In this document: piece after piece, positions 1-64,000 of the stretch
Layout: each line of letters begins with the position of its first letter
Position numbering within the stretch: position 1 is the first letter of the stretch
Virus record (IMG/VR): IMGVR_UViG_3300020198_000887
Location: 32,001 to 96,000 of that record
Strand: one strand, 5' to 3'
From: a virus
DNA length: 64,000 nt
Made by a program: the position numbers and the translations under genes
The notes under the pieces: generated by a model
Told to the model about the DNA's origin: nothing
Seen by the model: only the letters and a program-made list of their open reading frames with translations
Databases searched by the model: none

Positions 1-2500
1 GACATTAACTATATGGACAGCAGAATCCGGCACATCACTTGGTACTATTCAAGAACGCATCCGACTTACTGAATCATTCTCGAACAAGGCCGAACCTGTA
101 TATTACAAAATATTGCCAACGTCTGACCCACGGGGCGTCACATTTACATTAATATCGGGTGCATTGCCACCTGGGTTGAGATTAGTCGATAATACTATAC
201 TTGGCACACCGTACGAAGTTGCGAGTGAATCTAAATTTACATTTTGTATTCGGGCATCAAAAGATGGTGATATTTCTGATAGAACATTTTACTTTATTGT
301 GCAGGGTGCAGATGCACCACGATTTGCATTGCCGACCGGGTATTTAGATATTGGAATTAATCATCAGTATTATGTTAAAGATAGAACATTCGTCAACTAT
401 CAAATACTTGTATTCGACACGGATATAGCCACTGGGCAAAAATTAAGTTTTTTTATATCGAGTGATGAGGGTGAATTGCCGCCTGGTCTGTCACTCACTG
501 AAGATGGTAGAATAGTTGGGTATGTCAATCCATTACCAACTATGAAAATTTCAGATGGAGATGGCACATACGGCAGTGGGTATTACGATTCGTTTGCATA
601 TGACTTCAGTGTGCGGCCAGATAATGGATATGATACATATGAATATGATTCCGCCGCCAATTCTGGGTATTATGATTATAATACACAAGCAAAACTACCA
701 TCTACGATTAGTCGGAATTATCAATTTATTATTTCCGTTACGGATGGGTACACGGTATCTAAACGAACATTTGGTATTTATGTAGTTGGGGATGACTATT
801 TTAAGGCAGACAACACAACATTGCTTGATGGCGTAAGTTTATTTACTGCAGATGCTACTTCTGTTAGAACACCAGTGTGGAAAACAGACGGCAATTTAGG
901 TTCGGTAAGAGCAAATAATTATCTCATAATGGTGTTGGATGTATATGATACTGATGAAATTCATTACACATTGGGGGTAGCAACTGAACAATGGGCACAG
1001 AATCACCAATATAAAGTTGATGATGTTATATTATTTGCATCCAACTCATATATTTGTTTAGTAAACCATACATCGACATCAATTATTGACCTATCAAAAT
1101 GGGGTGTTTATGGATTACCGCCAGGTGTTATGTTTAATTCAACCACTAGTGAAATATATGGTAGAATCCCATATCAACCAGCAGTAAGTAAACCATATTT
1201 TTTCAATATAACAGCTCATCGGGTGGGGAGTGATAATGAAATTGCTTCAACTACCAAATTATTTAAAATAACCGTATTAGGTGAAATAGATAGTTTTATT
1301 GAATGGATTTCTGATAACAACATTGGTACTATCGGTGCCAACTATATCTCAAACTTTAAAGTAATTGCAACAACAACAATTAAAAATGCATCTGTTACCT
1401 ATCATTTATCATCTGGTACACTGCCATATGGATTATCACTATTGTCAACTGGTGAAATAATCGGTAAAGTAAATCAATTCAATATTCCAGAAAAAAATAT
1501 AAAAGGACTGACAACATTTGACTATAACCGGGCTGAAACAACCTTTGACAATAATGGAACAACAGTTGATCGTAAATTTAAATTTACGATAGATGCAAAA
1601 GATAATTATGGTGTCAGTTCATTATCTAAAGAGTTTTATATAACAGTATCGTCACCACAAAAAACACTGTACAGCAATATTAAAATTAAACCATTTTTAA
1701 AGCATGAACAACGTGCAGTATGGAATAATTTTATTAATGATTCTAATATTTTCACACCATCAAATGTTTATAGATTAGACGATCCTAATTTTGGTGTTCA
1801 ACATGATTTATCATGTATTATATATGCAGGAGTTGAATCAAAAAATGCTGCTGCATTTGTTAGCGCAATTGGGTTAAACAATAAACGAAAGCAATTTCGA
1901 ATTGGTGAAATAAAATCAGCAGTCGCGATTGAACCTGGTACAAAAAATAAGATATATGAAGTAGTATATATGTCATTAATAGACCCATTAGCACCGGCAA
2001 ATAAAAAACTAAAAAGTAAACTAACCACGTTATATAAGTCAAGTGATAAAATCACCGCAGATAATAATAAGTCAATATGGAGTCGTGATATTAATGAACT
2101 CAATACTGCCGCGCCCACTGCTACCAGACCTATCCCAACTGTGTCAGTCGATAGTACTGGGTATAATGTATCAGATGAATATGCAAAAAATTATTTTACA
2201 AATAGTATATCAATATGGCGAGAAAACATCAGTAAAGTTGGTTCAACTGAAAGAACATATCTTCCATTATGGATGAGAAGTATCCAACCAGGTACAAAAA
2301 AAGAGATGGAATTCGTGTTGGCTGTTCCATTATGTTATTGTAAAGTTGGAATGTCTGAAAATATTCTTTTACAAATAAAAAATAGCAAGTTTGATTTTAA
2401 AAATATAGATTACACTATTGATAGATACATAATTGATTCAGTTGCTGGTGATTCTAGTGATAAATATCTTGTATTCAACAATAATAGGATAACAATATGA
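1..2500 (+). CDS. Virion structural (baseplate-like) protein with putative Ig/He_PIG-type repeats; 5' end lies at or beyond the window edge
   Basis: The frame of ORF 113..2500 is open back to position 2 (TLTIWTAESG...); base 1 may be the G of the ATG. Repeated 'G.LPPGL.L...G.I.G' motifs. Confidence 0.6.
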   Translation, partial: TLTIWTAESGTSLGTIQERIRLTESFSNKAEPVYYKILPTSDPRGVTFTLISGALPPGLRLVDNTILGTPYEVASESKFTFCIRASKDGDISDRTFYFIVQGADAPRFALPTGYLDIGINHQYYVKDRTFVNYQILVFDTDIATGQKLSFFISSDEGELPPGLSLTEDGRIVGYVNPLPTMKISDGDGTYGSGYYDSFAYDFSVRPDNGYDTYEYDSAANSGYYDYNTQAKLPSTISRNYQFIISVTDGYTVSKRTFGIYVVGDDYFKADNTTLLDGVSLFTADATSVRTPVWKTDGNLGSVRANNYLIMVLDVYDTDEIHYTLGVATEQWAQNHQYKVDDVILFASNSYICLVNHTSTSIIDLSKWGVYGLPPGVMFNSTTSEIYGRIPYQPAVSKPYFFNITAHRVGSDNEIASTTKLFKITVLGEIDSFIEWISDNNIGTIGANYISNFKVIATTTIKNASVTYHLSSGTLPYGLSLLSTGEIIGKVNQFNIPEKNIKGLTTFDYNRAETTFDNNGTTVDRKFKFTIDAKDNYGVSSLSKEFYITVSSPQKTLYSNIKIKPFLKHEQRAVWNNFINDSNIFTPSNVYRLDDPNFGVQHDLSCIIYAGVESKNAAAFVSAIGLNNKRKQFRIGEIKSAVAIEPGTKNKIYEVVYMSLIDPLAPANKKLKSKLTTLYKSSDKITADNNKSIWSRDINELNTAAPTATRPIPTVSVDSTGYNVSDEYAKNYFTNSISIWRENISKVGSTERTYLPLWMRSIQPGTKKEMEFVLAVPLCYCKVGMSENILLQIKNSKFDFKNIDYTIDRYIIDSVAGDSSDKYLVFNNNRITI

Positions 2501-3093
2501 GTAGTAACATAATTTTTTCAACAATTGACACTGCATACCCAGTTGCTGGGCAAGATAATGATAGTCAAGGATTTCGGGATAATTTCACAATAATTCATGA
2601 TGCATTGGGAATAGCATATTCAGAAATAACCACTTTACAACAAAATGCCCTTCTAAAAGCAACAATTGACCAAACCAATGATACAGTGGCAAATGACTTG
2701 CATCAAAGTAGTATTAATAATGGCACATATACCAACTTTTTTGGAATTGGTAAAACATCTTCTGCAAATTCATCAATTATAATTAATATCGCAAGCGCGT
2801 CCGTACAAGTCGTTGCATTAACATCTAATAGTACAGTGAGTTTTGCAGGATGGCCTGGGGATGACTCAACTAGTGTATACGGGGTGATTAGATTACATTT
2901 TTCAAGTACTGAAATTGGGACTGAACGCACAGTTACCTTCCAGCCGTCAAACACTGGGGTACTTTTATATGATTCAAACTTCCAAACCCCATTTAAAGTA
3001 AACACCAATTTCGCAGGTAAACAACAAGTGGTTGACGTTTGGAGTTTTGATGGTGGGACTACTGTATTTTTAAAACATGTCGGTGAATTTTAA
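2497..3093 (+). CDS. Hypothetical virion structural protein
   Basis: 198 aa, ATGA overlap with the upstream gene; N-terminal 'YPVAGQDNDSQGFRDNF' plus coiled coil, beta-rich C-terminus. Confidence 0.5.
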   Translation: MSSNIIFSTIDTAYPVAGQDNDSQGFRDNFTIIHDALGIAYSEITTLQQNALLKATIDQTNDTVANDLHQSSINNGTYTNFFGIGKTSSANSSIIINIASASVQVVALTSNSTVSFAGWPGDDSTSVYGVIRLHFSSTEIGTERTVTFQPSNTGVLLYDSNFQTPFKVNTNFAGKQQVVDVWSFDGGTTVFLKHVGEF

Positions 3094-3323
3094 TGCACCC
3101 ATTGATTAATGATTTAGGATCATTAAAAGATGCTGAAATCGAGGCAACACTAACTGAGTTAGGAAAAAAATACTTTATGACAACTAATTTGCAAGTGCGT
3201 GAACAAATTTCGCTGGTATTAGACACATATAAAGAAGAATTAACCACCCGTAGAAGAAATGAGTGGGTTAAAATGCAAGAAAATAGAGAAAAGGGACTTG
3301 ACAAACTTATCAATATCAATTAA
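3093..3323 (+). CDS. Hypothetical protein
   Basis: 76 aa, TAATG coupling to the upstream gene. Confidence 0.6.
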   Translation: MHPLINDLGSLKDAEIEATLTELGKKYFMTTNLQVREQISLVLDTYKEELTTRRRNEWVKMQENREKGLDKLININ

Positions 3324-3332
3324 AATACGTTT

Positions 3333-3845
3333 ATGCGACTAGATAAGTTTTATAATCCAATATTCAACGAAACTGATGTATTTAATATCCTTTATCAAGG
3401 CGATACATCAGTTCTTTCAAAATTATCAGTAGATATAACCCAAGATTTAATAACTCTTGCGCAAATAGGTGAGTTTAATTTTCCTATATTACCAGCAGAA
3501 TCTGATTCACCTGAACTTTATCATAAATCTCTACAATCCCAGTGGTTTTTTACAGAAGAATACAAAAATTTTGATATAAAACAATTTTGTATAGATAAAT
3601 GTAATTCAGATGTCGAACGAACCAGAATTTATGAAGAATTTACTGAGTTTGAACGACTCGGTATGATAGATTTATTGAGATGGTGCAAGTATTTTGTTGA
3701 TACTTGCACACATCAAGATGTAATATGGGGTGTTGGCCGGGGTTCTAGTGTGGCTAGTTATGTGTTATATATAATTGGTATTCATAAAATTGATAGTATT
3801 AAATATAATTTAGATTGGCGTGAATTTTTAAAGATAAGTACATAA
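3333..3845 (+). CDS. Stand-alone DnaE (Pol III alpha) palm-fragment-like protein
   Basis: WGVGRGSSVASYVLYIIGIHKIDSIKYNL..EFL matches the DnaE GRGS region; only 170 aa and lacks PDID. Confidence 0.7.
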   Translation: MRLDKFYNPIFNETDVFNILYQGDTSVLSKLSVDITQDLITLAQIGEFNFPILPAESDSPELYHKSLQSQWFFTEEYKNFDIKQFCIDKCNSDVERTRIYEEFTEFERLGMIDLLRWCKYFVDTCTHQDVIWGVGRGSSVASYVLYIIGIHKIDSIKYNLDWREFLKIST

Positions 3846-3861
3846 TTACAAGGAGATTATT

Positions 3862-4224
3862 ATGACAATGAAACAACCACAAAGAGGTGTTTATCGTTCT
3901 CTTAGGGGAAAAGAAGTAGACATGACTAAATTAATTAACCAAAACGAATTAACTGTTGCGGTTGGTAACGTTAAAGTGAATGCACGAGGTGATGAAATAG
4001 GACCAGGTGGGAGAATTATCCGGAAAGAAGAAGACATTGTCACTGCCGCACGTGGGCAAAATGCATCTGGGTACCAACAGCCAGTGATTAATGAGCAACT
4101 TCAACAATCGGTGACCCCGCCAGAATCACCATCATCAAAAACAGCAGGACCCACCCAGCAAAAACCACAAATGAAACAAAATGTTAAAGATATTTCAAAA
4201 ATGGATCCAGCAGGTGATGAATGA
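3862..4224 (+). CDS. Hypothetical protein
   Basis: AGGAG RBS; 'VGNVKVNARGDEIGPGGRII' followed by a low-complexity tail. Confidence 0.7.
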   Translation: MTMKQPQRGVYRSLRGKEVDMTKLINQNELTVAVGNVKVNARGDEIGPGGRIIRKEEDIVTAARGQNASGYQQPVINEQLQQSVTPPESPSSKTAGPTQQKPQMKQNVKDISKMDPAGDE

Positions 4225-4607
4225 GTTTCATCAAATGTGAGAAATTAACCCCTTTGCACGATAGCGTTCTTATCACAGATATGTCATTTGATGAACAAGT
4301 AACATCAGCTGGGATCATCATAGGCAGCGATGACGGTAAATCAGAAGGAATTAAGCCACGCTGGGGCAAAGTTTATGCGGTTGGTCCAAAACAAGATAAA
4401 ATTAAAGTCGGGGATTGGATCTTAGTTGAACATGGTAGATGGACCCGTAGTGTCAAAATAGAAATAAATGAGTCCGATATAGAAGTTCGCCGTGTAGAAA
4501 CAAAATCTATTATGATGACAGCAGACACTAAACCAACTGACATTTATTTTGGTGTTTCCAACAAATCAAATATACACACATTTGATTTTAGTAAACCAAT
4601 GTTTTAA
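4221..4607 (+). CDS. groES: GroES/Cpn10-like co-chaperonin
   Basis: PLHDSVLI...TSAGIII...GKVYAVGP...KVGDWIL matches the Cpn10 signature. Confidence 0.85.
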   Translation: MSFIKCEKLTPLHDSVLITDMSFDEQVTSAGIIIGSDDGKSEGIKPRWGKVYAVGPKQDKIKVGDWILVEHGRWTRSVKIEINESDIEVRRVETKSIMMTADTKPTDIYFGVSNKSNIHTFDFSKPMF

Positions 4608-4630
4608 CAAATACACAATAACCCATTACC

Positions 4631-4658
4631 TTGACAGATTCTGGGTTATTGATATAAT
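4631..4658 (+). promoter_or_regulatory. Sigma70-like promoter for the clamp loader
   Basis: TTGACA-16 nt-TATAAT, with the -35 box inside a 10-bp inverted repeat. Confidence 0.7.
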
Positions 4659-4687
4659 ACAACCTTTTAACTATCGCAGAGAATTAA

Positions 4688-5635
4688 ATGTCTATATCAG
4701 AACTTTGGGTTGAGAAATATAGACCATCAACAACTGATGGGTATGTTTTTAGAGATAATTATCAAAAACAACAAATAACGAATTGGATTAATGAAGGGGC
4801 AATCCCACATCTTTTGTTAAGTGGAACTGCTGGAGTAGGAAAAACAACCCTTGCTAAAATTTTGTTTAATCAACTAAACATCCATCCATATGACATAAAA
4901 GAAATAAATGCATCAAGAACAAATTCAGTCGATGATATACGAAATATTATTGTAAATTTTGTATCAATGATTCCATTTGGGAAATTCAAAGTAGTGTTAC
5001 TTGATGAAGCAGACTACCTATCTATAAATGCACAAGCAGTATTGCGTGGGGTAATGGAAGAGTATCATACTACGGCTAGATTTATATTAACGTGTAACTA
5101 TCCAAATAAAATTTTACCAGCCATACATAGTAGATGCCAAGGATTTCACATAGAAAAAGTCGACCAGACCGAATTTACCACTCGAATTGCCACAATTCTA
5201 ATATCGGAAAATATTAATTTTGAGTTGGATACATTAGATACTTTTGTGAAATCAACATATCCAGATTTACGAAAATGTATTAACTTAGTTCAAATGAATT
5301 GCGTAGATGGTACATTATACACCCCACAACAAGGTGATGGTAATAACTCTGATTACAAAATCGAAATGGTTCAATTATTCAAAGCAGGAAAAATCAATCA
5401 AGCAAGAAAATTGATTTGTAGTCAAGCACGACCAGATGAAATTGAAGATATATATAGATGGTTATATGATAATATTGAATTATTTGGTGACGATGACATG
5501 CAAGAACAAGCAATTCTTATTATCAAACAAGGGTTGGTTGATCACACCTTAGTTATTGACCCAGAAATTAATCTTGCTGCCACATTAATTAGACTTTCAA
5601 ACATATGCGAGAATCGAGAAAAAGAACATTTGTAA
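4688..5635 (+). CDS. Clamp loader AAA+ subunit (RFC small subunit / T4 gp44-like)
   Basis: WVEKYRP, Walker A GTAGVGKT, NAS, Walker B LLDEAD, SRC motif. Confidence 0.92.
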   Translation: MSISELWVEKYRPSTTDGYVFRDNYQKQQITNWINEGAIPHLLLSGTAGVGKTTLAKILFNQLNIHPYDIKEINASRTNSVDDIRNIIVNFVSMIPFGKFKVVLLDEADYLSINAQAVLRGVMEEYHTTARFILTCNYPNKILPAIHSRCQGFHIEKVDQTEFTTRIATILISENINFELDTLDTFVKSTYPDLRKCINLVQMNCVDGTLYTPQQGDGNNSDYKIEMVQLFKAGKINQARKLICSQARPDEIEDIYRWLYDNIELFGDDDMQEQAILIIKQGLVDHTLVIDPEINLAATLIRLSNICENREKEHL

Positions 5636-5808
5636 AAACTATTAGTTGGAGAGCTATAGCAACGATTGTATCATTTATTGTTGCGTATATCGTTTCCAAC
5701 GACTTAACCATCGCTAGCAGTATCGCTAGCATGCAAGTATTAATCCATACGTTATTATATTATATTCATGAACGTGTATGTTGTAAAATGCTGTGGGGTA
5801 ACCTGTAG
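5605..5808 (+). CDS. Small membrane protein, DUF2061-like
   Basis: 'RTFVKTISWRAIAT...YYIHER' with two hydrophobic segments. Confidence 0.7.
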   Translation: MRESRKRTFVKTISWRAIATIVSFIVAYIVSNDLTIASSIASMQVLIHTLLYYIHERVCCKMLWGNL

Positions 5809-5810
5809 AA

Positions 5811-5831
5811 GGAGGGCACTTGGTACCCTCC
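5811..5831. terminator. Hairpin between convergent genes
   Basis: GGAGGGCAC-TTG-GTACCCTCC stem-loop with one mismatch. Confidence 0.5.
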
Positions 5832-5918
5832 AATATGTTTTACTTGACTAAATGTTAAATTTTGGCATTGAACATATTACAGCGCATTAGAATATATCTA
5901 ATCCACAAATGAATAATT

Positions 5919-6638
5919 TCAGTCTTCATCATATAGATTCAAAATTTCCTTAATTACAGGGTGTCGTTCAATGTCGTCAACCCCAAATTCTATAAGTTCA
6001 ATTAAACAGGGGGTTTTATCTTTCATTCTACGAATGAAATCATCCAAGCCATTTCCACCAAGTCTATCTGCCTGGTTCAAATCGCCCGTGATCACCATTT
6101 TTGAGTTATCGCCGATCCTGGTTAATAGCATTTTCATTTGGTTAACTGTAGTACCTTGAATTTCATCGGCTACTATATATGCATTTTTAAAGGTTCTTCC
6201 GCGCATGTACGCTAATGGGCTTATTTCTATAACACCTTCCTCTAAATATCTGGTAATATCTCTTTTCTGATAATATTCTGCAAACACATCAAAAATAGGT
6301 TTGGTCCATGGGGCCATCTTTTCTTCTAATGTGCCCGGTAAGAAACCCAAATCTTCATCTACTGAAACGGCGGGTCTTGTCACAATGATTTTTTCAATTT
6401 TTCCTTCTTGGAATAATTTAATTCCATATTGAACTGCCAGTATAGTTTTTCCAGTACCAGCTGGGCCAACTGCAAAAATAATACTAGTGGATTCATTCTG
6501 CAACTTATGCAAGTATTCTATTTGACTTTTATTTCGTGGGGCCAGGGTGACTTGTTTACGCTTTGCTGGTAAGTAAGGTTGAAAATCTATTATGTTAACT
6601 TCTGATGTAAAACGTTTTTTATTCACTTTTCTACTCAT
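5919..6638 (-). CDS. phoH: PhoH-family ATPase
   Basis: GPAGTGKT, TRPAV, LGFLPG, YMRGRT, DEIQ, TGDLNQ.D, RHP motifs. Confidence 0.95.
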   Translation of the reverse strand: MSRKVNKKRFTSEVNIIDFQPYLPAKRKQVTLAPRNKSQIEYLHKLQNESTSIIFAVGPAGTGKTILAVQYGIKLFQEGKIEKIIVTRPAVSVDEDLGFLPGTLEEKMAPWTKPIFDVFAEYYQKRDITRYLEEGVIEISPLAYMRGRTFKNAYIVADEIQGTTVNQMKMLLTRIGDNSKMVITGDLNQADRLGGNGLDDFIRRMKDKTPCLIELIEFGVDDIERHPVIKEILNLYDED

Positions 6639-6815
6639 TCAGTAATCTCCTACTTTGTGTGAGAAATAGGACTTGTAGTGACCGCCATGATAACTACATT
6701 GGTCCTACATTCGTATTTACCACATTTAATCAAAAATAATGAATGCCTATAATGTAAACAGATGGATATAATTTTATTTCGACTAAATACAAGTAGATTA
6801 TTCTAGGATTTTATT

Positions 6816-7400
6816 ATGCATGATGTATTAGATATTATTAAAAACATACAAAGTTTATATGAAAGTAATTCAAGTCTTGCTGTTCTTAAAGATGTTGAAC
6901 GTGTACTTGATGAATTAGATATGTATGTTTATGATAATTGGATTGATGGCGAGTTAGCATATGGCCCAAAAATTGATAGGCATTGGATTACTGTTGGATT
7001 TATGTGGCCACACCAAAAAATGCCAGACCCAATTGGTGGTAAACGATTGATTGATATCGGATGTAAGGTGAAATATCAAAAATCACATTTAGTCGAACCA
7101 CGGAAGATAAAAACAGCAGACGATATTAGACCAGGAACAAAAAAAGGTAAAATAGATAGCCATCCGATATGGATCGTTGAAATACAAATGCCTAAAAAAG
7201 TGGCATTTGAGATTTATAAAGGGTACATGCACAAAATGAAAAACGAGACCCAACATCAAATAACAAACACAAATACCCAGCAAGTTACACCTGCAATACC
7301 TGCACCAATCGCGCCAGGTGTACCTGGGGTATCTGGTGCTGTCGCCCCACAAGCAGGTATGCCAATGGCAGGTATGACGCCACGATCACCGGTAATTTAA
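6816..7400 (+). CDS. Hypothetical protein
   Basis: 194 aa ORF downstream of CTAAATA (6783); Pro/Ala-rich C-tail. Confidence 0.7.
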   Translation: MHDVLDIIKNIQSLYESNSSLAVLKDVERVLDELDMYVYDNWIDGELAYGPKIDRHWITVGFMWPHQKMPDPIGGKRLIDIGCKVKYQKSHLVEPRKIKTADDIRPGTKKGKIDSHPIWIVEIQMPKKVAFEIYKGYMHKMKNETQHQITNTNTQQVTPAIPAPIAPGVPGVSGAVAPQAGMPMAGMTPRSPVI

Positions 7401-7402
7401 GA

Positions 7403-8146
7403 ATGCAAAATATCACAGAAAATTTAAGAAAAAATGATTTACGGAATTTGGTAAAGAAAGTATTTGAAATAGACTCATATAAAAGTAAAATAGGTGACGA
7501 CATCGACGTCGTTGTATTAAGTTTTACGGTTGATAGTGAAGACCCAGCAAAAGATTTGGAAAATTTTGTAGAAATGGGGTACGATTTTGTATTAGACGCC
7601 GACATATCACCAGGTGAAACTGATGATGGAACATATAAGGTATTTATTGAATTAGAACGTGGTAGACATACAGCAGACCAAATTTTAGAATTATTGGTAG
7701 GGATAGAACGATTAACTGGTATGCCTGATATGAGATTTCGCTATTTTAAAAGTTTCGAGAGTCATGACGCGACAATTGAAAACTTAACATCAATAATACC
7801 GAGTAATAAAGAATCATATAAACTTGCCACTAACAAACACAGCCTAAATAATTATAGTAATTTTTTTGCTGCCAGTTCTGCGGATAAAATTAATGTACTA
7901 GATGAATCCATTACTTTTAAAAAAATATGGGGTGACCAAGTAACATTTAATATAATTAAAAGTGGCGCGGTAAATGACGTATATAATTCTGTTAAAGGCC
8001 CACTTATGATGGAAAGTAAAGATATTGCTGAGATACTCTTTTTTACGAAATACATTGGTAATTACAACATTACAAAAATAAACAACACATATATATTTGA
8101 AAACAGCAATTGGGCTGTTGCATTGGAGAAAACTAATGTCATTTAA
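7403..8146 (+). CDS. Hypothetical protein
   Basis: 247 aa ORF, tightly packed in the operon. Confidence 0.7.
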   Translation: MQNITENLRKNDLRNLVKKVFEIDSYKSKIGDDIDVVVLSFTVDSEDPAKDLENFVEMGYDFVLDADISPGETDDGTYKVFIELERGRHTADQILELLVGIERLTGMPDMRFRYFKSFESHDATIENLTSIIPSNKESYKLATNKHSLNNYSNFFAASSADKINVLDESITFKKIWGDQVTFNIIKSGAVNDVYNSVKGPLMMESKDIAEILFFTKYIGNYNITKINNTYIFENSNWAVALEKTNVI

Positions 8147-8762
8147 GTTTGATTTCAAAAAAGAACATTTGTCACAAATAATACCAGGTAACCCATATTT
8201 AGATTATTGGTATAATGCATTAACTATGATACTACCTGATTATGATATTGACACAATACCCAGAGTTGCGGCGTTTTTGGCACAAACTGCGCATGAAAGC
8301 GGTAATTATAAATTTCTAAAAGAAAATTTAAATTATAGATCTACCTCTTTACGTAAAGTATTCCCAAAATATTTTCCAACTGATGCATTGGCAAACAAGT
8401 ATGCACACAATCAATCTGCAATTGCAAATAGAGTATATGGTAATAGAATGGGGAATGGACCTGAAGAATCAGGAGATGGATTCCGCTATTGTGGTCGTGG
8501 CTTAATACAACTAACAGGCAAAACTAATTATACCAAATTTGCCGAATCTATTGATACGCCAGTTGACGAAATACCAGACTATTTATCTACTTTTGAAGGT
8601 GCTGTGCAGTCTGCATGCTGGTATTGGGAAGAAAATAACCTTAATCGTTGGGCTGACCAAGGTGATATATTAACATTAACCAAACGGATTAATGGCGGTA
8701 CTATTGGATTAGAATCTAGAAAAACTCATTACGAACATGCAAAAAAAGTATTAAATTCATAA
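8136..8762 (+). CDS. Glycoside hydrolase family 19 endolysin
   Basis: FLAQTAHESG, ENLNY, ANRVYGNRMGN, GRGLIQLTGK.NY, TKRINGG; GGAG RBS favours ATG 8136. Confidence 0.92.
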   Translation: MSFKFDFKKEHLSQIIPGNPYLDYWYNALTMILPDYDIDTIPRVAAFLAQTAHESGNYKFLKENLNYRSTSLRKVFPKYFPTDALANKYAHNQSAIANRVYGNRMGNGPEESGDGFRYCGRGLIQLTGKTNYTKFAESIDTPVDEIPDYLSTFEGAVQSACWYWEENNLNRWADQGDILTLTKRINGGTIGLESRKTHYEHAKKVLNS

Positions 8763-8776
8763 GTTTGGAATATTAA

Positions 8777-9217
8777 ATGATAATTCTGCACCTGTTACCA
8801 GATAGTTTTTTAGCAATGGTTGTTCATATCATACTAGTGTTAGGAATTGGTGGGACAGTGTTGGATATGTTTATTCGATATATACCTGGTATTATACAAT
8901 ATAGAATTCCACTTAAAGTTTTATCTACTTTATTATTAATTTCTGGAATTTACTTAGAAGGAAGTTATTCAACAGAAATGATTTGGCGAGCTAGAGTCAA
9001 AGAAGTTGAAGCAAAAGTTGCATTAGCAGAAGCACAATCCAAAGAAGCAAATGTAATTATTCAAGAAAAAGTAGTTGAAAAAATTAAAATAGTAAAAGAA
9101 AAGGTATTCGTTAACCAAATTAAAATTAAAAAAGAAAAAGAAATCATTAATGCAGAATGTAAAATACCAATAATTGCAATTCAACGATACAACGCTGCAG
9201 TAGCAGGGGGTGGATAA
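8777..9217 (+). CDS. Probable i-spanin (Rz-like)
   Basis: N-terminal TM segments, coiled coil, C-terminal Cys; lies between the endolysin and a lipoprotein gene. Confidence 0.6.
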   Translation: MIILHLLPDSFLAMVVHIILVLGIGGTVLDMFIRYIPGIIQYRIPLKVLSTLLLISGIYLEGSYSTEMIWRARVKEVEAKVALAEAQSKEANVIIQEKVVEKIKIVKEKVFVNQIKIKKEKEIINAECKIPIIAIQRYNAAVAGGG

Positions 9218-9480
9218 TGAGTACAGGTACTATTTTATTTTTACTTGTACTCACTGGATGCACAACTGCTGTTCCAGTAACAGTAAAATTTCCAGAGGCA
9301 CCATCTATTTTATTAGAACCTGTTCCAGTATTAAACCCATTAGAAGATAATAAACATGATTTGAGTGACATATTAGAAAATGTTAATGAAAATTACGGCA
9401 CATATTATGAAATTCGTGAAAAACTTCAAGAGTGGCAATATTGGTACAAAAAACAAAAAGAAATTTATGACAAAAATTAA
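9217..9480 (+). CDS. Probable o-spanin lipoprotein (Rz1-like)
   Basis: Lipobox VLTGC, Pro-rich mature N-terminus. Confidence 0.7.
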   Translation: MSTGTILFLLVLTGCTTAVPVTVKFPEAPSILLEPVPVLNPLEDNKHDLSDILENVNENYGTYYEIREKLQEWQYWYKKQKEIYDKN

Positions 9481-9489
9481 GGAGTAATA

Positions 9490-10065
9490 ATGTCAAGAGA
9501 AAATTACAACAATATGACATCAGCAGAAAAAGCAGGTGAAGACTTTATGTCAAAAAATTGGAGACCAATGATGGCAATGACATACATGTTAACATGTTTG
9601 TTTGATTTTATTATTGGACCTATCCTTTATAATATATTACAATTCTATAATCCAGGACAACATTTAGATATGTGGCAACCATTAACTTTACAGGGCGGTG
9701 GATTGTATCACATTGCAATGGGGGTTGTATTAGGTATTACTGCACACGGAAGAACACAAGAAAAAATAAATGGGGCAGATGGTTCACTAGTCTCTAGTTT
9801 TACTAATGTAATATCACGTCAACATAATAGCCAACCAGTAGCACCAATTCAAGCTGCCCAAAATTTCCCAGCAGCAACCCACGGATTCACTCAAGAACCG
9901 ACAGTAAGTGCTAATAAATTTGGAAACGTTGTTCCACAACCAGTAGCACCAATTCAAGCTGCCCAAAATTTCCCAGCAGCAACCCACGGATTCACTCAAG
10001 AACCGACAGTAAGTGCTAATAAATTTGGAAACGTTGTTCCACAACCAGAAGAACCGATTCTATAA
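9490..10065 (+). CDS. Holin-like membrane protein
   Basis: WRPMMAMTY...TM...GGLYHIAMGVVLGITAHGRTQEK resembles 3TM/GTA-type holins; located in the lysis cassette. Confidence 0.6.
   Translation: MSRENYNNMTSAEKAGEDFMSKNWRPMMAMTYMLTCLFDFIIGPILYNILQFYNPGQHLDMWQPLTLQGGGLYHIAMGVVLGITAHGRTQEKINGADGSLVSSFTNVISRQHNSQPVAPIQAAQNFPAATHGFTQEPTVSANKFGNVVPQPVAPIQAAQNFPAATHGFTQEPTVSANKFGNVVPQPEEPIL
9832..10048 (+). repeat. Perfect 105-bp tandem duplication (35 aa)
   Basis: QPVAPIQAAQNFPAATHGFTQEPTVSANKFGNVVP x2; copies start at 9832 and 9937. Confidence 0.95.
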
Positions 10066-10075
10066 GGAGAGTTTT

Positions 10076-10333
10076 ATGAAATTTTTAACATTATTACTTG
10101 TATTTTTTGTATCAACACCAATTATTGCGGCGGAATGTGCCCCACCCGTTGATAAAATTACCGAAGAAAAAGCAGTTCCTGCTAAGAAAAAGCACAAAAA
10201 ATATAAAGGAACAATAATTCCATCTGAAGTAAAAAAAGTTGAACAAAAAGTAGCAGCACCAGTTGTTGAAGCACCTGCCAAGAAAAAACACAAAAAATAC
10301 GAAGGAACTAAAATCCCTGACGTAAAAAAATAA
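10076..10333 (+). CDS. Small exported Lys-rich protein
   Basis: GGAG RBS, signal peptide MKFLTLLLVFFVSTPIIA, duplicated PAKKKHKKY(K/E)GT motif. Confidence 0.65.
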   Translation: MKFLTLLLVFFVSTPIIAAECAPPVDKITEEKAVPAKKKHKKYKGTIIPSEVKKVEQKVAAPVVEAPAKKKHKKYEGTKIPDVKK

Positions 10334-10342
10334 GACATATAT

Positions 10343-10376
10343 TTGACAGGTTAACCATTACATAGTATTATAAATA
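10343..10376 (+). promoter_or_regulatory. Overlapping sigma70-like and T4-late-like promoters for dnaJ-clpA
   Basis: TTGACA-17-TATTAT, plus TATAAATA at 10369-10376. Confidence 0.65.
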
Positions 10377-10403
10377 ATATATAATATTTAACCTGTTTTT
10401 ACT

Positions 10404-11243
10404 ATGACTGATTACTATACAACCCTAGGCGTTGACAAACACGCAACGCAAACTGAGATAAAAAAAGCATATAGACGATTGGCGAATACCCACCACCCAG
10501 ATAAAGGTGGTGATCAATCCAAATTCAAGGATATATCGGTTGCATATGATACACTTGGCGATCCTGAAAAAAGGTCGCACTATGATAGCCGACAATCAAA
10601 TGACTCAGCTGGATTTACCACTCATCACTTCCGTGACTTCCATGACATATTTGGGCACCATTTTGGTGGGAACCCATTTTTTAATGATGCATTTAGACGA
10701 CAACACGTTCAAAAAAACAGGGACTTAAATCTACAGTGCACTATTTCACTGGGTGATTCGTTCTCGGGGAAACAATTAGAAGCAAAATACACGTTACCAA
10801 GTGGAAAACCACAAAGTGTGATAATTAATGTTCCTGCGGGAGTAAAACATGGTGATAATATAAAATATCCTGGACTTGGTGATGATTCAATATCAAACAT
10901 ACATCGCGGTGATTTGAATGTAACTATTTTAGTATCGGCAGATGAAAAATTTGACAGACGTGGTGATGATCTGTACACTACGGTTGAAATTAACGCAATT
11001 GAAGCAATGATTGGGTGTAAAAAACAAATAAAATCCATTACAGGGGAATCAATGATTATTGACATCAGAGCTGGGATCGAACCTGGTGCAGAATTCGCGA
11101 ATAATGGTGCTGGATTCAAAAATTTACAATCCCATCAAGTAGGTAGATTTGTATCAGTAATTAAAATAGTACCACATGCAATAACTAATCCAGAAATAGT
11201 TGATAAACTACGACAAATTTTAACACAAATCAATTCTCAATAA
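10404..11243 (+). CDS. dnaJ: DnaJ/CbpA-type J-domain chaperone (no zinc finger)
   Basis: DYYTTLGV...HPD J-domain, G/F-rich linker, C-terminal GDL substrate domain. Confidence 0.9.
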   Translation: MTDYYTTLGVDKHATQTEIKKAYRRLANTHHPDKGGDQSKFKDISVAYDTLGDPEKRSHYDSRQSNDSAGFTTHHFRDFHDIFGHHFGGNPFFNDAFRRQHVQKNRDLNLQCTISLGDSFSGKQLEAKYTLPSGKPQSVIINVPAGVKHGDNIKYPGLGDDSISNIHRGDLNVTILVSADEKFDRRGDDLYTTVEINAIEAMIGCKKQIKSITGESMIIDIRAGIEPGAEFANNGAGFKNLQSHQVGRFVSVIKIVPHAITNPEIVDKLRQILTQINSQ

Positions 11244-11259
11244 CAATACAGGAAATATA

Positions 11260-12819
11260 ATGGTAGAGCCAAGTAACGAACTAGAAGAAGTTTTCAGTAA
11301 AGCTGCAGATACCGTAAAAAAACTACACCATGAATATATAACAATAGAACATGTATTGTTCGCTATGTTATCAAACCAAAGGTTTGTTGATATAATTAAT
11401 AATTTCGGTTCAAACGCAGAAGACTTACGAAAACTGGTTACAAACCACTTGCAAACTAAATGCGAGGACATTACGACCACCGAACAAGTTACCCACCCAA
11501 AGAAAACAGCCGCGTTTGAACGGCTGCTAAATAAAGCATTTACACAAGTAATTTTTAATAATCGACAACGTGTGGAAATCACTGATGCCTTTTTAATGAT
11601 GTTAAATGAAAAACGTAGTTGGGCATTTTTCTACATTTCACAAGTTGGTATTGAAAAAGAAAAATTTGCTGATTATTTAAATACAACAGCAGATGCGGCC
11701 GATGAAGAAGCCCCAGATGAGCTTGACCCCCGCCACATTAAATCGTTACAAGCATATACAACTGACCTCAACGACCAAGTGTTGAAAGGAAAAATAGACC
11801 CAGTGATTGGACGAGTTGATGAACTTGAAAATATCGCATTGGCACTTGGTCGCCGATCTAAAAACAACGTGATTTTAGTTGGGGACCCAGGTGTTGGTAA
11901 AACTGCGATTGCAGAAGGTCTTGCATACAATATTGTAAATGGTGGAGTTCCAGATTTTTTGAAAGATTATACTGTTTATAATTTAGATATATCGGCAATG
12001 CTTGCCGGAACAAAATATCGGGGTGATTTTGAAGAACGCTTTAAACAAGTAATTAAAGCACTTGATAAAAAAGGAAAAACAGTTCTTTTTATTGATGAAG
12101 CACATATGATCAGTGGTGCAGGTGCATCGGCAAGTTCAGCAAATGACCTTGCTAATATGATGAAACCTGCACTAAGCAAGGGTAATATTAAAGTCATTGC
12201 ATCAACTACTTGGGAAGAATATCGCAAACACTTTGAAAAAGATCGCGCATTAATGCGTCGATTCCAACGTATTACGGTCGATGAACCATCACAAGAAATG
12301 ACTTTAAAAATCTTAAAAGGATTAAAAAAATATTATGAATCACATCATAATGTAAAAATTAAAACTGATGCATTGCAATCTTCAATAAAATTGTCAGTAA
12401 AATATCAAGCTGATAAAAAACTGCCAGATAAAGCAATTGATTTAATTGATTGTGCCTGTTCACGATTCAATTTAAAATTGGCGGATGACCGAATTATTAC
12501 AGAACGTGAAATTCAATATGAATTAGCGAAAATGATTAATATTCCAGAAGAACAAATTATGGAAACTGAGAGTAATACATTAGTCGATTTGCAAGAAAAA
12601 CTTGAAGCAGATGTTTACGGTCAAGATGCTGCGTTAACTGAAGTGGTTGATAAAATTATAGTTGCACAAGCCGGGTTAAAACCAGATAATAAACCAATCG
12701 GGTCTTTTGTATTTATGGGTCCAACCGGCTGTGGTAAATGTTTAAGTTACGATCAAGAAATAACTTTACAAATTCCCCAAGATATGTACAATTTTGCTAT
12801 CAAAAATAACTTAATTTAG
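11260..12819 (+). CDS. clpA: ClpA-like Hsp100, N-terminal half fused to a 26-aa N-intein
   Basis: Clp N-domain, AAA1 (GDPGVGKT, FIDEAH), no M-domain; ends GPTGCGK|CLSYDQEITL... Confidence 0.9.
   Translation: MVEPSNELEEVFSKAADTVKKLHHEYITIEHVLFAMLSNQRFVDIINNFGSNAEDLRKLVTNHLQTKCEDITTTEQVTHPKKTAAFERLLNKAFTQVIFNNRQRVEITDAFLMMLNEKRSWAFFYISQVGIEKEKFADYLNTTADAADEEAPDELDPRHIKSLQAYTTDLNDQVLKGKIDPVIGRVDELENIALALGRRSKNNVILVGDPGVGKTAIAEGLAYNIVNGGVPDFLKDYTVYNLDISAMLAGTKYRGDFEERFKQVIKALDKKGKTVLFIDEAHMISGAGASASSANDLANMMKPALSKGNIKVIASTTWEEYRKHFEKDRALMRRFQRITVDEPSQEMTLKILKGLKKYYESHHNVKIKTDALQSSIKLSVKYQADKKLPDKAIDLIDCACSRFNLKLADDRIITEREIQYELAKMINIPEEQIMETESNTLVDLQEKLEADVYGQDAALTEVVDKIIVAQAGLKPDNKPIGSFVFMGPTGCGKCLSYDQEITLQIPQDMYNFAIKNNLI
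12739..12816 (+). mobile_element. Atypically short split-intein N-fragment (26 aa)
   Basis: Block A CLSYDQEI starts exactly where the Walker A Thr should be; followed by TAG TAA. Confidence 0.85.
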
Positions 12820-12849
12820 TAAAATGTTCTAAAATTACAAGAGGTCTAT

Positions 12850-13260
12850 ATGATTACAACTACAATACCAATTGGTAAATTTTTTACAATACTTGAACAA
12901 TATGAAAAACTTCATTTTGAACCAGAACAAGAACAATTTTTAAATTCAACGGTTAGAATTCCGGATGAGAATGGTAATTGGATCCAAGTTACTGCTGCTA
13001 TCACAAAACAGGACGATGGATTGTCAATTAAATTTAATAATGGTGATGAAATTAAGGCGGCCCGTAAACATTTAGTGTATGATGGGAATTCATGTGTATT
13101 TCTTGAATCGTTAAACATAGGAGACCATATTCAGAAAGCAACAGGTGAAATTATAGAAGTTGTATCAATTGACACAATTTCTGATAAGACTTTTTTTGAT
13201 TTGACCGTGGATTCGGATACACATTTATATCAAACAAGTAATAAAATTATACACCATAAT
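12850..13260 (+). mobile_element. Long split-intein C-fragment (137 aa)
   Basis: Block B-like ARKH, LNIGD, block F FFDLTV, block G HHN with Thr+1; own GAGG RBS. Confidence 0.88.
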
Positions 13261-14043
13261 ACGGAAACTGCAAAAGCATTGGCAAAACACCTTGGTTCTA
13301 CCCTGGTACGATTTGATATGTCCGAATACCAAGAAAAACATAGTGTTAGTAAACTAATCGGTTCACCACCAGGTTATGTTGGGTTTGAAGAAAATGCTGG
13401 GTTGTTGATTACACAAATTCAAGAACACCCAAACGCAGTATTGTTGTTAGATGAAGTTGAAAAAGCACATCCTGATGTTGCAACAGTGTTATTACAAGTA
13501 ATGGATAATGGATTTATTACTGGGTCAAATGGAAAGAGGGCGGATTGTCGTAATATCGTATTAATTTTAACAACCAATGCTGGTGCACAATCCGCTGAAA
13601 AAAATGCAATTGGTTTTGGTAAACAAGATAAGGATTATTCGGATGAAGATTTGAAAAAATTCTTTACGCCAGAATTTAGAAATAGATTAGATGGTATTAT
13701 CACATTTAATAAACTTGGAAAAGACTCAATGACAAAGGTAGTTAACAAATTTATTGATGAACTACGCGAACAAGTAAAGGAAAAATCAATACGTATAAAA
13801 ATAACAAAGGATGCATCTAACTGGTTGTTAGAAAATGGGATTGACCCAAAAATGGGTGCCAGACCACTGCAGCGTGTTATTGATAAAGAAATTAAGCGAA
13901 ATCTTGCTAAAATGATGTTGTTTGGTGATTTAAAAAATGGTGGCATACTAACAATTGGTGTTGACAACGATAATATTTCACTGACAGCTGCATCAAACAA
14001 TATTAAAACAATCTCGTCAGAAGACATTGAAATGGTTATGTAA
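12850..14043 (+). CDS. clpA: ClpA-like Hsp100, C-terminal half preceded by a 137-aa C-intein
   Basis: ...HHN|TETAKALA, RFDMSEYQEKHSVSKLIGSPPGYVG, LLDEVEKAH, IGF loop, GARPL. Confidence 0.9.
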   Translation: MITTTIPIGKFFTILEQYEKLHFEPEQEQFLNSTVRIPDENGNWIQVTAAITKQDDGLSIKFNNGDEIKAARKHLVYDGNSCVFLESLNIGDHIQKATGEIIEVVSIDTISDKTFFDLTVDSDTHLYQTSNKIIHHNTETAKALAKHLGSTLVRFDMSEYQEKHSVSKLIGSPPGYVGFEENAGLLITQIQEHPNAVLLLDEVEKAHPDVATVLLQVMDNGFITGSNGKRADCRNIVLILTTNAGAQSAEKNAIGFGKQDKDYSDEDLKKFFTPEFRNRLDGIITFNKLGKDSMTKVVNKFIDELREQVKEKSIRIKITKDASNWLLENGIDPKMGARPLQRVIDKEIKRNLAKMMLFGDLKNGGILTIGVDNDNISLTAASNNIKTISSEDIEMVM

Positions 14044-14098
14044 TCAGTCGAATAAGCCCATGTAATGGATAAATATATAATATTACTTGGGCTTGACT

Positions 14099-14473
14099 AT
14101 GCGTATTACGGAATTATTAGAAGGTAAAACATTTAACGAAATGGACTTTGTCACACATACTGTTGACAAAGGTAAAAGAGAACTTAATTTTGATATTATG
14201 GACGACTTAATTTTCTTCATGAATAATGATGACGACGCATACCGTCGTCATTTATATCCAGTCGTATCAAAATGTGTGAATAAACATAACAATGATAAAA
14301 AGACATCTGCAAAAATGTTTGCAGATGCGGTAAAAGAATGCTATAGTATGTATATTAATGAATATCCAATTCGTGGAATGTCATCATCAATCACCGATGA
14401 ATGTCTTAAAGAAACATGCAAAAAGTTACACGATTTGGTCTGCCAACACATTGACAATGACAAATATAAATGA
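14099..14473 (+). CDS. Hypothetical protein (possible head-targeted protein)
   Basis: Starts MRITELLE downstream of GATAAATA (14068). Confidence 0.65.
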   Translation: MRITELLEGKTFNEMDFVTHTVDKGKRELNFDIMDDLIFFMNNDDDAYRRHLYPVVSKCVNKHNNDKKTSAKMFADAVKECYSMYINEYPIRGMSSSITDECLKETCKKLHDLVCQHIDNDKYK

Positions 14474-15120
14474 GTGGAAATGCAATTACCAATGCTAAAC
14501 CAATATCAAAACACGATTATCATCTTCTAACACACAACTTAAAGTTGTTACTTCCAAATGGCCTTCCACTATATCCATTTGGAAGTGCAGGCAAAAAAGA
14601 AATCAGCGGAGATGTAGATTTTTTTATCGACGCTGATGAACTGTTAACATTTATTCCATCATCAACCCACCTAAATCTGCTAGATTGTAGGGAACACTTA
14701 TACAATTTTTTTATCAACAACGGATTACACGCTTCCAGGACCGGAATTAACGTGCATGTTGGTGTTACTTTGCATAATAAAAACATTCAAGTAGATTTAA
14801 CAATAGTTAAAAATGCCGCCAAAATCGCATATCTTCATGCCCATGTATACGATAATGAACAGGTAACGGGCAAAACTATTGTTAGTATTTGGTGTGATTT
14901 AGCAAATCTTACATCACCTGAATTAATGATAAGTCCCTATAAAGGATTACTAAATCGTACTACGAGAGACCTTATTACACTGGATCCAACAGAAATAGCG
15001 AAAATTATTATTGGCCCATCTGCAACTGAATATGATATGCGGTCGCCATCAAGGTTACTAGCTGCTGTCAAAGATAATCCACTTAAATATCAACACATAA
15101 AACAAACATACTTCAAATGA
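14470..15120 (+). CDS. Pol-beta-superfamily nucleotidyltransferase
   Basis: hGS..x..DxD motif (FGSAGKKEISGDVD) and a third Asp in QVDL. Confidence 0.7.
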   Translation: MSGNAITNAKPISKHDYHLLTHNLKLLLPNGLPLYPFGSAGKKEISGDVDFFIDADELLTFIPSSTHLNLLDCREHLYNFFINNGLHASRTGINVHVGVTLHNKNIQVDLTIVKNAAKIAYLHAHVYDNEQVTGKTIVSIWCDLANLTSPELMISPYKGLLNRTTRDLITLDPTEIAKIIIGPSATEYDMRSPSRLLAAVKDNPLKYQHIKQTYFK

Positions 15121-16178
15121 AACTATCCGGTAGGGCATTTAACCACCTAGAAGACCTAGTGTTCTTTTATGGGTATGATGGTGTGTTAGAAGCCATTCAA
15201 CATATTAAAGAAATGTCAAATAATTCAGCTGCCATACGGATGAAATGGGATGGTGGGTTGCAAATTTATTGGGGGAGGGAGTATGTAAATGGACCATTGA
15301 TCATGACAGGGCATAATGGATGGGCACGTGGATATAAATGTACAACCACAGATGAATTATATCATTTTATCGTTAATCAATCTGGGAAGAATAGAGAAAA
15401 TGTATCCAATGAAAGAAAAGAATTTGCTTTACAATTTGGTAAATTATTTCCATTATTAGATGCAGCCACCCCTCGAGATTTTACCGGATTTGTGTATGCA
15501 GATGCATTATTTTTAACACGGCCGGTGTTATTTAATAATGTATATTCATTTTGTCCAAATCATACCGGATATTATGTTGATAAGGATACCACGATAGGTA
15601 CTCGTATTGGAAAATCCGAAATTTTATTAGTTGGACATGCATACTTTAACGCATTTGGTATGCGGGATGAACAACAAACCCCATTAGATACATTTGATAT
15701 ATTCAACATTACAGATGAAGCAATAATATTAAATCCATATTATTCGAAAACTATTATACACTATGATTTAGATGAAAAAACAGAACACAAATTGCATTCA
15801 CTTGCCGCACACATAGATGATTTTTTAGCACCAATCACCGGTGTTAGTTCATTTCGTGATTATATATACAAATATATTAATTACAAAATGAAAAATGCTT
15901 CTGATGATAGTTTTTTTCAATGGATGGTCAACAAAAGCAGCATTAGTCAGCCACAGCAAACAAAAATTAAAGCACGTTTTGAGTGGTATAATTCTGGAAA
16001 CAGTCTATTCACCCTGGTCAATGAAATTATGGCTATTAAAAATAAAATAATAACCGAACTTGCCCCACATGACCACGATATTAAAGCATATAATCCAGAA
16101 GGATGGGTAATTTATGCAAATAATACAAAACAACTTGGGAATATTAAGTTAGTTCCGAGGCATCAATGGACACCATAG
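15117..16178 (+). CDS. Ligase-like KxDG nucleotidyltransferase (DUF6267-like)
   Basis: HLED, MKWDG, YAD, PEGWV and KLV.R correspond to ligase motifs I, III, IV and V. Confidence 0.65.
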   Translation: MKLSGRAFNHLEDLVFFYGYDGVLEAIQHIKEMSNNSAAIRMKWDGGLQIYWGREYVNGPLIMTGHNGWARGYKCTTTDELYHFIVNQSGKNRENVSNERKEFALQFGKLFPLLDAATPRDFTGFVYADALFLTRPVLFNNVYSFCPNHTGYYVDKDTTIGTRIGKSEILLVGHAYFNAFGMRDEQQTPLDTFDIFNITDEAIILNPYYSKTIIHYDLDEKTEHKLHSLAAHIDDFLAPITGVSSFRDYIYKYINYKMKNASDDSFFQWMVNKSSISQPQQTKIKARFEWYNSGNSLFTLVNEIMAIKNKIITELAPHDHDIKAYNPEGWVIYANNTKQLGNIKLVPRHQWTP

Positions 16179-16705
16179 GAATTTCATACGGTAGATTCAA
16201 TCCCCCGCACAAAGGCCATGTCGCAGTATGGGAACAAGCTGCTACTTGCGACTACTTCTACCTCGGTACAAACCCATCAACAACTGGGAACAAAAATCCA
16301 CTCCCATATGACATCAAAGTTGAGCTAATAGAACTTTTGTGTCCAATTACCCATCATCATGTTTTGCCAGAAAAAAATCTTTTTACGTTAACCACCACTA
16401 TCTATGATATGCACGGTAGTAACAATGAATTACGGGTATATACCGACGAAGAATGGTTATTTAACTCATTAATAAAATATAATGGTGTTTTGAGTACACA
16501 CGGGTATTATTACTTTAACAAAATCATTAACATTAAAACAGAAAGGGTGTGTTCATCCACCTCATTAAGAAAGGCAGTTGCTAATCAAGATAAAATGTTA
16601 TTTTATCAACTTGCAGGAATACCCATTGATACTGAAATTAGGATAAATAATAAAGTATATAAATTTTTTAATTTAATTGAAGAATTTATTGGAATAGACA
16701 ACTAG
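16166..16705 (+). CDS. HxGH cytidylyltransferase-like protein
   Basis: GRFNPPHKGH, KNPL, SSTSLR. Confidence 0.8.
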   Translation: MDTIGISYGRFNPPHKGHVAVWEQAATCDYFYLGTNPSTTGNKNPLPYDIKVELIELLCPITHHHVLPEKNLFTLTTTIYDMHGSNNELRVYTDEEWLFNSLIKYNGVLSTHGYYYFNKIINIKTERVCSSTSLRKAVANQDKMLFYQLAGIPIDTEIRINNKVYKFFNLIEEFIGIDN

Positions 16706-16743
16706 CTACGTAGCTGTTGACTATCTAGATAAGGATATTAAAA

Positions 16744-17658
16744 ATGCGCGATGATGATAGTTTAACACCACATATATTATTGGAAGGATTATATAACATT
16801 CTTAAAAACAATGGTGTCCGGTTGGATGAAAAGTCGTCATCAAAAGCCCAACAACGATTTATGGGGATGGTACATGCTGCACAACACGGAGACACTACCG
16901 CAAGTCCAGCAGTCGCCAATGTCGCCAAAACAATGACCAAAAAAGCCGCGACAGATTATGCTAAAACCAAACACGACGGGTTGCCAGAAAAAATAAAAAA
17001 AGAAAAATGCTCCAACGAAACAATTACTGATGAAGAATTGTCAATGTTCTCCAGACAAAATATTGGAAAAAGAACTGGACGCGGGCAAAGTGATAATCCG
17101 TGGAATCATTTACACAAAACCCGATTTGACAGACGATTTAAAAGCAGGTCTAGTTCACGTGTTCGGGAAAACTATATGTTAGCAGATGAATGTGCTGGAG
17201 TTGGGATTGTTAATACTCAAAATTCAACACATGATGTTAGTCCATCCACATTACAAAAAAATTTAAATGCATTTCAGTTAGAAGAAGCATTGGTCGATAT
17301 GTATAATACATTGATAGAAAGTGGTAATAAACCATTATCTAACGATGCAAAAAGCAGTATTAAAGGTGCAATTACTACCCCGGACGCCAATAATTCGGGG
17401 GATTCATACAAAGCTTATCGGTTCGGTATTGCATTAGCAGGGGCACCATACTATCCAACCAAAGCAACAAATGATATAGGCGGGGACCCACTACTTACTA
17501 CATATACTGATGTTGAAAGAGATATGATTAATTATGCGGCTATTCAATCAAATGTTGGCCAGTTAAAACAACTTACCTCAAATAAAAGCGTGGAAAAAGA
17601 TGACGTCTATACTAAAAGTGTTATCTCGCCAGCAAAAAGAAACAAATATGGTGTGTGA
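16744..17658 (+). CDS. Hypothetical protein, probable internal head protein
   Basis: SKAQQRFMGMVHA...TKHDGLPEK module (DUF3008-like), multiple hydrophobic-X-E sites. Confidence 0.55.
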   Translation: MRDDDSLTPHILLEGLYNILKNNGVRLDEKSSSKAQQRFMGMVHAAQHGDTTASPAVANVAKTMTKKAATDYAKTKHDGLPEKIKKEKCSNETITDEELSMFSRQNIGKRTGRGQSDNPWNHLHKTRFDRRFKSRSSSRVRENYMLADECAGVGIVNTQNSTHDVSPSTLQKNLNAFQLEEALVDMYNTLIESGNKPLSNDAKSSIKGAITTPDANNSGDSYKAYRFGIALAGAPYYPTKATNDIGGDPLLTTYTDVERDMINYAAIQSNVGQLKQLTSNKSVEKDDVYTKSVISPAKRNKYGV

Positions 17659-17930
17659 TGAGGCAAGTAAGGATAACCACCGCTGATTTATTAGCATCAA
17701 ACGAAAATGATTGTTATTTAGCACCAGATGACCCAATACATGAATTTAAAAAAATAAGTCATCTTGGTGGTCTAGGTAGCAGTGAAGTTTTAGCTAGGTA
17801 TAATAACTTATCATTGCCTAAAATACACGGTAGTGACAAGGGAAAAATCGCCAGAGAACACGGAATTGAACCAGGAACCATCAAATGGTTTACACATTGG
17901 TTTGCAAGGACCACTAATGAAAATTCATGA
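17658..17930 (+). CDS. Hypothetical protein
   Basis: TGATG coupling; GIEPGT..WF..W motif. Confidence 0.6.
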   Translation: MRQVRITTADLLASNENDCYLAPDDPIHEFKKISHLGGLGSSEVLARYNNLSLPKIHGSDKGKIAREHGIEPGTIKWFTHWFARTTNENS

Positions 17931-18102
17931 AATAATTAAAGAGACCACAACGGCTGGTGCGACTTGTGCAGCCAATGTTGGTATAGGTGTTGTTTACCCA
18001 AATAAGGGACCTAAACAAAAAAAGAACAAAGATGGCACAGTGGTAAATGCATTGGACCAAAACACCAACTTAATAACTGGTGGCAGCATTAAAAGAGTAT
18101 AA
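17917..18102 (+). CDS. Small hypothetical protein
   Basis: AAGGA RBS; starts MKIHEIIKE. Confidence 0.6.
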   Translation: MKIHEIIKETTTAGATCAANVGIGVVYPNKGPKQKKNKDGTVVNALDQNTNLITGGSIKRV

Positions 18103-18124
18103 ATATAGGATATTGGAGTATACC

Positions 18125-19477
18125 ATGGAAGAAAATAAAAAACAATTAAATGAATTAGGCCCACCCGTGAATGCAATGCCTATTGACCAACCGTCTGGGT
18201 TATTGCCAGACGGTAGTGTTGATAAAGAAGGTGCAATGGCGAAAGCTGATTTGTTTAAATTATCGAATTACAGTTACAAACTATTTAAAAAACTCGAAGA
18301 TGAGCAACAATTGGAATCTTGGGTTCAAGCTAAAATTACTAAAGCAGCTGACTATATTGCATCAGTGTATCACTATCTAGAATATGAAATGAAATTTAGC
18401 GAATATGGCGCTAAATTGGAAAATAGTGATGTCTATTCTGAAAGTCAAAAGGCTGAACTAAGAAACAAATTAAGTGAAGCAAAAGACACTATCCGCGCTC
18501 TTAAAATAGCGCAAGCAGAAAAACTTGCTGAAAGTAAATCATCAAAATCTAAAAAAGAACATACAAAAGATAAAGATTCTGAAGATGAAGATGACATCCG
18601 TTCAAAATATGACAGTGATGAAGATTTTTATTATGATTATCCAGAAGCAATGCCGGATTCATATGCCAGACCACACGAACGCGTTGCAGAATCAGGTACA
18701 AGTAAAAAAGCCGTATCGGTATCTAAAAAAGCGAAAACTATTACCAAACCAAATAAAGTTTCTACTAAAAATACTAAACAATGCGACGGCAAAAACGCAG
18801 CAGCTACTACAATGTGGAAAAATATCAAGGAATCTATTGAACATAGTTTTGGGGAAGGTATTTATTCAACTGAAACACAGCAAACAGAAGATTTAGGGGG
18901 TAATATTGAAAAATTCCCACCAGTTAACCCAGAAAACATTAAAGCAGGTAGAATGGCTAGTCAAGGTTATCCAGATTTAGTTCAAGCTGAAAAATCAGTA
19001 GAACAAACCATCGCGGGATTACAAAAAACACATCCAAAATTATATGATTATATTCAAAAAAATCCCGCGTTGATTGATAAGATTAAATCAAAACCATCAG
19101 TATTTTTGGACCTGTTGACAAACCCAATTTTTCAACCAACGGATGAAGATCAATCAGCCGATAGAGAATTTTCTGCAAAAAACGTGGGCACAGCTGTTGG
19201 TAATGTTGTGCAAGGTGTAAAAAATACTGCTGATGCTGTTAGTGGTGCATATGATTCTACAAAAGATGCTATTAGTGGTGCATATGATTCTACAAAAGAT
19301 GCTATTAGTGGTGCATATGATTCTGCAAAAACTGCAGTATCTGATTTTGAAAAAGGATATGATTCAGCAACCAAGCAACCAGCACCTAAAAAAACACAGA
19401 AAGTCAATGAAGAAGAGTATTGGGATTTTACAACACTATCGGAATTAGTTGATATTAAAAAATTGAGCGGATTATAA
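18125..19477 (+). CDS. Hypothetical charged protein, probable internal head protein
   Basis: TATAAATA (18098) and GGAG RBS; WVQAKITKAADYI..VYHYL; ends ELVDIKKLSGL. Confidence 0.65.
   Translation: MEENKKQLNELGPPVNAMPIDQPSGLLPDGSVDKEGAMAKADLFKLSNYSYKLFKKLEDEQQLESWVQAKITKAADYIASVYHYLEYEMKFSEYGAKLENSDVYSESQKAELRNKLSEAKDTIRALKIAQAEKLAESKSSKSKKEHTKDKDSEDEDDIRSKYDSDEDFYYDYPEAMPDSYARPHERVAESGTSKKAVSVSKKAKTITKPNKVSTKNTKQCDGKNAAATTMWKNIKESIEHSFGEGIYSTETQQTEDLGGNIEKFPPVNPENIKAGRMASQGYPDLVQAEKSVEQTIAGLQKTHPKLYDYIQKNPALIDKIKSKPSVFLDLLTNPIFQPTDEDQSADREFSAKNVGTAVGNVVQGVKNTADAVSGAYDSTKDAISGAYDSTKDAISGAYDSAKTAVSDFEKGYDSATKQPAPKKTQKVNEEEYWDFTTLSELVDIKKLSGL
19232..19330 (+). repeat. 3 x 33-bp tandem repeat (DAISGAYDSTK)
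   Basis: Near-identical direct repeats, in frame. Confidence 0.9.
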
Positions 19478-19478
19478 T

Positions 19479-20123
19479 ATGGATATGAAGAAATTTCTAC
19501 GGGCACTAGATGATGCCATAACAAAACCTGTGGAAGGATCTGATGATATTAAAAAACCTTTGTCTATAATAACAGAAGGAACTACAACGCATAAGGTTAG
19601 TTTACCTGTTCAAATGGCTATGCAACATTATGCTGCAGCTATGCCATCTACCGTTGAACAGCCTTCATTGTTAAAACGATATTTTGCCGAAGCAGAAGAA
19701 GCAGTTAATCAATCCAAAATTGAAAAACGACAATTAATAAACCAATATGCAAAAATAATTGCAGAAAGAGTTCTAATGAAAGAATCTAGTGCAACATCAG
19801 CCACAACTGCTAAAAATAAGAATGGTATGACGGCTGGAATCTCAGCAGACCCTCAAGCAATGGGTAGTAACCCCGTAGATATAATTAAAATGGATGTACC
19901 ATTATTGTTACGAGTACTCGAATATGCAAGGGAAGATGCCAAGACCGACATCGACCTGCATAATGTTGTTACAAAATTAATTGATTTTGGTAAAACAGAG
20001 GATGTCTTAACAATGACGCATTACGAAGCCATTGTTGGTGAGCAAATGTTATTACCAGACCCATCCAGTAATAAACACGTGAATATGGCGGCAACTACTC
20101 GGGTAAGAAAAGGAAATAAATAA
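19479..20123 (+). CDS. Hypothetical protein
   Basis: 214 aa; MDVPLLLRVLEYAREDAKTDIDLH module. Confidence 0.65.
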   Translation: MDMKKFLRALDDAITKPVEGSDDIKKPLSIITEGTTTHKVSLPVQMAMQHYAAAMPSTVEQPSLLKRYFAEAEEAVNQSKIEKRQLINQYAKIIAERVLMKESSATSATTAKNKNGMTAGISADPQAMGSNPVDIIKMDVPLLLRVLEYAREDAKTDIDLHNVVTKLIDFGKTEDVLTMTHYEAIVGEQMLLPDPSSNKHVNMAATTRVRKGNK

Positions 20124-21899
20124 ATGGATTTTAAAGCATTATTATACAAGTTAGATAAATTAAATGAAAACACCACATCTAATGATATTAATTTAATTAT
20201 TGCCGGGACTGAGCAGAATGAAGCAGAACGAATTAAAAAATTATCTGCGGCAGCTACCAGATTAAATGTAGCTGGACTATATGACCCCGTCACTGGAAAT
20301 TATGTCACCAAATTGGGTACTATCGAAGATAAAGGGACCAACGAACAAACTTTAGAATTAGCTAGACTTGGGTTATTACCAGCAAACGCAAATCTTGGCA
20401 CTGCTGGAGTATTTGATAATGAACAAATCCATCAACATTATGTACAAGCAATGCACGACTTATCAAAACAGTCTGCCCAACGGTCGACTACCCAACAAGC
20501 AGAAATTGATTACATCAAAGGATTAATTGACAAATATGAAAAAGAAAAGGGTTCACTTATTATAAAAGAATCTACCCTTTCATCACAACTTATTGAAAGT
20601 TTTGGGTATCAGCCAGATTTATTGCAAGAATATAGTCTAGAACAATTAAAACAAGATGCTGCCGATTTTGGTATGGGGGTGGCTTCTGGTGCAACACTTG
20701 GTCACGACGTCGATTGGTACGCATGGATTCGTTCTAAATTTGATGATATTAGTGAAGAAAAAGCACGTGAATTGGCGTTGGCTGCGAAAAATGCAGCCAA
20801 AGAACGTAGTCCATGGTTGTATGACGCAGGTATGGTGGCACCAGGAGTAGCAGTTGGTGGATTACCCGGGCTGGCATATGTAGGTGCAGATCTCATGTAT
20901 GGAAAAGAAGAATTTGCCGTCCCACCTGAAGTAAGTCGCGTGGTCAATTCGGTTAAATCACAGCCAGAAGTAAATCAACAAACTGCTGATAATGCAAAAA
21001 ACGAGGTTGCTGCAAAATTAAATGTCAATAGTGAAGATCATGCCGAAATTGTCAATCAAGTAAAACACACGGCGAAAACTCAGAACAAGTCTGATGCAGC
21101 GGTATTGGCAGATTTGCTTGGGATTGAACCAGAACAATTAAATGAAACCATCGATATTTCAACTTTAACAGAAGATGAAAAATTAAGATATTTCAAATAT
21201 AAAATCATGATATTGGAAGGTAAATTAGGAGCTGCTTCTGCATTATTCAAAAGTTTTTTAAATGGGGTTCGTGGTACAGCGCCGCAAATTTCCGGGAAAG
21301 CTAGTAAAGCTGGTAAAGATGGCAAGGGGGCAAAGACAAAAGGATCTAACGCAAACGCAGGCCAACCAACCCCCACTGCATCGGTAATAGCAAACAACGC
21401 TGGGAAAGCCATAAACATTGGCGGAAAAGTAGTAAGTGCAGTTTTGGCAGGCATTATCAATGTTGGCGGGCCAGTAACTAAATTTTTATGGAACCATAAA
21501 TATATATCACTTATTGTTGCACTTGCTGCGTGGGGATATACGTTCAATGCAGACGGCAACCTTGAATCAACAAATGGGGCAAAATTACCGATTGCATCTT
21601 CGGATACTAATAATACAGATAATAACACCGCAGCGATCCAACCTGGTGGGCAATCACAATTGAGTCAGGCTCGCCCGGTAGAACCAGAAGATACTGAACT
21701 TGCTGCGATAAATAAAAGAATAGCATCACATCAACAATGGTTTGATCAGCGCAACACATCTAATCAACCATCTGCAGATTTGGAAATGTTAAAATCTGAA
21801 ATATCGTCAAGATTAAAATTAGCAAGTTCTGATGCAGCACCGGACATCAAAAAACAACTAGATGATTTAAAAGCTCGGTGGCAAGCCGTTATTAAATAA
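20124..21899 (+). CDS. Hypothetical protein, possibly internal/ejected, with a hydrophobic segment
   Basis: 591 aa; many hydrophobic-X-E sites, Gly/Ala helices and YISLIVALAAWG. Confidence 0.6.
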   Translation: MDFKALLYKLDKLNENTTSNDINLIIAGTEQNEAERIKKLSAAATRLNVAGLYDPVTGNYVTKLGTIEDKGTNEQTLELARLGLLPANANLGTAGVFDNEQIHQHYVQAMHDLSKQSAQRSTTQQAEIDYIKGLIDKYEKEKGSLIIKESTLSSQLIESFGYQPDLLQEYSLEQLKQDAADFGMGVASGATLGHDVDWYAWIRSKFDDISEEKARELALAAKNAAKERSPWLYDAGMVAPGVAVGGLPGLAYVGADLMYGKEEFAVPPEVSRVVNSVKSQPEVNQQTADNAKNEVAAKLNVNSEDHAEIVNQVKHTAKTQNKSDAAVLADLLGIEPEQLNETIDISTLTEDEKLRYFKYKIMILEGKLGAASALFKSFLNGVRGTAPQISGKASKAGKDGKGAKTKGSNANAGQPTPTASVIANNAGKAINIGGKVVSAVLAGIINVGGPVTKFLWNHKYISLIVALAAWGYTFNADGNLESTNGAKLPIASSDTNNTDNNTAAIQPGGQSQLSQARPVEPEDTELAAINKRIASHQQWFDQRNTSNQPSADLEMLKSEISSRLKLASSDAAPDIKKQLDDLKARWQAVIK

Positions 21900-21929
21900 C
21901 AACAAACTCAATAATTACCACAAAACCAA

Positions 21930-21959
21930 AATATGGCGGGTATTAATACCCGCCATATT
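21930..21959. terminator. Perfect 30-bp palindrome, probable terminator
   Basis: AATATGGCGGGTATTAATACCCGCCATATT equals its own reverse complement; lies at the end of the late block. Confidence 0.7.
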
Positions 21960-21971
21960 CTTACAATATAA

Positions 21972-22000
21972 TTGACAATAACATATCATTATTGTATACT
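21972..22000 (+). promoter_or_regulatory. Sigma70-like promoter for the replication block
   Basis: TTGACA-17-TATACT. Confidence 0.8.
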
Positions 22001-22034
22001 ATACAAGTTTAATAACCCACAATAAGGAGATAAC

Positions 22035-22289
22035 ATGAGTCGTTCATATGGCCAAGAAGAAAAAGCTAAACTCGAAAAATTGATCAACGAAGGCGGCACA
22101 GTAATGCGCGAAATTGATGATTTGAGAGAAAGTTTAAAAGAAACTGTAAAAGCAGTCGCAGATGAATTAGACATTAAACCTGCAATCATTAATAAAGCAA
22201 TCAAAATTGCATATAAAGGTGATTGGAATAATCATAACGATGATTGGCAAGAAGTAGAAGCGATTTTAGATATTACAAAAAATATTTAA
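22035..22289 (+). CDS. Small dsDNA-binding protein (T4 DsbA/GapR-like)
   Basis: 84 aa helical protein, 'EIDDLRESLKETVKAVADELDIKPAIINKAIK'; strong RBS. Confidence 0.55.
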   Translation: MSRSYGQEEKAKLEKLINEGGTVMREIDDLRESLKETVKAVADELDIKPAIINKAIKIAYKGDWNNHNDDWQEVEAILDITKNI

Positions 22290-22380
22290 AAAATTGCAAA
22301 TTTAATGGAAAGGTAAGCAGGGCCACAATCCGCATTTTTGGTGCTTATGAGCCTGAAATCATAAAAATGGAGATTATAAT

Positions 22381-22536
22381 ATGGGAATTAACAAAGACTA
22401 CGACTTTGAAGCATGTGAAACTTGTCCACCACTTTACGAATTTGCAGCTAGGTGTTCATGTAAAATAGAAGACGTACTGGTAGATATATCAAAAGAACTC
22501 AATGAAGGTATCTCTTTATGGGAGGATTCTGAATGA
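22381..22536 (+). CDS. Small acidic Cys-containing protein (51 aa, absent from the ORF track)
   Basis: GGAG RBS; MGINKDYDFEACETCPPLYEFAARCSCK...; ATGA overlap with the polymerase start. Confidence 0.5.
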   Translation: MGINKDYDFEACETCPPLYEFAARCSCKIEDVLVDISKELNEGISLWEDSE

Positions 22537-25175
22537 GTTACGTAGATGCAATGTTTGACCGCGATTCGGACTTCATCAAAGTGGTAGAACGAATTAATGG
22601 AAAACGGGTATTCAAAGAATACCCAGTACGCCATACATTTTATTATGAAGATACCCGTGGTAAATATAAATCCATTTATGATACACCAGTCACAAAGGTA
22701 GTATGCAAAACAACCAAGGACTTCAGAAAAGAATTATCAATTAACAACAATAAAAAATTGTTTGAAGCTGATTTAAATCCAGTGTTTGTATGCCTAAGTT
22801 CCCAATATCAACATCAGGATCCCCCATCCCTAAATGTAGCGTGGCTCGACATTGAAGTGCGATTTGACCCAGAACGTGGCTATGCATCACCAGATGATGC
22901 ATTTATGCCAATTACTGCGGTCGCGGTTCATTTACAATGGCTAGATACTCTTATATGCCTTGCCGTCCCCCCACCAACATTGACAATGGATGAAGCAGTC
23001 CTGTTGGTGGAAGAATTTCCGAATACACACTTATTCAACACAGAAGCAGAATTATTAGATGCATTTTTGGATCTAATTAAAGATGCTGATGTATTAAGTG
23101 GGTGGAATAGCGAAGGGTTTGATATTCCATATCTCGTAAACCGGGTCACAAAGGCATTGAGTAAAAATGATACTCGTAGATTTTGTTTATGGAATCAATT
23201 CCCAAAACGCAGGGAATATGAAAAATATGGTAAAGAGGCCGTCACGTATGACTTAGTCGGGCGAGTTCATTTAGATAGCTTAGAATTATACAGAAAATAT
23301 ACCTATGAAGAACGGCATAGCTATCGGTTAGATGCTATTGCAGAATATGAATTGGGTGATAGAAAAACTGCATATGAAGGAACGTTAGACCAATTATATA
23401 ACAATGATTTTAAAAAATTTATTGAATATAATAGGCAAGATACCATGCTGTTAGAAAAACTTGACAAAAAATTAAAGTTTTTAGATTTAGCAAATGCAAT
23501 TGCACATGAAAATACTGTATTATTACAAACTACAATGGGCGCGGTCGCTGTTACTGAGCAAGCAATTATAAATGAAGCACATGACAGAGGATTCGTTGTA
23601 CCAAATCGTAATAGACAAGATACAAATGACGGTATGGCGGCTGGAGCATATGTTGCACACCCTAAAGAAGGGATACATGATTGGATCGGTTCCCTTGACA
23701 TTAATTCACTATACCCATCAGTTATTCGAGCATTAAATATGGGGCCAGAAACCATTGTTGGGCAACTATCACCCGCAATGTCTAACTCTTTTTTAAAAGG
23801 TCAATTAGCAAAAGGCAAATCAATTACCGCTGCGTGGGAAGGACGATTTGGTTCGTTGGAATATGATGCTGTTATGAATCGTGAGGTTGATACTTATATA
23901 ACAATCGAATGGGAAGAAGGCGGTTCGGATACAATTAGTGCAGCTAATATTTATAAATTAATTTATGAGTCAAACCAACCATGGATGCTGAGTGCTAATG
24001 GCACTATTTTTACACATGAACGGGAAGGTATCATACCAGGATTATTGAAACGATGGTATTCTGAACGTAAAGAGATGCAGAAAAAATTAAAAGAAGCCAT
24101 TACTTCAGGCGACAAAGAACAAGAAGAATACTGGGATAAACGACAACTAGTCAAAAAAATTAATTTGAATAGTTTATACGGTGCTATTCTTAATCAAGGC
24201 TGTCGGTTTTTTGATAAGCGAATTGGTCAATCAACTACACTAACTGGTAGACAAATTGCCAAACATATGGCAGCAGAAGTGAATAAAATTATTACTGGTG
24301 AATATAATCATGTTGGGAAATCTATTATATATGGTGATAGTGTAACTGGTGATTCAATGATTATATCCAACCAAGGTAGAATTACTATCGAGGAGTTATT
24401 TAATCGGTGTAATAACAACTACACATCAGGATCAAAAGAATATGGTAACAACGACGATATAACAGTAATGGGGTTTACTAATTCACCAGAAATGTGTAAT
24501 ATTCATTATGTAATGAGGCATTATACAACCAAAGATTTGTATGAAATAACATTAGAGAATGATAAACAAATTACTGTAACACAAGATCATAGTATAATGG
24601 TTATTAGAAATAATAGTATGATTGAATTAAAACCTACTGACATATCTGAATCAGATCTGTTTATATGCTTATCAAATGATATGAAAGAAGTAGAATTAGT
24701 ACAATATAAACAAATTGTCTGTAAAGGTTCAATTACTGATTATGTTTATGATATAAGCATCAATGGTGATAACCATATGTTTTTTGCGAATGAATGTTTA
24801 GTTCATAATACTGATAGTTGTTCTGCTGATACTATTATTAGAAGTAATTGGGGAGATTTGACCATTGAACAGCTATTCAATGCTGGTCAAATGTTTAGTA
24901 ATGAACAGACGGAACATGGTGTTAAGGAATACTCTTCTCATATGGACTTACAAGTGGTTTCATATGATGATTCTACTAATCAATCATATTATGGAAATGT
25001 AAATTACATCTATCGTCATAAAGTTTCAAAAGAACGCTGGGAGATAGAAGATGAACTTGGTCACAAAATAGTAGTGACTGGTGATCATTCAATAATGGTT
25101 GAGCGTAATGGTAAGTTGATAGAAATAAAACCACGGGATATTTTAGATACTGATATATTAATATGTCTTAATTGA
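22533..25175 (+). CDS. Family B DNA polymerase, N-terminal part (with a cis mini-intein and a split-intein N-fragment)
   Basis: Exo motifs DIE, GWNSEGFD, YNRQD; DINSLYPS; KINLNSLYG; YGD interrupted by an intein. Confidence 0.95.
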   Translation: MSYVDAMFDRDSDFIKVVERINGKRVFKEYPVRHTFYYEDTRGKYKSIYDTPVTKVVCKTTKDFRKELSINNNKKLFEADLNPVFVCLSSQYQHQDPPSLNVAWLDIEVRFDPERGYASPDDAFMPITAVAVHLQWLDTLICLAVPPPTLTMDEAVLLVEEFPNTHLFNTEAELLDAFLDLIKDADVLSGWNSEGFDIPYLVNRVTKALSKNDTRRFCLWNQFPKRREYEKYGKEAVTYDLVGRVHLDSLELYRKYTYEERHSYRLDAIAEYELGDRKTAYEGTLDQLYNNDFKKFIEYNRQDTMLLEKLDKKLKFLDLANAIAHENTVLLQTTMGAVAVTEQAIINEAHDRGFVVPNRNRQDTNDGMAAGAYVAHPKEGIHDWIGSLDINSLYPSVIRALNMGPETIVGQLSPAMSNSFLKGQLAKGKSITAAWEGRFGSLEYDAVMNREVDTYITIEWEEGGSDTISAANIYKLIYESNQPWMLSANGTIFTHEREGIIPGLLKRWYSERKEMQKKLKEAITSGDKEQEEYWDKRQLVKKINLNSLYGAILNQGCRFFDKRIGQSTTLTGRQIAKHMAAEVNKIITGEYNHVGKSIIYGDSVTGDSMIISNQGRITIEELFNRCNNNYTSGSKEYGNNDDITVMGFTNSPEMCNIHYVMRHYTTKDLYEITLENDKQITVTQDHSIMVIRNNSMIELKPTDISESDLFICLSNDMKEVELVQYKQIVCKGSITDYVYDISINGDNHMFFANECLVHNTDSCSADTIIRSNWGDLTIEQLFNAGQMFSNEQTEHGVKEYSSHMDLQVVSYDDSTNQSYYGNVNYIYRHKVSKERWEIEDELGHKIVVTGDHSIMVERNGKLIEIKPRDILDTDILICLN
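24339..24809 (+). mobile_element. Contiguous mini-intein, 157 aa, Ser1/Thr+1, at YGD|TD
   Basis: SVTGDS..., block B TQDHS, block F YVYDI, ends VHN; no endonuclease domain. Confidence 0.92.
24816..25172 (+). mobile_element. Split intein N-fragment, 119 aa, Ser1, at YGDTD|S
   Basis: SCSADT..., block B TGDHS; the ORF stops without block G. Confidence 0.9.
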
Positions 25176-25178
25176 TAA

Positions 25179-25328
25179 TTCGATAAGAGAAATAGTGCTA
25201 TCCGTCAAGGATTCGATGTATATGTTATTTGGGAATCTGATTGGAATAAAAATAAAAATAGTATAATAGAAAATATAAAAGATTGGTGGAATAATGGCAA
25301 TAACAAAACTAAAAATCAAATCAATTAA
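25179..25328 (+). pseudogene. Remnant C-terminus of a Vsr/DUF559-like homing endonuclease
   Basis: Start-less frame FDKRNSAIRQGFDVYVIWESDWNKNKNSIIENIKDWW between the split-intein halves. Confidence 0.65.
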
Positions 25329-25425
25329 ACATCTAGGCAATTTTGATGATGAATACGTATATGACATTGGGATGAAAAATGAAGCACATCCTTGGTTTTT
25401 TGGGAATAATATTTTAATTCATAAT
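25294..25425 (+). mobile_element. Split intein C-fragment, 44 aa, Ser+1
   Basis: Lys-rich N-terminus, block F YVYDIG, block G IHN|S. Confidence 0.92.
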
Positions 25426-26277
25426 TCCTGTTATTTCTCAGCATATTCTACGTTAAAAACTGATATTGACAATGGGACTATTCCGTGGAGTAAAGAAGAT
25501 ATATCTGCATTCTACGATGGAATAGGAAACCTGGTAAATGGTACCTTTCAACGATTTATGCTAGATGCATTTAACTGCCCTGCATCACGGGGTGAAGTTA
25601 TCAAAGCAGGGCGTGAAATCGTTGGGGTTAAGGGATTATTTATTACCAAAAAACGGTATGCAGTGTTAGTATATGATAAAGAAGGTAAACGAAAAGACAC
25701 CAATGGTAAACCTGGTGAAATCAAAGCAATGGGGTTGGATTTAAAGAGATCAGATACCCCAGAATACATGCAAACATTTTTAAGTGACGTCCTTGAAATG
25801 GTATTAGATGGGGTACCAGAATCCGAGGTATTAGATACAATTAAAAATTTTAGATCTAGTTTCAAAGCATTGGATGGGTGGGAAAAAGGATCACCTAAAC
25901 GTGCTAATAATATAACTAAATATCAAAAATTAGAAGAAAAACATGGAAAATCTAATTTACCAGGCCATGTTAGAGCCAGTATAAATTGGAATACCTTGAA
26001 AAGAATTTTTAATGACAAATATTCCATGAATATTACAGATGGTGCAAAAGTAATTGTGTGCAAATTAAAACCAAATCCATTGGGTTTCACAAGTGTAGCA
26101 TATCCAGTAGATGAATTAAGATTGCCGCAGTGGTTTAAAGATTTGCCGTTTGACCACGATGAAATGGAAGCTACCATAATTGACAAAAAGGTAGAAAACT
26201 TGATTGGTGTTCTTAACTTAGATTTACAAAGTACCAATGAAAAAACTACCTTCAGTAAATTGTTTTTCTTCAAATAA
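25294..26277 (+). CDS. Family B DNA polymerase, C-terminal part with a 44-aa C-intein
   Basis: MAITK...YVYDIG...IHN|SCYF; KKRYAV, KAMGLDLKRSDTP. Confidence 0.95.
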   Translation: MAITKLKIKSIKHLGNFDDEYVYDIGMKNEAHPWFFGNNILIHNSCYFSAYSTLKTDIDNGTIPWSKEDISAFYDGIGNLVNGTFQRFMLDAFNCPASRGEVIKAGREIVGVKGLFITKKRYAVLVYDKEGKRKDTNGKPGEIKAMGLDLKRSDTPEYMQTFLSDVLEMVLDGVPESEVLDTIKNFRSSFKALDGWEKGSPKRANNITKYQKLEEKHGKSNLPGHVRASINWNTLKRIFNDKYSMNITDGAKVIVCKLKPNPLGFTSVAYPVDELRLPQWFKDLPFDHDEMEATIIDKKVENLIGVLNLDLQSTNEKTTFSKLFFFK

Positions 26278-26281
26278 TTAA

Positions 26282-26310
26282 TTGACAATTTAAATAATTT
26301 ATAGTATACT
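26282..26310 (+). promoter_or_regulatory. Sigma70-like promoter
   Basis: TTGACA-17-TATACT. Confidence 0.75.
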
Positions 26311-26332
26311 ATATTAAAACTAAAGGATTTAC

Positions 26333-27061
26333 ATGAAAGATTTTTTACAAGATGTGATCTCGCATACACATGCAATCGGGGTTCTACCAATTATCAAAAT
26401 TACATCGTCCGAATCCCAAACAAAAATAGAATCAATTTCCGAAGATTTATCATTGATTTTTGATGCAGTTACCAATACCCCAGTTCCCAATTTGAACGGT
26501 GAATACGGGTTGGCTAATTTAAATATTTTAGATCTACACCTCAAGTGTCCCGAATACAAAAAAGATGCAAATATAACATTTACCACCATTATTAAAGATA
26601 ATGTCACAATAATAAATGGTATTCATTTTGAAAATTCTGCTGGTGATTATTCAAATGATTATAGATTTATGTCAAAAGAAATAGTTGATTTAAAAATCAA
26701 AACTGCAGGGCATAATATTTCAAAATGGGATATTACATTTGAACCTATTCAAGCAAATATCCAACGGTTCAAATACCAAGCATCCGCACATACAAATGAA
26801 ACATTCTTTAAATTTTCAACGAAGGATGGGAATTTAATGGTTAACTTCGGTGATCAAATAACACACAGTGGAAGTTTTATGTTCCACCAAAATGTATCTG
26901 GTAAATTAAAAAATAATATTTCCATTCCTATCACCGAATTTTTAAGTGTATTGAACCTAGTTGGTGATAAAACCATAAAAATCATTGATGTAGGGGCGGT
27001 TCAAGTCACCGTTGACAGTGGGTTGGCTGTTTACAATTACACATTCCCATCACATAACTGA
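26333..27061 (+). CDS. Probable sliding clamp (gp45/PCNA-like)
   Basis: 242 aa, alpha/beta pattern, directly downstream of polB in a genome with a clamp loader; no diagnostic motif. Confidence 0.6.
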   Translation: MKDFLQDVISHTHAIGVLPIIKITSSESQTKIESISEDLSLIFDAVTNTPVPNLNGEYGLANLNILDLHLKCPEYKKDANITFTTIIKDNVTIINGIHFENSAGDYSNDYRFMSKEIVDLKIKTAGHNISKWDITFEPIQANIQRFKYQASAHTNETFFKFSTKDGNLMVNFGDQITHSGSFMFHQNVSGKLKNNISIPITEFLSVLNLVGDKTIKIIDVGAVQVTVDSGLAVYNYTFPSHN

Positions 27062-27071
27062 GGATAAATAA

Positions 27072-27331
27072 ATGGGCGATGAATTTGATTTGAATAAATT
27101 GGTTGATATTTTTGATACTGCAATAAATTTTCTGATAATCCAGCGGTAAAAACGTGCTTCAATAACTGAATGATAGTAACTGCGATTGCACACACAGAAG
27201 ATAAAGAATCCATTGGTCCATTCCGTGGATTAATTAACCGGATTGCCACGGTGGAACGAGAACTGCATCTCAAAATGGAGTATTTAGAATATTCCATTAA
27301 ACAATTGGAACAGGCAAACAACAACGGATGA
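27072..27331 (+). pseudogene. Probable disrupted hypothetical gene
   Basis: GAGGA RBS plus ATG; apparent frameshift at the T-run 27128-27131 and an in-frame TGA at 27167. Confidence 0.45.
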
Positions 27332-27473
27332 CCAAACTCGACACTGGTACCCGGACAGAGAATGTGGCTAGACAGCACTCGCATAAATTCTAATGGCGGT
27401 AGTCCGTACACTGCCATTTCATAACCGCTACTCGATAGCATTTTTAATAACATTATTATACAAGGAAGATATA

Positions 27474-27716
27474 ATGGCTAAAAACTACAAAACATTCTCA
27501 TATTTTGAATCACGCCCAGACATCGTGAAACTTTTTGAAGACCTAGAAGCATTTCACGATTTTTGTAGATTCGAACTCAGAAAATTTGATCCTGCTGAGT
27601 TATATCGCAAAGATTCAAAATCATATGGTGCGTTTTTGGCAAGTAAACGCCCAAAAAAACCATATCAGGGAAATCGCCCATGGGATAAAAATAAATCAAA
27701 ATTTATTAAAAAGTAG
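27474..27716 (+). CDS. Small basic hypothetical protein
   Basis: AAGGA RBS; FEDLEAFHDFCRFE...FDPAELY. Confidence 0.7.
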   Translation: MAKNYKTFSYFESRPDIVKLFEDLEAFHDFCRFELRKFDPAELYRKDSKSYGAFLASKRPKKPYQGNRPWDKNKSKFIKK

Positions 27717-27723
27717 TTAATAC

Positions 27724-27749
27724 GGTGGTGATTTATCACCACCTGTTTA
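27724..27749 (+). terminator. Rho-independent terminator
   Basis: GGTGGTGA-TTTA-TCACCACC followed by TGTTT. Confidence 0.65.
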
Positions 27750-27765
27750 TTCAAGGAAGAACACA

Positions 27766-28164
27766 ATGAATGATACCATAACGATTACTTTACCATCGGA
27801 TGGCGCTGATACAACTGATACCATCACAATTACTTCGTCAGATCTTAATATATATGATTATTCAGTACCATCTTTTTATTCAGATACGATAATCTCAGCC
27901 GTAAACACCGTATCACCAGTGTCTTCAACAATGACCAATTACTCACCAACACCGATATTTACCACTAGCTCGTATTCGAGTATTGATACTAGCTGGTTAT
28001 TTACACCGCAACCAACTCCCTTTATATCTGGATTTCCAGAGTGGGATGATTTTACAAATATGCGCAACGAATATCCAACATTAGACAACGCATTTGAAAA
28101 TTTAAAAATTGTGTATAAATTATGCGAAAGTGATTGGGAAAGTACCAAGAGAGAATCACAATGA
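27766..28164 (+). CDS. Hypothetical Ser/Thr-rich protein
   Basis: RBS; C-terminal 'YPTL..AFENLKIVYKL'. Confidence 0.6.
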   Translation: MNDTITITLPSDGADTTDTITITSSDLNIYDYSVPSFYSDTIISAVNTVSPVSSTMTNYSPTPIFTTSSYSSIDTSWLFTPQPTPFISGFPEWDDFTNMRNEYPTLDNAFENLKIVYKLCESDWESTKRESQ

Positions 28165-28448
28165 CAATACCTGTCCCATATGTTATGAATCAAAATGTGG
28201 CTGATTCAACAAACGCTATACTTAGTAGTACACTTCCAACCACCAATACAGTACATATACACGGTGAATTGATGATGAATGGCGAAAATATTGATGACCG
28301 ATTAAAAAGAATAGAAAAAATGTTGCATATTCCATCAAGAAATATTATAATGGAAGGAAAATATGATAAGCTCAACAAGCTTTGGAAAGAATACATTGCA
28401 ACACTCGAATCACACACCACTTGGGAAAATATTAAGGAATCATCATGA
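28161..28448 (+). CDS. Hypothetical protein
   Basis: ATGA overlap; 'RLKRIEKMLHIPSRN...KY..L..L...Y'. Confidence 0.6.
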   Translation: MTIPVPYVMNQNVADSTNAILSSTLPTTNTVHIHGELMMNGENIDDRLKRIEKMLHIPSRNIIMEGKYDKLNKLWKEYIATLESHTTWENIKESS

Positions 28449-28624
28449 AACCAACCGTCATACTATCAGAAAGCTGCATTGAAAATTACACCGGAACAAT
28501 TGCTGAATTAGATAATGTAAAAAAAATGTTAAGTAAACTGACCATTGATGATTTTGAAAATATAGCAACATCTATTACATTTAATGCAGATAATTTTGAT
28601 AAAATATTTGAGATTCAGCTATGA
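28445..28624 (+). CDS. Small hypothetical protein (59 aa, absent from the ORF track)
   Basis: ATGA overlaps at both ends. Confidence 0.5.
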   Translation: MKPTVILSESCIENYTGTIAELDNVKKMLSKLTIDDFENIATSITFNADNFDKIFEIQL

Positions 28625-28794
28625 GCTTATCAAGACAAGAAATTAAAGATAAAATCTGCATGGTCGAAACTGACTTGGAAAATTTGCGCAACAACTCATC
28701 AAGTGATAAAAAACTTTCTATCTTATCTGAATACCGTGATTATTTAAAAGATGAACTTAAATTACTTGATCAATCCCAGCAGGACACCCAATGA
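28621..28794 (+). CDS. Small hypothetical coiled-coil protein (57 aa, absent from the ORF track)
   Basis: ATGA overlaps at both ends; MSLSRQEIKDKI... Confidence 0.55.
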   Translation: MSLSRQEIKDKICMVETDLENLRNNSSSDKKLSILSEYRDYLKDELKLLDQSQQDTQ

Positions 28795-29258
28795 CTAAAT
28801 TAACAGCAGAAATACCAGCTGCTGGTATAATGAAAACGAATGACTTTGGTGATTCAATCTATTATGCGGTCGCATGTCAATGTGGAAATCCAGATGATAT
28901 GATTAGGTTTTCTGTTGAACTCGAAGTGGATTCATATGAGATCACTCTTAATACTGAATTCACAACGAAATCTTCCTACTGGAAGACCCCATTTAAAGAA
29001 ACCAGTAATTTTAACAATAGTACATTGTGGTCCATTGATTATTGCACTAGACGATTTTTAAATAGCATATACCATCGAGTTATTACTTCTTGGGAAGTTT
29101 GGGTCTATGGCTATATCACTCATTACGAATCAACTATAATGAGTGAACAGCAAGCACTGAATTATGCAAATACCATAATGCAATCAATTGAAAATTTAAA
29201 CCAATTAAAAAGTAAAAATAAAGAAAAATATGAAACTGACGCGCAAGATGGGTGCTAA
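28791..29258 (+). CDS. Hypothetical protein
   Basis: 155 aa with a CQCG motif. Confidence 0.6.
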   Translation: MTKLTAEIPAAGIMKTNDFGDSIYYAVACQCGNPDDMIRFSVELEVDSYEITLNTEFTTKSSYWKTPFKETSNFNNSTLWSIDYCTRRFLNSIYHRVITSWEVWVYGYITHYESTIMSEQQALNYANTIMQSIENLNQLKSKNKEKYETDAQDGC

Positions 29259-29403
29259 TGGATATTTTAATTAGAATTATTGAACTGTGTGTAGGATTAT
29301 TTGTATATTTGGGGGGTCGGTTGCCTCGTAATTATAGTATGTTCTAAAAATGCATTGTCTAAGTGTGACCAATGTAAAACTCGATGTGAATGTGAGAAAA
29401 ATA

Positions 29404-29859
29404 ATGATTAAGAAATTTTTTAAAGATATTATTGGTATTACCAATAAAGAAGCCAAGAAAAGAGAAGCAGAGATGGTCAAAGAACAATTGGCTGTTAAAA
29501 AACAAAAACGAAAAGAAGCCGCTGAAAAACGAAAAGACAAAAAGGAAAGTAGTAATTTATCGCCAAAGGAAATTGCAACTAAACGAAAAGAACCTTGGGT
29601 TGATGTTATTGGCTTCAAAGTAAATCAACACAATATTAGAAATGGTTTTTATGAACTAGATTGGAATGAATTCTTCATTGCTGAACTTAAAAAAGAAGGA
29701 TACGGGTACAATGGTGACCCAGATGAAGAAATTGTAGATAGATGGTTCAGAGATATTTGTATCAACGCGGCTGCTGAAGAAGGTATCGACATGAATGATA
29801 GAACAGCTGGATATATAAATGTTACTAAACTCACCGGTGGAAAAGCCGAGGTAAAATAA
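29404..29859 (+). CDS. Hypothetical protein
   Basis: EPWVDV...NGFYELDWNEFF...VDRWF; coupled to the RNase H gene. Confidence 0.7.
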   Translation: MIKKFFKDIIGITNKEAKKREAEMVKEQLAVKKQKRKEAAEKRKDKKESSNLSPKEIATKRKEPWVDVIGFKVNQHNIRNGFYELDWNEFFIAELKKEGYGYNGDPDEEIVDRWFRDICINAAAEEGIDMNDRTAGYINVTKLTGGKAEVK

Positions 29860-30845
29860 TGACTTATATAATAATTGACTTGTCAAATTTGTTTCACCGT
29901 GCTAAACATGCGATCCAAGGCAGTGCTGAATTAAAACTTGGAATGTCTTTGCATATTACACTTAATGCAATCCGTAAATGTTGGCAAGATTTCAATGGAA
30001 ACCACGTAGTGGTGTGTTTGGAAGGACGGAGCTGGCGAAAAGATTTTTATGACCCATACAAACGAAACCGGGACGTATTAAGAGCAGCAATGACCGTAAA
30101 AGAGAAAGAAGAAGAAGAATTGTTCTGGGAAGCATATGCCCAATTTAACTCATTTCTGATTGAAAAAACTAATTGTACCGTCTTACAACACCCATTACTA
30201 GAGGCAGATGATTTAATTGCTGGCTTCATTCAACAACACCCTACATCAACCCACGTTATCATTAGTACTGATAGTGATTTTCAACAATTAATTAGTGAAA
30301 ATGTCAGTCAATACAACGGTGTTGATGATATTCATATAACTAATATTGGGTATTTTGATGCAAAAGGAAAGCCAATTAACGATAAAAAGACTGGTAAAAT
30401 AAAAATGCCAATTAATCCAGAATGGATGCTTTTTGAAAAATGCATACGCGGTGATAAAAGTGATAATGTGTTTTCCGCATATCCAGGTGTTCGAACAAAA
30501 GGCACAAAAACCAAGGTTGGATTAACCGAAGCATTTGCTGACAAACATAATAAAGGGTATGCGTGGAATAACTTAATGTTGCAACGATGGGTTGACCACA
30601 ATGACGACGAACATCGAGTTTTAGATGATTATGAAAGAAATAGACGATTAATTGATTTATCATACCAACCAGATGAGATAAAAGAAATAATCAAAGAAAC
30701 AATTAACACGAATGCTATACCAAAAGATATTTCACAAGTTGGTATTCGTATGTTAAAATTTTGTCAATCGTTTGATATGAAACGAATGATGGATAACATT
30801 CAGCAATTCGCTGAACCGTTACAAGCAAAATATACAGGGGAATAA
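29859..30845 (+). CDS. rnh: RNase H / 5'-3' flap exonuclease (T4 rnh-like)
   Basis: IID..N, SWRK..Y..YK.NR, EADD, STDSDF.QL, GDKSDN. Confidence 0.9.
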   Translation: MTYIIIDLSNLFHRAKHAIQGSAELKLGMSLHITLNAIRKCWQDFNGNHVVVCLEGRSWRKDFYDPYKRNRDVLRAAMTVKEKEEEELFWEAYAQFNSFLIEKTNCTVLQHPLLEADDLIAGFIQQHPTSTHVIISTDSDFQQLISENVSQYNGVDDIHITNIGYFDAKGKPINDKKTGKIKMPINPEWMLFEKCIRGDKSDNVFSAYPGVRTKGTKTKVGLTEAFADKHNKGYAWNNLMLQRWVDHNDDEHRVLDDYERNRRLIDLSYQPDEIKEIIKETINTNAIPKDISQVGIRMLKFCQSFDMKRMMDNIQQFAEPLQAKYTGE

Positions 30846-30847
30846 CA

Positions 30848-31045
30848 ATGAAAATAACAGTACCAAGTGACAAATTGACAAAAGTAGAAGAATCATTAAC
30901 ATTATACAAATATGATAATGGATACATGATTGAAGTAAGCGGTCGGGACGCGGATGATGAATGGGTAGTATCCAAAATTATCGTGTCTTCATTGGATGAA
31001 GTATTTGAAATCATCAAAAATGTAGATTCATTACCACGATCTTAA
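30848..31045 (+). CDS. Hypothetical protein
   Basis: 65 aa; YDNGYMIEVSGRD. Confidence 0.6.
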   Translation: MKITVPSDKLTKVEESLTLYKYDNGYMIEVSGRDADDEWVVSKIIVSSLDEVFEIIKNVDSLPRS

Positions 31046-31046
31046 T

Positions 31047-31649
31047 ATGACATCCCTATTAACATCACGAACATACAAAATTGAAATTAGCGGCAATGGC
31101 GGTGAAATTGTTGTAGGCAAGGTTAATCGGGCAGCATACGATTATCTTGACAAATATGAAATTGACATCACTGAGATGGTTGATGACGCCCATAATGAGT
31201 TAGAAATCCCAGCAGAATATTTGATTATCAAGAATGGTGTATGGGAAGAATGTGATAATATTGCACATGAAAATGGCGCAACAATGGATGCGTTAAGTAC
31301 CATCACAGTTTACGATGAAATGGGTGATAAAGTGTGGACTGCGCCGTTGGACATTGACTACTTAACAACCAATAACATTGAATGTGAAAAAATAGCAGAA
31401 CAGTATATTCATGGCCTCATTGATTTAGACGCTGTTTTCAAAGGGCAGTCAACTGAAAAAGGTTTATTTTTTGGTGGTACGTTTACTTCATTAAGTGAAT
31501 TTATCCCATCACAATTAAAATTTGAATACAGTAATATTGACGGATGGGTAATATTCGCAAGTATTCAATATGATGGTGATTATGTTGATAATTACGAATA
31601 TGATACTAAGATAACTGATATGTTTTTTGACCTTATTTTAATAAAATAA
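31047..31649 (+). CDS. Hypothetical acidic protein
   Basis: 200 aa; G.GGE and EKG.FF motifs. Confidence 0.6.
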   Translation: MTSLLTSRTYKIEISGNGGEIVVGKVNRAAYDYLDKYEIDITEMVDDAHNELEIPAEYLIIKNGVWEECDNIAHENGATMDALSTITVYDEMGDKVWTAPLDIDYLTTNNIECEKIAEQYIHGLIDLDAVFKGQSTEKGLFFGGTFTSLSEFIPSQLKFEYSNIDGWVIFASIQYDGDYVDNYEYDTKITDMFFDLILIK

Positions 31650-31655
31650 TATTAC

Positions 31656-31684
31656 TTGACACATTGTACAATGTGTGTTACAAT
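31656..31684 (+). promoter_or_regulatory. Sigma70-like promoter with an 18-bp palindrome
   Basis: TTGACA-17-TACAAT; ACACATTGTACAATGTGT at 31659-31676. Confidence 0.7.
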
Positions 31685-31733
31685 ATCCTTGTTTTTTAAA
31701 TAATACTTATTTCAACTTTATAGGAAATTTAAT

Positions 31734-32222
31734 ATGACCGATATCATTACAAATGAAATTGCATCTGGTACACGAGATAAAAAACCTGGACATAAACATC
31801 AATTATCAACTGTTCCGTCTTTTCTTGATAAATTAAATATCAGAGGAAAATACGAAAATCATAAATTAGCAAAAGCATGGGCTTGGCGAAACTATGACCA
31901 CGGGGAAGTATTTGCCAATTCATTAGAAGTTGAAAATATTACATTTAATCAAAATATTTTTATTGAAGATACGACAGACCTTTATGCAAAACTTATCCGA
32001 ATTGGATTTGTCGAGCAAACTGGGTTTCCCGATGAACATCTTTTTAAAAGTTTTTCGCGTGCTATGTATCATAAAAAGCATAATATTACAATTACATTGT
32101 ATCAATCAAAATATAAAAATGCGATTGATGTTGCATATAAAATTATGATGAAAACTGAAACAACTGGAGATACGGCAATGGCAATTTTTGTATCTGCAAT
32201 TGCCGTATTAATAGCCAACTAA
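31734..32222 (+). CDS. Hypothetical protein
   Basis: 162 aa ORF with RBS. Confidence 0.55.
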   Translation: MTDIITNEIASGTRDKKPGHKHQLSTVPSFLDKLNIRGKYENHKLAKAWAWRNYDHGEVFANSLEVENITFNQNIFIEDTTDLYAKLIRIGFVEQTGFPDEHLFKSFSRAMYHKKHNITITLYQSKYKNAIDVAYKIMMKTETTGDTAMAIFVSAIAVLIAN

Positions 32223-32238
32223 TTTAAAGGTATAACCA

Positions 32239-32457
32239 ATGGAATGGTTTAAAAATATACCTAAAGATGGTATTTTATGTAAATGCAAATCTAACAAATA
32301 TAGCGAACAATATAAAATCGACGTAATTACTAGATATAATGAACACCAGTTGTCTGACTATAAATTTAGAAATAATGTCAAGCATTACCAAGATGCAATC
32401 CCAGTATCGTTGACTGAAGTTATGAATATGATTTATTTGGAGAGTTTACATGAGTGA
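32239..32457 (+). CDS. Hypothetical protein
   Basis: 72 aa ORF in the operon. Confidence 0.5.
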   Translation: MEWFKNIPKDGILCKCKSNKYSEQYKIDVITRYNEHQLSDYKFRNNVKHYQDAIPVSLTEVMNMIYLESLHE

Positions 32458-32920
32458 AATTTATGCTAAACCTATCGTCACTGATAAATTATGGATCATA
32501 GAAAAAAATGGCGAGAAAGTTGGCACCCTTCAAAAACAAGAAAACAATAAATTCATGTTTTGCAATCACGGTGCCAGTGTATGGTTTAGTAAGCAAGATG
32601 AACTTAATCAATTCTTTGGAAATGATTTTTTTCTGTTCAACGATAAATTAAATATTAAACCATCTACCATATATGAATGCAATGGATTTTTAACAAAATC
32701 CATTGCATATAATGCAATGTATGATATACGAAAAAAACTCTCATTGTATACAAAACAGCCACATAGTACGTGTTTTCATTGTGCTGGGTGGTTCCTGGTC
32801 AAATTTAAAAATTGGGTTATTTTAGATTGTCCAAAACTAGTCACCGTTGAAAAATACGAAAGTCATGGGCCATTTTATTCAAAAAAAGACGCGAGTAACT
32901 TTAAATGCACCATCAAATAA
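32450..32920 (+). CDS. Hypothetical protein
   Basis: AKPIV..KLWI...CAGWF...CPKL...GPF. Confidence 0.65.
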   Translation: MSEIYAKPIVTDKLWIIEKNGEKVGTLQKQENNKFMFCNHGASVWFSKQDELNQFFGNDFFLFNDKLNIKPSTIYECNGFLTKSIAYNAMYDIRKKLSLYTKQPHSTCFHCAGWFLVKFKNWVILDCPKLVTVEKYESHGPFYSKKDASNFKCTIK

Positions 32921-33153
32921 ATCTTTCACCAGTAACACAGTTTATACAACTACTGCGAGCCGCAGAACTTGGTCAACAAAAAGAAGTTAAATTGTCAATA
33001 CAACAGGCAAGGTTATTAAATCTAGCATTAACCGAAATGCTAGATAAAATAAATAAAGATTTTGAAACAATGCTGAACGAGTTTAAAAAATCATCAGACA
33101 CCGAAGTTATTTCTGTATCAATGGATGGTGGTGAATTCGGGGACAGCAAATAA
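32905..33153 (+). CDS. Hypothetical protein
   Basis: 82 aa; ends with VSMDGGEF. Confidence 0.6.
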   Translation: MHHQINLSPVTQFIQLLRAAELGQQKEVKLSIQQARLLNLALTEMLDKINKDFETMLNEFKKSSDTEVISVSMDGGEFGDSK

Positions 33154-33182
33154 GCTAAATACATGTAGTTAATGGAGATTGT

Positions 33183-33467
33183 ATGGCCAGACCAAAACCA
33201 CATGTATTATTAGAAAGTATTAATAAAAAATCATACAACATTGTCCAAGTATTAGCGGCAGATGCAATTTGGGCAGTTTTTTACAAAAATGAAGCATTTA
33301 ATTTAAAAAGTTTCAATACGTTAGTAAGTCGTCCGGGTCCAAAATATAAAAAAACAAGTTTTTCAAACCCAGGTCATGCATACAACTTGGCTGAAAAATT
33401 GAATCACCAATTCAAGTGCAACGATTTTACGGTTGTAAAACTTATGGCTGGTACTGTAATGCGATGA
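33183..33467 (+). CDS. Hypothetical protein
   Basis: CTAAATA plus GGAG; GPKYKKTSFSNPGHA.NLA.KLN. Confidence 0.7.
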   Translation: MARPKPHVLLESINKKSYNIVQVLAADAIWAVFYKNEAFNLKSFNTLVSRPGPKYKKTSFSNPGHAYNLAEKLNHQFKCNDFTVVKLMAGTVMR

Positions 33468-33844
33468 TCGAACGGGACACATTAACAAAAATATTTTTAA
33501 CGCAATGGAACGTTAGTACTGATGATGTCAATGTTCGGTTTTACTCCAGAAAATGGTGGGTTACTAATCGTGCAACCTCATATAGATTAACCAATGATGG
33601 TCATGAGTTTTTAACAAAAATACTCGAGGTCAAAGCATATACCATCCCATTTACAGAAAGTATTGACAAGAGTCCACAAACGTTGGTATACTTATCTCGA
33701 TTTATTGATTCACCGTTTTATTTAACAAATCAAAGTATTACGGTTTTTTCTGAAATGAAGAGTTTTGAATTACATTTATTTTCTGATGACATTAGAAAAT
33801 ATGGTATGATAAAAGCTCTTAATGCTAGAAATAAAAATAATTGA
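33464..33844 (+). CDS. Hypothetical protein (possible winged-helix)
   Basis: ATGA overlap; YRLTNDG motif. Confidence 0.6.
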   Translation: MIERDTLTKIFLTQWNVSTDDVNVRFYSRKWWVTNRATSYRLTNDGHEFLTKILEVKAYTIPFTESIDKSPQTLVYLSRFIDSPFYLTNQSITVFSEMKSFELHLFSDDIRKYGMIKALNARNKNN

Positions 33845-33869
33845 CAGTCACACAAAAACTATATATAAT
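33841..33869 (+). promoter_or_regulatory. Sigma70 consensus promoter
   Basis: TTGACA-17-TATAAT. Confidence 0.85.
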
Positions 33870-33916
33870 ATACCCGTAATTAACCATTTTTACCACAATC
33901 AAACGAGAAATATACA

Positions 33917-34999
33917 ATGAGTGATATTCGTAAAGCAGGGCCAAACAGCGCAAAAAAAGCCATAATCAAGGCGTTGAAAGTAAAACAACCAATCTTTTTG
34001 TGGGGACCCCCTGGAATCGGTAAATCAGATCTTATTAAACAAATTGGCGATGAAGGGACCAATGATTTAGTAATCGACGTGCGTCTTTCATTGTGGGATC
34101 CTACTGATATCAAAGGTGTTCCGTTCTATGACGAATCATCTGGCACTATGAAATGGGCTCCACCCGCTGAATTACCGGGTATGAAAACAGCAGAACAATA
34201 TGAACGTATTATTTTATTCTTGGATGAAATGAATTCTGCATCACCTAGTGTGCAAGCGGCAGCATATCAACTAGTGCTGAATCGCAAAGTTGGTACCTAC
34301 ATCTTGCCAGATAATGTTGTTCTTGTTGCCGCTGGTAATCGTGATGGCGATAAAGGTGTTACATATCGCATGCCAGCACCACTGAAAAATCGGTTTATTC
34401 ACTTGGAAATGGAATCAAAATTTGATGACTGGTTTATTTGGGCAACCGAAAATAAAATTAACAAAGATGTTGTTGGATTCTTGAACTGGTCTAAGGGTGA
34501 TTTGTACAACTTTGATCCAAAATCAAGCTCTAATGCATTTGCAACACCACGTTCATGGTCGTTTGTTAGTAATTTGCTGACTGAAAATGATTGCGACGAC
34601 GAAACATTGATGAATTTGATGGCTGGTTCTGTTGGCGAAGGGACTGCATTGAAATTTGGTGCTTATCAAAAATTATCAGGAAAACTGCCTAACCCAAGTG
34701 ATATTTTAAAAGGCAAGGTTACTACACTAGATAATAAAGAAATCTCTGCAATGTATTCACTAACAGTTGGGTTGTGCTATGAATTAAAAGATGGTGCTGA
34801 CCGGAAAGATGCTGATTGGAACAAGCAAGTTAACTTCTTTTTCCAATTTATGATGGACAACTTTGAAACTGAATTGGTTATCATGGGTACAAAAATAGCA
34901 TTGACTACGTACAGACTTCCATTCGATGTTGACCAAATTAATTGCTTTATGGATTTTCATAAAAAATATGGGAAATACATTGCAGCAGCAACTTCATAA
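33917..34999 (+). CDS. MoxR-like AAA+ ATPase
   Basis: GPPGIGKS, LFLDEMN, AAGN, NRF, TPRSW. Confidence 0.9.
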   Translation: MSDIRKAGPNSAKKAIIKALKVKQPIFLWGPPGIGKSDLIKQIGDEGTNDLVIDVRLSLWDPTDIKGVPFYDESSGTMKWAPPAELPGMKTAEQYERIILFLDEMNSASPSVQAAAYQLVLNRKVGTYILPDNVVLVAAGNRDGDKGVTYRMPAPLKNRFIHLEMESKFDDWFIWATENKINKDVVGFLNWSKGDLYNFDPKSSSNAFATPRSWSFVSNLLTENDCDDETLMNLMAGSVGEGTALKFGAYQKLSGKLPNPSDILKGKVTTLDNKEISAMYSLTVGLCYELKDGADRKDADWNKQVNFFFQFMMDNFETELVIMGTKIALTTYRLPFDVDQINCFMDFHKKYGKYIAAATS

Positions 35000-35005
35000 T
35001 TGTGT

Positions 35006-35032
35006 GTTAGAACACGGAACCCGTGTTCTAAC
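35006..35032. terminator. 12-bp stem-loop after the ATPase gene
   Basis: GTTAGAACACGG-AAC-CCGTGTTCTAAC; no U tract, so possibly a processing or stability hairpin. Confidence 0.5.
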
Positions 35033-35148
35033 GTAATAAGAACCATCATGTATGGGAGTATACAGAAATGATGCTTCCATTTATCTTTCTATGTTGCCGC
35101 CGAATTAACATTTTGCTATAATATAGTTTTTACATACCAGGAAATAAA

Positions 35149-36348
35149 ATGTCAAACGACCCAGTATTAGATAAAGTCATTGATAACATTGTTATCGCTC
35201 GAGTTGGATTATTGTTAAAACATCCATTTTTTGGGAATTTGGCAACCCGATTAATTATCAAAGAAGGTGGTGAGTGGTGCAAAACTGCCGCCACTGAAGG
35301 AAGACATATTTTCTTTAATAAAGAATTTTTTGCACCACTTACTATTGCACAAATTCAATTTGTTCTGGCACATGAAATCCTCCATAATGCATTTGACCAC
35401 ATGGGGAGACGCGAATCCCGTATACCAAAAATCTTCAATTGGGCAGCAGATTATTGTGTAAACGGGCAAATCATTCGTGATAATATTGGTGACTACCAAA
35501 TACCGGGTATTAATATATTGCATGACACACAATATTATGGAATGGGTGCTGAAGAAATATATGACATTTTAAAAGAGCATAATGATGACATGCTTGATCA
35601 ATTAGGGGACTTGTTAGACCAACACTTTGATTGGGAGTCCAGTACTGATGATCCCGATGATGGTCGGCCACGGTATTCACAAGAAGAACTGCGGAGCATC
35701 AGGGATGAAGTCCGCGAAGCCGTAATGACCGCAGCACAAGCTGCGGGTGCTGGAAATACCCCAGGGTTAGTCCAACGATTAATTCAGGCATTAACAGAAC
35801 CAAAAATGAATTGGCGTGAAATTCTCCAACAACAAATCCAAAGTACTATCAAAGACGATTTTAGTTGGATGAAACCAAACAAAAAATCTTGGCATTTATC
35901 GGCTGTCCTCCCAGGGCAAAATCTGTTAGATACCATTGATATTGTTGTCGCAATAGATATGTCTGGTTCTATCGGTGATGCTCAAGCAAAAGACTTTTTA
36001 AGTGAAATTAAAGGTATTATGCAACAATATCAAAATTTCAATATCAAAGTATTCTGTTTTGATACCCAAGTATACAACGAAGCTGACTACGATGGATTTA
36101 ACATCGACGACTTTGACCAATACCAACCGATGGGGGGTGGTGGCACCAATTTCGATGTTAACTGGGGGTATATGAAAGAACACGACATCGTTCCTAAATT
36201 ATTCGTTATGTTCACTGATATGTATCCATGTGGTTCATGGGGTGATGAAAATTATTGTCCAACTTTGTTTGTGGCACATGGTACTACCACCATAGAAGCA
36301 CCGTTTGGCACTACTGTATATTACGAATTTTCAGATTCAGTTGTATAA
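35149..36348 (+). CDS. Metallopeptidase-VWA protein (DUF2201-like), MoxR partner
   Basis: TAAT.G, HEILH (HExxH), DMSGS MIDAS, GGGT.F, FTD; upstream TTGCCG-17-TATAAT promoter. Confidence 0.88.
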   Translation: MSNDPVLDKVIDNIVIARVGLLLKHPFFGNLATRLIIKEGGEWCKTAATEGRHIFFNKEFFAPLTIAQIQFVLAHEILHNAFDHMGRRESRIPKIFNWAADYCVNGQIIRDNIGDYQIPGINILHDTQYYGMGAEEIYDILKEHNDDMLDQLGDLLDQHFDWESSTDDPDDGRPRYSQEELRSIRDEVREAVMTAAQAAGAGNTPGLVQRLIQALTEPKMNWREILQQQIQSTIKDDFSWMKPNKKSWHLSAVLPGQNLLDTIDIVVAIDMSGSIGDAQAKDFLSEIKGIMQQYQNFNIKVFCFDTQVYNEADYDGFNIDDFDQYQPMGGGGTNFDVNWGYMKEHDIVPKLFVMFTDMYPCGSWGDENYCPTLFVAHGTTTIEAPFGTTVYYEFSDSVV

Positions 36349-36635
36349 TGGCGATTAAAAACGGTCACCCAAATCCATTAAATTTTTTTGAAATGCGGAG
36401 AGTGAATTTTGCACCACCGCATTTCAATTATTTTATTATTAACAAATATAACCCATCACAAATTATTCTGTTAAATGAATGGATTTATTATAATTTAAAT
36501 GGGCGATATTATATCGGTCAAGGAATAATGCTTGACAATACAAATACCATCGTGTATAATACACGTATTGGATTTGAAAGTGAAAAAGAAATTACCTTTT
36601 TCACAATTGCTTGTCCTCATTTAAATATGAGATAA
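36348..36635 (+). CDS. Hypothetical protein
   Basis: TAATG coupling; NPLNFF..RRV...PPHF...GRYY...GFE. Confidence 0.65.
   Translation: MAIKNGHPNPLNFFEMRRVNFAPPHFNYFIINKYNPSQIILLNEWIYYNLNGRYYIGQGIMLDNTNTIVYNTRIGFESEKEITFFTIACPHLNMR
36532..36560 (+). promoter_or_regulatory. Intragenic sigma70 consensus promoter
   Basis: TTGACA-17-TATAAT inside the coding sequence, upstream of the four-gene block ending in thyX. Confidence 0.7.
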
Positions 36636-36670
36636 GTAATAATATAATTTAACGTTATAAGGAGATAACA

Positions 36671-36895
36671 ATGTCAGATACACAAGAAAATACAACACAA
36701 GAGCAAGTTCAACAAGAATCAGCAGACCTTACGATCAATGATTTAAATTCATTAAAAACTATTATTGATATTTCTAGTACACGTGGTGCATTCAAAGCAA
36801 ATGAATTGGAAGCAGTGGGTAAAGTTTATAACAAATTGTCAACCTTCCTAGAGCAAGTTGCTAAACAAGCAGAAGCCAATGCTGGAGCAAACTAA
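36671..36895 (+). CDS. Hypothetical protein
   Basis: Strong RBS; IIDISSTRGAFKANEL..VG..YNKL..FL. Confidence 0.7.
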   Translation: MSDTQENTTQEQVQQESADLTINDLNSLKTIIDISSTRGAFKANELEAVGKVYNKLSTFLEQVAKQAEANAGAN

Positions 36896-37527
36896 TGAAC
36901 GCATTAAAACACGTTGGTCGGGTAATTGGTACCGGTAAACGGTGCCTTGTCGCGTATCGTACACTTCCGGGGGATGCGTATAGTTGCTTAATCATACCAA
37001 CTGAAAGCCTACCTGATAGCTATCATGATGCGATAATCAACCTGGTCGAAAGCAATGCTGGACAAACTGCACATGAATTTGCAGAAGCACTGGACCGCAC
37101 CCAATTCCCAGATGGGAGTCGAATGCTTCCTGCGCTACATGCGCAAGGCAGGCTAATTAAAATGTTGACAAACCAAATAGAAATGGTTCCAACCAACGCG
37201 ACTGCTATTTTATTAGCAGAACTAAATCAAATTATTGCTGATAATATGGGTATACCAGTTGATGAACTTTCTATCAAATCTGATACAAACAACAACTCGG
37301 AAACACCAGAACAATCCGTTGATAAAGACCCTACCGTCCAAGTAGATTCCCCAAATGTGGACAACTCCAACACTACAACGGCAAGTGTAGACCCGGTTAT
37401 GGACCCCACCGGTGCGGCAAAATTTTATCGCTCACAAGCTGATAAATTAGCGAAAGAAGCAGCCCAATTTAGAAGACTGGCGGAAGAACTGGTACCTACT
37501 GTTAAAAAATCAAAAGCATCAGTATGA
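36895..37527 (+). CDS. Hypothetical protein
   Basis: 210 aa; KHVGR...YRTLPG; C-terminal coiled coil. Confidence 0.7.
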   Translation: MNALKHVGRVIGTGKRCLVAYRTLPGDAYSCLIIPTESLPDSYHDAIINLVESNAGQTAHEFAEALDRTQFPDGSRMLPALHAQGRLIKMLTNQIEMVPTNATAILLAELNQIIADNMGIPVDELSIKSDTNNNSETPEQSVDKDPTVQVDSPNVDNSNTTTASVDPVMDPTGAAKFYRSQADKLAKEAAQFRRLAEELVPTVKKSKASV

Positions 37528-37844
37528 AAAATTTCGGGATACAATTACCCGACGAAGTCATTGATGTATGGCCTGCAATTTTTGGCGAGGTAACGCTCAA
37601 TGTGTTACCCGTCAACTATGTAGATGCAGTAGTAATAACCTTCATAGACGGCAGGACTTGGGAAATAGAAATAGCATCGGAATATAATCGCGTCAAAATA
37701 AAAGCATTTCAAGAAGGATTAGCTGAAATTTTTTCATCATACAACGAATACATTGAAACGGTTGATGTAAAACTTGACACAACTAAAATAAGAAAAACCG
37801 TTGAAAAATCTATTAAACGGATGTTACAGAGAATAAAATTATGA
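37524..37844 (+). CDS. Hypothetical protein
   Basis: ATGA overlaps at both ends. Confidence 0.6.
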   Translation: MKNFGIQLPDEVIDVWPAIFGEVTLNVLPVNYVDAVVITFIDGRTWEIEIASEYNRVKIKAFQEGLAEIFSSYNEYIETVDVKLDTTKIRKTVEKSIKRMLQRIKL

Positions 37845-38563
37845 CAGTAAAACTAGTATCATATTCACAACCAACAGATGAATTTAAAACAGATGGAATT
37901 GTAAATGCGCAAGATTTAATTGCGTTCTGCGCTAGAGTCAGCAATCCAACAAATCAGTTCAATACAGAAACAAGTGAAAAATTAATAAAATACTTAATTA
38001 ACCATTCACACTGGTCACCGTTGGAAATGGTGAATGCATGCTTAGAAATAAACACAACACGTGATATTGCTAGACAAATATTGCGCCATCGAAGCTTTAG
38101 TTTCCAAGAATTTAGTCAACGGTATGCAGATCCAATACAAGAATTTAATTTTTTAACACGGGATGCTAGATTTCAAGATACCGCCAATAGACAAAACTCA
38201 ATTGAGTTGGATTTATCTAATCCTGAACATCGTGAACTATCCCAACTATGGGTTGAAAAACAACAAAATGTTATTAAAGCAGCGCACGATGCATATCAGT
38301 GGGCTATTTCAAATGACATTGCAAAAGAACAAGCAAGAGCTGTTCTTCCAGAAGGATTAACAGAGAGTCGGTTATATATGAATGGCACTATTCGTTCGTG
38401 GATCCATTTTATTCAAATTAGAACCGATATTACTACACAAAAAGAAAATAGGGAAATCGCATTAGCTTGCGCAAAAGCAATCGCCGCAATTTTTCCATTG
38501 ACTGAAGAGTTTGTGTATAAAAACCAGAACCCCCGCTCCCGCCTGCAAACACTATCAACATAG
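37841..38563 (+). CDS. thyX: Flavin-dependent thymidylate synthase
   Basis: HWSPLE, RQILRHRSFSFQEFSQRY, KEQARAVLP. Confidence 0.95.
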   Translation: MTVKLVSYSQPTDEFKTDGIVNAQDLIAFCARVSNPTNQFNTETSEKLIKYLINHSHWSPLEMVNACLEINTTRDIARQILRHRSFSFQEFSQRYADPIQEFNFLTRDARFQDTANRQNSIELDLSNPEHRELSQLWVEKQQNVIKAAHDAYQWAISNDIAKEQARAVLPEGLTESRLYMNGTIRSWIHFIQIRTDITTQKENREIALACAKAIAAIFPLTEEFVYKNQNPRSRLQTLST

Positions 38564-38617
38564 CAGTTGAAACACCAACTAAAAAATCTTTTTTAGTGTC
38601 TTCAAACGAAAATAATG

Positions 38618-38648
38618 AAAAATGGCAGGGATTGTCCCTGCCATTTTT
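38618..38648. terminator. Bidirectional terminator between convergent modules
   Basis: AAAAATGGCAGGGA-TTG-TCCCTGCCATTTTT. Confidence 0.85.
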
Positions 38649-41600
38649 TACCACCCACCTCCTCTATTTATGGCTGGACTATATCGGATACGAACGTCTG
38701 CTTGCCCACCGGCACCACCAGCACCAGCGGCAACGGAAGTTGACTTGATGGCGCCACCACCGCCACCACCCGCACCAGGTGTTCCGCCGTGACCTCCATT
38801 AAGAGCCGTTCCGCTACCTCCTGCCCCGCCTACGGATATAGCAGTGGAAGCACCGGTTCCACCTGGTGCTGTCGTCGTATTACTATATACACCACTGAGA
38901 CCATTATTACCGACGGTAGTCGTAACAGTGGCGGACGTATTTACCACCGAGTCGAAGAATCCGTTGCCGCCTGTGCCGCCCGTCCCAGTAGTGTTCGAGC
39001 TTGTCGACCCTCCGGCGTTACCACCAGATGCAAAGATGTCGAGCATAGGGCCCTCGGGGGTCCACACCGATGCCGACCCCCCCGCATTAAGATATGCGTT
39101 TGCACGGCTACTCAGATACGAAGGAGATAATGTTCCATCGACTCTTAAGTCGGCAGACGCAACTCCTCCGGCACCACCGCCACCACCAGATCTAGCGTAA
39201 GTAGATGACCTCCACCCGCCGCTCCCTGCGCCGCCGCCGCCATAAGCATCAATAAGAACCCGCATAATACCTTGAGGAATATTCCATGTTTGGACACTGC
39301 CATACGAAAAGCCTGGTAATGATGATATAAACAGATCACCACTTGGTGGGGTTGCTACAGTAAATGTGCGTGTTATGGATATTCCTGTAAATGTAAATAC
39401 CGCGGAATAGGAGCCAGCATCGTCCGTTTTAAAGGGCGAGTTGGTATTCCGATAATCACCCCCATCAACAGTTAGGGTATACGGACCAAAGACACTACTT
39501 ACACTACTAACTGGATGTATATATGAAACAGTGTATGTCGCATTAGCCAATCCAGAAGTCACCGTCCAGGATAGCGCGTTGCCAACGTGTAATGTTGTTT
39601 GGGATAACGTTACCACTGGGACCGGGGCAGTGACCGTTAATGTTTTCGTAATAACAGCAACAGCCGTTCCATTCGATTTTTTAAATGTAAAAGTAATAGT
39701 GTTTGACCCAATTGCACTTTGGGGGAGTCCTCCAGTAGTCCAAGACCCCGACCCCGTTGCACCAATGCTTATAGGGGACGACACACCACCAGCAGTATTG
39801 TTGATAATCGTGTTGTCATATGACACCGTTCCATTGCTAGGAGCGCTCGCAAATGATATAGTTATTTGATTACCAGCTTGTGCGGAACTCGGCATGGTAA
39901 TAGTTGGTGTTCCATAAACATCTACCAGATTAACTGTGTTGGAACTAGCAAGCGTGGTCGTTCTTGCACTATCAGAATAGATAGTATACTTAACTGTTTC
40001 AGTAGATTCAGATAAATAATCGGCAGCCGCAATAATAGTTAATGCTAATTTTGGGGAATCTTGCTGACTCATAATAAATGACCCAGACATAGCAGCTGTC
40101 CCGGTATCGAAATCTGCGGCAGTTGCCGTCCCAGTTTGTGACCAATAAATCGTTTTATTAACTGGCAAATTTTCAGTAGTTAATGTAAGAGAAAAGGAAT
40201 CTCCTTCATTAATACTAGTATTTGGATAAAGTGATAATGAATAAAATGGTTCAGCATCTGTTGTTACAATATTGCCGCTATATACTGTTGATGTATACAC
40301 AACACCATTAATAGTGGCTGAACTTACTGCAGTCCCACGCCAACTCCGTGATCCAGCATAGCTTGCATTAGCCGCCCACGTTTTTGAAATACTCCCGGTA
40401 CCACCCGTCAAAGTAATAGTGGTTGGCATACCGCCGACAAAATCGGTACTCGACGGCACATAAGTTCCCCCGGAAATAGATGTTGCATTTAATGACGTCG
40501 ATGATTGTGTATTATTCGCACCAGGCGCAGAAAATTCAAACTGTACAGATTGTCCTTCTTTAATAGATGTTGTATTCGCAAGCAATGTTGGCAGAACTGA
40601 TGTTATCGATTGGGATGTTTGTGGTATAGTTACATTATTATAATGTGGGTCAGTTGATGCAAATGCATATGTCACTGTTGCAGTATGCGTACCTAGTTCA
40701 CTAAAATACACGCTTTCAGTAGTCCAGGATCCAGCCGAATCAAGCGAGGCAGTGCCTTTTGTGTCGACAATTCCAGATGGGCGTGTTACCTTCAACGTCG
40801 CCGACCCCAATGATGGGCCATTTGTAACTGTCAGATTAAACATGAATGGTGCTTGGGTAACAGTTGATGGCACAGAGACAGATGGGGTTGGTACTATATT
40901 ATTATAAACAGTCACCGTCGCAGGGGATACCGCTAACCTATTAACTGAGTTAGTTCTATCGGATGCACTCGAATATAATTCTATATTATATGGGGATGCA
41001 TAAGTTGTATACACTGCAGTACTCGAATTTGAAACAGTAATTGTATTTGTTCCACTAGCACCAATCGTAACTGTCCCACTAGTAACCGAAACCAACGATG
41101 ATGGTATGGTACCAGTTAACTTCCAATACAACGTACCCCCCGCATAATTAGCAGTCGTTACCGTATGCGAATAAGAATTATTTTGATATAATGATTGAGC
41201 AGTAGTTGGACCAACGTCAAATGTTGGTATAGGCGTGGTCGAAGTATCCGATATCGCAACGACTGAATTGGTAACAGTAACATTCGGCAATGCAATTGTT
41301 CTTGCGCTATCTTTAAACAGTGCGATAGACAATGTTTCTGCACCTTCAGTCAATAAATCAGCTTTAGCACGTAGTTGTGGTATGTTAGTTTGTGTACCAC
41401 CTGCTGCCAGTGTAATAGAGCCATTTGGTGGGGATGTTTCAGGCGGATTACCAGATGCTGAATATACATATATATCCGCAGTATTACCAGCTGTACCCTG
41501 GGCTTCCCAATAAATAGTTGTACTAGTCGTGATATTACTACCAGCAACATATATTGATATTGTATACTGCCCTTCACTTATTATACCTGGTATACTAGGA

Positions 41601-44600
41601 TGGTCTGTTAGAACATTTAATGTATATGTCGGGGTTTTATCAATAATAGTAGTTTCTACTGTATGTTTTGATACACCCCCAGACACTGCCCTAATAGTAA
41701 AATTTACTGTTTCATTCGATAAATCATTTGTATCACTCAATGTGGTAACATTCCACGTCTGAGACGTCCCAGATTTAACAAATGAATATTCATTACTATT
41801 ACCAGTAGCAGCCAAGGTTGCCCCACCGCTTACTGTATAATCTGTGTTATAGGTTGCTGTACCACTAAAATACAAATACAAGGTTGTATTATCAGCAACA
41901 TCAGTTGATGTAAAGGTAAGTGTTGTACTAGACCCTTCATTTACTGACGATGCAATTGATAATTGATATGTTGGATTTTGTGATGAATCATTAATGTTGA
42001 CCGTTTGGGTTGATTTATCAAGTCCCGCTGTGGTTTCCCGAATAGCCCATGTAATATTTTCAATAGCCCCATCAGTAAAATAATCCTGTACTATCTGAAT
42101 AGTCCAAGTCATTGTTAATGAAGTTACAACAAATGAATAAATACCACCTCCAAGTGATGTCAATGCACCCCCACTTACTGTATAGTCAGTTCCATACGTT
42201 GCTGTACCAGATATGTAAATGTATCTTGTACTATTAACATCAACATTGGTCATAACCAACGTTGCAGTGACGGTTGATGGTTCATTTTGATTGGTGTTGT
42301 TAGCACTAACCCCTGATACCGAGAATGCCAATGTATAAACTCCTGGCAGTGAAGTATCTACCAAATTAATAGACTTTGACCCCTTACCAGAACCAGTAGC
42401 ATCAGTAATAGATAACGTTATAGTTTCAGGATTCGTTTCTAATAAATGGTCATTGGCAGTGGCTATGGTCCACGACATTATCGAAGATTTAGTAAATGAC
42501 AAATTATTACCAGATACACTCAAGGTTGGGGAACCAGAAATTGTATAATCAGTCCCATATGTCGCAGTTCCGCCAACAACCATGGTAAGTGAGGTACCAT
42601 TATCAACATCAGTTGTCACCAATGTTAATGTATTATTAGTGTTTTCATCTATTGAATTATTAACAGTGAATATATATGTTGGGTCTTGTGAGGTGTCAAT
42701 TACCGTTATACTAGATGAATTATTGACATACGTCGCATTGTTATCTAATGACAATCGCACCCTAAATGATTTTCCACCACCTGTCTTGTGGTCATTCTTC
42801 AATCCAATTGGTATTGTATATGCAGTGTTTGCCCACGTAAATGACCCAGAAGTTGATGTACTGAAATCACTTGCAACTAGACCACCAAACATTTCTACAC
42901 TCCACCATATAGTAACGGTAGTAGTGTTATTACTAGTAACTGTGAAATCAATGCTACTTCCTTCACTAAGTGAAGTAACCCCAGTTGGTGGTTTTACCGC
43001 ATATGTATTTAATGAAGTATCTAAAATAGAAATAGTAACACTGTCGGTTCCAGCTTGTTGTGTACATACAGCATCAGTATATATTCGTACAGTAAATGAT
43101 TCTGCTCCCTCTGTTAACTCATCCGCGTTCGCTGTTATAACAAAGGATTTAGTATTAGTGTTAATAATAAACGAACCAGTTGTGGTATTTACCCCCTGGT
43201 ATATTAAGTCATTGGCTGTTATGTTATTACCGGTTGCTTTCCAATACAATGTGGTACCATCATCTACATCTGTGGTATTTACAGTGAATGTTGCGGTATA
43301 ATTATTTTCAGTTAAGGTAGAAGTACTCCCGGTGTAGTTGGTTACCCCGGATAATTGATAGGTTGGGGTTAACGATGTATCTGTGATATTTACAGTTCCC
43401 GTTGCTTTTGATATCCCACCAGCCGTTTGTGTTATATTCCAAATAATAGATTCGGCAACGGTTGATTCAGTTACCTTGTCAGTCAAAATAGTCACAGTCC
43501 ACACCATAGAATTACTAATCTGGAATGATGCCCCATTCGTTGAGAATATATCCCCAGTTAGTTGTGGGCCACCACTAATTGTATAATCAGCAGCGGTAGC
43601 TGTGCCACTTGCTTTTAAGTACATGGTTGTAATATTTGGATTACCACTGGTAGTGCTCCCAGCCGCAGCAGATATTTGAAAAGTTGCGGTAAAAGTTTTA
43701 CTAGTGGTTTCATTAATCCCAGTGGATGGGGAGAATAATAAAGAATAAACAGGATCTTTAGAAGTATCAGAAACTGTAACAGTAGATGATGTTCCAACCA
43801 CCGACCCATCCGACAGTTTTAACCGTAATTCAAATGATTTACCTGAATTAGTGGTATAATCATTAATTAATGTTATTGGAATAATACCAACGCCAGCTGA
43901 ACTTATAGTTATCGGGCCACCTGATGTAACACCGTTATAAAAATCTGTTGGTGAATTACTACCAACGATATCCCAATATAAAGACTCTACAATATTAGTT
44001 GTAACATCAAAGGTCACACTACTACCCTCATCTACTGAAGAAGAACGTGGTACTATAGTATAACTTGGTTGGGTGATAGATACTGTTGGACTTGGGTTGC
44101 CTAATAAAGTAGTATAACCAGCATCAGCATATAATTGAATATTAAAACTATCATTTGGTTCAGAAATAGTATCTAATATTAATGTTTTTGTAAATGAATA
44201 AGTCCCGTCATTTAACAATGTAAATGATCCAGTCAATCCCCCTGGATTAAAATCACTACTAGTTATTGTCCCAGACACATTATTTATTTTCCAATATAAT
44301 GTAGTCGATAATGGATTTTGAATATCCGTTGTTGTCACTGATATTGTAACATTTCTACTTTCTGCTATATTAATTGCAGATGATGACGCATTGATTAATA
44401 CAGTATAAGTAGGTGCTGACCTTGCTTGAACAGTAATATCTTGTACAAATGATGAATAAGTTGACCGTGATATAACAACTCTAATAACCGAGGTGGAATT
44501 TGGAAAATTAATAGCCAAATCTGTTGATGTTATTCCATTCGTCTCGATGGTATAGGTACCAGTTGATGCACCAACAAATGTTGCATCACCAGATTGTGTC

Positions 44601-46354
44601 GTTACGGTATATGTGTATGTTCCAGCAGTGTTAATTCCCAATAACCCAAATGTAATATACCGTTGGTTATTAATATTAACCCCAGCATAAATTGCTGTAC
44701 CATTAATTGGAGTCATTGATGTATCAATGATAGTTACGTCGGATGAGGTATGCAACAATGTGCCACCTTGTGATGACCACACGCGTAATTTAAAAAATTC
44801 ATTGCCTTCAGATAAAAAATCATTTGTTATTAATTTTGTAAAGGTAGTTTTTGTATTATAGAAAGTCCCAGTGCCAGTCACAATAGTCCTGGTAGTTGTA
44901 CTCAATATTGCTGTTCCTGACATGGTAGTTGTTATGTCGCTTGACCCAAACCCTGGACTGGCCGACCCAATCATTTCCCAATACACCACATTATTTTGTG
45001 AGTTGACATATGTTGATGTTATGGTTATTGTTATAGTATCGCCTTCGTTATATGAATACGCGTTTGGTGTAATGGAATAGACAGCATTTGGCGTTATCGA
45101 GGTATCTGATATCATCACACCTGTCTGCCCAGTGTGCAGTACTATTCCACCTGATAATATTCTAAGATAAAATGTTTCATCACCTTCTGTTTCAAAATCT
45201 TCTTTTAATATTTTAGTAACAGTAAACATCCCATTAGAAAGTTGGGATGTTCCAGACATACCATTGGTATCTTTAAAATCGGTATCTGTTATATAATCAC
45301 CATGTATATCCCACGAAATCAAGGCATTTGGGTCAACTAATCTACTAATTTGTGTGGTGAATGTAACAGTATTATCAATCGTTTCATCAACCAAAAGTTG
45401 ACTAGGGGTAATAGAATATATGACATTTTGATTACCAGTAGTCTCGAATCCATATTGAACTGCCGTTAATGCAGCCACATTTACATTGACCCCATATGGA
45501 CGATCTTGACGTACTATACTACTCAAAGTTCCGTCCATACTTAAATCAAGATTTGCTGAATATAAATCTGAAAAATAAATGGATAAAATTAATTGGGATG
45601 CCGCAGTATTTCGTCTAGCATATACATAATACCGATTTACTGAATATGTTCCGCTAAATACTTTTTGAAATACTAATTGATCCGATGTAGTTAGATCAAA
45701 CCACCCTATACTAGAACCGGTCCCGGCGCCGGTACAACTAGTATGGGTGTAGTCAAATAATATATCACCAATTTCAGACAAATGTGTAGTCCACGAACTG
45801 TTTTTTTCCGAGGTAGTCGTTCCGCCTGTTCTTCCAGCAGATATTCTTAGTTTACCACCAGCATTAAAAAAATACCTAAGGTTAGCAGCTGAACCATCCC
45901 CACTTGATGCCCCAGATATTGTTACGGTATGTATCACACTGTCATTCCAAGCGGTAGTTCTAGTACCAGCGATTAAGCTTTCAGTATTATATTGACTCAA
46001 TGGGGCATTGATATTTCTGTTTGCAAATAACGAGCTTGCAAAACTGGCATATCCTGATATTAAACTAGAAGTTACAACATCACCTTGTACAAATGATGGT
46101 ACGTTGGCTGCTTCTGAAGTTCCTGTTTGATGTTGTATTATTTTTAATAAATCATTTCGTAAATTGTTCCAATGGTCATATGTAATTGTTGCATCCACCG
46201 CAATTTGACTACTTGACAATATTTGTCCATATCCAAATGTTTCATCCTGTAAGTTGGTTGTTGGGTTCGTTCCCCCAGAACCCAACACCGCTGAAACATT
46301 TTTTTGAATACTATTATAGTCCGATGCTATAATTAAAGATCCTTGTCCTATCAT
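38648..46354 (-). CDS. Giant tail fibre/adhesin (2568 aa) with tandem Ig/Calx-beta-like repeats and a Gly-rich tip
   Basis: Repeated ~110-aa units (EG..VTF.V.T...LYW...DF...SG...D..TEG.E.F); N-domain shared with 47437..54054. Confidence 0.8.
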   Translation of the reverse strand: MIGQGSLIIASDYNSIQKNVSAVLGSGGTNPTTNLQDETFGYGQILSSSQIAVDATITYDHWNNLRNDLLKIIQHQTGTSEAANVPSFVQGDVVTSSLISGYASFASSLFANRNINAPLSQYNTESLIAGTRTTAWNDSVIHTVTISGASSGDGSAANLRYFFNAGGKLRISAGRTGGTTTSEKNSSWTTHLSEIGDILFDYTHTSCTGAGTGSSIGWFDLTTSDQLVFQKVFSGTYSVNRYYVYARRNTAASQLILSIYFSDLYSANLDLSMDGTLSSIVRQDRPYGVNVNVAALTAVQYGFETTGNQNVIYSITPSQLLVDETIDNTVTFTTQISRLVDPNALISWDIHGDYITDTDFKDTNGMSGTSQLSNGMFTVTKILKEDFETEGDETFYLRILSGGIVLHTGQTGVMISDTSITPNAVYSITPNAYSYNEGDTITITITSTYVNSQNNVVYWEMIGSASPGFGSSDITTTMSGTAILSTTTRTIVTGTGTFYNTKTTFTKLITNDFLSEGNEFFKLRVWSSQGGTLLHTSSDVTIIDTSMTPINGTAIYAGVNINNQRYITFGLLGINTAGTYTYTVTTQSGDATFVGASTGTYTIETNGITSTDLAINFPNSTSVIRVVISRSTYSSFVQDITVQARSAPTYTVLINASSSAINIAESRNVTISVTTTDIQNPLSTTLYWKINNVSGTITSSDFNPGGLTGSFTLLNDGTYSFTKTLILDTISEPNDSFNIQLYADAGYTTLLGNPSPTVSITQPSYTIVPRSSSVDEGSSVTFDVTTNIVESLYWDIVGSNSPTDFYNGVTSGGPITISSAGVGIIPITLINDYTTNSGKSFELRLKLSDGSVVGTSSTVTVSDTSKDPVYSLLFSPSTGINETTSKTFTATFQISAAAGSTTSGNPNITTMYLKASGTATAADYTISGGPQLTGDIFSTNGASFQISNSMVWTVTILTDKVTESTVAESIIWNITQTAGGISKATGTVNITDTSLTPTYQLSGVTNYTGSTSTLTENNYTATFTVNTTDVDDGTTLYWKATGNNITANDLIYQGVNTTTGSFIINTNTKSFVITANADELTEGAESFTVRIYTDAVCTQQAGTDSVTISILDTSLNTYAVKPPTGVTSLSEGSSIDFTVTSNNTTTVTIWWSVEMFGGLVASDFSTSTSGSFTWANTAYTIPIGLKNDHKTGGGKSFRVRLSLDNNATYVNNSSSITVIDTSQDPTYIFTVNNSIDENTNNTLTLVTTDVDNGTSLTMVVGGTATYGTDYTISGSPTLSVSGNNLSFTKSSIMSWTIATANDHLLETNPETITLSITDATGSGKGSKSINLVDTSLPGVYTLAFSVSGVSANNTNQNEPSTVTATLVMTNVDVNSTRYIYISGTATYGTDYTVSGGALTSLGGGIYSFVVTSLTMTWTIQIVQDYFTDGAIENITWAIRETTAGLDKSTQTVNINDSSQNPTYQLSIASSVNEGSSTTLTFTSTDVADNTTLYLYFSGTATYNTDYTVSGGATLAATGNSNEYSFVKSGTSQTWNVTTLSDTNDLSNETVNFTIRAVSGGVSKHTVETTIIDKTPTYTLNVLTDHPSIPGIISEGQYTISIYVAGSNITTSTTIYWEAQGTAGNTADIYVYSASGNPPETSPPNGSITLAAGGTQTNIPQLRAKADLLTEGAETLSIALFKDSARTIALPNVTVTNSVVAISDTSTTPIPTFDVGPTTAQSLYQNNSYSHTVTTANYAGGTLYWKLTGTIPSSLVSVTSGTVTIGASGTNTITVSNSSTAVYTTYASPYNIELYSSASDRTNSVNRLAVSPATVTVYNNIVPTPSVSVPSTVTQAPFMFNLTVTNGPSLGSATLKVTRPSGIVDTKGTASLDSAGSWTTESVYFSELGTHTATVTYAFASTDPHYNNVTIPQTSQSITSVLPTLLANTTSIKEGQSVQFEFSAPGANNTQSSTSLNATSISGGTYVPSSTDFVGGMPTTITLTGGTGSISKTWAANASYAGSRSWRGTAVSSATINGVVYTSTVYSGNIVTTDAEPFYSLSLYPNTSINEGDSFSLTLTTENLPVNKTIYWSQTGTATAADFDTGTAAMSGSFIMSQQDSPKLALTIIAAADYLSESTETVKYTIYSDSARTTTLASSNTVNLVDVYGTPTITMPSSAQAGNQITISFASAPSNGTVSYDNTIINNTAGGVSSPISIGATGSGSWTTGGLPQSAIGSNTITFTFKKSNGTAVAVITKTLTVTAPVPVVTLSQTTLHVGNALSWTVTSGLANATYTVSYIHPVSSVSSVFGPYTLTVDGGDYRNTNSPFKTDDAGSYSAVFTFTGISITRTFTVATPPSGDLFISSLPGFSYGSVQTWNIPQGIMRVLIDAYGGGGAGSGGWRSSTYARSGGGGGAGGVASADLRVDGTLSPSYLSSRANAYLNAGGSASVWTPEGPMLDIFASGGNAGGSTSSNTTGTGGTGGNGFFDSVVNTSATVTTTVGNNGLSGVYSNTTTAPGGTGASTAISVGGAGGSGTALNGGHGGTPGAGGGGGGAIKSTSVAAGAGGAGGQADVRIRYSPAINRGGGW

Positions 46355-46509
46355 TACATATCCTTTTACGAAAATCCAAATCCATTTATGTTATAACTAA
46401 TGTATAACCATCTATTGTAGTTCACATGCAGTTCGTCACTAAAACTGGCTTGCTATTAATATTTAATGACTCGCATATTGCCTAGTATTAATCCGACTAA
46501 TTTCTGAAA

Positions 46510-47121
46510 TTAGTCCAACCTAAACCCGAAACTAATGCGTGGAGCATTAGGTGAATATACACAATGCCAGAAATAACTAGAATTGGTTATTTCAAACAAT
46601 CTAACAGTCCATCCTTTATTATCCCAATCCGTTACAATAGTTTTTGTTTCGTCGTCTGACTTTATATATTTAAAATATGACCCATTTTCAATAGGTGAAT
46701 ACGCAATATATAACCGATAACACGGTGCATTGCTATTAGTGTGCCACCCCATAAATCCACCCTTCGGGTATAAAAAATTACCACTCGGTGAACGTACTTT
46801 TAATCCAGTAACTGTCTCAACATATTCCATTAGTTGTTTAGTTATTGCAACAGGTGGGAATGATATTTCGCTTAACTTAGACACTACATTAACATCAAGT
46901 ATAGATTTTCGCCAATTAAGAGAATTTAAATCATGATTCAATATAAACTCGTCGCTCACACCAGGATAAGTTTGGTCAGTTGGGTCACACAATACCCTTG
47001 AAAATTCATACTCAGTTGAATCATGTGTCGGATTTATATAAAAAATAGGTCTTGATAATACATCATCCACATAGGCAGTTAATGCAGTTTCTAATTCACC
47101 TGTCAATTGATATTTTTTCAT
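46510..47121 (-). CDS. Cupin/2OG-Fe(II) oxygenase-like protein
   Basis: YPKGGFMGWHTN...FWHCV...RISFGF. Confidence 0.6.
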   Translation of the reverse strand: MKKYQLTGELETALTAYVDDVLSRPIFYINPTHDSTEYEFSRVLCDPTDQTYPGVSDEFILNHDLNSLNWRKSILDVNVVSKLSEISFPPVAITKQLMEYVETVTGLKVRSPSGNFLYPKGGFMGWHTNSNAPCYRLYIAYSPIENGSYFKYIKSDDETKTIVTDWDNKGWTVRLFEITNSSYFWHCVYSPNAPRISFGFRLD

Positions 47122-47435
47122 AATGCTACTTCCTCCACTGCATCCAGCGGGGTATCAGGATTTATAATCTTGTATAATTCTGAATCAACCCTATACGGGT
47201 TTGAATTATACTGTTCTTGCAATTTATTCCATAAATCATGAATGAGTTCGTCGGTTGGCTGTCCTATATTTGTTATTCTCCACTCAACAATGGCGGCATC
47301 TGAATTATATATGTATTGTCTCCCATCTGGTGCCAATGTTACCGTACAAGAAATAATCACATCACTCCCAATACGAATATTTTTATATTTACGTTCTAAA
47401 ACGTATGAAAGTTGGTCTAAAGTTAAAGTTGTCAT
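47118..47435 (-). CDS. XkdW-like tail fibre assembly protein
   Basis: Directly follows the fibre gene; 'IVEWR...QPTDE' motif. Confidence 0.5.
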   Translation of the reverse strand: MTTLTLDQLSYVLERKYKNIRIGSDVIISCTVTLAPDGRQYIYNSDAAIVEWRITNIGQPTDELIHDLWNKLQEQYNSNPYRVDSELYKIINPDTPLDAVEEVAL

Positions 47436-47436
47436 G

Positions 47437-50400
47437 TTATCCTCCGTTATGTATTACTTTAAGCAATGCAGTTTGTGCTGTTATTTCAAATGCTAGGCGT
47501 TGTGCCTGGCCACCAAACGTAAACTTAGCACGCAATGTCCTAATCACATGTCCATCTGGCATGGTAATGTTGCATTGTGTATTATTTTTTCTGACTATAG
47601 TCTGATTAGTAAGTGGTCCATACTGAATATTACTAACACTAATTACTACTCCCGAACTATCACACATTTGAGAATACAATACTTCTAATTTATAATACGG
47701 TATTTTATTATCACTAATTTCTGGTGCTTTGGATATAACAGTAATACCATTAACCACAGCATTTACTGGCAAGTCGATGTTTACTAGCTCATTATCACGA
47801 ACTTCCATTGATACGGTAACCATTGTGTTGGCAAATGTAATATTGCGTGGATTGGTACGGAATCCTGCAACTGTACCCGCAAGACCCATATATCCAGACA
47901 TAAATGCATCGTTATCGTTATTTGCGTTACTTTCCGTATAGTGTGGAATCAGTGAAATCCCATTAATGAACGATTGTAGTTTGCCGGAATTGATAGTGGC
48001 AGACGAAAAGGTCTTGGCCCCAGCAATCAACGTTTTAACTTCTGGCAACGCAGTTGGGGTGGTTGTATTACCAACCAATGCTGTTTGGGCTTTAAACTTT
48101 GCATTAATAGGATACACCGTAGACACTGGTATTGTGCAATTTTCATCAGTATACAACTTAACAGCAAACAGCTGGTCTTCTGTAGTATTATAATCACCAA
48201 CCGTTGGTATTTGGACGTTTGCAACATTTGACATTACGGGTGCGATTCCACGTGTTAATCCACCAAACCGTGGGAACGTTTGGTTATCATATATCACTTT
48301 CCAATATACATCAGAATTAGTGGCAACTGCGGCATTGAATGATAATGTTTCACCGGCGGCGATTGCCAACGGCTTTTTCGAGCTGTCATTTATAACAATG
48401 GTATCACTAGTACATAACAACGGACCGGTCACTGATTCAGTGTGTAATTCTACATACACGGTCTCCTGGCCTTCTGTTATTAAATCCACCGTAACTAACG
48501 CAGTCCATACCATCGGACTACCAGTTACTACAAACGAACCATTATCATTAAATCCTTGTCCGGAAACCGCCAACCAATCCCCGGTGTCTGACCCTGTAGT
48601 GTATATAAATTTAGGATATACTAATGTTCCTTGTTTAAAATACTGGTTCGTAAAAGTAAATGTTACTAGATCACCCTCATTAACAACAAGTGGGGTGATC
48701 GTTAGCGTCCCACTTGGGTCAAACAATGACGTATCATTGATAGTAATTGTATTACTTGTTGCCACTGTTACCCCAGCAGTATCTTTAAACACCCACGCGA
48801 ACGTCTGACTCCCTTCTGTTGCATGATCTGCAACCACTGTATGCTTCCATGTAATAGTTGGCTGGGTAACCGTGAATGTGCCAGCTATGGCAGGAGCAGT
48901 TCCATCTGGGGATAAATCGTTATCCCCGGCTGTTCCACTATGAAAAGCAGTCAATACAGTACCAACTACAATATTTGCAACTTGAATTGTTGTTGTTATT
49001 AAGCTGCCCTCCGACGGCTTTGATGGTGAAATAGTTACTGCATAAGAAGGGGCCTTAGAGGTATCCTCTATGGTAAATGTCGAACTTCTTCGTAGTACAG
49101 GTCCACCAAGAACATCCATAACTTCAATGAATGCAGTTTCATATCCTTCTGTTTTGAGGTCTGGTGATACCTCAAATTGCCAAGTCATTGCACTTCCACT
49201 TGTTGAAAATGAGTAGATATTACCAGTTTTAGTGAGTGATGGACCTGATAATAAAGCATAATCAGTCCCATATGTCGCAGACCCACCAAATGAAAGATAC
49301 ATTGTTGAGTTTGATGCCACATTTGCAACATTTAATGTAACAGAAAATGTTTTATTTGTGGTTTCATTTATATTTCCCGATGCAGGTGAAATAGTCATCC
49401 CATATGATGGATTTTGCGAAGTGTCTAAAATTAAAATACCCTGACTTGTTTGAACTACCGGACCAGTTTTTGACCCAGTTCTAAGCTGCACCTCAAATGT
49501 TTCACCACCCTCGGTTTTATTATCAGTTAATGCAGTAATCGAAAAATTTCCTGCACCGGAACTATCAAGTATCAATTCTGCGCTTCTTTTATTCAAATCA
49601 AACTCATCCAACCCTGCCGCATCTGGAATAACCCAAAAAAGTACGGTATTTTTTGGAACATTCACTGTAGTAACAGTGAATTCAACCCCCGTTGTTCCTT
49701 CACCAATCATAGTAGCAGACTGCGCTAGGTTATAAACTTTCTGTGTTTGAGAATCATCTTTTATGATAACGCCGCTGCTTGTTTGTCTGATTGTACCATC
49801 ATACCCACCTGTTCTAACTTGCAATTCAAATGACATATCACCTTCAGTAATAACATCTGCGTTAGCAGTTAACGTTACCTTACCAACATTGTTTGTAACT
49901 GTAAATGTGCCACGAACTTTGCTTTCAACAAAATCATCCGCCGTTAATTTATCATTTGATAACGTCCAATATAAAAGTGCATTATTGGGTAAATTTGTAG
50001 TATAAATTGTAAAAGTAACCCCTTTTCCACCCTCGTTTATTTGCGATTGACTAACATCAATCGTAATAGTTGGTTCTACAAATGTATCTGTTATTGTTGT
50101 AACTTCACTCGTTTGAACAATCAGTCCAGCAAACCCACCAGTACGTAGTTGAATAGCAAATGATTCGGTATTTTCTGGAACACCATCTGCAGCGGCGGTT
50201 CTCACAATACTCGCTTTTCCAGTCGTATCGACATTAACAGTGCCGGATAATTTATTATCACTAAAATCAGTTGGTTGAATAACTCCAACTGGGGTTGTCG
50301 TCCAGTATAATGTTTCACTCGGTGAAACATTTGTTGTGGAAACTGTAAATGTTACAGTATTATTAGCTCCAGTTTCACCAATAGTTGATTTATCCCGAAT

Positions 50401-53400
50401 AATATTATAAGTTTTAACTGTTGGGATGGTTGGGGTTAATGATAGATCATTAATTTCTATTTCAGGACTGGTTCTTAATAACGTACTAGTTGGACCTGCA
50501 TCAGATCGTAATTCAATACAAAATTTTTCAGTACCTTCGGATTTATAGTCAACACTCATCACACGGGTAACCGTTGCGGTTCCATCAGATTTTATTAAAA
50601 ATGTGCCAGCATCTAAGCTATCACTAAAATCAGCTGCTACAACAGAACCTACCGTAGATTTGGTAGTCCAATACAATCGTGTATTAACTGGTATGCCTTG
50701 TGTATATACTGTGAAAATTACCCCAGATGGACCTAGAGTAGTCGGCCCTTCATATACAAGTCCGGTGTCCGCTGTAATAATATATTGTGATGGGGTTGTA
50801 GTTGATGTATCATTTATCAATATACCTGGGGCACTCGTCGCCAATAGCGACCCTGCCCCATTTCTAATTTCCACTTCAAACGATTCACCACCGGTTTCGG
50901 TTAAACTATCTGCTTTTGCAGTTATAGTAAACGATCCAGCCCCATTTGTGATTGTAACTGGCCCTGATAAGGTATTAGATGTAAAATCATTAGCGGTAAT
51001 ATTCGTACCAACTAATGTCCAATATAACGTGCCATTAACCATAGTTGTTGTAGTCACAGAAAATAATACACTAGCCCCTGCACCACTCTCATTGATGGCA
51101 GTAACCCCCAACGAGGAGACCGTTGTATTCGCAGCAACTATTGCATCAGTTATACTTGTCATTTGGCTAGTATAAACTGCTGACCCATTTTGAGTTGTTT
51201 TCAACTGAATTGCAAATGATTCAGCTGTTTCTGATGTCAAATCTATAGCTGCCGTCCGAATGATAGGTTCCGATGATTGATTGTTATAAATAACAACGGT
51301 ACCAGACAAGGTATTGTCACTAAAATCTGCTGCAGTCAATTGTGATGTTGACGCAAGAGTAGACCAATATAAAATAGTACCATCGGGGATCCCAGTTGTA
51401 TATACATCAAATGTTACGCCTTGTCCTTCTGCAATCGATGAGGTATTTCTTTCAAGTAAATACGATACGACAACTGGGGTGGTGGATAAGTCACTAATTA
51501 CAACCGCACTGCTTGTCTGTACCACGGGTCCAGCAATACTCCCAGTTCTTAACTCTATGCAGAATGTTTCTTCACCTTCAGTATACTTGTCAGGATTGGC
51601 AATTCGAATAATAGATGCAGAATTATTTTTGATTGTCACTTGCCCACTTGCCAAATAGTCAGAGAAATCAGAGCTACTTACATCCCCAGATTTCGGCAAT
51701 GTGGTCCAATACAATGTTGCCCCATTTGGAACGTTTTCAGTTATTATATTAAATGTTACACCAGTACTTCCTTCACCAATCTTGCCAATATTTTGTATAA
51801 TATTATAAGTTGGGGTTAATGGATTTGTAGTGAATGAAGTATCCTTAATTATTATACCAGCACTTGAAGTTTTTATCGGGCCAGTTATTGACCCTGTTCT
51901 GATTTGAACTTCAAACGACTCATCCCCCTCGGTTGTGATGTCCGCCCTTGCTATACGGGTAAAAGTACCAGTGTTATTTGTAATAATTACTGTACCACTA
52001 TTCAAGTTATCAGTAAAATCATTAGCAGATACATTTGCACCTGATACTGTCCAATACAAGGTAGAATCAGCAATATTCACTGTATTAACAGTAAAAGTAA
52101 CTTCTGTGGTCCCATCTTCATTGATTGTGGTTTTATTTGGTGTTACTGTATACGATGAAAGTGCATCAGTTATACTTGTCAATTCACTTGTTGCAACAAT
52201 GCTACCAGTTATACTATTAGTTCGTAGTTGTATGGCAAACAATTCTGCACCCTCGGGAGATAAATCCGACACGGCTTCCCTAGTGATTATTCCACTATTA
52301 TTATTAATTTCAACTGTACCAGATAATGTGTTATCACTAAAATCTGCTTCAGTAATCCCAGCACTTACACTGGTTGTCCAATATAATGTGGTTGGACTCG
52401 GTAATCCGGTAGTAGTTATTGTAAATACTGCACGGCCACCTTCAACAATAGCCGGTGCATTTCTTGTAATAACATATGGCGATGCACCAGCCAGATCATT
52501 TATTTTTACACTTGCGCTAGTTGCTTTAATTGGACCAGAAATAGAATCTGTCCTAATTTGTATTTCAAATACTTCCGTACCTTCTACAAGGAGATCAGCC
52601 TTTGCAATACGTGAAATTGTCCCAACATTGTTACTAATTACGACAACCCCACTTAAAGATTCATCTACAAAGTCATTTGCGGTTATCCCATTACCAGAGG
52701 TTGTCCAATATAATACAGTATTACCAGGTACATTCACTGTGTTGACAGTAAAAACAACTTGGGTTTGGCCTTCTATTATCGAATTACTAGCTGGTGTTAC
52801 CGAATATGATCTAGCAATATCTTGTATATCTGTAATTTCACTTTGTGCAACAATTGACCCGGTAGTTGAAAATGTTCTTATTTGAATAGCGAATGATTCA
52901 GTGTTTTCAACAGCTAAGTCATCTTTTGCTATTCTAGTAATAGTACCGCTTCCATTGTTGATAATAACGGTACCAGTATAGGTTTCATCACTAAAATCTG
53001 CCGGGGTTAACCCAGTACTCGTGCTTGTTGACCAGTATAATATAGTACCAGAGGGAACATTGGTTGTGGTAACCGTAAACACTACGCCAACCCCACCTTC
53101 GGTAATTGCGGTTGTGTTTCTAGTCACAGTATAGGTAGGCACAACAGCAGGAATTACTGGCGCAACAGTCACAGTGCCACCAGTAAATGTGCTAATTGCA
53201 GCTGGTCTTGCAACAGTTACATTATGCCCAGATGCCCGGCAAATCTTCATCGAACTCAACAAATTCCCATCGATGTTTGGATCACCACTACCATCTGCGA
53301 TGTCAGAAAATTCAATTGTAAATATAACTTGTGCAGAAGTTGTTCCTAATTTTGCATAAACAGCATATCTGTTAAGCTCAAATGATGGGGTAGAATCATA

Positions 53401-54054
53401 TTTTTCATATACTAATTTATTAGTTTGTGTTAAATTAGCATATCCAACTGATGTGGTAGTTGAATAATTTATATTTCTAGTTTGAAGCCTGCTAAATGAT
53501 ATGACACCAATCCCATCTAACAAATTTGTCCAAGAAGTATTTTTAGTGGTAGATGACCCACCAGTCCGCGATGCCGAAAATTCAAACGAGCTACCAGCAT
53601 TGAAATACCACCTGGCAGCATTTTGGTTTTCAAAATTCACAGTAATTGAATGAGTTAATGTATTATTCCATGCTGACGTTCTGGAAGCCGACACCAATGG
53701 TTCACGTGTTGATTGACTTAATGGTGCATCTAATGCCCTATCTCGGTGAATCAATTCAGCCATTGTTAAATATGAATTAGTTGTTGCTGCCGTAATTGAT
53801 GTATTTTTATACACCGTTGGAATATTCCCAGATTCATCAATCCCGGTCTGATGTTGGCGGACACGAAGCATATCTGAACGCAATACATTCCACTGATCAG
53901 CGGAAATCAATGGTTTTGTGCTTTCATTTATCTGTGAACTGTATACAGTTTGCCCATATCCATAATCATCCGCCCCAACCCCTAATACGTGTGCAACTTT
54001 TGATTGAATTAAGTTATATTCAGTTATAATAACTGGAGTTTTTTGTGTGGCCAT
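47437..54054 (-). CDS. Second giant tail fibre/adhesin (2205 aa) with tandem Ig/Calx-beta-like repeats
   Basis: More than ten regular repeats with LYW, DFSD, TEG.E.F and LRTGS motifs. Confidence 0.8.
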   Translation of the reverse strand: MATQKTPVIITEYNLIQSKVAHVLGVGADDYGYGQTVYSSQINESTKPLISADQWNVLRSDMLRVRQHQTGIDESGNIPTVYKNTSITAATTNSYLTMAELIHRDRALDAPLSQSTREPLVSASRTSAWNNTLTHSITVNFENQNAARWYFNAGSSFEFSASRTGGSSTTKNTSWTNLLDGIGVISFSRLQTRNINYSTTTSVGYANLTQTNKLVYEKYDSTPSFELNRYAVYAKLGTTSAQVIFTIEFSDIADGSGDPNIDGNLLSSMKICRASGHNVTVARPAAISTFTGGTVTVAPVIPAVVPTYTVTRNTTAITEGGVGVVFTVTTTNVPSGTILYWSTSTSTGLTPADFSDETYTGTVIINNGSGTITRIAKDDLAVENTESFAIQIRTFSTTGSIVAQSEITDIQDIARSYSVTPASNSIIEGQTQVVFTVNTVNVPGNTVLYWTTSGNGITANDFVDESLSGVVVISNNVGTISRIAKADLLVEGTEVFEIQIRTDSISGPIKATSASVKINDLAGASPYVITRNAPAIVEGGRAVFTITTTGLPSPTTLYWTTSVSAGITEADFSDNTLSGTVEINNNSGIITREAVSDLSPEGAELFAIQLRTNSITGSIVATSELTSITDALSSYTVTPNKTTINEDGTTEVTFTVNTVNIADSTLYWTVSGANVSANDFTDNLNSGTVIITNNTGTFTRIARADITTEGDESFEVQIRTGSITGPIKTSSAGIIIKDTSFTTNPLTPTYNIIQNIGKIGEGSTGVTFNIITENVPNGATLYWTTLPKSGDVSSSDFSDYLASGQVTIKNNSASIIRIANPDKYTEGEETFCIELRTGSIAGPVVQTSSAVVISDLSTTPVVVSYLLERNTSSIAEGQGVTFDVYTTGIPDGTILYWSTLASTSQLTAADFSDNTLSGTVVIYNNQSSEPIIRTAAIDLTSETAESFAIQLKTTQNGSAVYTSQMTSITDAIVAANTTVSSLGVTAINESGAGASVLFSVTTTTMVNGTLYWTLVGTNITANDFTSNTLSGPVTITNGAGSFTITAKADSLTETGGESFEVEIRNGAGSLLATSAPGILINDTSTTTPSQYIITADTGLVYEGPTTLGPSGVIFTVYTQGIPVNTRLYWTTKSTVGSVVAADFSDSLDAGTFLIKSDGTATVTRVMSVDYKSEGTEKFCIELRSDAGPTSTLLRTSPEIEINDLSLTPTIPTVKTYNIIRDKSTIGETGANNTVTFTVSTTNVSPSETLYWTTTPVGVIQPTDFSDNKLSGTVNVDTTGKASIVRTAAADGVPENTESFAIQLRTGGFAGLIVQTSEVTTITDTFVEPTITIDVSQSQINEGGKGVTFTIYTTNLPNNALLYWTLSNDKLTADDFVESKVRGTFTVTNNVGKVTLTANADVITEGDMSFELQVRTGGYDGTIRQTSSGVIIKDDSQTQKVYNLAQSATMIGEGTTGVEFTVTTVNVPKNTVLFWVIPDAAGLDEFDLNKRSAELILDSSGAGNFSITALTDNKTEGGETFEVQLRTGSKTGPVVQTSQGILILDTSQNPSYGMTISPASGNINETTNKTFSVTLNVANVASNSTMYLSFGGSATYGTDYALLSGPSLTKTGNIYSFSTSGSAMTWQFEVSPDLKTEGYETAFIEVMDVLGGPVLRRSSTFTIEDTSKAPSYAVTISPSKPSEGSLITTTIQVANIVVGTVLTAFHSGTAGDNDLSPDGTAPAIAGTFTVTQPTITWKHTVVADHATEGSQTFAWVFKDTAGVTVATSNTITINDTSLFDPSGTLTITPLVVNEGDLVTFTFTNQYFKQGTLVYPKFIYTTGSDTGDWLAVSGQGFNDNGSFVVTGSPMVWTALVTVDLITEGQETVYVELHTESVTGPLLCTSDTIVINDSSKKPLAIAAGETLSFNAAVATNSDVYWKVIYDNQTFPRFGGLTRGIAPVMSNVANVQIPTVGDYNTTEDQLFAVKLYTDENCTIPVSTVYPINAKFKAQTALVGNTTTPTALPEVKTLIAGAKTFSSATINSGKLQSFINGISLIPHYTESNANNDNDAFMSGYMGLAGTVAGFRTNPRNITFANTMVTVSMEVRDNELVNIDLPVNAVVNGITVISKAPEISDNKIPYYKLEVLYSQMCDSSGVVISVSNIQYGPLTNQTIVRKNNTQCNITMPDGHVIRTLRAKFTFGGQAQRLAFEITAQTALLKVIHNGG

Positions 54055-54077
54055 GTGGCTCCTCTATGTTTAAAATA

Positions 54078-55607
54078 TTATAAAATTACAGCTTCAACAA
54101 TTTTAACGTCGTCGGTTGTATTAGATTCTAATGCAATAGCAAAAACATTTTCCAGTAATCCTGCCACACAAGCTACACCGCCATTAGCGGCAACTAATCG
54201 GTCGCCTTTTGAAACTTTGCCAGCAACTTTTACGGGAACACGACCTTTCAAGGCAATATATATTCCGCCTTCTAATTCACTATTCATCATGTATGCTGGA
54301 TTTTTGGACACAGTTCCCAATGCTCTTGCCCCAAGAACGCCAGCGGTCACTTCCCGGTCACCCCCCACCATAACTACAGTACCAACATCATAATCTTCAT
54401 CTGCTAAGTATTTTTCGGCCAAGTCAGCATAATATGCAGTGGTTGCTGTACCAACAAAATAATTTGCCAGAATGGAACCAGCAGTAACATTTATCCCATT
54501 TATTGATTGGTCAGCACTTGTTCTGGCAACTATGGTACCTGATGAAACTGTTGAACTCGCAGTTTTATATGTCCCACCGACATTTAAAGAATCTGCTTGT
54601 GTTGCAGTACCTGAAAATACATTTGCAAACACCGTACTAAACTTAGATGTGATTGACCCGATATTTGATATAAGATTTTCACCGGCCAATATATCAGACC
54701 CTTTCAACTTGAATGGTGTTTTTGTTATATTGTTAACCGTTGTACTAAAAATAATGGTGTCGCCATTTGTATTAACAATTGTTGGGATTGATTGATTTTG
54801 TGGATCATTAAATACCTTCAATTTAGCAACTGGATTTCCAACTGTATAACCAACATCTGCAAAATTAACTACTGCAGTAAATGTAGCATGATTTGCTCGT
54901 ATAAACTCAGCGGCATCATATCGTACATCAGAAATGTTTAATGAATCCGCTGATGCAGAAGTTCCAAATAATCGAAATTTTGCTACCCCTCCGGCAGCAT
55001 CAGTTACACCATTTACATCAGTGTTTATAAGCGTAATACCAGAATGGACTGTCGTGAACCCAGAAATAGCAGTGGATGCATCTAAATCGAATGCCCCCCG
55101 TTTATTAATTATAAAAACAGTGGTTCCATCAACAACCGCTTCAATAATTGTATGATTTTCACCACCTGTTGCAGAAGTTGCTTTAACTGTTCTAGTTCTC
55201 ATCTCGGTGATATTGTTCCCAGATGACTGTGGGCCAACTAACACGAATTGAGATCCATTCCACGCATTAAGTTGTTGATTTGATGTGTCCCACCAAAAAT
55301 CACCCTCTGTTAATCCGGTTGGCTGTGTTGATCCAACTTCTGCACCACCGGTGGTTCTCCATTTCAAACTATCATAAAATTTTAACTTTTTAGTGCCACT
55401 ATCAAACCAAATTTGCCCGCTTATTGCCCGCGATGGCGGGGTTACATTGGCAAAATTTTCTAATAAAAATACAATATTCTCGTTTTGAGCCTCACCGTAT
55501 CCAGCATAGTTTTTACCAATTAGTTTAATATCCAGTGTTGTATCAATTGTTCCATCAGCTACTACGGTTACTTGATTTCCATTATATTTGTTGATGATAT
55601 ATGCCAT
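54078..55607 (-). CDS. Tail fibre-type protein with a C-terminal intramolecular chaperone (peptidase G2-like) domain
   Basis: YADLAEKY...GTVV...PAYMMN...IALKGRVPVKV.G.V.KGD.LV. Confidence 0.7.
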   Translation of the reverse strand: MAYIINKYNGNQVTVVADGTIDTTLDIKLIGKNYAGYGEAQNENIVFLLENFANVTPPSRAISGQIWFDSGTKKLKFYDSLKWRTTGGAEVGSTQPTGLTEGDFWWDTSNQQLNAWNGSQFVLVGPQSSGNNITEMRTRTVKATSATGGENHTIIEAVVDGTTVFIINKRGAFDLDASTAISGFTTVHSGITLINTDVNGVTDAAGGVAKFRLFGTSASADSLNISDVRYDAAEFIRANHATFTAVVNFADVGYTVGNPVAKLKVFNDPQNQSIPTIVNTNGDTIIFSTTVNNITKTPFKLKGSDILAGENLISNIGSITSKFSTVFANVFSGTATQADSLNVGGTYKTASSTVSSGTIVARTSADQSINGINVTAGSILANYFVGTATTAYYADLAEKYLADEDYDVGTVVMVGGDREVTAGVLGARALGTVSKNPAYMMNSELEGGIYIALKGRVPVKVAGKVSKGDRLVAANGGVACVAGLLENVFAIALESNTTDDVKIVEAVIL

Positions 55608-55649
55608 CTGATTATTTCCTCATTCTTTGTATATTTATGTGGTTATATA

Positions 55650-57302
55650 TTATATGTTAGTTTGCCAAACCCATACATTAGTAATTGATAATTCATATTC
55701 CTTTATTACACCAGTATCAATGCATAATATTCTACAAATTGCACCAGATTGATGTTCTGTCGGTGGATATATTTTATTAATATACACACTAGCAATCTGC
55801 TCATTACTTAAAATTCCGTTATTTATTGTTAATCCCAACGGAGCCACTTTAACTGCTGTTGTCAATGTCACTAAGTTAACAGCATCAGTTTCATTAGTAG
55901 GTGATGCAACATTTATTAGTTTTTTATTACTAACATTAACCGACCCATTACCCTTTGGTAATAATATTATATCGCCATGTTGTATTATTGGGTTTACGTA
56001 ACTTATTGTATCTGAATTAATATTCACATAATCTACTTGCAATGATGTCAATTGGCCAATACTAGTCAACCCGGGTGCACTAGTTACTGTAATTCCCAAT
56101 GATGACAAACTTAATACATCTTGCGTTCCTATCTTGTATGATTTTCCACTTATCAACGCCATATTATCAGACGACGTCCATGCTGCAGTTTCACCAACCC
56201 AATTAAATGTCTTGTCAGTGGTCCCCTTGACAGTAATACCACCACCATCTGCAGTTAAATCAGTTGGGTTATCAACTTTGCCTAATTCAATGTTTCTATC
56301 AACTATATCAATAACGGTAGATTTAACCGTAGTTAATTCACCCTTTACGGTCAAACTTCCCTGAATTATTGCGTCTCCAGTAACATCCAACGTAGCATTT
56401 GGGGTATTTGTGAATATACCAACCCGTTGATGCAATGCATTAATATGCACCCCGGGTAATAATTGATTATTATGCCGTATATTAAATTGAATATCTTGGT
56501 CTGCCACATTTGAATTTAATTCAAACTTTAAATTACTAACTTTAATTTCGTTATTGCTAGCCGGGCCAAGTACTAATGGCGTTGAATTTATGACAGATAT
56601 TGTACCAACCGTATCAGTATCGGTGTTCGTTTTCATAAAATTTTCGGCATTATATGATGTTCCAATTGAATCTAATAGTGCTGCGGAGGTTTCAACCGGT
56701 GCTTTGAATTTTATACCAGACAAACTTCCGGAATTAAATCCAATATCTATCAATGTTCCATTATAACCAGGAATGGTCTTGGCTAATGTAAATGCAGCAC
56801 TACTAAAAATTCCCAATAATATTTTAGATACATATAATAATACTAATGTATGTTTTATTTGATGTACATCATATACTTCAGTTATAATAAATCCACTTAC
56901 ACCCTGTTGTGCAGTATATGCTGGCCCAGCCAATGATAACCCAAATCCATCGTGAAAATACATTTGTCGGCGAGTGGTATCTATCCATAAATCACCCTGT
57001 GTTAATGTGCTTGGGGCTGAACTTGCAACTACTGTTCCACTTGTTGCATTAAATCCAATACCATTGTATACTTTTAACCGTTCATCAGATGTATCAAACC
57101 ACAGCTGGCCTGCAATTGGCCTTGGTGGTGGTGTAGTATTTGCAAAATTTTCCAACAAATACACCATATTCTCATTAAACAGTTCACCATATGTACTAGT
57201 ATTTTTACCGATCAACGTTAAATCACTAGCAGTTTGGTCAATAGTTCCATCTAAGATATCAGTTAATTTTGACCCATCAGTTTTGTTTATTGTGTAACTC
57301 AT
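55650..57302 (-). CDS. Tail fibre/baseplate structural protein
   Basis: Shared N-domain LIGKN...LLENFA...GQLWFD. Confidence 0.7.
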   Translation of the reverse strand: MSYTINKTDGSKLTDILDGTIDQTASDLTLIGKNTSTYGELFNENMVYLLENFANTTPPPRPIAGQLWFDTSDERLKVYNGIGFNATSGTVVASSAPSTLTQGDLWIDTTRRQMYFHDGFGLSLAGPAYTAQQGVSGFIITEVYDVHQIKHTLVLLYVSKILLGIFSSAAFTLAKTIPGYNGTLIDIGFNSGSLSGIKFKAPVETSAALLDSIGTSYNAENFMKTNTDTDTVGTISVINSTPLVLGPASNNEIKVSNLKFELNSNVADQDIQFNIRHNNQLLPGVHINALHQRVGIFTNTPNATLDVTGDAIIQGSLTVKGELTTVKSTVIDIVDRNIELGKVDNPTDLTADGGGITVKGTTDKTFNWVGETAAWTSSDNMALISGKSYKIGTQDVLSLSSLGITVTSAPGLTSIGQLTSLQVDYVNINSDTISYVNPIIQHGDIILLPKGNGSVNVSNKKLINVASPTNETDAVNLVTLTTAVKVAPLGLTINNGILSNEQIASVYINKIYPPTEHQSGAICRILCIDTGVIKEYELSITNVWVWQTNI

Positions 57303-59425
57303 TATAAGACCCCAGTAAAAATTATATAATTTATGGCTAGATATGGGTTCATAATATCAAATGAAGTACCAATTCTAGATGATATAACATTACCGCTATT
57401 ACCCAATCCAAACCCAGTACTTGAACTAGGCATACCATATCCAGGTCTTGCATTGTCATCATCCATTCCATCTGGAATACCGGAAGCATAATATTGTGCT
57501 TCCCCACTATTTAAGTTATGTTTATGCTCTGGTAGATTTTCGACTAATAATGTTTTGGTTTCACTGCCTGCGCTAGAACCCAATGTATCTGCTACTACTG
57601 ATGATACCCGATTTGCCGAACCGCCACCCGCATCTACAAAAATATCTGGATTATCAATGCTAGGTACAGTTATGTTGTTATCCATATTATCCATACCCAA
57701 CGCAAATCTCCCACGTAAGTCTGGGAGACAAAATGTATTAGCCCCATTTAGGGCTGAAATTCGATTATAAGTTGTTCCAATAACTTCATATAGCGCGGAA
57801 TATTCAGAAATTCTCACTTCACTCCCGTCACATAGTTTGTATCCAGAAGGGACCACTACCCCCGCAAATGGGAATATTGCACCAATCGGAACTAATGGGA
57901 TGTTTGATAAAAAATCTAACTTTGACACCTGTTTAAGACCGGGTGACACTGTGCCTGACCGATAAATCAATAACTTATCATCACTATATGCCACGGGTAC
58001 CTGTGGCTTTGATGTTATAATACTAGTGGTAACACTAGTTTGAAAAATGGCTGTTCCAGTACTAGTTTGCCCATTAAAACTTATTCCAGCACTACTTATA
58101 TCCCCGGTTAGACTGAATACTGTCGGGCTTGCCAACTTTGATGCTGACCCACTTGCGTTTCCAATCAATGTACCAGTAACCGTTCCGGAAAAATTGCCAA
58201 CAAATGAATCTGCGTACACATTTCTAAATTTTCTCGATTCTGACCCAATATCATAACTAGAAGTAGCAGTATCCGTCCCCGGTAATATTACGGCAGCAGG
58301 AGATACCTCACCAAATGAATCTAAGCTATTAACATATAAAGTACCATTACTGTTTATAGCAGAATTAAACCGTGCAGTTTTTTCTACTGAAATCCCACCA
58401 TATGTAACAATACTTAAATCATCAGTGGTTGTAACATTGATATTACCGTTGGTGGTAATATTCCCATTAACATCAAGTGCTTCCTGGGGGTTTATATTGT
58501 TCAACCCAATTCCAACTTTAGCAGATGAGGTCACCCGCATAGCAGTAATGATGTCTGAACTATTTGCTAAATTAAAATCTATGTTTTTGCCACTACTCTT
58601 TGAGTACAAAACAGAAGAATTTTCATTTGTTATTAAACTGAAACTTGAATCACCACCTATACTAATGCCATCATTGGAATTTATTTTTAATGGCACAGTC
58701 AATGGGGTGATATAATCTGTACGTACAAACTTTGTAGAATCAACCGTGACCCCATTAATAACCAATGCGTTTGCCTGACTTGCAGTTCCCCAAAATTTTA
58801 CAGGCGTAGATGTACTATCAGAATCTATATTACTTAAATTAACACCATGCTTGATTATTGGGAACCCACTTACAGTAGTTTTTGGTACAAATGTTTCTTT
58901 ACTAATTATTACCAACAAATAATTTGATGCATAAAAGCAAATTACACTATGACTTATATTACTTGTATCAATAATAATATCAATCACCGGACCAGTCTTT
59001 AATCCCTCACTAAATTGTGGGCCGACTAATAACCAATTAGATCCAGAAAATATATACAATTGATGATTTGTTGTGTCAACCCACACATCACCGGTGGTAC
59101 TACTTTCAATTGTTGGCGTACTACTGGATTTTTTTACTGACCCGGCTGGCATCCACAGCTCACCATCCCATATTTTAAGTAAATTTATTTTAGTATCAAA
59201 CCATAATTGACCAACGGTGGGTGGCGCTTGTCCAATTTGTGTACCAGGGGCAAATGGTCCAGAAAAATTTTCCAATAAATGTAAAAAGTTTTCTGCAATA
59301 TATGGGGCATACCCAGAAAAGTTTTTACCAACAAATGTCAGGGATGTTTCTTGATTAATTTGTTGGTCATTTACAGTAATCGGAGTATTGGAGTTTGGAT
59401 CTGTATGTTTAACTGTATAACTCAT
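57302..59425 (-). CDS. Tail fibre with a phage tail collar domain
   Basis: PIGAIFPFAG...GYKLCDG...LYEVIG...LPDLRGRF; NPYLAINYII. Confidence 0.85.
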   Translation of the reverse strand: MSYTVKHTDPNSNTPITVNDQQINQETSLTFVGKNFSGYAPYIAENFLHLLENFSGPFAPGTQIGQAPPTVGQLWFDTKINLLKIWDGELWMPAGSVKKSSSTPTIESSTTGDVWVDTTNHQLYIFSGSNWLLVGPQFSEGLKTGPVIDIIIDTSNISHSVICFYASNYLLVIISKETFVPKTTVSGFPIIKHGVNLSNIDSDSTSTPVKFWGTASQANALVINGVTVDSTKFVRTDYITPLTVPLKINSNDGISIGGDSSFSLITNENSSVLYSKSSGKNIDFNLANSSDIITAMRVTSSAKVGIGLNNINPQEALDVNGNITTNGNINVTTTDDLSIVTYGGISVEKTARFNSAINSNGTLYVNSLDSFGEVSPAAVILPGTDTATSSYDIGSESRKFRNVYADSFVGNFSGTVTGTLIGNASGSASKLASPTVFSLTGDISSAGISFNGQTSTGTAIFQTSVTTSIITSKPQVPVAYSDDKLLIYRSGTVSPGLKQVSKLDFLSNIPLVPIGAIFPFAGVVVPSGYKLCDGSEVRISEYSALYEVIGTTYNRISALNGANTFCLPDLRGRFALGMDNMDNNITVPSIDNPDIFVDAGGGSANRVSSVVADTLGSSAGSETKTLLVENLPEHKHNLNSGEAQYYASGIPDGMDDDNARPGYGMPSSSTGFGLGNSGNVISSRIGTSFDIMNPYLAINYIIFTGVL

Positions 59426-59428
59426 CTG

Positions 59429-60037
59429 TTAAACCCCCACTAACCCAGTCAAACTTTGGATACGAACTGTGTAATCAATTTGTATCAATCTATTAAGAGA
59501 TTTTTGAACTGGATGAAATATAACATGGGTTAATAATAAACTTTGACCAGTTGAACTATATGACTTCAACCCAAGTTCATCGAAAATATACGAGCTATCA
59601 GAGTTTGTTGAATTGTCGAATGCACTTTGACCATCCGGCTCACCATAATCTAACAAACACGTAATAAAAACATCGGTATAATTGGTACCAGTTACATGAC
59701 GTGTTTCTATAAAATTTCTGGTAGGGTCAACATTATTACTCGATCTATCATCAACCACTTTGGTGTATGTTTGATTATACAAACTCGCATTTGCCCCAGA
59801 CCCGTTTGGTGTTAAATATGTAATTATACCAGTTGGGTCAACCGTTGTACCGCCATTTCCAAATGCCATTTCATATATAAATCCTTGCCCACTATTAGCA
59901 ATACTTTGTGCTAACCCAATACTAATATTTTCATAATGAATGGCATTTCTCTTATTAACAAATACCTCTGTAGTTTCTGGATCCCACAGTTTAATATGAC
60001 CTTCTACATGTATTCCTGTTGTTTCTTTACTCTGCAT
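59429..60037 (-). CDS. Baseplate/tail structural protein
   Basis: FGNGG, FDELGL, HVIFHPVQKS.NR...YT.R; located in the tail module. Confidence 0.6.
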   Translation of the reverse strand: MQSKETTGIHVEGHIKLWDPETTEVFVNKRNAIHYENISIGLAQSIANSGQGFIYEMAFGNGGTTVDPTGIITYLTPNGSGANASLYNQTYTKVVDDRSSNNVDPTRNFIETRHVTGTNYTDVFITCLLDYGEPDGQSAFDNSTNSDSSYIFDELGLKSYSSTGQSLLLTHVIFHPVQKSLNRLIQIDYTVRIQSLTGLVGV

Positions 60038-60104
60038 GATACGCTCTCTTTATCTGTATATTTATCTTATCCAATTATCTACCAAGTTATTCACATTCGC
60101 CATA

Positions 60105-63100
60105 TCAATATGGCGAATACCAAATACCAGGGGTTGTTTTTAAGAAGGTGGCAACTTCAGATATATCAGAATTCATATCAAGCGTAACATTCCACGCTCT
60201 CCCAGTTCGTTTGACAACGGTAATATGTGTACCTGCTTCCAATTTGTTAGTTAATACAATTTCACTAGCAACCCCATCGACCGCAAAGTCCGCGTCAAAA
60301 TTAATGTCTCCCTCTGGACTATCCATATGTTTACCAACGTTATGAACTTTATATGGCGCTTTTTTCAATCTAATATTCCCTATAAAAAACTCCCATTTAG
60401 TCGAATCATCCGCAAACATCATAGAACTGGTATGTTCTGTTACGCATTTATATGTGTAACTCCCATTAACGACAAGTGTTCCAACGGTATACAATACATT
60501 GGGCACCCATGGGGTATTGTTGGCATATCCACCAACAAATACCTCAATAGAATTACATTGTCCATAATCTAATGGAATACTTGACCGATAATCCCATACA
60601 TTGGTCGATTTTTCGGGGATAAATTTCAATGGCACAATTGTTGTTCCATCTGAAACTATCTGTTCAGTAATTGTATGATCACGATATGGAATTGTTTCAC
60701 TAGTTCCAATATCCTGGACATTTGCACCAACACTATGCATTAACGGGGTTCCCGTACCTAATGTTCCACGACGCAGTTGACTCAATACATTCCCATTTTT
60801 GTTGAAATATTCAATTCGTTCACCACGTATTTCAATTATCCCAGGTCTGTTAAGCAATGGGTTTGGTTCATCAAAGTTGCTTGCATCACTTACTATTATA
60901 CTAGTATCATTCCATTTCAAATCGTGTGCTAGTGTAGTTTGTTTAGACAAACTTAGCCGTTTAAAATGTGTTCTATTCAACATATCTTTAAACTGCATAT
61001 ACGAAATACCACTTTTTAATATATTGTTACTATATGTTATAATTGTAAATGTGTCATTCACTTTAGATTTTTTACCCAATGTGATACTACGTTTATCTGA
61101 ATTCAACTTATAATCCACACTCGAAGTTAATAAACTATCATTTTTTATAACCCAGACATAACTGTCGTCCATTACTGCATTTTCAAGTGGTATCACACCA
61201 CCTTTAATATTCACATATGAATAATATGTTGGTGAATAAAGATCTACTAATATATCACTTACATTAAAACCAGTTTCGTGTGATATAATATTTTCATGTT
61301 TATATGAACTTACTATACTGATAGTTTTACCGGACTCATGCTGGTCAGTAAATTGTATTTTAGCACTTTCTGTGTGGGTGGCAGGAATATAAAAATACTC
61401 ATTATCACGTGTAATACTTACAATCATCTCTTTATTATTATATTTTTTATATACACGCTTGTTTATAGTAATACTAATACAAGACAAATCAACAGTATAA
61501 TCAGATGACACCTTCAATTTATTACCATCAACAATTACTTCGAAATCTTCGATGTTTACTGTATGTGGTTGGAACTTTATGGCATCTATTACATATGTTA
61601 AAATACTATTTTTAATAGTATAATAATTATTAACAGGAGCTTTCAATACCTTGTTCCCCACAAACACCAACATTTTAGATTCAACTGGCAATGAGTCACC
61701 AACAACACTTTGAATATTGTACGGGACCCCGGCAGGTCTACCATCCGCGATTATATTTTCTGTTTTTGTAACTGCAAATGAATACAGTTCCCCATCAAAC
61801 ACAACGTACGTCACCAATGAATCATTCGCAGGTGGTATTGCTAAATTGATTTTTACAAACCCATTTTCTTTACTAACTGTATAAGAAACATTCACCCCGT
61901 TGACATATACCATTGCATTAATATTGGTTTTATATGACACAGTTGTTAAGATTCCAGTAGTTTCACCAGTTGAAATAACCGAATTAATATCTAAAATTTT
62001 GACCCCATTTACACCAAAACTGTATATTGATACAATATGATTAATCGGTGGTGGGGTTACAAATGTTATGGAATTATTTCTTAAATTAACAATGTAATCA
62101 ACTCCTTGTTCTTTTATAGTAGAAGTAGTTCCATTTGATACCTTTACAATTACCGCCTGCGAATTGTTTATTTGATGTGTCATTGTATAAGTTTTACTAA
62201 CCCCATCAGTAATAAAATTATCTATTTTAATACTCGCCGATCCCGAATAGGATTTTTCAAATACTTTTATTGCAACCGCATCAACAACCTGCCCAGGAAC
62301 AACTTCTTCTGTAGCAGGACTAGTAGTGGGGGTAACAAATCCATCACCATCTACAATAATATCATCTGCATTAATACCAACTGCGCTTTGATATGCAAGA
62401 TCACCACCAACCAATGTGGTATCATAATCATACTCACTTGGGTTTGGGGCACCATCACTTGTAATTTTTCGTAAAATTATTTGGTCACTATTCTTTATAA
62501 CAATAGGCTGAATAATACCATCTATGTCACTATATGAATTAGGAATAGTCACAGTATGTCTAACCCCATCAGCAACCCAGGATGCCATCCTAGCATGTTT
62601 ATTGGTTTGTGATTCTGTGCCATAATATGGGTCATCAATTTTAATGCCATTATGATATACGTTTATAACCGTACCAGCTGTTGGAATGTATGGTAATGTA
62701 AATTCGTGTTCATTAGCAGATGTCATAACAATATAATCATCAAAAGTGGGATCTTTACTATCCCATCTATCTGAATAATATGGGATTGAATCCCATCCAC
62801 CAGTTTGTGCAAATCCCAACCCAGATACAATAACACCACCATAATCAACCCCTGACATCAACTGTGCCAGGTCATTACCTAACTCACCAGATGTTGGATT
62901 ATAATAATATTGTATTCTGTCTGATGCATTTAACAATGACCAATCCTTGACATATGTAACACTAATTTTAGATTTCACAGCAGGAGCACTATTAAATGTT
63001 ATAGTTCCATAATAAGAAGTATATCCACGAGTTTTAGACTTACGAATATCCATTTTATAATTAGATTTTACTACAGTTTGACCATCAACTATTACTGATG

Positions 63101-64000
63101 TATTTGTTAATATCAAGTTTGGTGCCCACGTTAATGAGAATTGTAACCGAGTTCCTGTTCCAGTAAATTCTTCTGTTTCCTGTAATTGTGTTATAAAATA
63201 TGTTTGTGTTATCCTATCAAATTTGATTTTTAGCATATTAGAACGTACAACACCATCCCCAATTGTCGCAATTGCGGTTGCAGAGACCCCATTTTCTGAT
63301 AAGCCACCTTCTATTTTTACGTGTGGTGCCTGTAAATACCCAGATCCGTTTGATACCATTACAATCCGTGTAACTTTACCGTGTGCAATATATGCTTTTG
63401 CGATGGAAGTTGATTTTGAAGCACCAACTATAGTTACAATTGGTTCATTGATATAACCAGACCCACCATCAATAATTGTGATACTAGTAACAGAAAACCC
63501 AACATTATCTGCCCAATGTCGCCATGGATATGTGTCCAACGTTTCATCATGTGTGATAGTTGAATTATTAACAGATAATAATAGATGTCTATTATACAAA
63601 GGAGGTACATCAAAATCAGTAGTGGATACCCCACCCATATCCAATTTTTCATATGAACTAATATATTCCCTAATCTGTGTTCTATATGGTTTTACTTCTG
63701 CTACGTAATCTTCAAAATTTTGAAGATTATCATTTCGATACCCAGATGGTTGATGTAATTCACCAACATTATGTTTGGCTTTTACAAAACTAGTTTTGAA
63801 AACCCAGTCAACATATGTTTGTTCGCTTAATGCATATCTAATACTTGTAAAAAACAAATTTAAATAATGGTGTTTTAAATTATCAATGAATATATTATTT
63901 TTAATAACATTGAATATAAATCTAAGTTCAATAGATGCATTATCATCATAAGTTCCACTATCAAATAATATTCCATCATATCCACTACCTGTGTTTGAAA
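60105..64000 (-). CDS. Large baseplate wedge-like protein (5' end beyond the window)
   Basis: Frame is open from 63857 to the window edge; VKPYRTQIR, GGSGY repeats, RRGTLGT, small carbohydrate-binding-like module. Confidence 0.65.
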   Translation of the reverse strand, partial: SNTGSGYDGILFDSGTYDDNASIELRFIFNVIKNNIFIDNLKHHYLNLFFTSIRYALSEQTYVDWVFKTSFVKAKHNVGELHQPSGYRNDNLQNFEDYVAEVKPYRTQIREYISSYEKLDMGGVSTTDFDVPPLYNRHLLLSVNNSTITHDETLDTYPWRHWADNVGFSVTSITIIDGGSGYINEPIVTIVGASKSTSIAKAYIAHGKVTRIVMVSNGSGYLQAPHVKIEGGLSENGVSATAIATIGDGVVRSNMLKIKFDRITQTYFITQLQETEEFTGTGTRLQFSLTWAPNLILTNTSVIVDGQTVVKSNYKMDIRKSKTRGYTSYYGTITFNSAPAVKSKISVTYVKDWSLLNASDRIQYYYNPTSGELGNDLAQLMSGVDYGGVIVSGLGFAQTGGWDSIPYYSDRWDSKDPTFDDYIVMTSANEHEFTLPYIPTAGTVINVYHNGIKIDDPYYGTESQTNKHARMASWVADGVRHTVTIPNSYSDIDGIIQPIVIKNSDQIILRKITSDGAPNPSEYDYDTTLVGGDLAYQSAVGINADDIIVDGDGFVTPTTSPATEEVVPGQVVDAVAIKVFEKSYSGSASIKIDNFITDGVSKTYTMTHQINNSQAVIVKVSNGTTSTIKEQGVDYIVNLRNNSITFVTPPPINHIVSIYSFGVNGVKILDINSVISTGETTGILTTVSYKTNINAMVYVNGVNVSYTVSKENGFVKINLAIPPANDSLVTYVVFDGELYSFAVTKTENIIADGRPAGVPYNIQSVVGDSLPVESKMLVFVGNKVLKAPVNNYYTIKNSILTYVIDAIKFQPHTVNIEDFEVIVDGNKLKVSSDYTVDLSCISITINKRVYKKYNNKEMIVSITRDNEYFYIPATHTESAKIQFTDQHESGKTISIVSSYKHENIISHETGFNVSDILVDLYSPTYYSYVNIKGGVIPLENAVMDDSYVWVIKNDSLLTSSVDYKLNSDKRSITLGKKSKVNDTFTIITYSNNILKSGISYMQFKDMLNRTHFKRLSLSKQTTLAHDLKWNDTSIIVSDASNFDEPNPLLNRPGIIEIRGERIEYFNKNGNVLSQLRRGTLGTGTPLMHSVGANVQDIGTSETIPYRDHTITEQIVSDGTTIVPLKFIPEKSTNVWDYRSSIPLDYGQCNSIEVFVGGYANNTPWVPNVLYTVGTLVVNGSYTYKCVTEHTSSMMFADDSTKWEFFIGNIRLKKAPYKVHNVGKHMDSPEGDINFDADFAVDGVASEIVLTNKLEAGTHITVVKRTGRAWNVTLDMNSDISEVATFLKTTPGIWYSPY

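Follow-up and report, generated by a model that had tools for sequence, protein, structure and literature searches.

A probable atypically split intein in the Walker A motif of a phage ClpA-like unfoldase

Split inteins with a short N-terminal piece (IntN) are sought after as tools for the semisynthesis and labelling of proteins, and only a few of them have been characterised, namely AceL-TerL, GOS-TerL, VidaL and PolB16. For AceL-TerL and GOS-TerL, IntN lengths of 25 and 37 aa are given (PMC13014065 and PMC11766414, citing Thiel 2014 and Bachmann & Mootz 2015), and the known short-IntN cases span 15-37 aa (PMC13014065). VidaL (PDB 6vgv) has a 16-aa IntN and is split at the S1 site, and PolB16 OarG (PDB 8cpn/8cpo) has an IntN of 15 aa (PMC10189870). 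A further point of comparison is provided by the fractured genes of Dassa, London, Stoddard, Schueler-Furman and Pietrokovski (2009; PMC2677866), the introduction of which mentions one case without an endonuclease. Here we describe a locus in the window, a stretch of 64,000 nt from the IMG/VR record IMGVR_UViG_3300020198_000887 (positions 32,001 to 96,000), that very probably carries a naturally, atypically split selfish intein of class-1 type, inserted between the GK and the T of the D2 Walker A motif of a ClpA-like unfoldase of an uncultured jumbo phage. This intein almost certainly stitches the two ClpA halves together, and its most plausible reading is that of a selfish element left stranded, not that of a regulatory switch.

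The split gene and its host protein

The source record is a metagenomic assembly, and the layout given here is known from the contig sequence:

10404..11243, + strand: DnaJ-like co-chaperone gene directly upstream (Pfam DnaJ E 4.6e-22, DnaJ_C E 1.6e-26)
11260-12819, + strand: ORF1, 519 aa, ending FMGPTGCGK and then CLSYDQEITLQIPQDMYNFAIKNNLI (the 26-aa tail)
11260..12738, + strand: ClpA N-extein, 493 aa, with Clp_N, AAA D1 plus lid, and the first part of D2 as far as its Walker A GPTGCGK
12739..12816, + strand: IntN, 26 aa, Cys1 first, block A CLSYD, with one predicted beta-strand and the first alpha-helix
12817..12849, + strand: in-frame spacer of 33 nt, TAG TAA, then ~22 nt matching relatives, then the AGAGG Shine-Dalgarno
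12850-14043, + strand: ORF2, 397 aa, a 137-aa IntC ending FFDLTVDSDTHLYQTSNKIIHHN, followed by TETAKALA
12850..13260, + strand: IntC, 137 aa, block B AARKH, block F FFDLTVDSDTH, block G IIHHN
13261..14043, + strand: ClpA C-extein, 260 aa plus stop, Thr+1 first (TETAKALA), with the rest of D2 (AAA_2), the AIGFG loop and D2-small

Coordinates and sequence agree with the original prediction that ORF1 ends in GPTGCGK, a 26-aa tail and TAG TAA, and that ORF2 begins 30 nt on with its own ribosome-binding site and reads 137 aa to HHN before TETAKALA. The two stops lie in tandem (TAG at 12817-12819, TAA at 12820-12822), and the Shine-Dalgarno AGAGG of ORF2 at 12840-12844 is followed 5 nt later by the ATG at 12850. 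The prediction was silent on the two ORFs sharing one frame: they are offset by 11 codons, and between the end of IntN and the ATG lie two stop codons and 9 sense codons, the TAG being counted within ORF1 and not in the 30-nt gap. Stop-codon recoding was considered as a cause of the split and ruled out, because two different stops stand in tandem and relatives end at the same place.

The host protein is recognised by several models. In the N-extein, Pfam Clp_N, AAA and AAA_lid_9 were matched, and in the C-extein AAA_2 (E 3.7e-44) and ClpB_D2-small (E 3.4e-24). Among NCBIfam models, ClpA (TIGR02639) ranks first for ORF1 (535 bits) and ORF2 (324.7 bits) and also for the intact homologue P0160 (881.9 bits over a single stretch, 4-732); of the 734 model positions, the N-extein covers 2-500 and the C-extein 500-732. 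All three score under the curated cut-off of 993, and we therefore term the protein ClpA-like. The N-extein is 84% identical to residues 1-492 of P0160 and the C-extein 90% to residues 493-735, with no gap and no frameshifts; both this alignment and the TIGR02639 positions show that excision of the intein gives exact colinearity with an intact ClpA. The Pfam and NCBIfam matches agree with the proposed insertion site, the Walker A motif of D2 in a ClpA-like ATPase, and the junction expected from joining the exteins, GPTGCGK-TETAKALA, is identical to that of P0160. In a blastn search against phage GenBank, the only matches were to intact clpA genes of distant relationship, and no closely related record was found. 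The order DnaJ-ClpA recurs in three related split loci (L004, L006 and L010) and on the contig of P0011, and a ClpP gene is present on the same 142-kb record.

Catalytic residues, fold and pairing of the halves

Cys1 stands directly after GPTGCGK and is invariant in three aligned relatives and in a fourth, L010. Among seven IntC sequences from three host proteins, H74, D117, H125, H135, H136 and N137 are likewise invariant. Block B retains its His (H74), with Ala (A-R-K-H) in place of the Thr that most inteins have in the T-x-x-H motif. This deviation, which had been noticed from the sequence, is a trait of the whole intein family, A..H being its block-B consensus. Blocks F and G (FFDLTV...IIHHN) are followed by Thr, so that the +1 residue is indeed the first of TETAKALA.

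The suggestion that the fragments be compared with Hint and intein profiles led, for curated intein models, to matches below threshold at best. The Pfam Intein_splicing match to IntC is weak and below threshold (E 1.7e-4; 21.9 bits versus a cut-off of 35.8), the NCBIfam intein N- and C-terminal models gave no match, and neither did a PHROGs search with IntC. With the IntC profile against PDB sequences, PolB16 was the sole match and was not significant (E 0.14, over block F/G); VidaL (6vgv) was missed by that search at E<=10. An AlphaFold2 model of the read-through IntN and IntC, built from a 106-row alignment (the query and 105 relatives), adopts the HINT fold with a pLDDT of 96.4 and a pTM of 0.90. 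From the read-through sequence alone the pLDDT was 47.6, and the good HINT model therefore depends on the alignment. In a Foldseek search of the PDB, each of the 40 matches listed (ranks 1-50) is an intein or an intein-like BIL domain (lowest E 5.7e-8), the best being the Pyrococcus horikoshii RadA intein 4e2u (TM 0.73/0.75) and VidaL 6vgv (TM 0.69/0.82), both at E ~1e-7. Taken with the conserved Cys1, block-B His, block-F Asp, terminal HHN and Thr+1, this fold bears out the identification of the two fragments as an intein.

In the model, IntN consists of a strand (residues 7-13) and a helix (14-22), which would place the IntN/IntC split after the first alpha-helix, at the 'S2' site. Structure prediction of the IntN-IntC complex, also proposed at the outset, had the pieces pair with an ipSAE of 0.77 versus 0.38 for the best control; 58 of 80 solved complexes and 2 of 110 mismatched pairs attain that mark. 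At least 84% of the contacts are shared between runs, and the partner pLDDT is 64 or higher. In the predicted contacts, Cys1 and Lys-1 meet block B (68-74), block F (113-118) and His135, and the IntN strand pairs with IntC residues 2-8 and 33-38. IntN and IntC are thus predicted to associate and to rebuild the HINT fold; it should be noted that this pass may stem from likeness to solved split inteins.

So how would a working unfoldase arise from this locus? ORF1 and ORF2 would probably be co-transcribed, since they lie 30 nt apart and an inter-ORF scan found no terminator-like site between them, although a promoter-like site is found within IntN; they would be translated separately. The IntN strand is modelled to slot in between a pair of IntC strands, thereby completing the HINT fold, upon which Cys1, the block-B His, the block-F Asp, the terminal His-His-Asn and Thr+1 would perform protein trans-splicing. 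The product would be a ClpA of 753 aa whose D2 P-loop is intact, able to work with the phage ClpP and DnaJ.

Relatives, the intervening gene and competing readings

The layout did not arise by chance: IntC relatives occur in four other ClpA C-fragments (E 1e-49 to 1e-51), and a 26-aa IntN ending at the same position is found in every relative with available upstream DNA (L002, L004, L006 and L010), these deriving from different samples. The IntC start M-I-T-x-T is common to all split relatives, and the Shine-Dalgarno and ATG of ORF2 are located exactly there. Together with the tandem stops, this confirms the original prediction of a natural split with a short, 26-aa IntN. A scan of viral contigs with IntC found no related loci, and the 142-kb record holds no second member of the intein family. 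Purifying selection acts on both halves of the intein, with dN/dS values of 0.09-0.26 in IntN and 0.04-0.25 in IntC at nearly saturated synonymous sites; in the flanking extein, too, dN/dS is well below 1. The search of related ClpA genes that had been suggested did turn up intein-less alleles, 117 of the 120 closest homologues being uninterrupted, as well as a contiguous intein allele, P0011, which retains a Met at the old IntC start.

Beyond ClpA, a profile search with IntC retrieved 713 clusters at E<=1e-3, and in 124 of the best 150 family clusters IntC stands at the N-terminus, which is the split form. The claim that short-IntN split inteins are rare consequently holds for characterised examples and not for the family at large. 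At the +1 position, 113 of 145 members have T, 26 have S and 4 have C, and the hosts among 108 members scanned are Clp/AAA_2, AAA_5, SF2 helicases, RecA, PhoH, DnaB and a terminase (RecA-family hosts in 8 of 108, the terminase in 1 of 108). Intein_splicing was passed at E<=1e-5 by 6 of these 108 members (best 5e-15), which ties the family transitively to that Pfam entry. Judged from these sequences, the family targets the site between GK and T or S of P-loop ATPases and is mostly split.

Between the halves, all five related split loci (L002, L004, L006, L010 and L007) carry a 360-372-aa ORF on the opposite strand. It has no Pfam match, as a whole protein or for its C-terminal domain, and no PDB sequence match; it matched one PHROG of unknown function, and its look-alikes in the ESM Atlas carry DUF559 or NUMOD3 (scores 0.90-0.92). 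We take these as leads towards a nuclease-like protein, putatively a homing endonuclease. The window has no endonuclease gene at this place, only 30 nt separating ORF1 and ORF2. About 22 nt of the spacer align in register (offset 0) with L010, L002 and L006, 16-17 of 22 being identical, and in these relatives the aligned region after IntN is where the nuclease-like gene on the opposite strand has its 3' end. The alignment is short and suggestive, and only its position is notable: when the 33-nt spacer was left free to align locally anywhere in the 1.1-kb inter-fragment region of the relatives, the alignment was not significant versus shuffles. We infer that the window lineage lost the nuclease-like gene and keeps a scar of ~22 nt.

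These observations are most readily accounted for by a selfish mobile intein, whose relatives carry a free-standing putative homing endonuclease gene between the halves, and whose window lineage would have deleted that gene. As the host gene relies on its splicing, the intein left stranded has to retain this activity. The original prediction had instead proposed a post-translational switch, with the AAA2 ring active only after trans-splicing. In such a reading, trans-splicing would be conditional (by timing, stoichiometry or redox) and co-opted to time the D2 activity of the phage ClpA, and the N-fragment, comprising the N domain and D1, might also be functional by itself. As inferred from the Walker A sequence, D2 would indeed lack ATP binding until the P-loop is rejoined, and in the window and L010 the Walker A Cys and Cys1 form C-G-K-C (Cys-3/Cys1), as in the redox trap engineered into Ssp DnaE and in the natural disulfide of the Pab MoaA intein (PMC3922620). 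However, Cys-3 is also present in intein-less alleles (GPTGCGKT) and is missing from L002, L004 and L006 (GPTGTGK), and therefore did not evolve for the intein. The persistence of the intein despite the loss of the nuclease-like gene is explained equally by the need for precise excision, and the occurrence of the same family in many unrelated ATPases fits site targeting, not ClpA-specific regulation. Moreover, the 117 intein-less homologues work without it, IntC is 61-64% identical across lineages whose exteins are 46-51% identical, and a nuclease-like gene lies between the halves in relatives. An intein mostly absent, more conserved than its host and accompanied by such a gene is the pattern of a selfish mobile element; the switch finds no support in these data, and we regard it as quite unlikely. 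Two separate readings, both deemed unlikely, deserve mention nonetheless: C-G-K-C across the N-splice junction may be a natural redox trap, with the D2 motor assembled only under reducing conditions, and the window allele may be an intermediate caught on its way from a split back to a contiguous intein, its nuclease-like gene being gone and its halves lying in frame and 11 codons apart, and the old IntC start still being marked by a Met in the contiguous P0011.

The shared frame, with a gap of two stops and 9 sense codons, also resembles a nonsense-mutated contiguous intein of the P0011 kind, and the loss of the nuclease-like gene could be taken to point the same way. The ORFs would then be pseudogene remnants of a decayed contiguous or split intein, and no full-length ClpA would be made. 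This is very unlikely, given the low dN/dS in both intein pieces and the flanking extein, the fully intact catalytic residues, the start signals placed exactly at M-I-T-x-T, a stop at the same codon as in the four relatives, and exteins that are 84-90% identical to intact ClpA without frameshifts. If the fragments associate as predicted, the intein halves could also serve as a dimerisation handle, the ClpA fragments functioning as an unspliced complex. Judging from P-loop geometry, a 163-residue HINT domain in the Walker A loop would block nucleotide binding, and such a role leaves unexplained the strict conservation of residues needed only for chemistry (Cys1, the terminal Asn, Thr/Ser+1 and the block-B His), making it highly improbable. 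Finally, as the source is a metagenomic contig, an assembly or sequencing artefact might have placed a false stop in a continuous intein-containing ORF, but two consecutive stops are followed by a proper ribosome-binding site and ATG, and related contigs of other samples stop at the homologous codon; we consider the chance of this negligible. The stranded selfish intein thus remains our preferred reading.

Comparison with described inteins and fractured genes

A literature search found no paper describing a ClpA/B/X intein. Its value as a tool would lie in the Cys1/Thr+1 pair, a synthesisable 26-residue IntN, natural extein residues (GK before and TE after the intein) and a confident structural model, and hundreds of natural homologues could be mined for consensus or orthogonal variants. 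It offers a clear example of an intein stranded after the presumed loss of a nuclease-like gene, and of one intein family colonising the same P-loop position across many unrelated ATPases. If the redox-trap reading were true, it would in addition represent a conditional trans-splicing switch on a proteostasis machine.

The best structural match, the P. horikoshii RadA intein (PDB 4e2t/4e2u/2lqm; TM 0.69-0.75), differs in being a contiguous archaeal mini-intein with 15-17% sequence identity. It too is located in the P-loop of a RecA-family ATPase. VidaL and PolB16 are natural, atypically split inteins like the present one, and VidaL (6vgv) superimposes with a TM of 0.69 by query and 0.82 by target at an rmsd of 2.9 Å. 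Both are split after beta-strand 2 (S1), whereas the window intein is split after helix alpha1 in our model, and identity is only 15-16%; PolB16 furthermore uses Ser1/Ser+1 where the window intein has Cys1/Thr+1. With AceL-TerL and GOS-TerL, the likeness extends to a natural short IntN with a long IntC, a phage or metagenomic source and a split after the first alpha-helix (S2, PMC13014065), which for the window intein is taken from the AlphaFold2 model; AceL-TerL also shares Cys1. Published descriptions, compared here in place of sequences, set them apart by a terminase host, a +1 Cys and an IntC of 104-115 aa, against ClpA, Thr and 137 aa in the window.

As for fractured genes (PMC2677866), a phage gene in two pieces, each with an intein half, and a free-standing endonuclease gene between them is also the layout of L002, L004, L006, L010 and L007, where the nuclease-like gene takes that place. 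The described hosts are DNA-metabolism proteins (gp41, IMPDH, DnaE, NrdA/J, ligase and terminase) with no Clp among them, the intervening gene of the ClpA loci lies on the opposite strand, and the window has no endonuclease gene. Without invoking a new mechanism, the window intein is a real and useful case of a known kind that is rare among characterised inteins, and with it the range of fractured genes, so far made up of DNA-metabolism enzymes, comes to include a protein-unfolding machine of a phage.

The split ClpA-like gene and its neighbourhood

The layout claimed in the original prediction is borne out: GPTGCGK is followed by 26 residues and the stops TAG TAA, after which a second frame with its own ribosome-binding site reads 137 residues up to TETAKALA. 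The features concerned are as follows.

10404-11243: DnaJ gene, directly upstream of ClpA
11260-12819: ORF1 (ClpA N-extein and IntN), 519 aa; C-terminal ...FMGPTGCGK, the 26-residue CLSYDQEITLQIPQDMYNFAIKNNLI, then tandem stops TAG TAA
12850-14043: ORF2 (IntC and ClpA C-extein), 397 aa; AGAGG 5 nt before the start
G000:C1:12373-12915, ~20 kb before the window start: ClpP gene, 252 bits, above cut-off

ORF2 starts 30 nt past the first ORF1 stop (TAG), and its first 137 residues finish in FFDLTVDSDTHLYQTSNKIIHHN, with TETAKALA next. Because of this short distance, and because no terminator-like site was found within the 30 nt, ORF1 and ORF2 are probably co-transcribed. The two ORFs also share one reading frame with a gap of 11 codons, which the original prediction did not mention; two stop codons separate the halves from a contiguous fusion.

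ORF1 carries Clp_N, the AAA D1 module and the D1 lid, while ORF2 carries AAA_2 and D2-small. On the NCBIfam ClpA equivalog the N-extein covers positions 2-500 and the C-extein 500-732, which makes them exactly complementary. ClpA is the best NCBIfam model for both fragments, and since all scores fall below the curated cut-off we name the host protein ClpA-like; the intact, intein-less homologue P0160 also stays under it (881.9 vs 993 bits). Residues 1-492 and 493-735 of P0160 align without a gap to the two exteins, and across the splice junction it reads GPTGCGKTETAKALA. With its own ClpP, DnaJ and ClpA, the phage carries a proteostasis set, and the size of the source IMG/VR virus record (142 kb, at an estimated completeness of 37%) implies a jumbo phage. 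Further upstream, in the ORF at 9490-10065, a stretch of ~35 residues is perfectly duplicated in tandem, with PQPVAPIQAAQNFPAATHGFTQEPTVSANKFGNVV occurring twice, and the next ORF (10013-10333) has a signal-peptide-like start and a repeated PAKKKHKKY.GT.IP motif.

Evidence for a split intein

Curated profiles hardly detect the insert, and the case for an intein rests on motifs, fold, association and transitive homology. The window insert matches Pfam Intein_splicing below threshold (E 1.7e-4) and no NCBIfam intein model; the transitive link comes from 6 of 108 family members, which hit the Pfam model with E<=1e-5 (5e-15 for the strongest). Present in the insert are Cys1, the block-B His, the block-F Asp, the terminal His-His-Asn and Thr+1; H74, D117, H125, H135, H136 and N137 are invariant when seven IntC sequences, taken from three different host proteins, are compared.

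Structure prediction agrees with the expected HINT-type fold. The read-through sequence, in which the stops were replaced by G and S for folding only, folded poorly from a single sequence (pLDDT 47.6) and reached pLDDT 96.4 and pTM 0.90 with a 106-row alignment of relatives. Foldseek lists 40 PDB matches within ranks 1-50, every one of them an intein or an intein-like BIL domain; the best are the RadA intein of P. horikoshii (TM up to 0.75) and 6vgv, the split intein VidaL (TM 0.69/0.82). When the 45-residue tail of ORF1 was modelled together with ORF2 residues 1-142, ipSAE reached 0.77, while the highest of three controls gave 0.38. Of 80 solved complexes 58 attain the mark that this pair reached, as do 2 of 110 mismatched pairs; contacts agreed between runs by at least 84%, and partner pLDDT was at least 64. 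In the predicted complex the IntN strand is sandwiched by IntC residues 2-8 and 33-38, and Cys1 contacts blocks B, F and His135. This prediction supports binding of IntN to IntC, and its success may be partly due to resemblance to solved split inteins.

Could the split itself be an error of assembly? Five related ClpA C-fragments begin with the 137-residue IntC (P0002-P0005, 60-65% identical; the L010 gene, 67%), and in all relatives for which upstream DNA is available (L002, L004, L006 and L010) the ClpA N-fragment ends in a homologous 26-residue IntN with the stop at the identical codon. As these split-bearing contigs come from different samples, an artefact is very unlikely. Moreover, synonymous sites are close to saturation and dN/dS is low in both IntN (0.09-0.26) and IntC (0.04-0.25), indicating that both pieces were kept by selection through long divergence.

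A probably mobile P-loop intein family and the probable loss of a putative nuclease gene

Searched against 1.84 billion representatives, a profile of the seven IntC sequences matched 713 clusters with E<=1e-3, of which 151 have E<=1e-10. Among the best 150 matches the domain is N-terminal, as in the split form, in 124, and internal in 26, mostly with G-K-C 15-35 residues upstream (contiguous form); the +1 residue in the best matches is T in 113 and S in 26. Hosts among 108 members include Clp/AAA_2 (21), AAA_5 (17), SF2 helicases (10) and RecA (8), as well as PhoH, DnaB, a clamp-loader-like protein, an ABC ATPase and one terminase. The window element thus belongs to a large, predominantly split intein family that targets GK|T/S of P-loops. 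A search of the 142-kb record found no further member of this ClpA intein family. At a helicase locus (L008) the SF2 helicase C-fragment P0007 has at its start an IntC of the related type (42% identical). The 4 kb upstream, where all genes lie on the other strand, show no gene for an N-fragment, and the halves may be far apart in that genome.

The search for intein-less and contiguous ClpA alleles recovered both. Intact ClpA proteins (748-763 aa, 74-84% identical) account for 117 of the best 120 ORF1 homologues; the three N-fragments are the window's own, P0186 and P0190, the latter having neither the Walker A region nor an IntN. P0011 (919 aa, on a contig of sample ERZ1426852) is a contiguous allele in a ClpA gene adjoining DnaJ, and another contiguous allele, P0045, interrupts a Clp protein at its D1 P-loop. 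Since P0011, P0012 and P0051 retain a Met exactly at the split-form IntC start, there is a hint that some contiguous inteins derive from re-fused split ones. Compared to L004 and L006, the window IntC is 61-64% identical and the exteins 46-51%; the window exteins are 84-86% identical to intein-less alleles vs 75-76% to the nearest intein-bearing one (L010). The patchy distribution, together with an intein better conserved than its host, is a hallmark of a mobile element.

In all five related ClpA loci the halves are separated by an opposite-strand ORF of 360-372 residues (49-78% mutual identity), whose 3' end overlaps the IntN end. A related PhoH locus (L007) has the same 26-residue IntN following GTGK and a same-strand ORF of 357 residues sharing a 64-column module with the others (hhalign probability 94.9%). 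The intervening ORF has no Pfam match and no PDB sequence match; the ESM Atlas offers only look-alikes, which bear DUF559 or NUMOD3, and these, like a Vsr-like C-terminal pattern seen by eye (D...IEYHGE..H...GW.VYEI), are leads to a putative nuclease. The window is without this gene. In register with L010, L002 and L006, the first 22 nt past its IntN stop are identical at 16-17 positions, and the likeliest history would be a deletion of the putative nuclease gene that left the split intein stranded. Relatives with the opposite-strand ORF have, immediately ahead of the ORF that encodes IntC, a strong promoter-like site of sigma-70 type (L010 3860-3900, a perfect TTGACA-17-TATAAT; L002 ~1490-1530); the window spacer has no equivalent, and a weaker promoter-like site lies within IntN (12765-12792, TTTACA-16-TACAAT, 10/12 matches).

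Regulation and relation to known split inteins

The suggestion that trans-splicing acts as a post-translational switch drew no support: nothing speaks for adaptive regulation, most relatives are intein-less, and the same family occurs in unrelated ATPases. A conditional-splicing reading is kept alive by C-G-K-C, which spans the N-splice junction in the window (12727-12741) and in L010, and in which the Walker A Cys (Cys-3) and Cys1 match the geometry of a known intein redox trap (PMC3922620). However, ClpA alleles with no intein have Cys-3 too, and L002, L004 and L006 lack it; this Cys thus did not evolve for the intein.

Our literature search found no paper on an intein in ClpA, ClpB or ClpX; the hosts listed in the fractured-gene paper (PMC2677866) are all DNA-metabolism genes, and chloroplast ClpP exemplifies an intein in another proteostasis protein (PMC4760082). 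The window split intein is well supported as real and as one more case of a known type, of practical value for intein engineering and of only moderate biological surprise; few natural inteins with a short IntN have been characterised (AceL-TerL, GOS-TerL, VidaL and PolB16). The related loci, with an intervening ORF between the halves, match the fractured-gene layout (Dassa et al. 2009, PMC2677866). In the predicted model, strand 7-13 and helix 14-22 precede the split, which comes after the first alpha-helix, at the S2 position known from AceL-TerL and GOS-TerL, and unlike the S1 split of VidaL and PolB16 (PMC13014065).

Follow-up and report, generated by a model that had tools for sequence, protein, structure and literature searches.

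How can a functional DNA polymerase be made from a gene whose catalytic motif is interrupted twice within two residues, with the second interruption falling between two open reading frames? This question is raised by a polB locus of an uncultured jumbo phage related to PA5oct, the Rak2-like phages and SCTP-2. It lies in a 64,000-nucleotide stretch of DNA (the window) that was analysed from a 142 kb IMG/VR record, itself about 37% complete. In all likelihood the locus encodes a family-B replicative polymerase whose motif C is interrupted by two related, separately acquired Ser1 inteins of class 1, one contiguous and the other split, with an endonuclease fossil in the split one. The polymerase would mature by one cis- and one trans-splicing event, and the pair has probably been kept as a unit within a clade.

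All elements of the locus are on the + strand. The first frame, ORF1 (22533–25175), begins with a 602-residue PolB N-extein (22533–24338) that contains the exonuclease and polymerase domains (PF03104, E = 1.5e-17; PF00136, E = 2.8e-30), shares 77.9% identity with the N-extein of the homologue P0041, and ends in IIYGD, the first half of motif C. Next comes intein 1, a contiguous mini-intein of 157 residues (SVTGDS...ECLVHN; 24339–24809) without an endonuclease domain, inserted at site A (YGD/TD, the slash marking the junction). The middle extein is the motif C dipeptide Thr-Asp (24810–24815), which is invariant in 20 tandem relatives, and it is followed by the 119-residue N-terminal part, IntN, of a second intein at site B (DTD/S) (SCSADT...ICLN; 24816–25172). 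The stop codons TGA TAA (25173–25178) lie directly 3′ of IntN. ORF2 (25294–26277) starts with the 44-residue C-terminal part, IntC (MAITK...NILIHN; 25294–25425), which includes block F as YVYDIG and block G as ILIHN, and continues into a C-extein of 283 residues and a stop codon (25426–26277). The C-extein begins with SCYF, matches PF00136 (E = 6.2e-5) and gives tblastn matches to the C-terminal parts of the PolBs of PA5oct, SCTP-2 and KP13-7. When both inteins are taken out, IIYGD, TD and SCYF join to restore motif C as YGDTDSCYF, and uninterrupted PolB relatives carry plain YGDTDS. The exonuclease and polymerase domains, together with this restored motif, mark the product as a family B DNA polymerase of the T4 gp43-like type; no other PolB is present in the 142 kb of this partial record, and a second polymerase may lie in the rest of the genome.

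The first-pass annotation had drawn the intein and extein borders from the letters of the window, and they are right to the base in the ORF coordinates, the junctions and the restored YGDTDSCYF. The borders of the two sites are set by relatives in which a single site is occupied: SCTP-2 and KP13-7 have YGD/intein/TDS and PA5oct has YGDTD/intein/SCYF, which also bears out the annotation's statement that both sites are individually used in PolB. It had further proposed that each intein supplies a flank of the other, and this is so. The Thr of the middle extein is the +1 nucleophile for intein 1 and the Asp is the −1 residue for intein 2, and the first Ser of the C-extein serves both as the +1 nucleophile of intein 2 and as the final residue of YGDTDS.

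The presence of two inteins is far beyond chance. The Pfam family Intein_splicing (PF14890) matches ORF1 in two stretches with 69.5 bits, the cut-off being 35.8, and a profile scan of the genome also finds both inteins, intein 1 with 41 bits and IntN alone with a borderline 35.7–36.2 bits. The best PDB match of intein 1 is 9HTH, the Aes123 PolB1 intein (E = 2e-18), which is matched by IntN as well (E = 2.8e-13). The two inteins are also alike, with 42% identity between intein 1 and IntN (E = 2e-28) and 41% between IntC and the C-terminal part of intein 1.

Judged by their motifs, both appear to be Ser1 inteins of class 1, like the Aes123 PolB1 intein, with all catalytic blocks intact. The position-1 nucleophiles are Ser603 in intein 1 and Ser762 in IntN, each invariant in 17 aligned tandem relatives. 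Block B (TxxH) is present as T683-Q-D-H686 and T849-G-D-H852, with the Thr, Asp and His invariant. Blocks F and G and the nucleophilic +1 residue are seen as VYD738–740...LVH758-N759/T760 for intein 1 and as YVYD...LIHN44/S45 in ORF2 for intein 2. Upstream of block B, an Arg precedes the conserved His in both (R662-H663 and R828-H829); H663, R828 and H829 are invariant, and R662 occurs in at least 90% of rows. Such an R/K-H pair is known as the NX motif and is reported to be specific to Ser1, cysteine-independent inteins (PMC10189870). Across 17–20 tandem relatives that are only 27–65% identical to ORF1 overall, the invariant ORF1 residues comprise S603, H663, T683/D685/H686, VYD738–740, N759, T760, D761, S762, R828-H829 and T849/D851/H852. 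In ORF2, D19-E-Y-V-Y-D-I25, H43, N44 and S45 are likewise invariant.

The second intein is split, IntN and IntC being encoded by separate ORFs and jointly making up one complete HINT domain. Together they match the contiguous 164–171-residue site-B inteins of P0002 and P0003 over their whole length, IntC matching their C-terminal part, and the split point corresponds to a loop position in these contiguous relatives. IntC has its own ATG, preceded by a ribosome-binding-like GGTGG at 25285–25289. Complex prediction lends the IntN–IntC pairing weak support, with a score of 0.45 for the pair and 0.00 for the best control; the pass may reflect likeness to solved split-intein complexes and not binding. 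Of 80 solved complexes, 58 reached the mark used, as did 2 of 110 mismatched pairs, and scores of 0.60 or below included just 7 of the 80 plus both mismatches. Contact agreement between runs was at least 75%, with a partner pLDDT of at least 56. In the interval from ORF1 to ORF2 a promoter and terminator scan, itself performing at chance level (29 found, 26 expected), showed no terminator on the + strand.

The two ORFs are separated by a 118-nt spacer. From 25179 to 25293 it holds, in the IntN frame and without a start codon, the fossil 3′ end, about 38 codons long, of a free-standing Vsr-like homing endonuclease gene, recognised by DNA alignment and by its identity to the endonucleases of relatives. 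[quoted passage not shown] Intact endonuclease genes of 351, 368 and 572 residues lie between IntN and IntC in three cis+split relatives (L007, L011 and L012), and the gene is intact also in PA5oct and KP13-7. None of the endonucleases matches a Pfam family above its cut-off; there is a weak match to PF18741, and to DUF723/DUF4379 for the 572-residue type, and the label 'Vsr-like' denotes a motif resemblance to the family of Dassa. In a fractured gene the halves enclose a free-standing homing endonuclease gene that is intact, and here only the fossil is found. The polB of the window is a fractured gene that has decayed: deletion has left 38 codons of the endonuclease gene of intein 2, and this fossil still carries the ribosome-binding site for IntC.

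The tandem arrangement is real and recurrent, not a lone oddity. A survey of PolB homologues for double occupancy, suggested in the first-pass annotation, was positive: the exact N/TD/S junction is present in 22 protein clusters besides that of the window, of several origins, ten being cis+split, ten cis+cis and two fragments. These derive from JGI, ENA, Logan and NCBI assemblies, and the P0004 cluster alone is represented in 91 blocks of the assembly collection. The tandem counts rest on the protein database; a search of IMG/VR with the intein region gave 74 loci, the matches spanning only 20–68 residues of extein and intein start.

In the IQ-TREE phylogeny the tandem inteins of each site group with single-occupancy inteins of that site: those of site A (support 96) fall among single site-A inteins and those of site B among single site-B ones, and the sub-clades of the two sites match. 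On the extein tree, intein occupancy changes 31 times among 151 rows. The pair has probably been passed on together, by inheritance or transfer, in a clade that comprises 11 clusters or more, with comparable tandems arising several further times.

A stronger version of this history treats the two inteins as a single cassette, co-adapted and mutually orthogonal, which passes as a unit between diverged phage polB alleles and splices sequentially because the active sites share a dipeptide. The site-A and site-B intein sub-trees do match each other. Intein 2 of the window is 64–70% identical to those of P0002, P0003 and P0004, and the host N-extein is less conserved, at 53–62%; P0041, the nearest host gene with 78% identity in the N-extein, differs in its intein state. 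We regard this version as rather unlikely. If it were true, the locus would provide a natural two-step, cysteine-free protein-ligation system with the shortest working internal extein known.

Under the favoured reading of two separately acquired inteins, the ORF1 product would be N-extein–intein 1–TD–IntN. Intein 1 would leave in cis through Ser1, Thr+1 and Asn157, and IntN would pair with the IntC of the ORF2 product for trans-splicing through Ser1, Ser+1 and Asn44. Both events together would yield ...IIYGDTDSCYF... in a full-length polymerase of 602 + 2 + 283 = 887 residues. The need for one cis and one trans event, proposed when the locus was first described, is supported by the intact catalytic residues and the broken motif C, and active polymerase should require both. 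The first residue of intein 2 is Ser, which gives intein 1 a native-like T-D-S flank, and intein 2 has the native T-D at −2 and −1; with native-like flanks for both inteins, either splicing order is chemically permitted. The split fragments of Ssp DnaE, Npu DnaE and Aes123 PolB1, IntN included, are largely disordered until paired (PMC12707363). Since an unpaired IntN would be largely disordered here too, cis-first is probably the likelier kinetic route.

It is a further step to suppose that the order is fixed, which the first-pass annotation thought possible, that it runs obligatorily from cis to trans, and that host or phage uses it as a timer or checkpoint of polymerase maturation. Steric interference is plausible, as the N-extein, two HINT domains and the C-extein meet within two residues; disorder of the unpaired IntN would favour the same sequence of events, and the tandem has been kept throughout a diverged clade. 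Against this, in ten clusters both inteins are contiguous cis elements, so that the tandem can persist with an unsplit second intein. The precursor left after either event is also of the same kind as natural single-intein precursors, and the labile occupancy on the extein tree is expected of selfish elements and not of a regulatory device. We therefore think such an obligatory order or checkpoint improbable.

Local duplication, in which one intein arose from the other by tandem duplication or a slip of the six-base site, would make the two recent paralogues with a risk of cross-splicing. Their 42% and 41% identities in the N- and C-terminal parts are compatible with this, and the site label changes about eight times on the 201-row tree; in another tandem lineage, P0008, both inteins fall in one well-supported clade and a shift of site may have taken place. 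In the lineage of the window, however, each intein is nearer to single-occupancy inteins of the site it occupies than to the other intein of the pair. Placing both tandem groups in a single clade costs 61 log-likelihood units and is rejected by an AU test (p-AU = 1.9e-5), with the groups chosen after the first tree was seen and the trees using about 116 alignment columns. Duplication is thus largely refuted for this lineage and is very improbable. That the arrangement is a chimera of two alleles made in assembly, or a decaying polB in which splicing has been lost, has a negligible probability and is refuted as far as sequence can tell: the source is a metagenome-assembled record and decay has already reached the endonuclease gene that separates the halves, but the same junction recurs in 22 other clusters from four assembly sources, both frames are intact, the catalytic residues of both inteins and motif C are all conserved, and an amino-acid identity of 42% between the inteins is too low for mis-assembly.

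The individual elements of the locus have known counterparts. The closest in chemistry are the Aes123 and CP21 PolB1 inteins of T4-like Aeromonas and Campylobacter phages, which are cysteine-independent Ser1/Ser+1 inteins at the same DTD/S site, split at the endonuclease position (PMC11923092, PMC12707363); the first-pass annotation was correct in naming Aes123 PolB1 as a natural split intein of this kind. Their IntN (about 115–120 residues) and IntC (about 39–44 residues) are similar in length, and sequence identity is only about 30–35%. Unlike the present locus, where a contiguous intein lies two residues upstream, the split intein is described there as the only one in the motif. Halves on adjacent same-strand ORFs are also found in fractured genes (Dassa et al. 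2009, PMC2677866), in the split PolBs of Pseudomonas phages PA5oct and MIJ3 (PMC6892783) and in KP13-7. The split falls at site B in PA5oct and at site A in KP13-7, and in each a free-standing homing endonuclease gene separates the halves, whereas here that gene is cut to its last ~38 codons and a second intein is present. In the Dassa model endonuclease loss precedes unlinking of the two halves (PMC2677866), and the fossil corresponds to this stage of loss. Intein 1 finds its counterpart in the PolB of the jumbo Salicola phage SCTP-2, a contiguous endonuclease-less Ser1/Thr+1 mini-intein at YGD/TDS, which differs in being the lone intein at the motif and in having Lys, not His, as penultimate residue.

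Several inteins in one replication gene are known from haloarchaeal MCM-a and MCM-d, where the part of the report considered here places the sites 'within close proximity' and gives no spacing (PMC10643990). The DnaB insertion points a and c are two residues apart (PMC4760082), described, in the part considered, for insertion points and not for joint occupancy in one protein. As far as these portions go, both cases differ from the present one, in which both sites are occupied at once and a dipeptide extein is left. Two inteins that reside together at a distance of two residues were not found described in the literature covered, which is thin for subscription journals; the arrangement within one motif is apparently undescribed, though such absence is not proof, and the elements themselves are known.

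The tandem implies that one intein can directly adjoin a second and that an extein of two residues suffices, which bears on the extein-context limits of splicing. As the pair must avoid cross-reaction within one precursor, tandems should readily supply cysteine-independent intein pairs that are orthogonal by nature, which protein chemists seek for three-segment ligation (PMC12707363). Cis+cis, cis+split with endonuclease and cis+split with fossil forms are all found among close relatives, and their coexistence offers a natural series for the Dassa model, in which split inteins arise through endonuclease invasion and loss. The mismatch between extein and intein histories likewise provides material on the co-homing of neighbouring inteins.

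A similar arrangement may already lie behind the published 'PolB2' inteins, such as LCGC14 PolB2, which are cysteine-less and split, have DTD N-flanks and S-x-Y C-flanks, and trans-splice in vitro. The paper on them describes neither a first intein nor a spacing, and no database match could be tied to the PolB2 contigs LAZR01010553.1 and JQIA01000298.1. The '2' in the name nevertheless hints at a second intein in the gene, and suggests that specialists have been seeing double-intein PolBs. The LCGC14 N-terminal part, at 422 codons, would fit about 140 residues of extein, an intein of ~160 residues, TD and a 120-residue IntN.

The window spans bases 32001-96000 of an IMG/VR virus record 142 kb long, whose completeness is put at 37%. 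Its polB region is similar to those of several jumbo phages, namely the Pseudomonas phage PA5oct group, Klebsiella and Escherichia phages of the Rak2 type, and SCTP-2 of Salicola. Two adjacent genes, 118 nt apart, encode the polymerase. ORF1 (22533-25175; 880 aa) matches Intein_splicing in two stretches, besides having the exonuclease and polymerase domains of family B. Its 602-residue N-extein (22533-24338), ending in IIYGD, is followed by the 157-residue intein 1 (24339-24809; SVTGDS...ECLVHN), by a middle extein consisting of Thr-Asp (24810-24815), and by the 119-residue IntN of intein 2 (24816-25172; SCSADT...ICLN), after which come TGA and TAA. ORF2 (25294-26277) begins with a 44-residue IntC ending in NILIHN and continues with SCYF and 279 further PolB residues. 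Removal of both inteins restores IIYGDTDSCYF, an intact motif C. The first-pass annotation had described two inteins around TD, one cis and one split, and this anatomy is exact, with the same boundaries and the same restored sequence.

The insertion sites are fixed by relatives that carry a single intein (slashes mark junctions). In SCTP-2 the arrangement is YGD/mini-intein...KN/TDSSYF; in Klebsiella phage KP13-7 it is YGD/IntN, a 325-aa endonuclease gene, then IntC...HN/TDSVYF; and in PA5oct it is YGDTD/IntN, a 560-aa endonuclease gene, then IntC...HN/SCYF. These layouts therefore define two sites, A (YGD/TD) and B (DTD/S). The characterised split inteins Aes123 PolB1 and CP21 PolB1, which have DTD flanks, occupy site B, like intein 2. 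Aes123 PolB1 occurs naturally split in Aeromonas phages, and among solved structures its own (PDB 9HTH) gives the best match to each window intein (E 2e-18 for intein 1, 2.8e-13 for IntN). Nearly all site-A inteins start SV(T/x)GD(S/T) (24339-24356 in the window), and the window precursor reads YGD-SVTGDS, nearly repeating the GD-x-x-S pattern of the interrupted motif.

Each of the two insertion sites is already known, and so are split PolB inteins with Ser1, genes with several inteins, and fractured genes, in which a homing endonuclease gene separates the halves of a split intein (PMC2677866). DnaB insertion points a and c lie two residues apart, but the account given of them is of insertion points only (PMC4760082). 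A full-text literature search found no description of two co-resident inteins two residues apart. The 'LCGC14 PolB2' and 'GOM-OPS-1 PolB2' inteins have DTD and S-x-Y flanks (PMC12707363); their names suggest a second intein in these genes, and the 422-codon N-part of LCGC14 would fit a tandem, although the paper mentions none. The window-type tandem is possibly undescribed, though specialists may have noticed it.

The proposed survey of PolB homologues for double occupancy proved positive. A collection of 5.8 billion proteins was searched with ORF1 residues 585-880, every match being parsed for intein N- and C-domains by HMMs, and the exact N/TD/S junction was found in 22 protein clusters besides the window's own. 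Ten have a cis intein followed by an IntN, like the window (P0004, P0008, P0017, P0119-P0122, P0124, P0152 and P0123, whose sequence starts within intein 1), and in another ten both inteins are contiguous (P0002, P0003, P0005-7, P0009, P0010, P0012, P0022, P0038). The other two are fragments: P0182, flagged as such in the domain parse, and P0125, whose place in the count is less secure as it is parsed as a single site-B domain. Singly occupied N-domains in the same match set number ~97 at site A and ~64 at site B. An assembly artefact is ruled out by the 22 other clusters and by P0004, a single cluster that the assembly collection indexes in 91 of its blocks.

Other arrangements are seen among these homologues. 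In P0172 and P0185, from short metagenomic contigs with the C-partners off the contigs, DTD/S...AHN runs straight into a second intein N-domain, SCVN.... These could be two site-B inteins with no extein residue between them, Ser1 of the second serving as the +1 residue of the first, or a site-B intein separated by one Ser from a Cys1 intein at DTDS/C. In several tandem-bearing relatives (the P0002 locus, L090:1376-5193, and the P0120 locus) polB is also divided into two overlapping genes ~120 aa before YGD, giving pieces of 541-553 and 398-730 aa. No intein lies at this break, which is similar to the division into 43A and 43B in Aeromonas phages. The polymerases of these relatives are built from more pieces than the window's.

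Catalytic residues are strictly conserved among 17-20 tandem relatives that are overall only 27-65% identical to ORF1. The invariant positions include Ser1 (S603), H663, T683/D685/H686, VYD738-740 and N759 of intein 1, T760 and D761 of the middle extein, and Ser1 (S762), R828-H829 and T849/D851/H852 of IntN; IntC retains block F, His-Asn and Ser+1. Upstream of block B the window inteins have an Arg/Lys-His pair; this NX motif has been reported to be the signature of cysteine-independent Ser1 inteins (PMC10189870). From their sequences, both look functional. From what is established about motif C, polymerase activity should be lost if 157 aa stand between the two Asp residues of YGDTDS or if the chain is broken after them, and selection on the polymerase would thus explain the conservation. 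No further family-B polymerase is found in the 142 kb of this ~37% complete record. The predicted complex of ORF1 residues 594-880 with ORF2 residues 1-75 scores 0.45 (best control 0.00), with at least 75% contact agreement between runs and partner pLDDT of at least 56, although likeness to solved complexes, rather than binding, may account for this pass. Of 80 solved complexes 58 pass the mark, as do 2 of 110 mismatched pairs; only 7 of the 80, and both mismatches, pass it with a score at or below 0.60. The prediction lends weak support to the pairing.

The mature polymerase would require one cis-splicing event, the excision of intein 1, and one trans-splicing event mediated by IntN and IntC of intein 2. 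Since Ser is the first residue of intein 2, the sequence downstream of intein 1 is T-D-S, just as in a gene with no insert; upstream of intein 2 stands T-D, but with Asn instead of Asp at position -3. Either event leaves a precursor of a kind found naturally alone in the single-intein relatives, and neither order appears chemically excluded. The ten clusters with both inteins in cis show that the tandem is independent of the second intein being split. For the arrangement in the window, splicing in cis first would be the likelier kinetic route, since intein 1 is complete once translated whereas unpaired IntN is largely disordered (PMC12707363).

The two window inteins share 42% identity in their N-parts (E 2e-28) and 41% in their C-parts, and are paralogues but not mutual closest relatives. 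In N-domain trees (FastTree, 201 rows; IQ-TREE, 54 rows), intein 1 groups with tandem site-A inteins in a clade of 11 (support 98 and 96, respectively), which in both trees is nested among single site-A inteins. IntN is placed in a set of 12 tandem site-B inteins that adjoins single site-B inteins. Placing both tandem groups, which were named after the first tree was seen, in one clade lowers the log-likelihood by 61 (p-AU 1.9e-5) and is rejected. The sub-clades {P0005, 6, 7}, {P0003, P0004, P0121} and {window, P0002, P0119, P0120, P0122} are common to both inteins, and the pair has therefore travelled together. Tandems elsewhere in the tree (P0008; P0009/10; P0012/22/152/17; P0124; P0038) point to about five further origins; the two inteins of P0008 belong to a single clade, which may reflect a site shift in that lineage.

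The polB host gene and its inteins do not share one history. By N-extein (window 22533-24338) the closest host gene is P0041, on a 352-kb contig, with 77.9% identity, yet it has only a split site-A intein (50% to intein 1, N-part only) and no site-B intein. More distant PolBs share the tandem: P0003 and P0004 are 56.7% and 61.6% identical in the N-extein, 54.8% and 50.3% in intein 1, and 67.8% and 64.3% in the N-part of intein 2. In a tree built from the 110 residues of extein that precede the site, occupancy changes state 31 times among 151 rows. This shows lability but not direction, the segment being short and flanking sequence being co-converted by homing.

The spacer is the remnant of a gene. 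Nucleotides 25179-25292, in the IntN frame past the two stops, encode FDKRNSAIRQGFDVYVIWESDWNKNKNSIIENIKDWWN. Compared with the final 36 residues encoded by a 351-aa free-standing gene between IntN and IntC in P0004 loci, its identity is 53% (E 5e-12); with the end of the endonuclease of KP13-7 it is 59%. The DNA alignment starts at about 25185 and extends past the beginning of IntC. All three other cis-plus-split relatives with usable DNA context have an intact gene here (351, 368 and 572 aa). The window thus retains, at 25179-25293, the start-less last ~38 codons of a Vsr-like homing endonuclease gene (intact homologue 351 aa in the P0004 locus, L007), ~920 nt having been lost. Pfam gives only a sub-threshold PF18741 match, and the Vsr-like label follows from resemblance to the family of Dassa et al. 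(PMC2677866). The fossil overlaps the GGTGG site and ATG of IntC, and its conserved GGTGGAATAATGG, which provides IntC with a ribosome-binding-like site and start codon, may be why this 3' end was kept. In the model of Dassa et al., endonuclease loss precedes the unlinking of split halves (PMC2677866), and the window, read from sequence, sits at that stage.

Further inteins are indicated in the same phage. The ClpA-like AAA+ ORF (11260-12780), in which Clp_N, AAA and AAA_lid_9 domains are confirmed, ends in a putative atypically split intein with a 26-aa IntN, as read in the first-pass annotation. Beside this and the PolB pair, a T4-like portal protein gene (PF07230, E 8e-98) outside the window (L003:466-3351; G000:C1, ~126.8-129.7 kb) contains a large intein spanning ~aa 346-727 (Intein_splicing 34.4 bits, just below cut-off), whose size suggests an embedded endonuclease domain.
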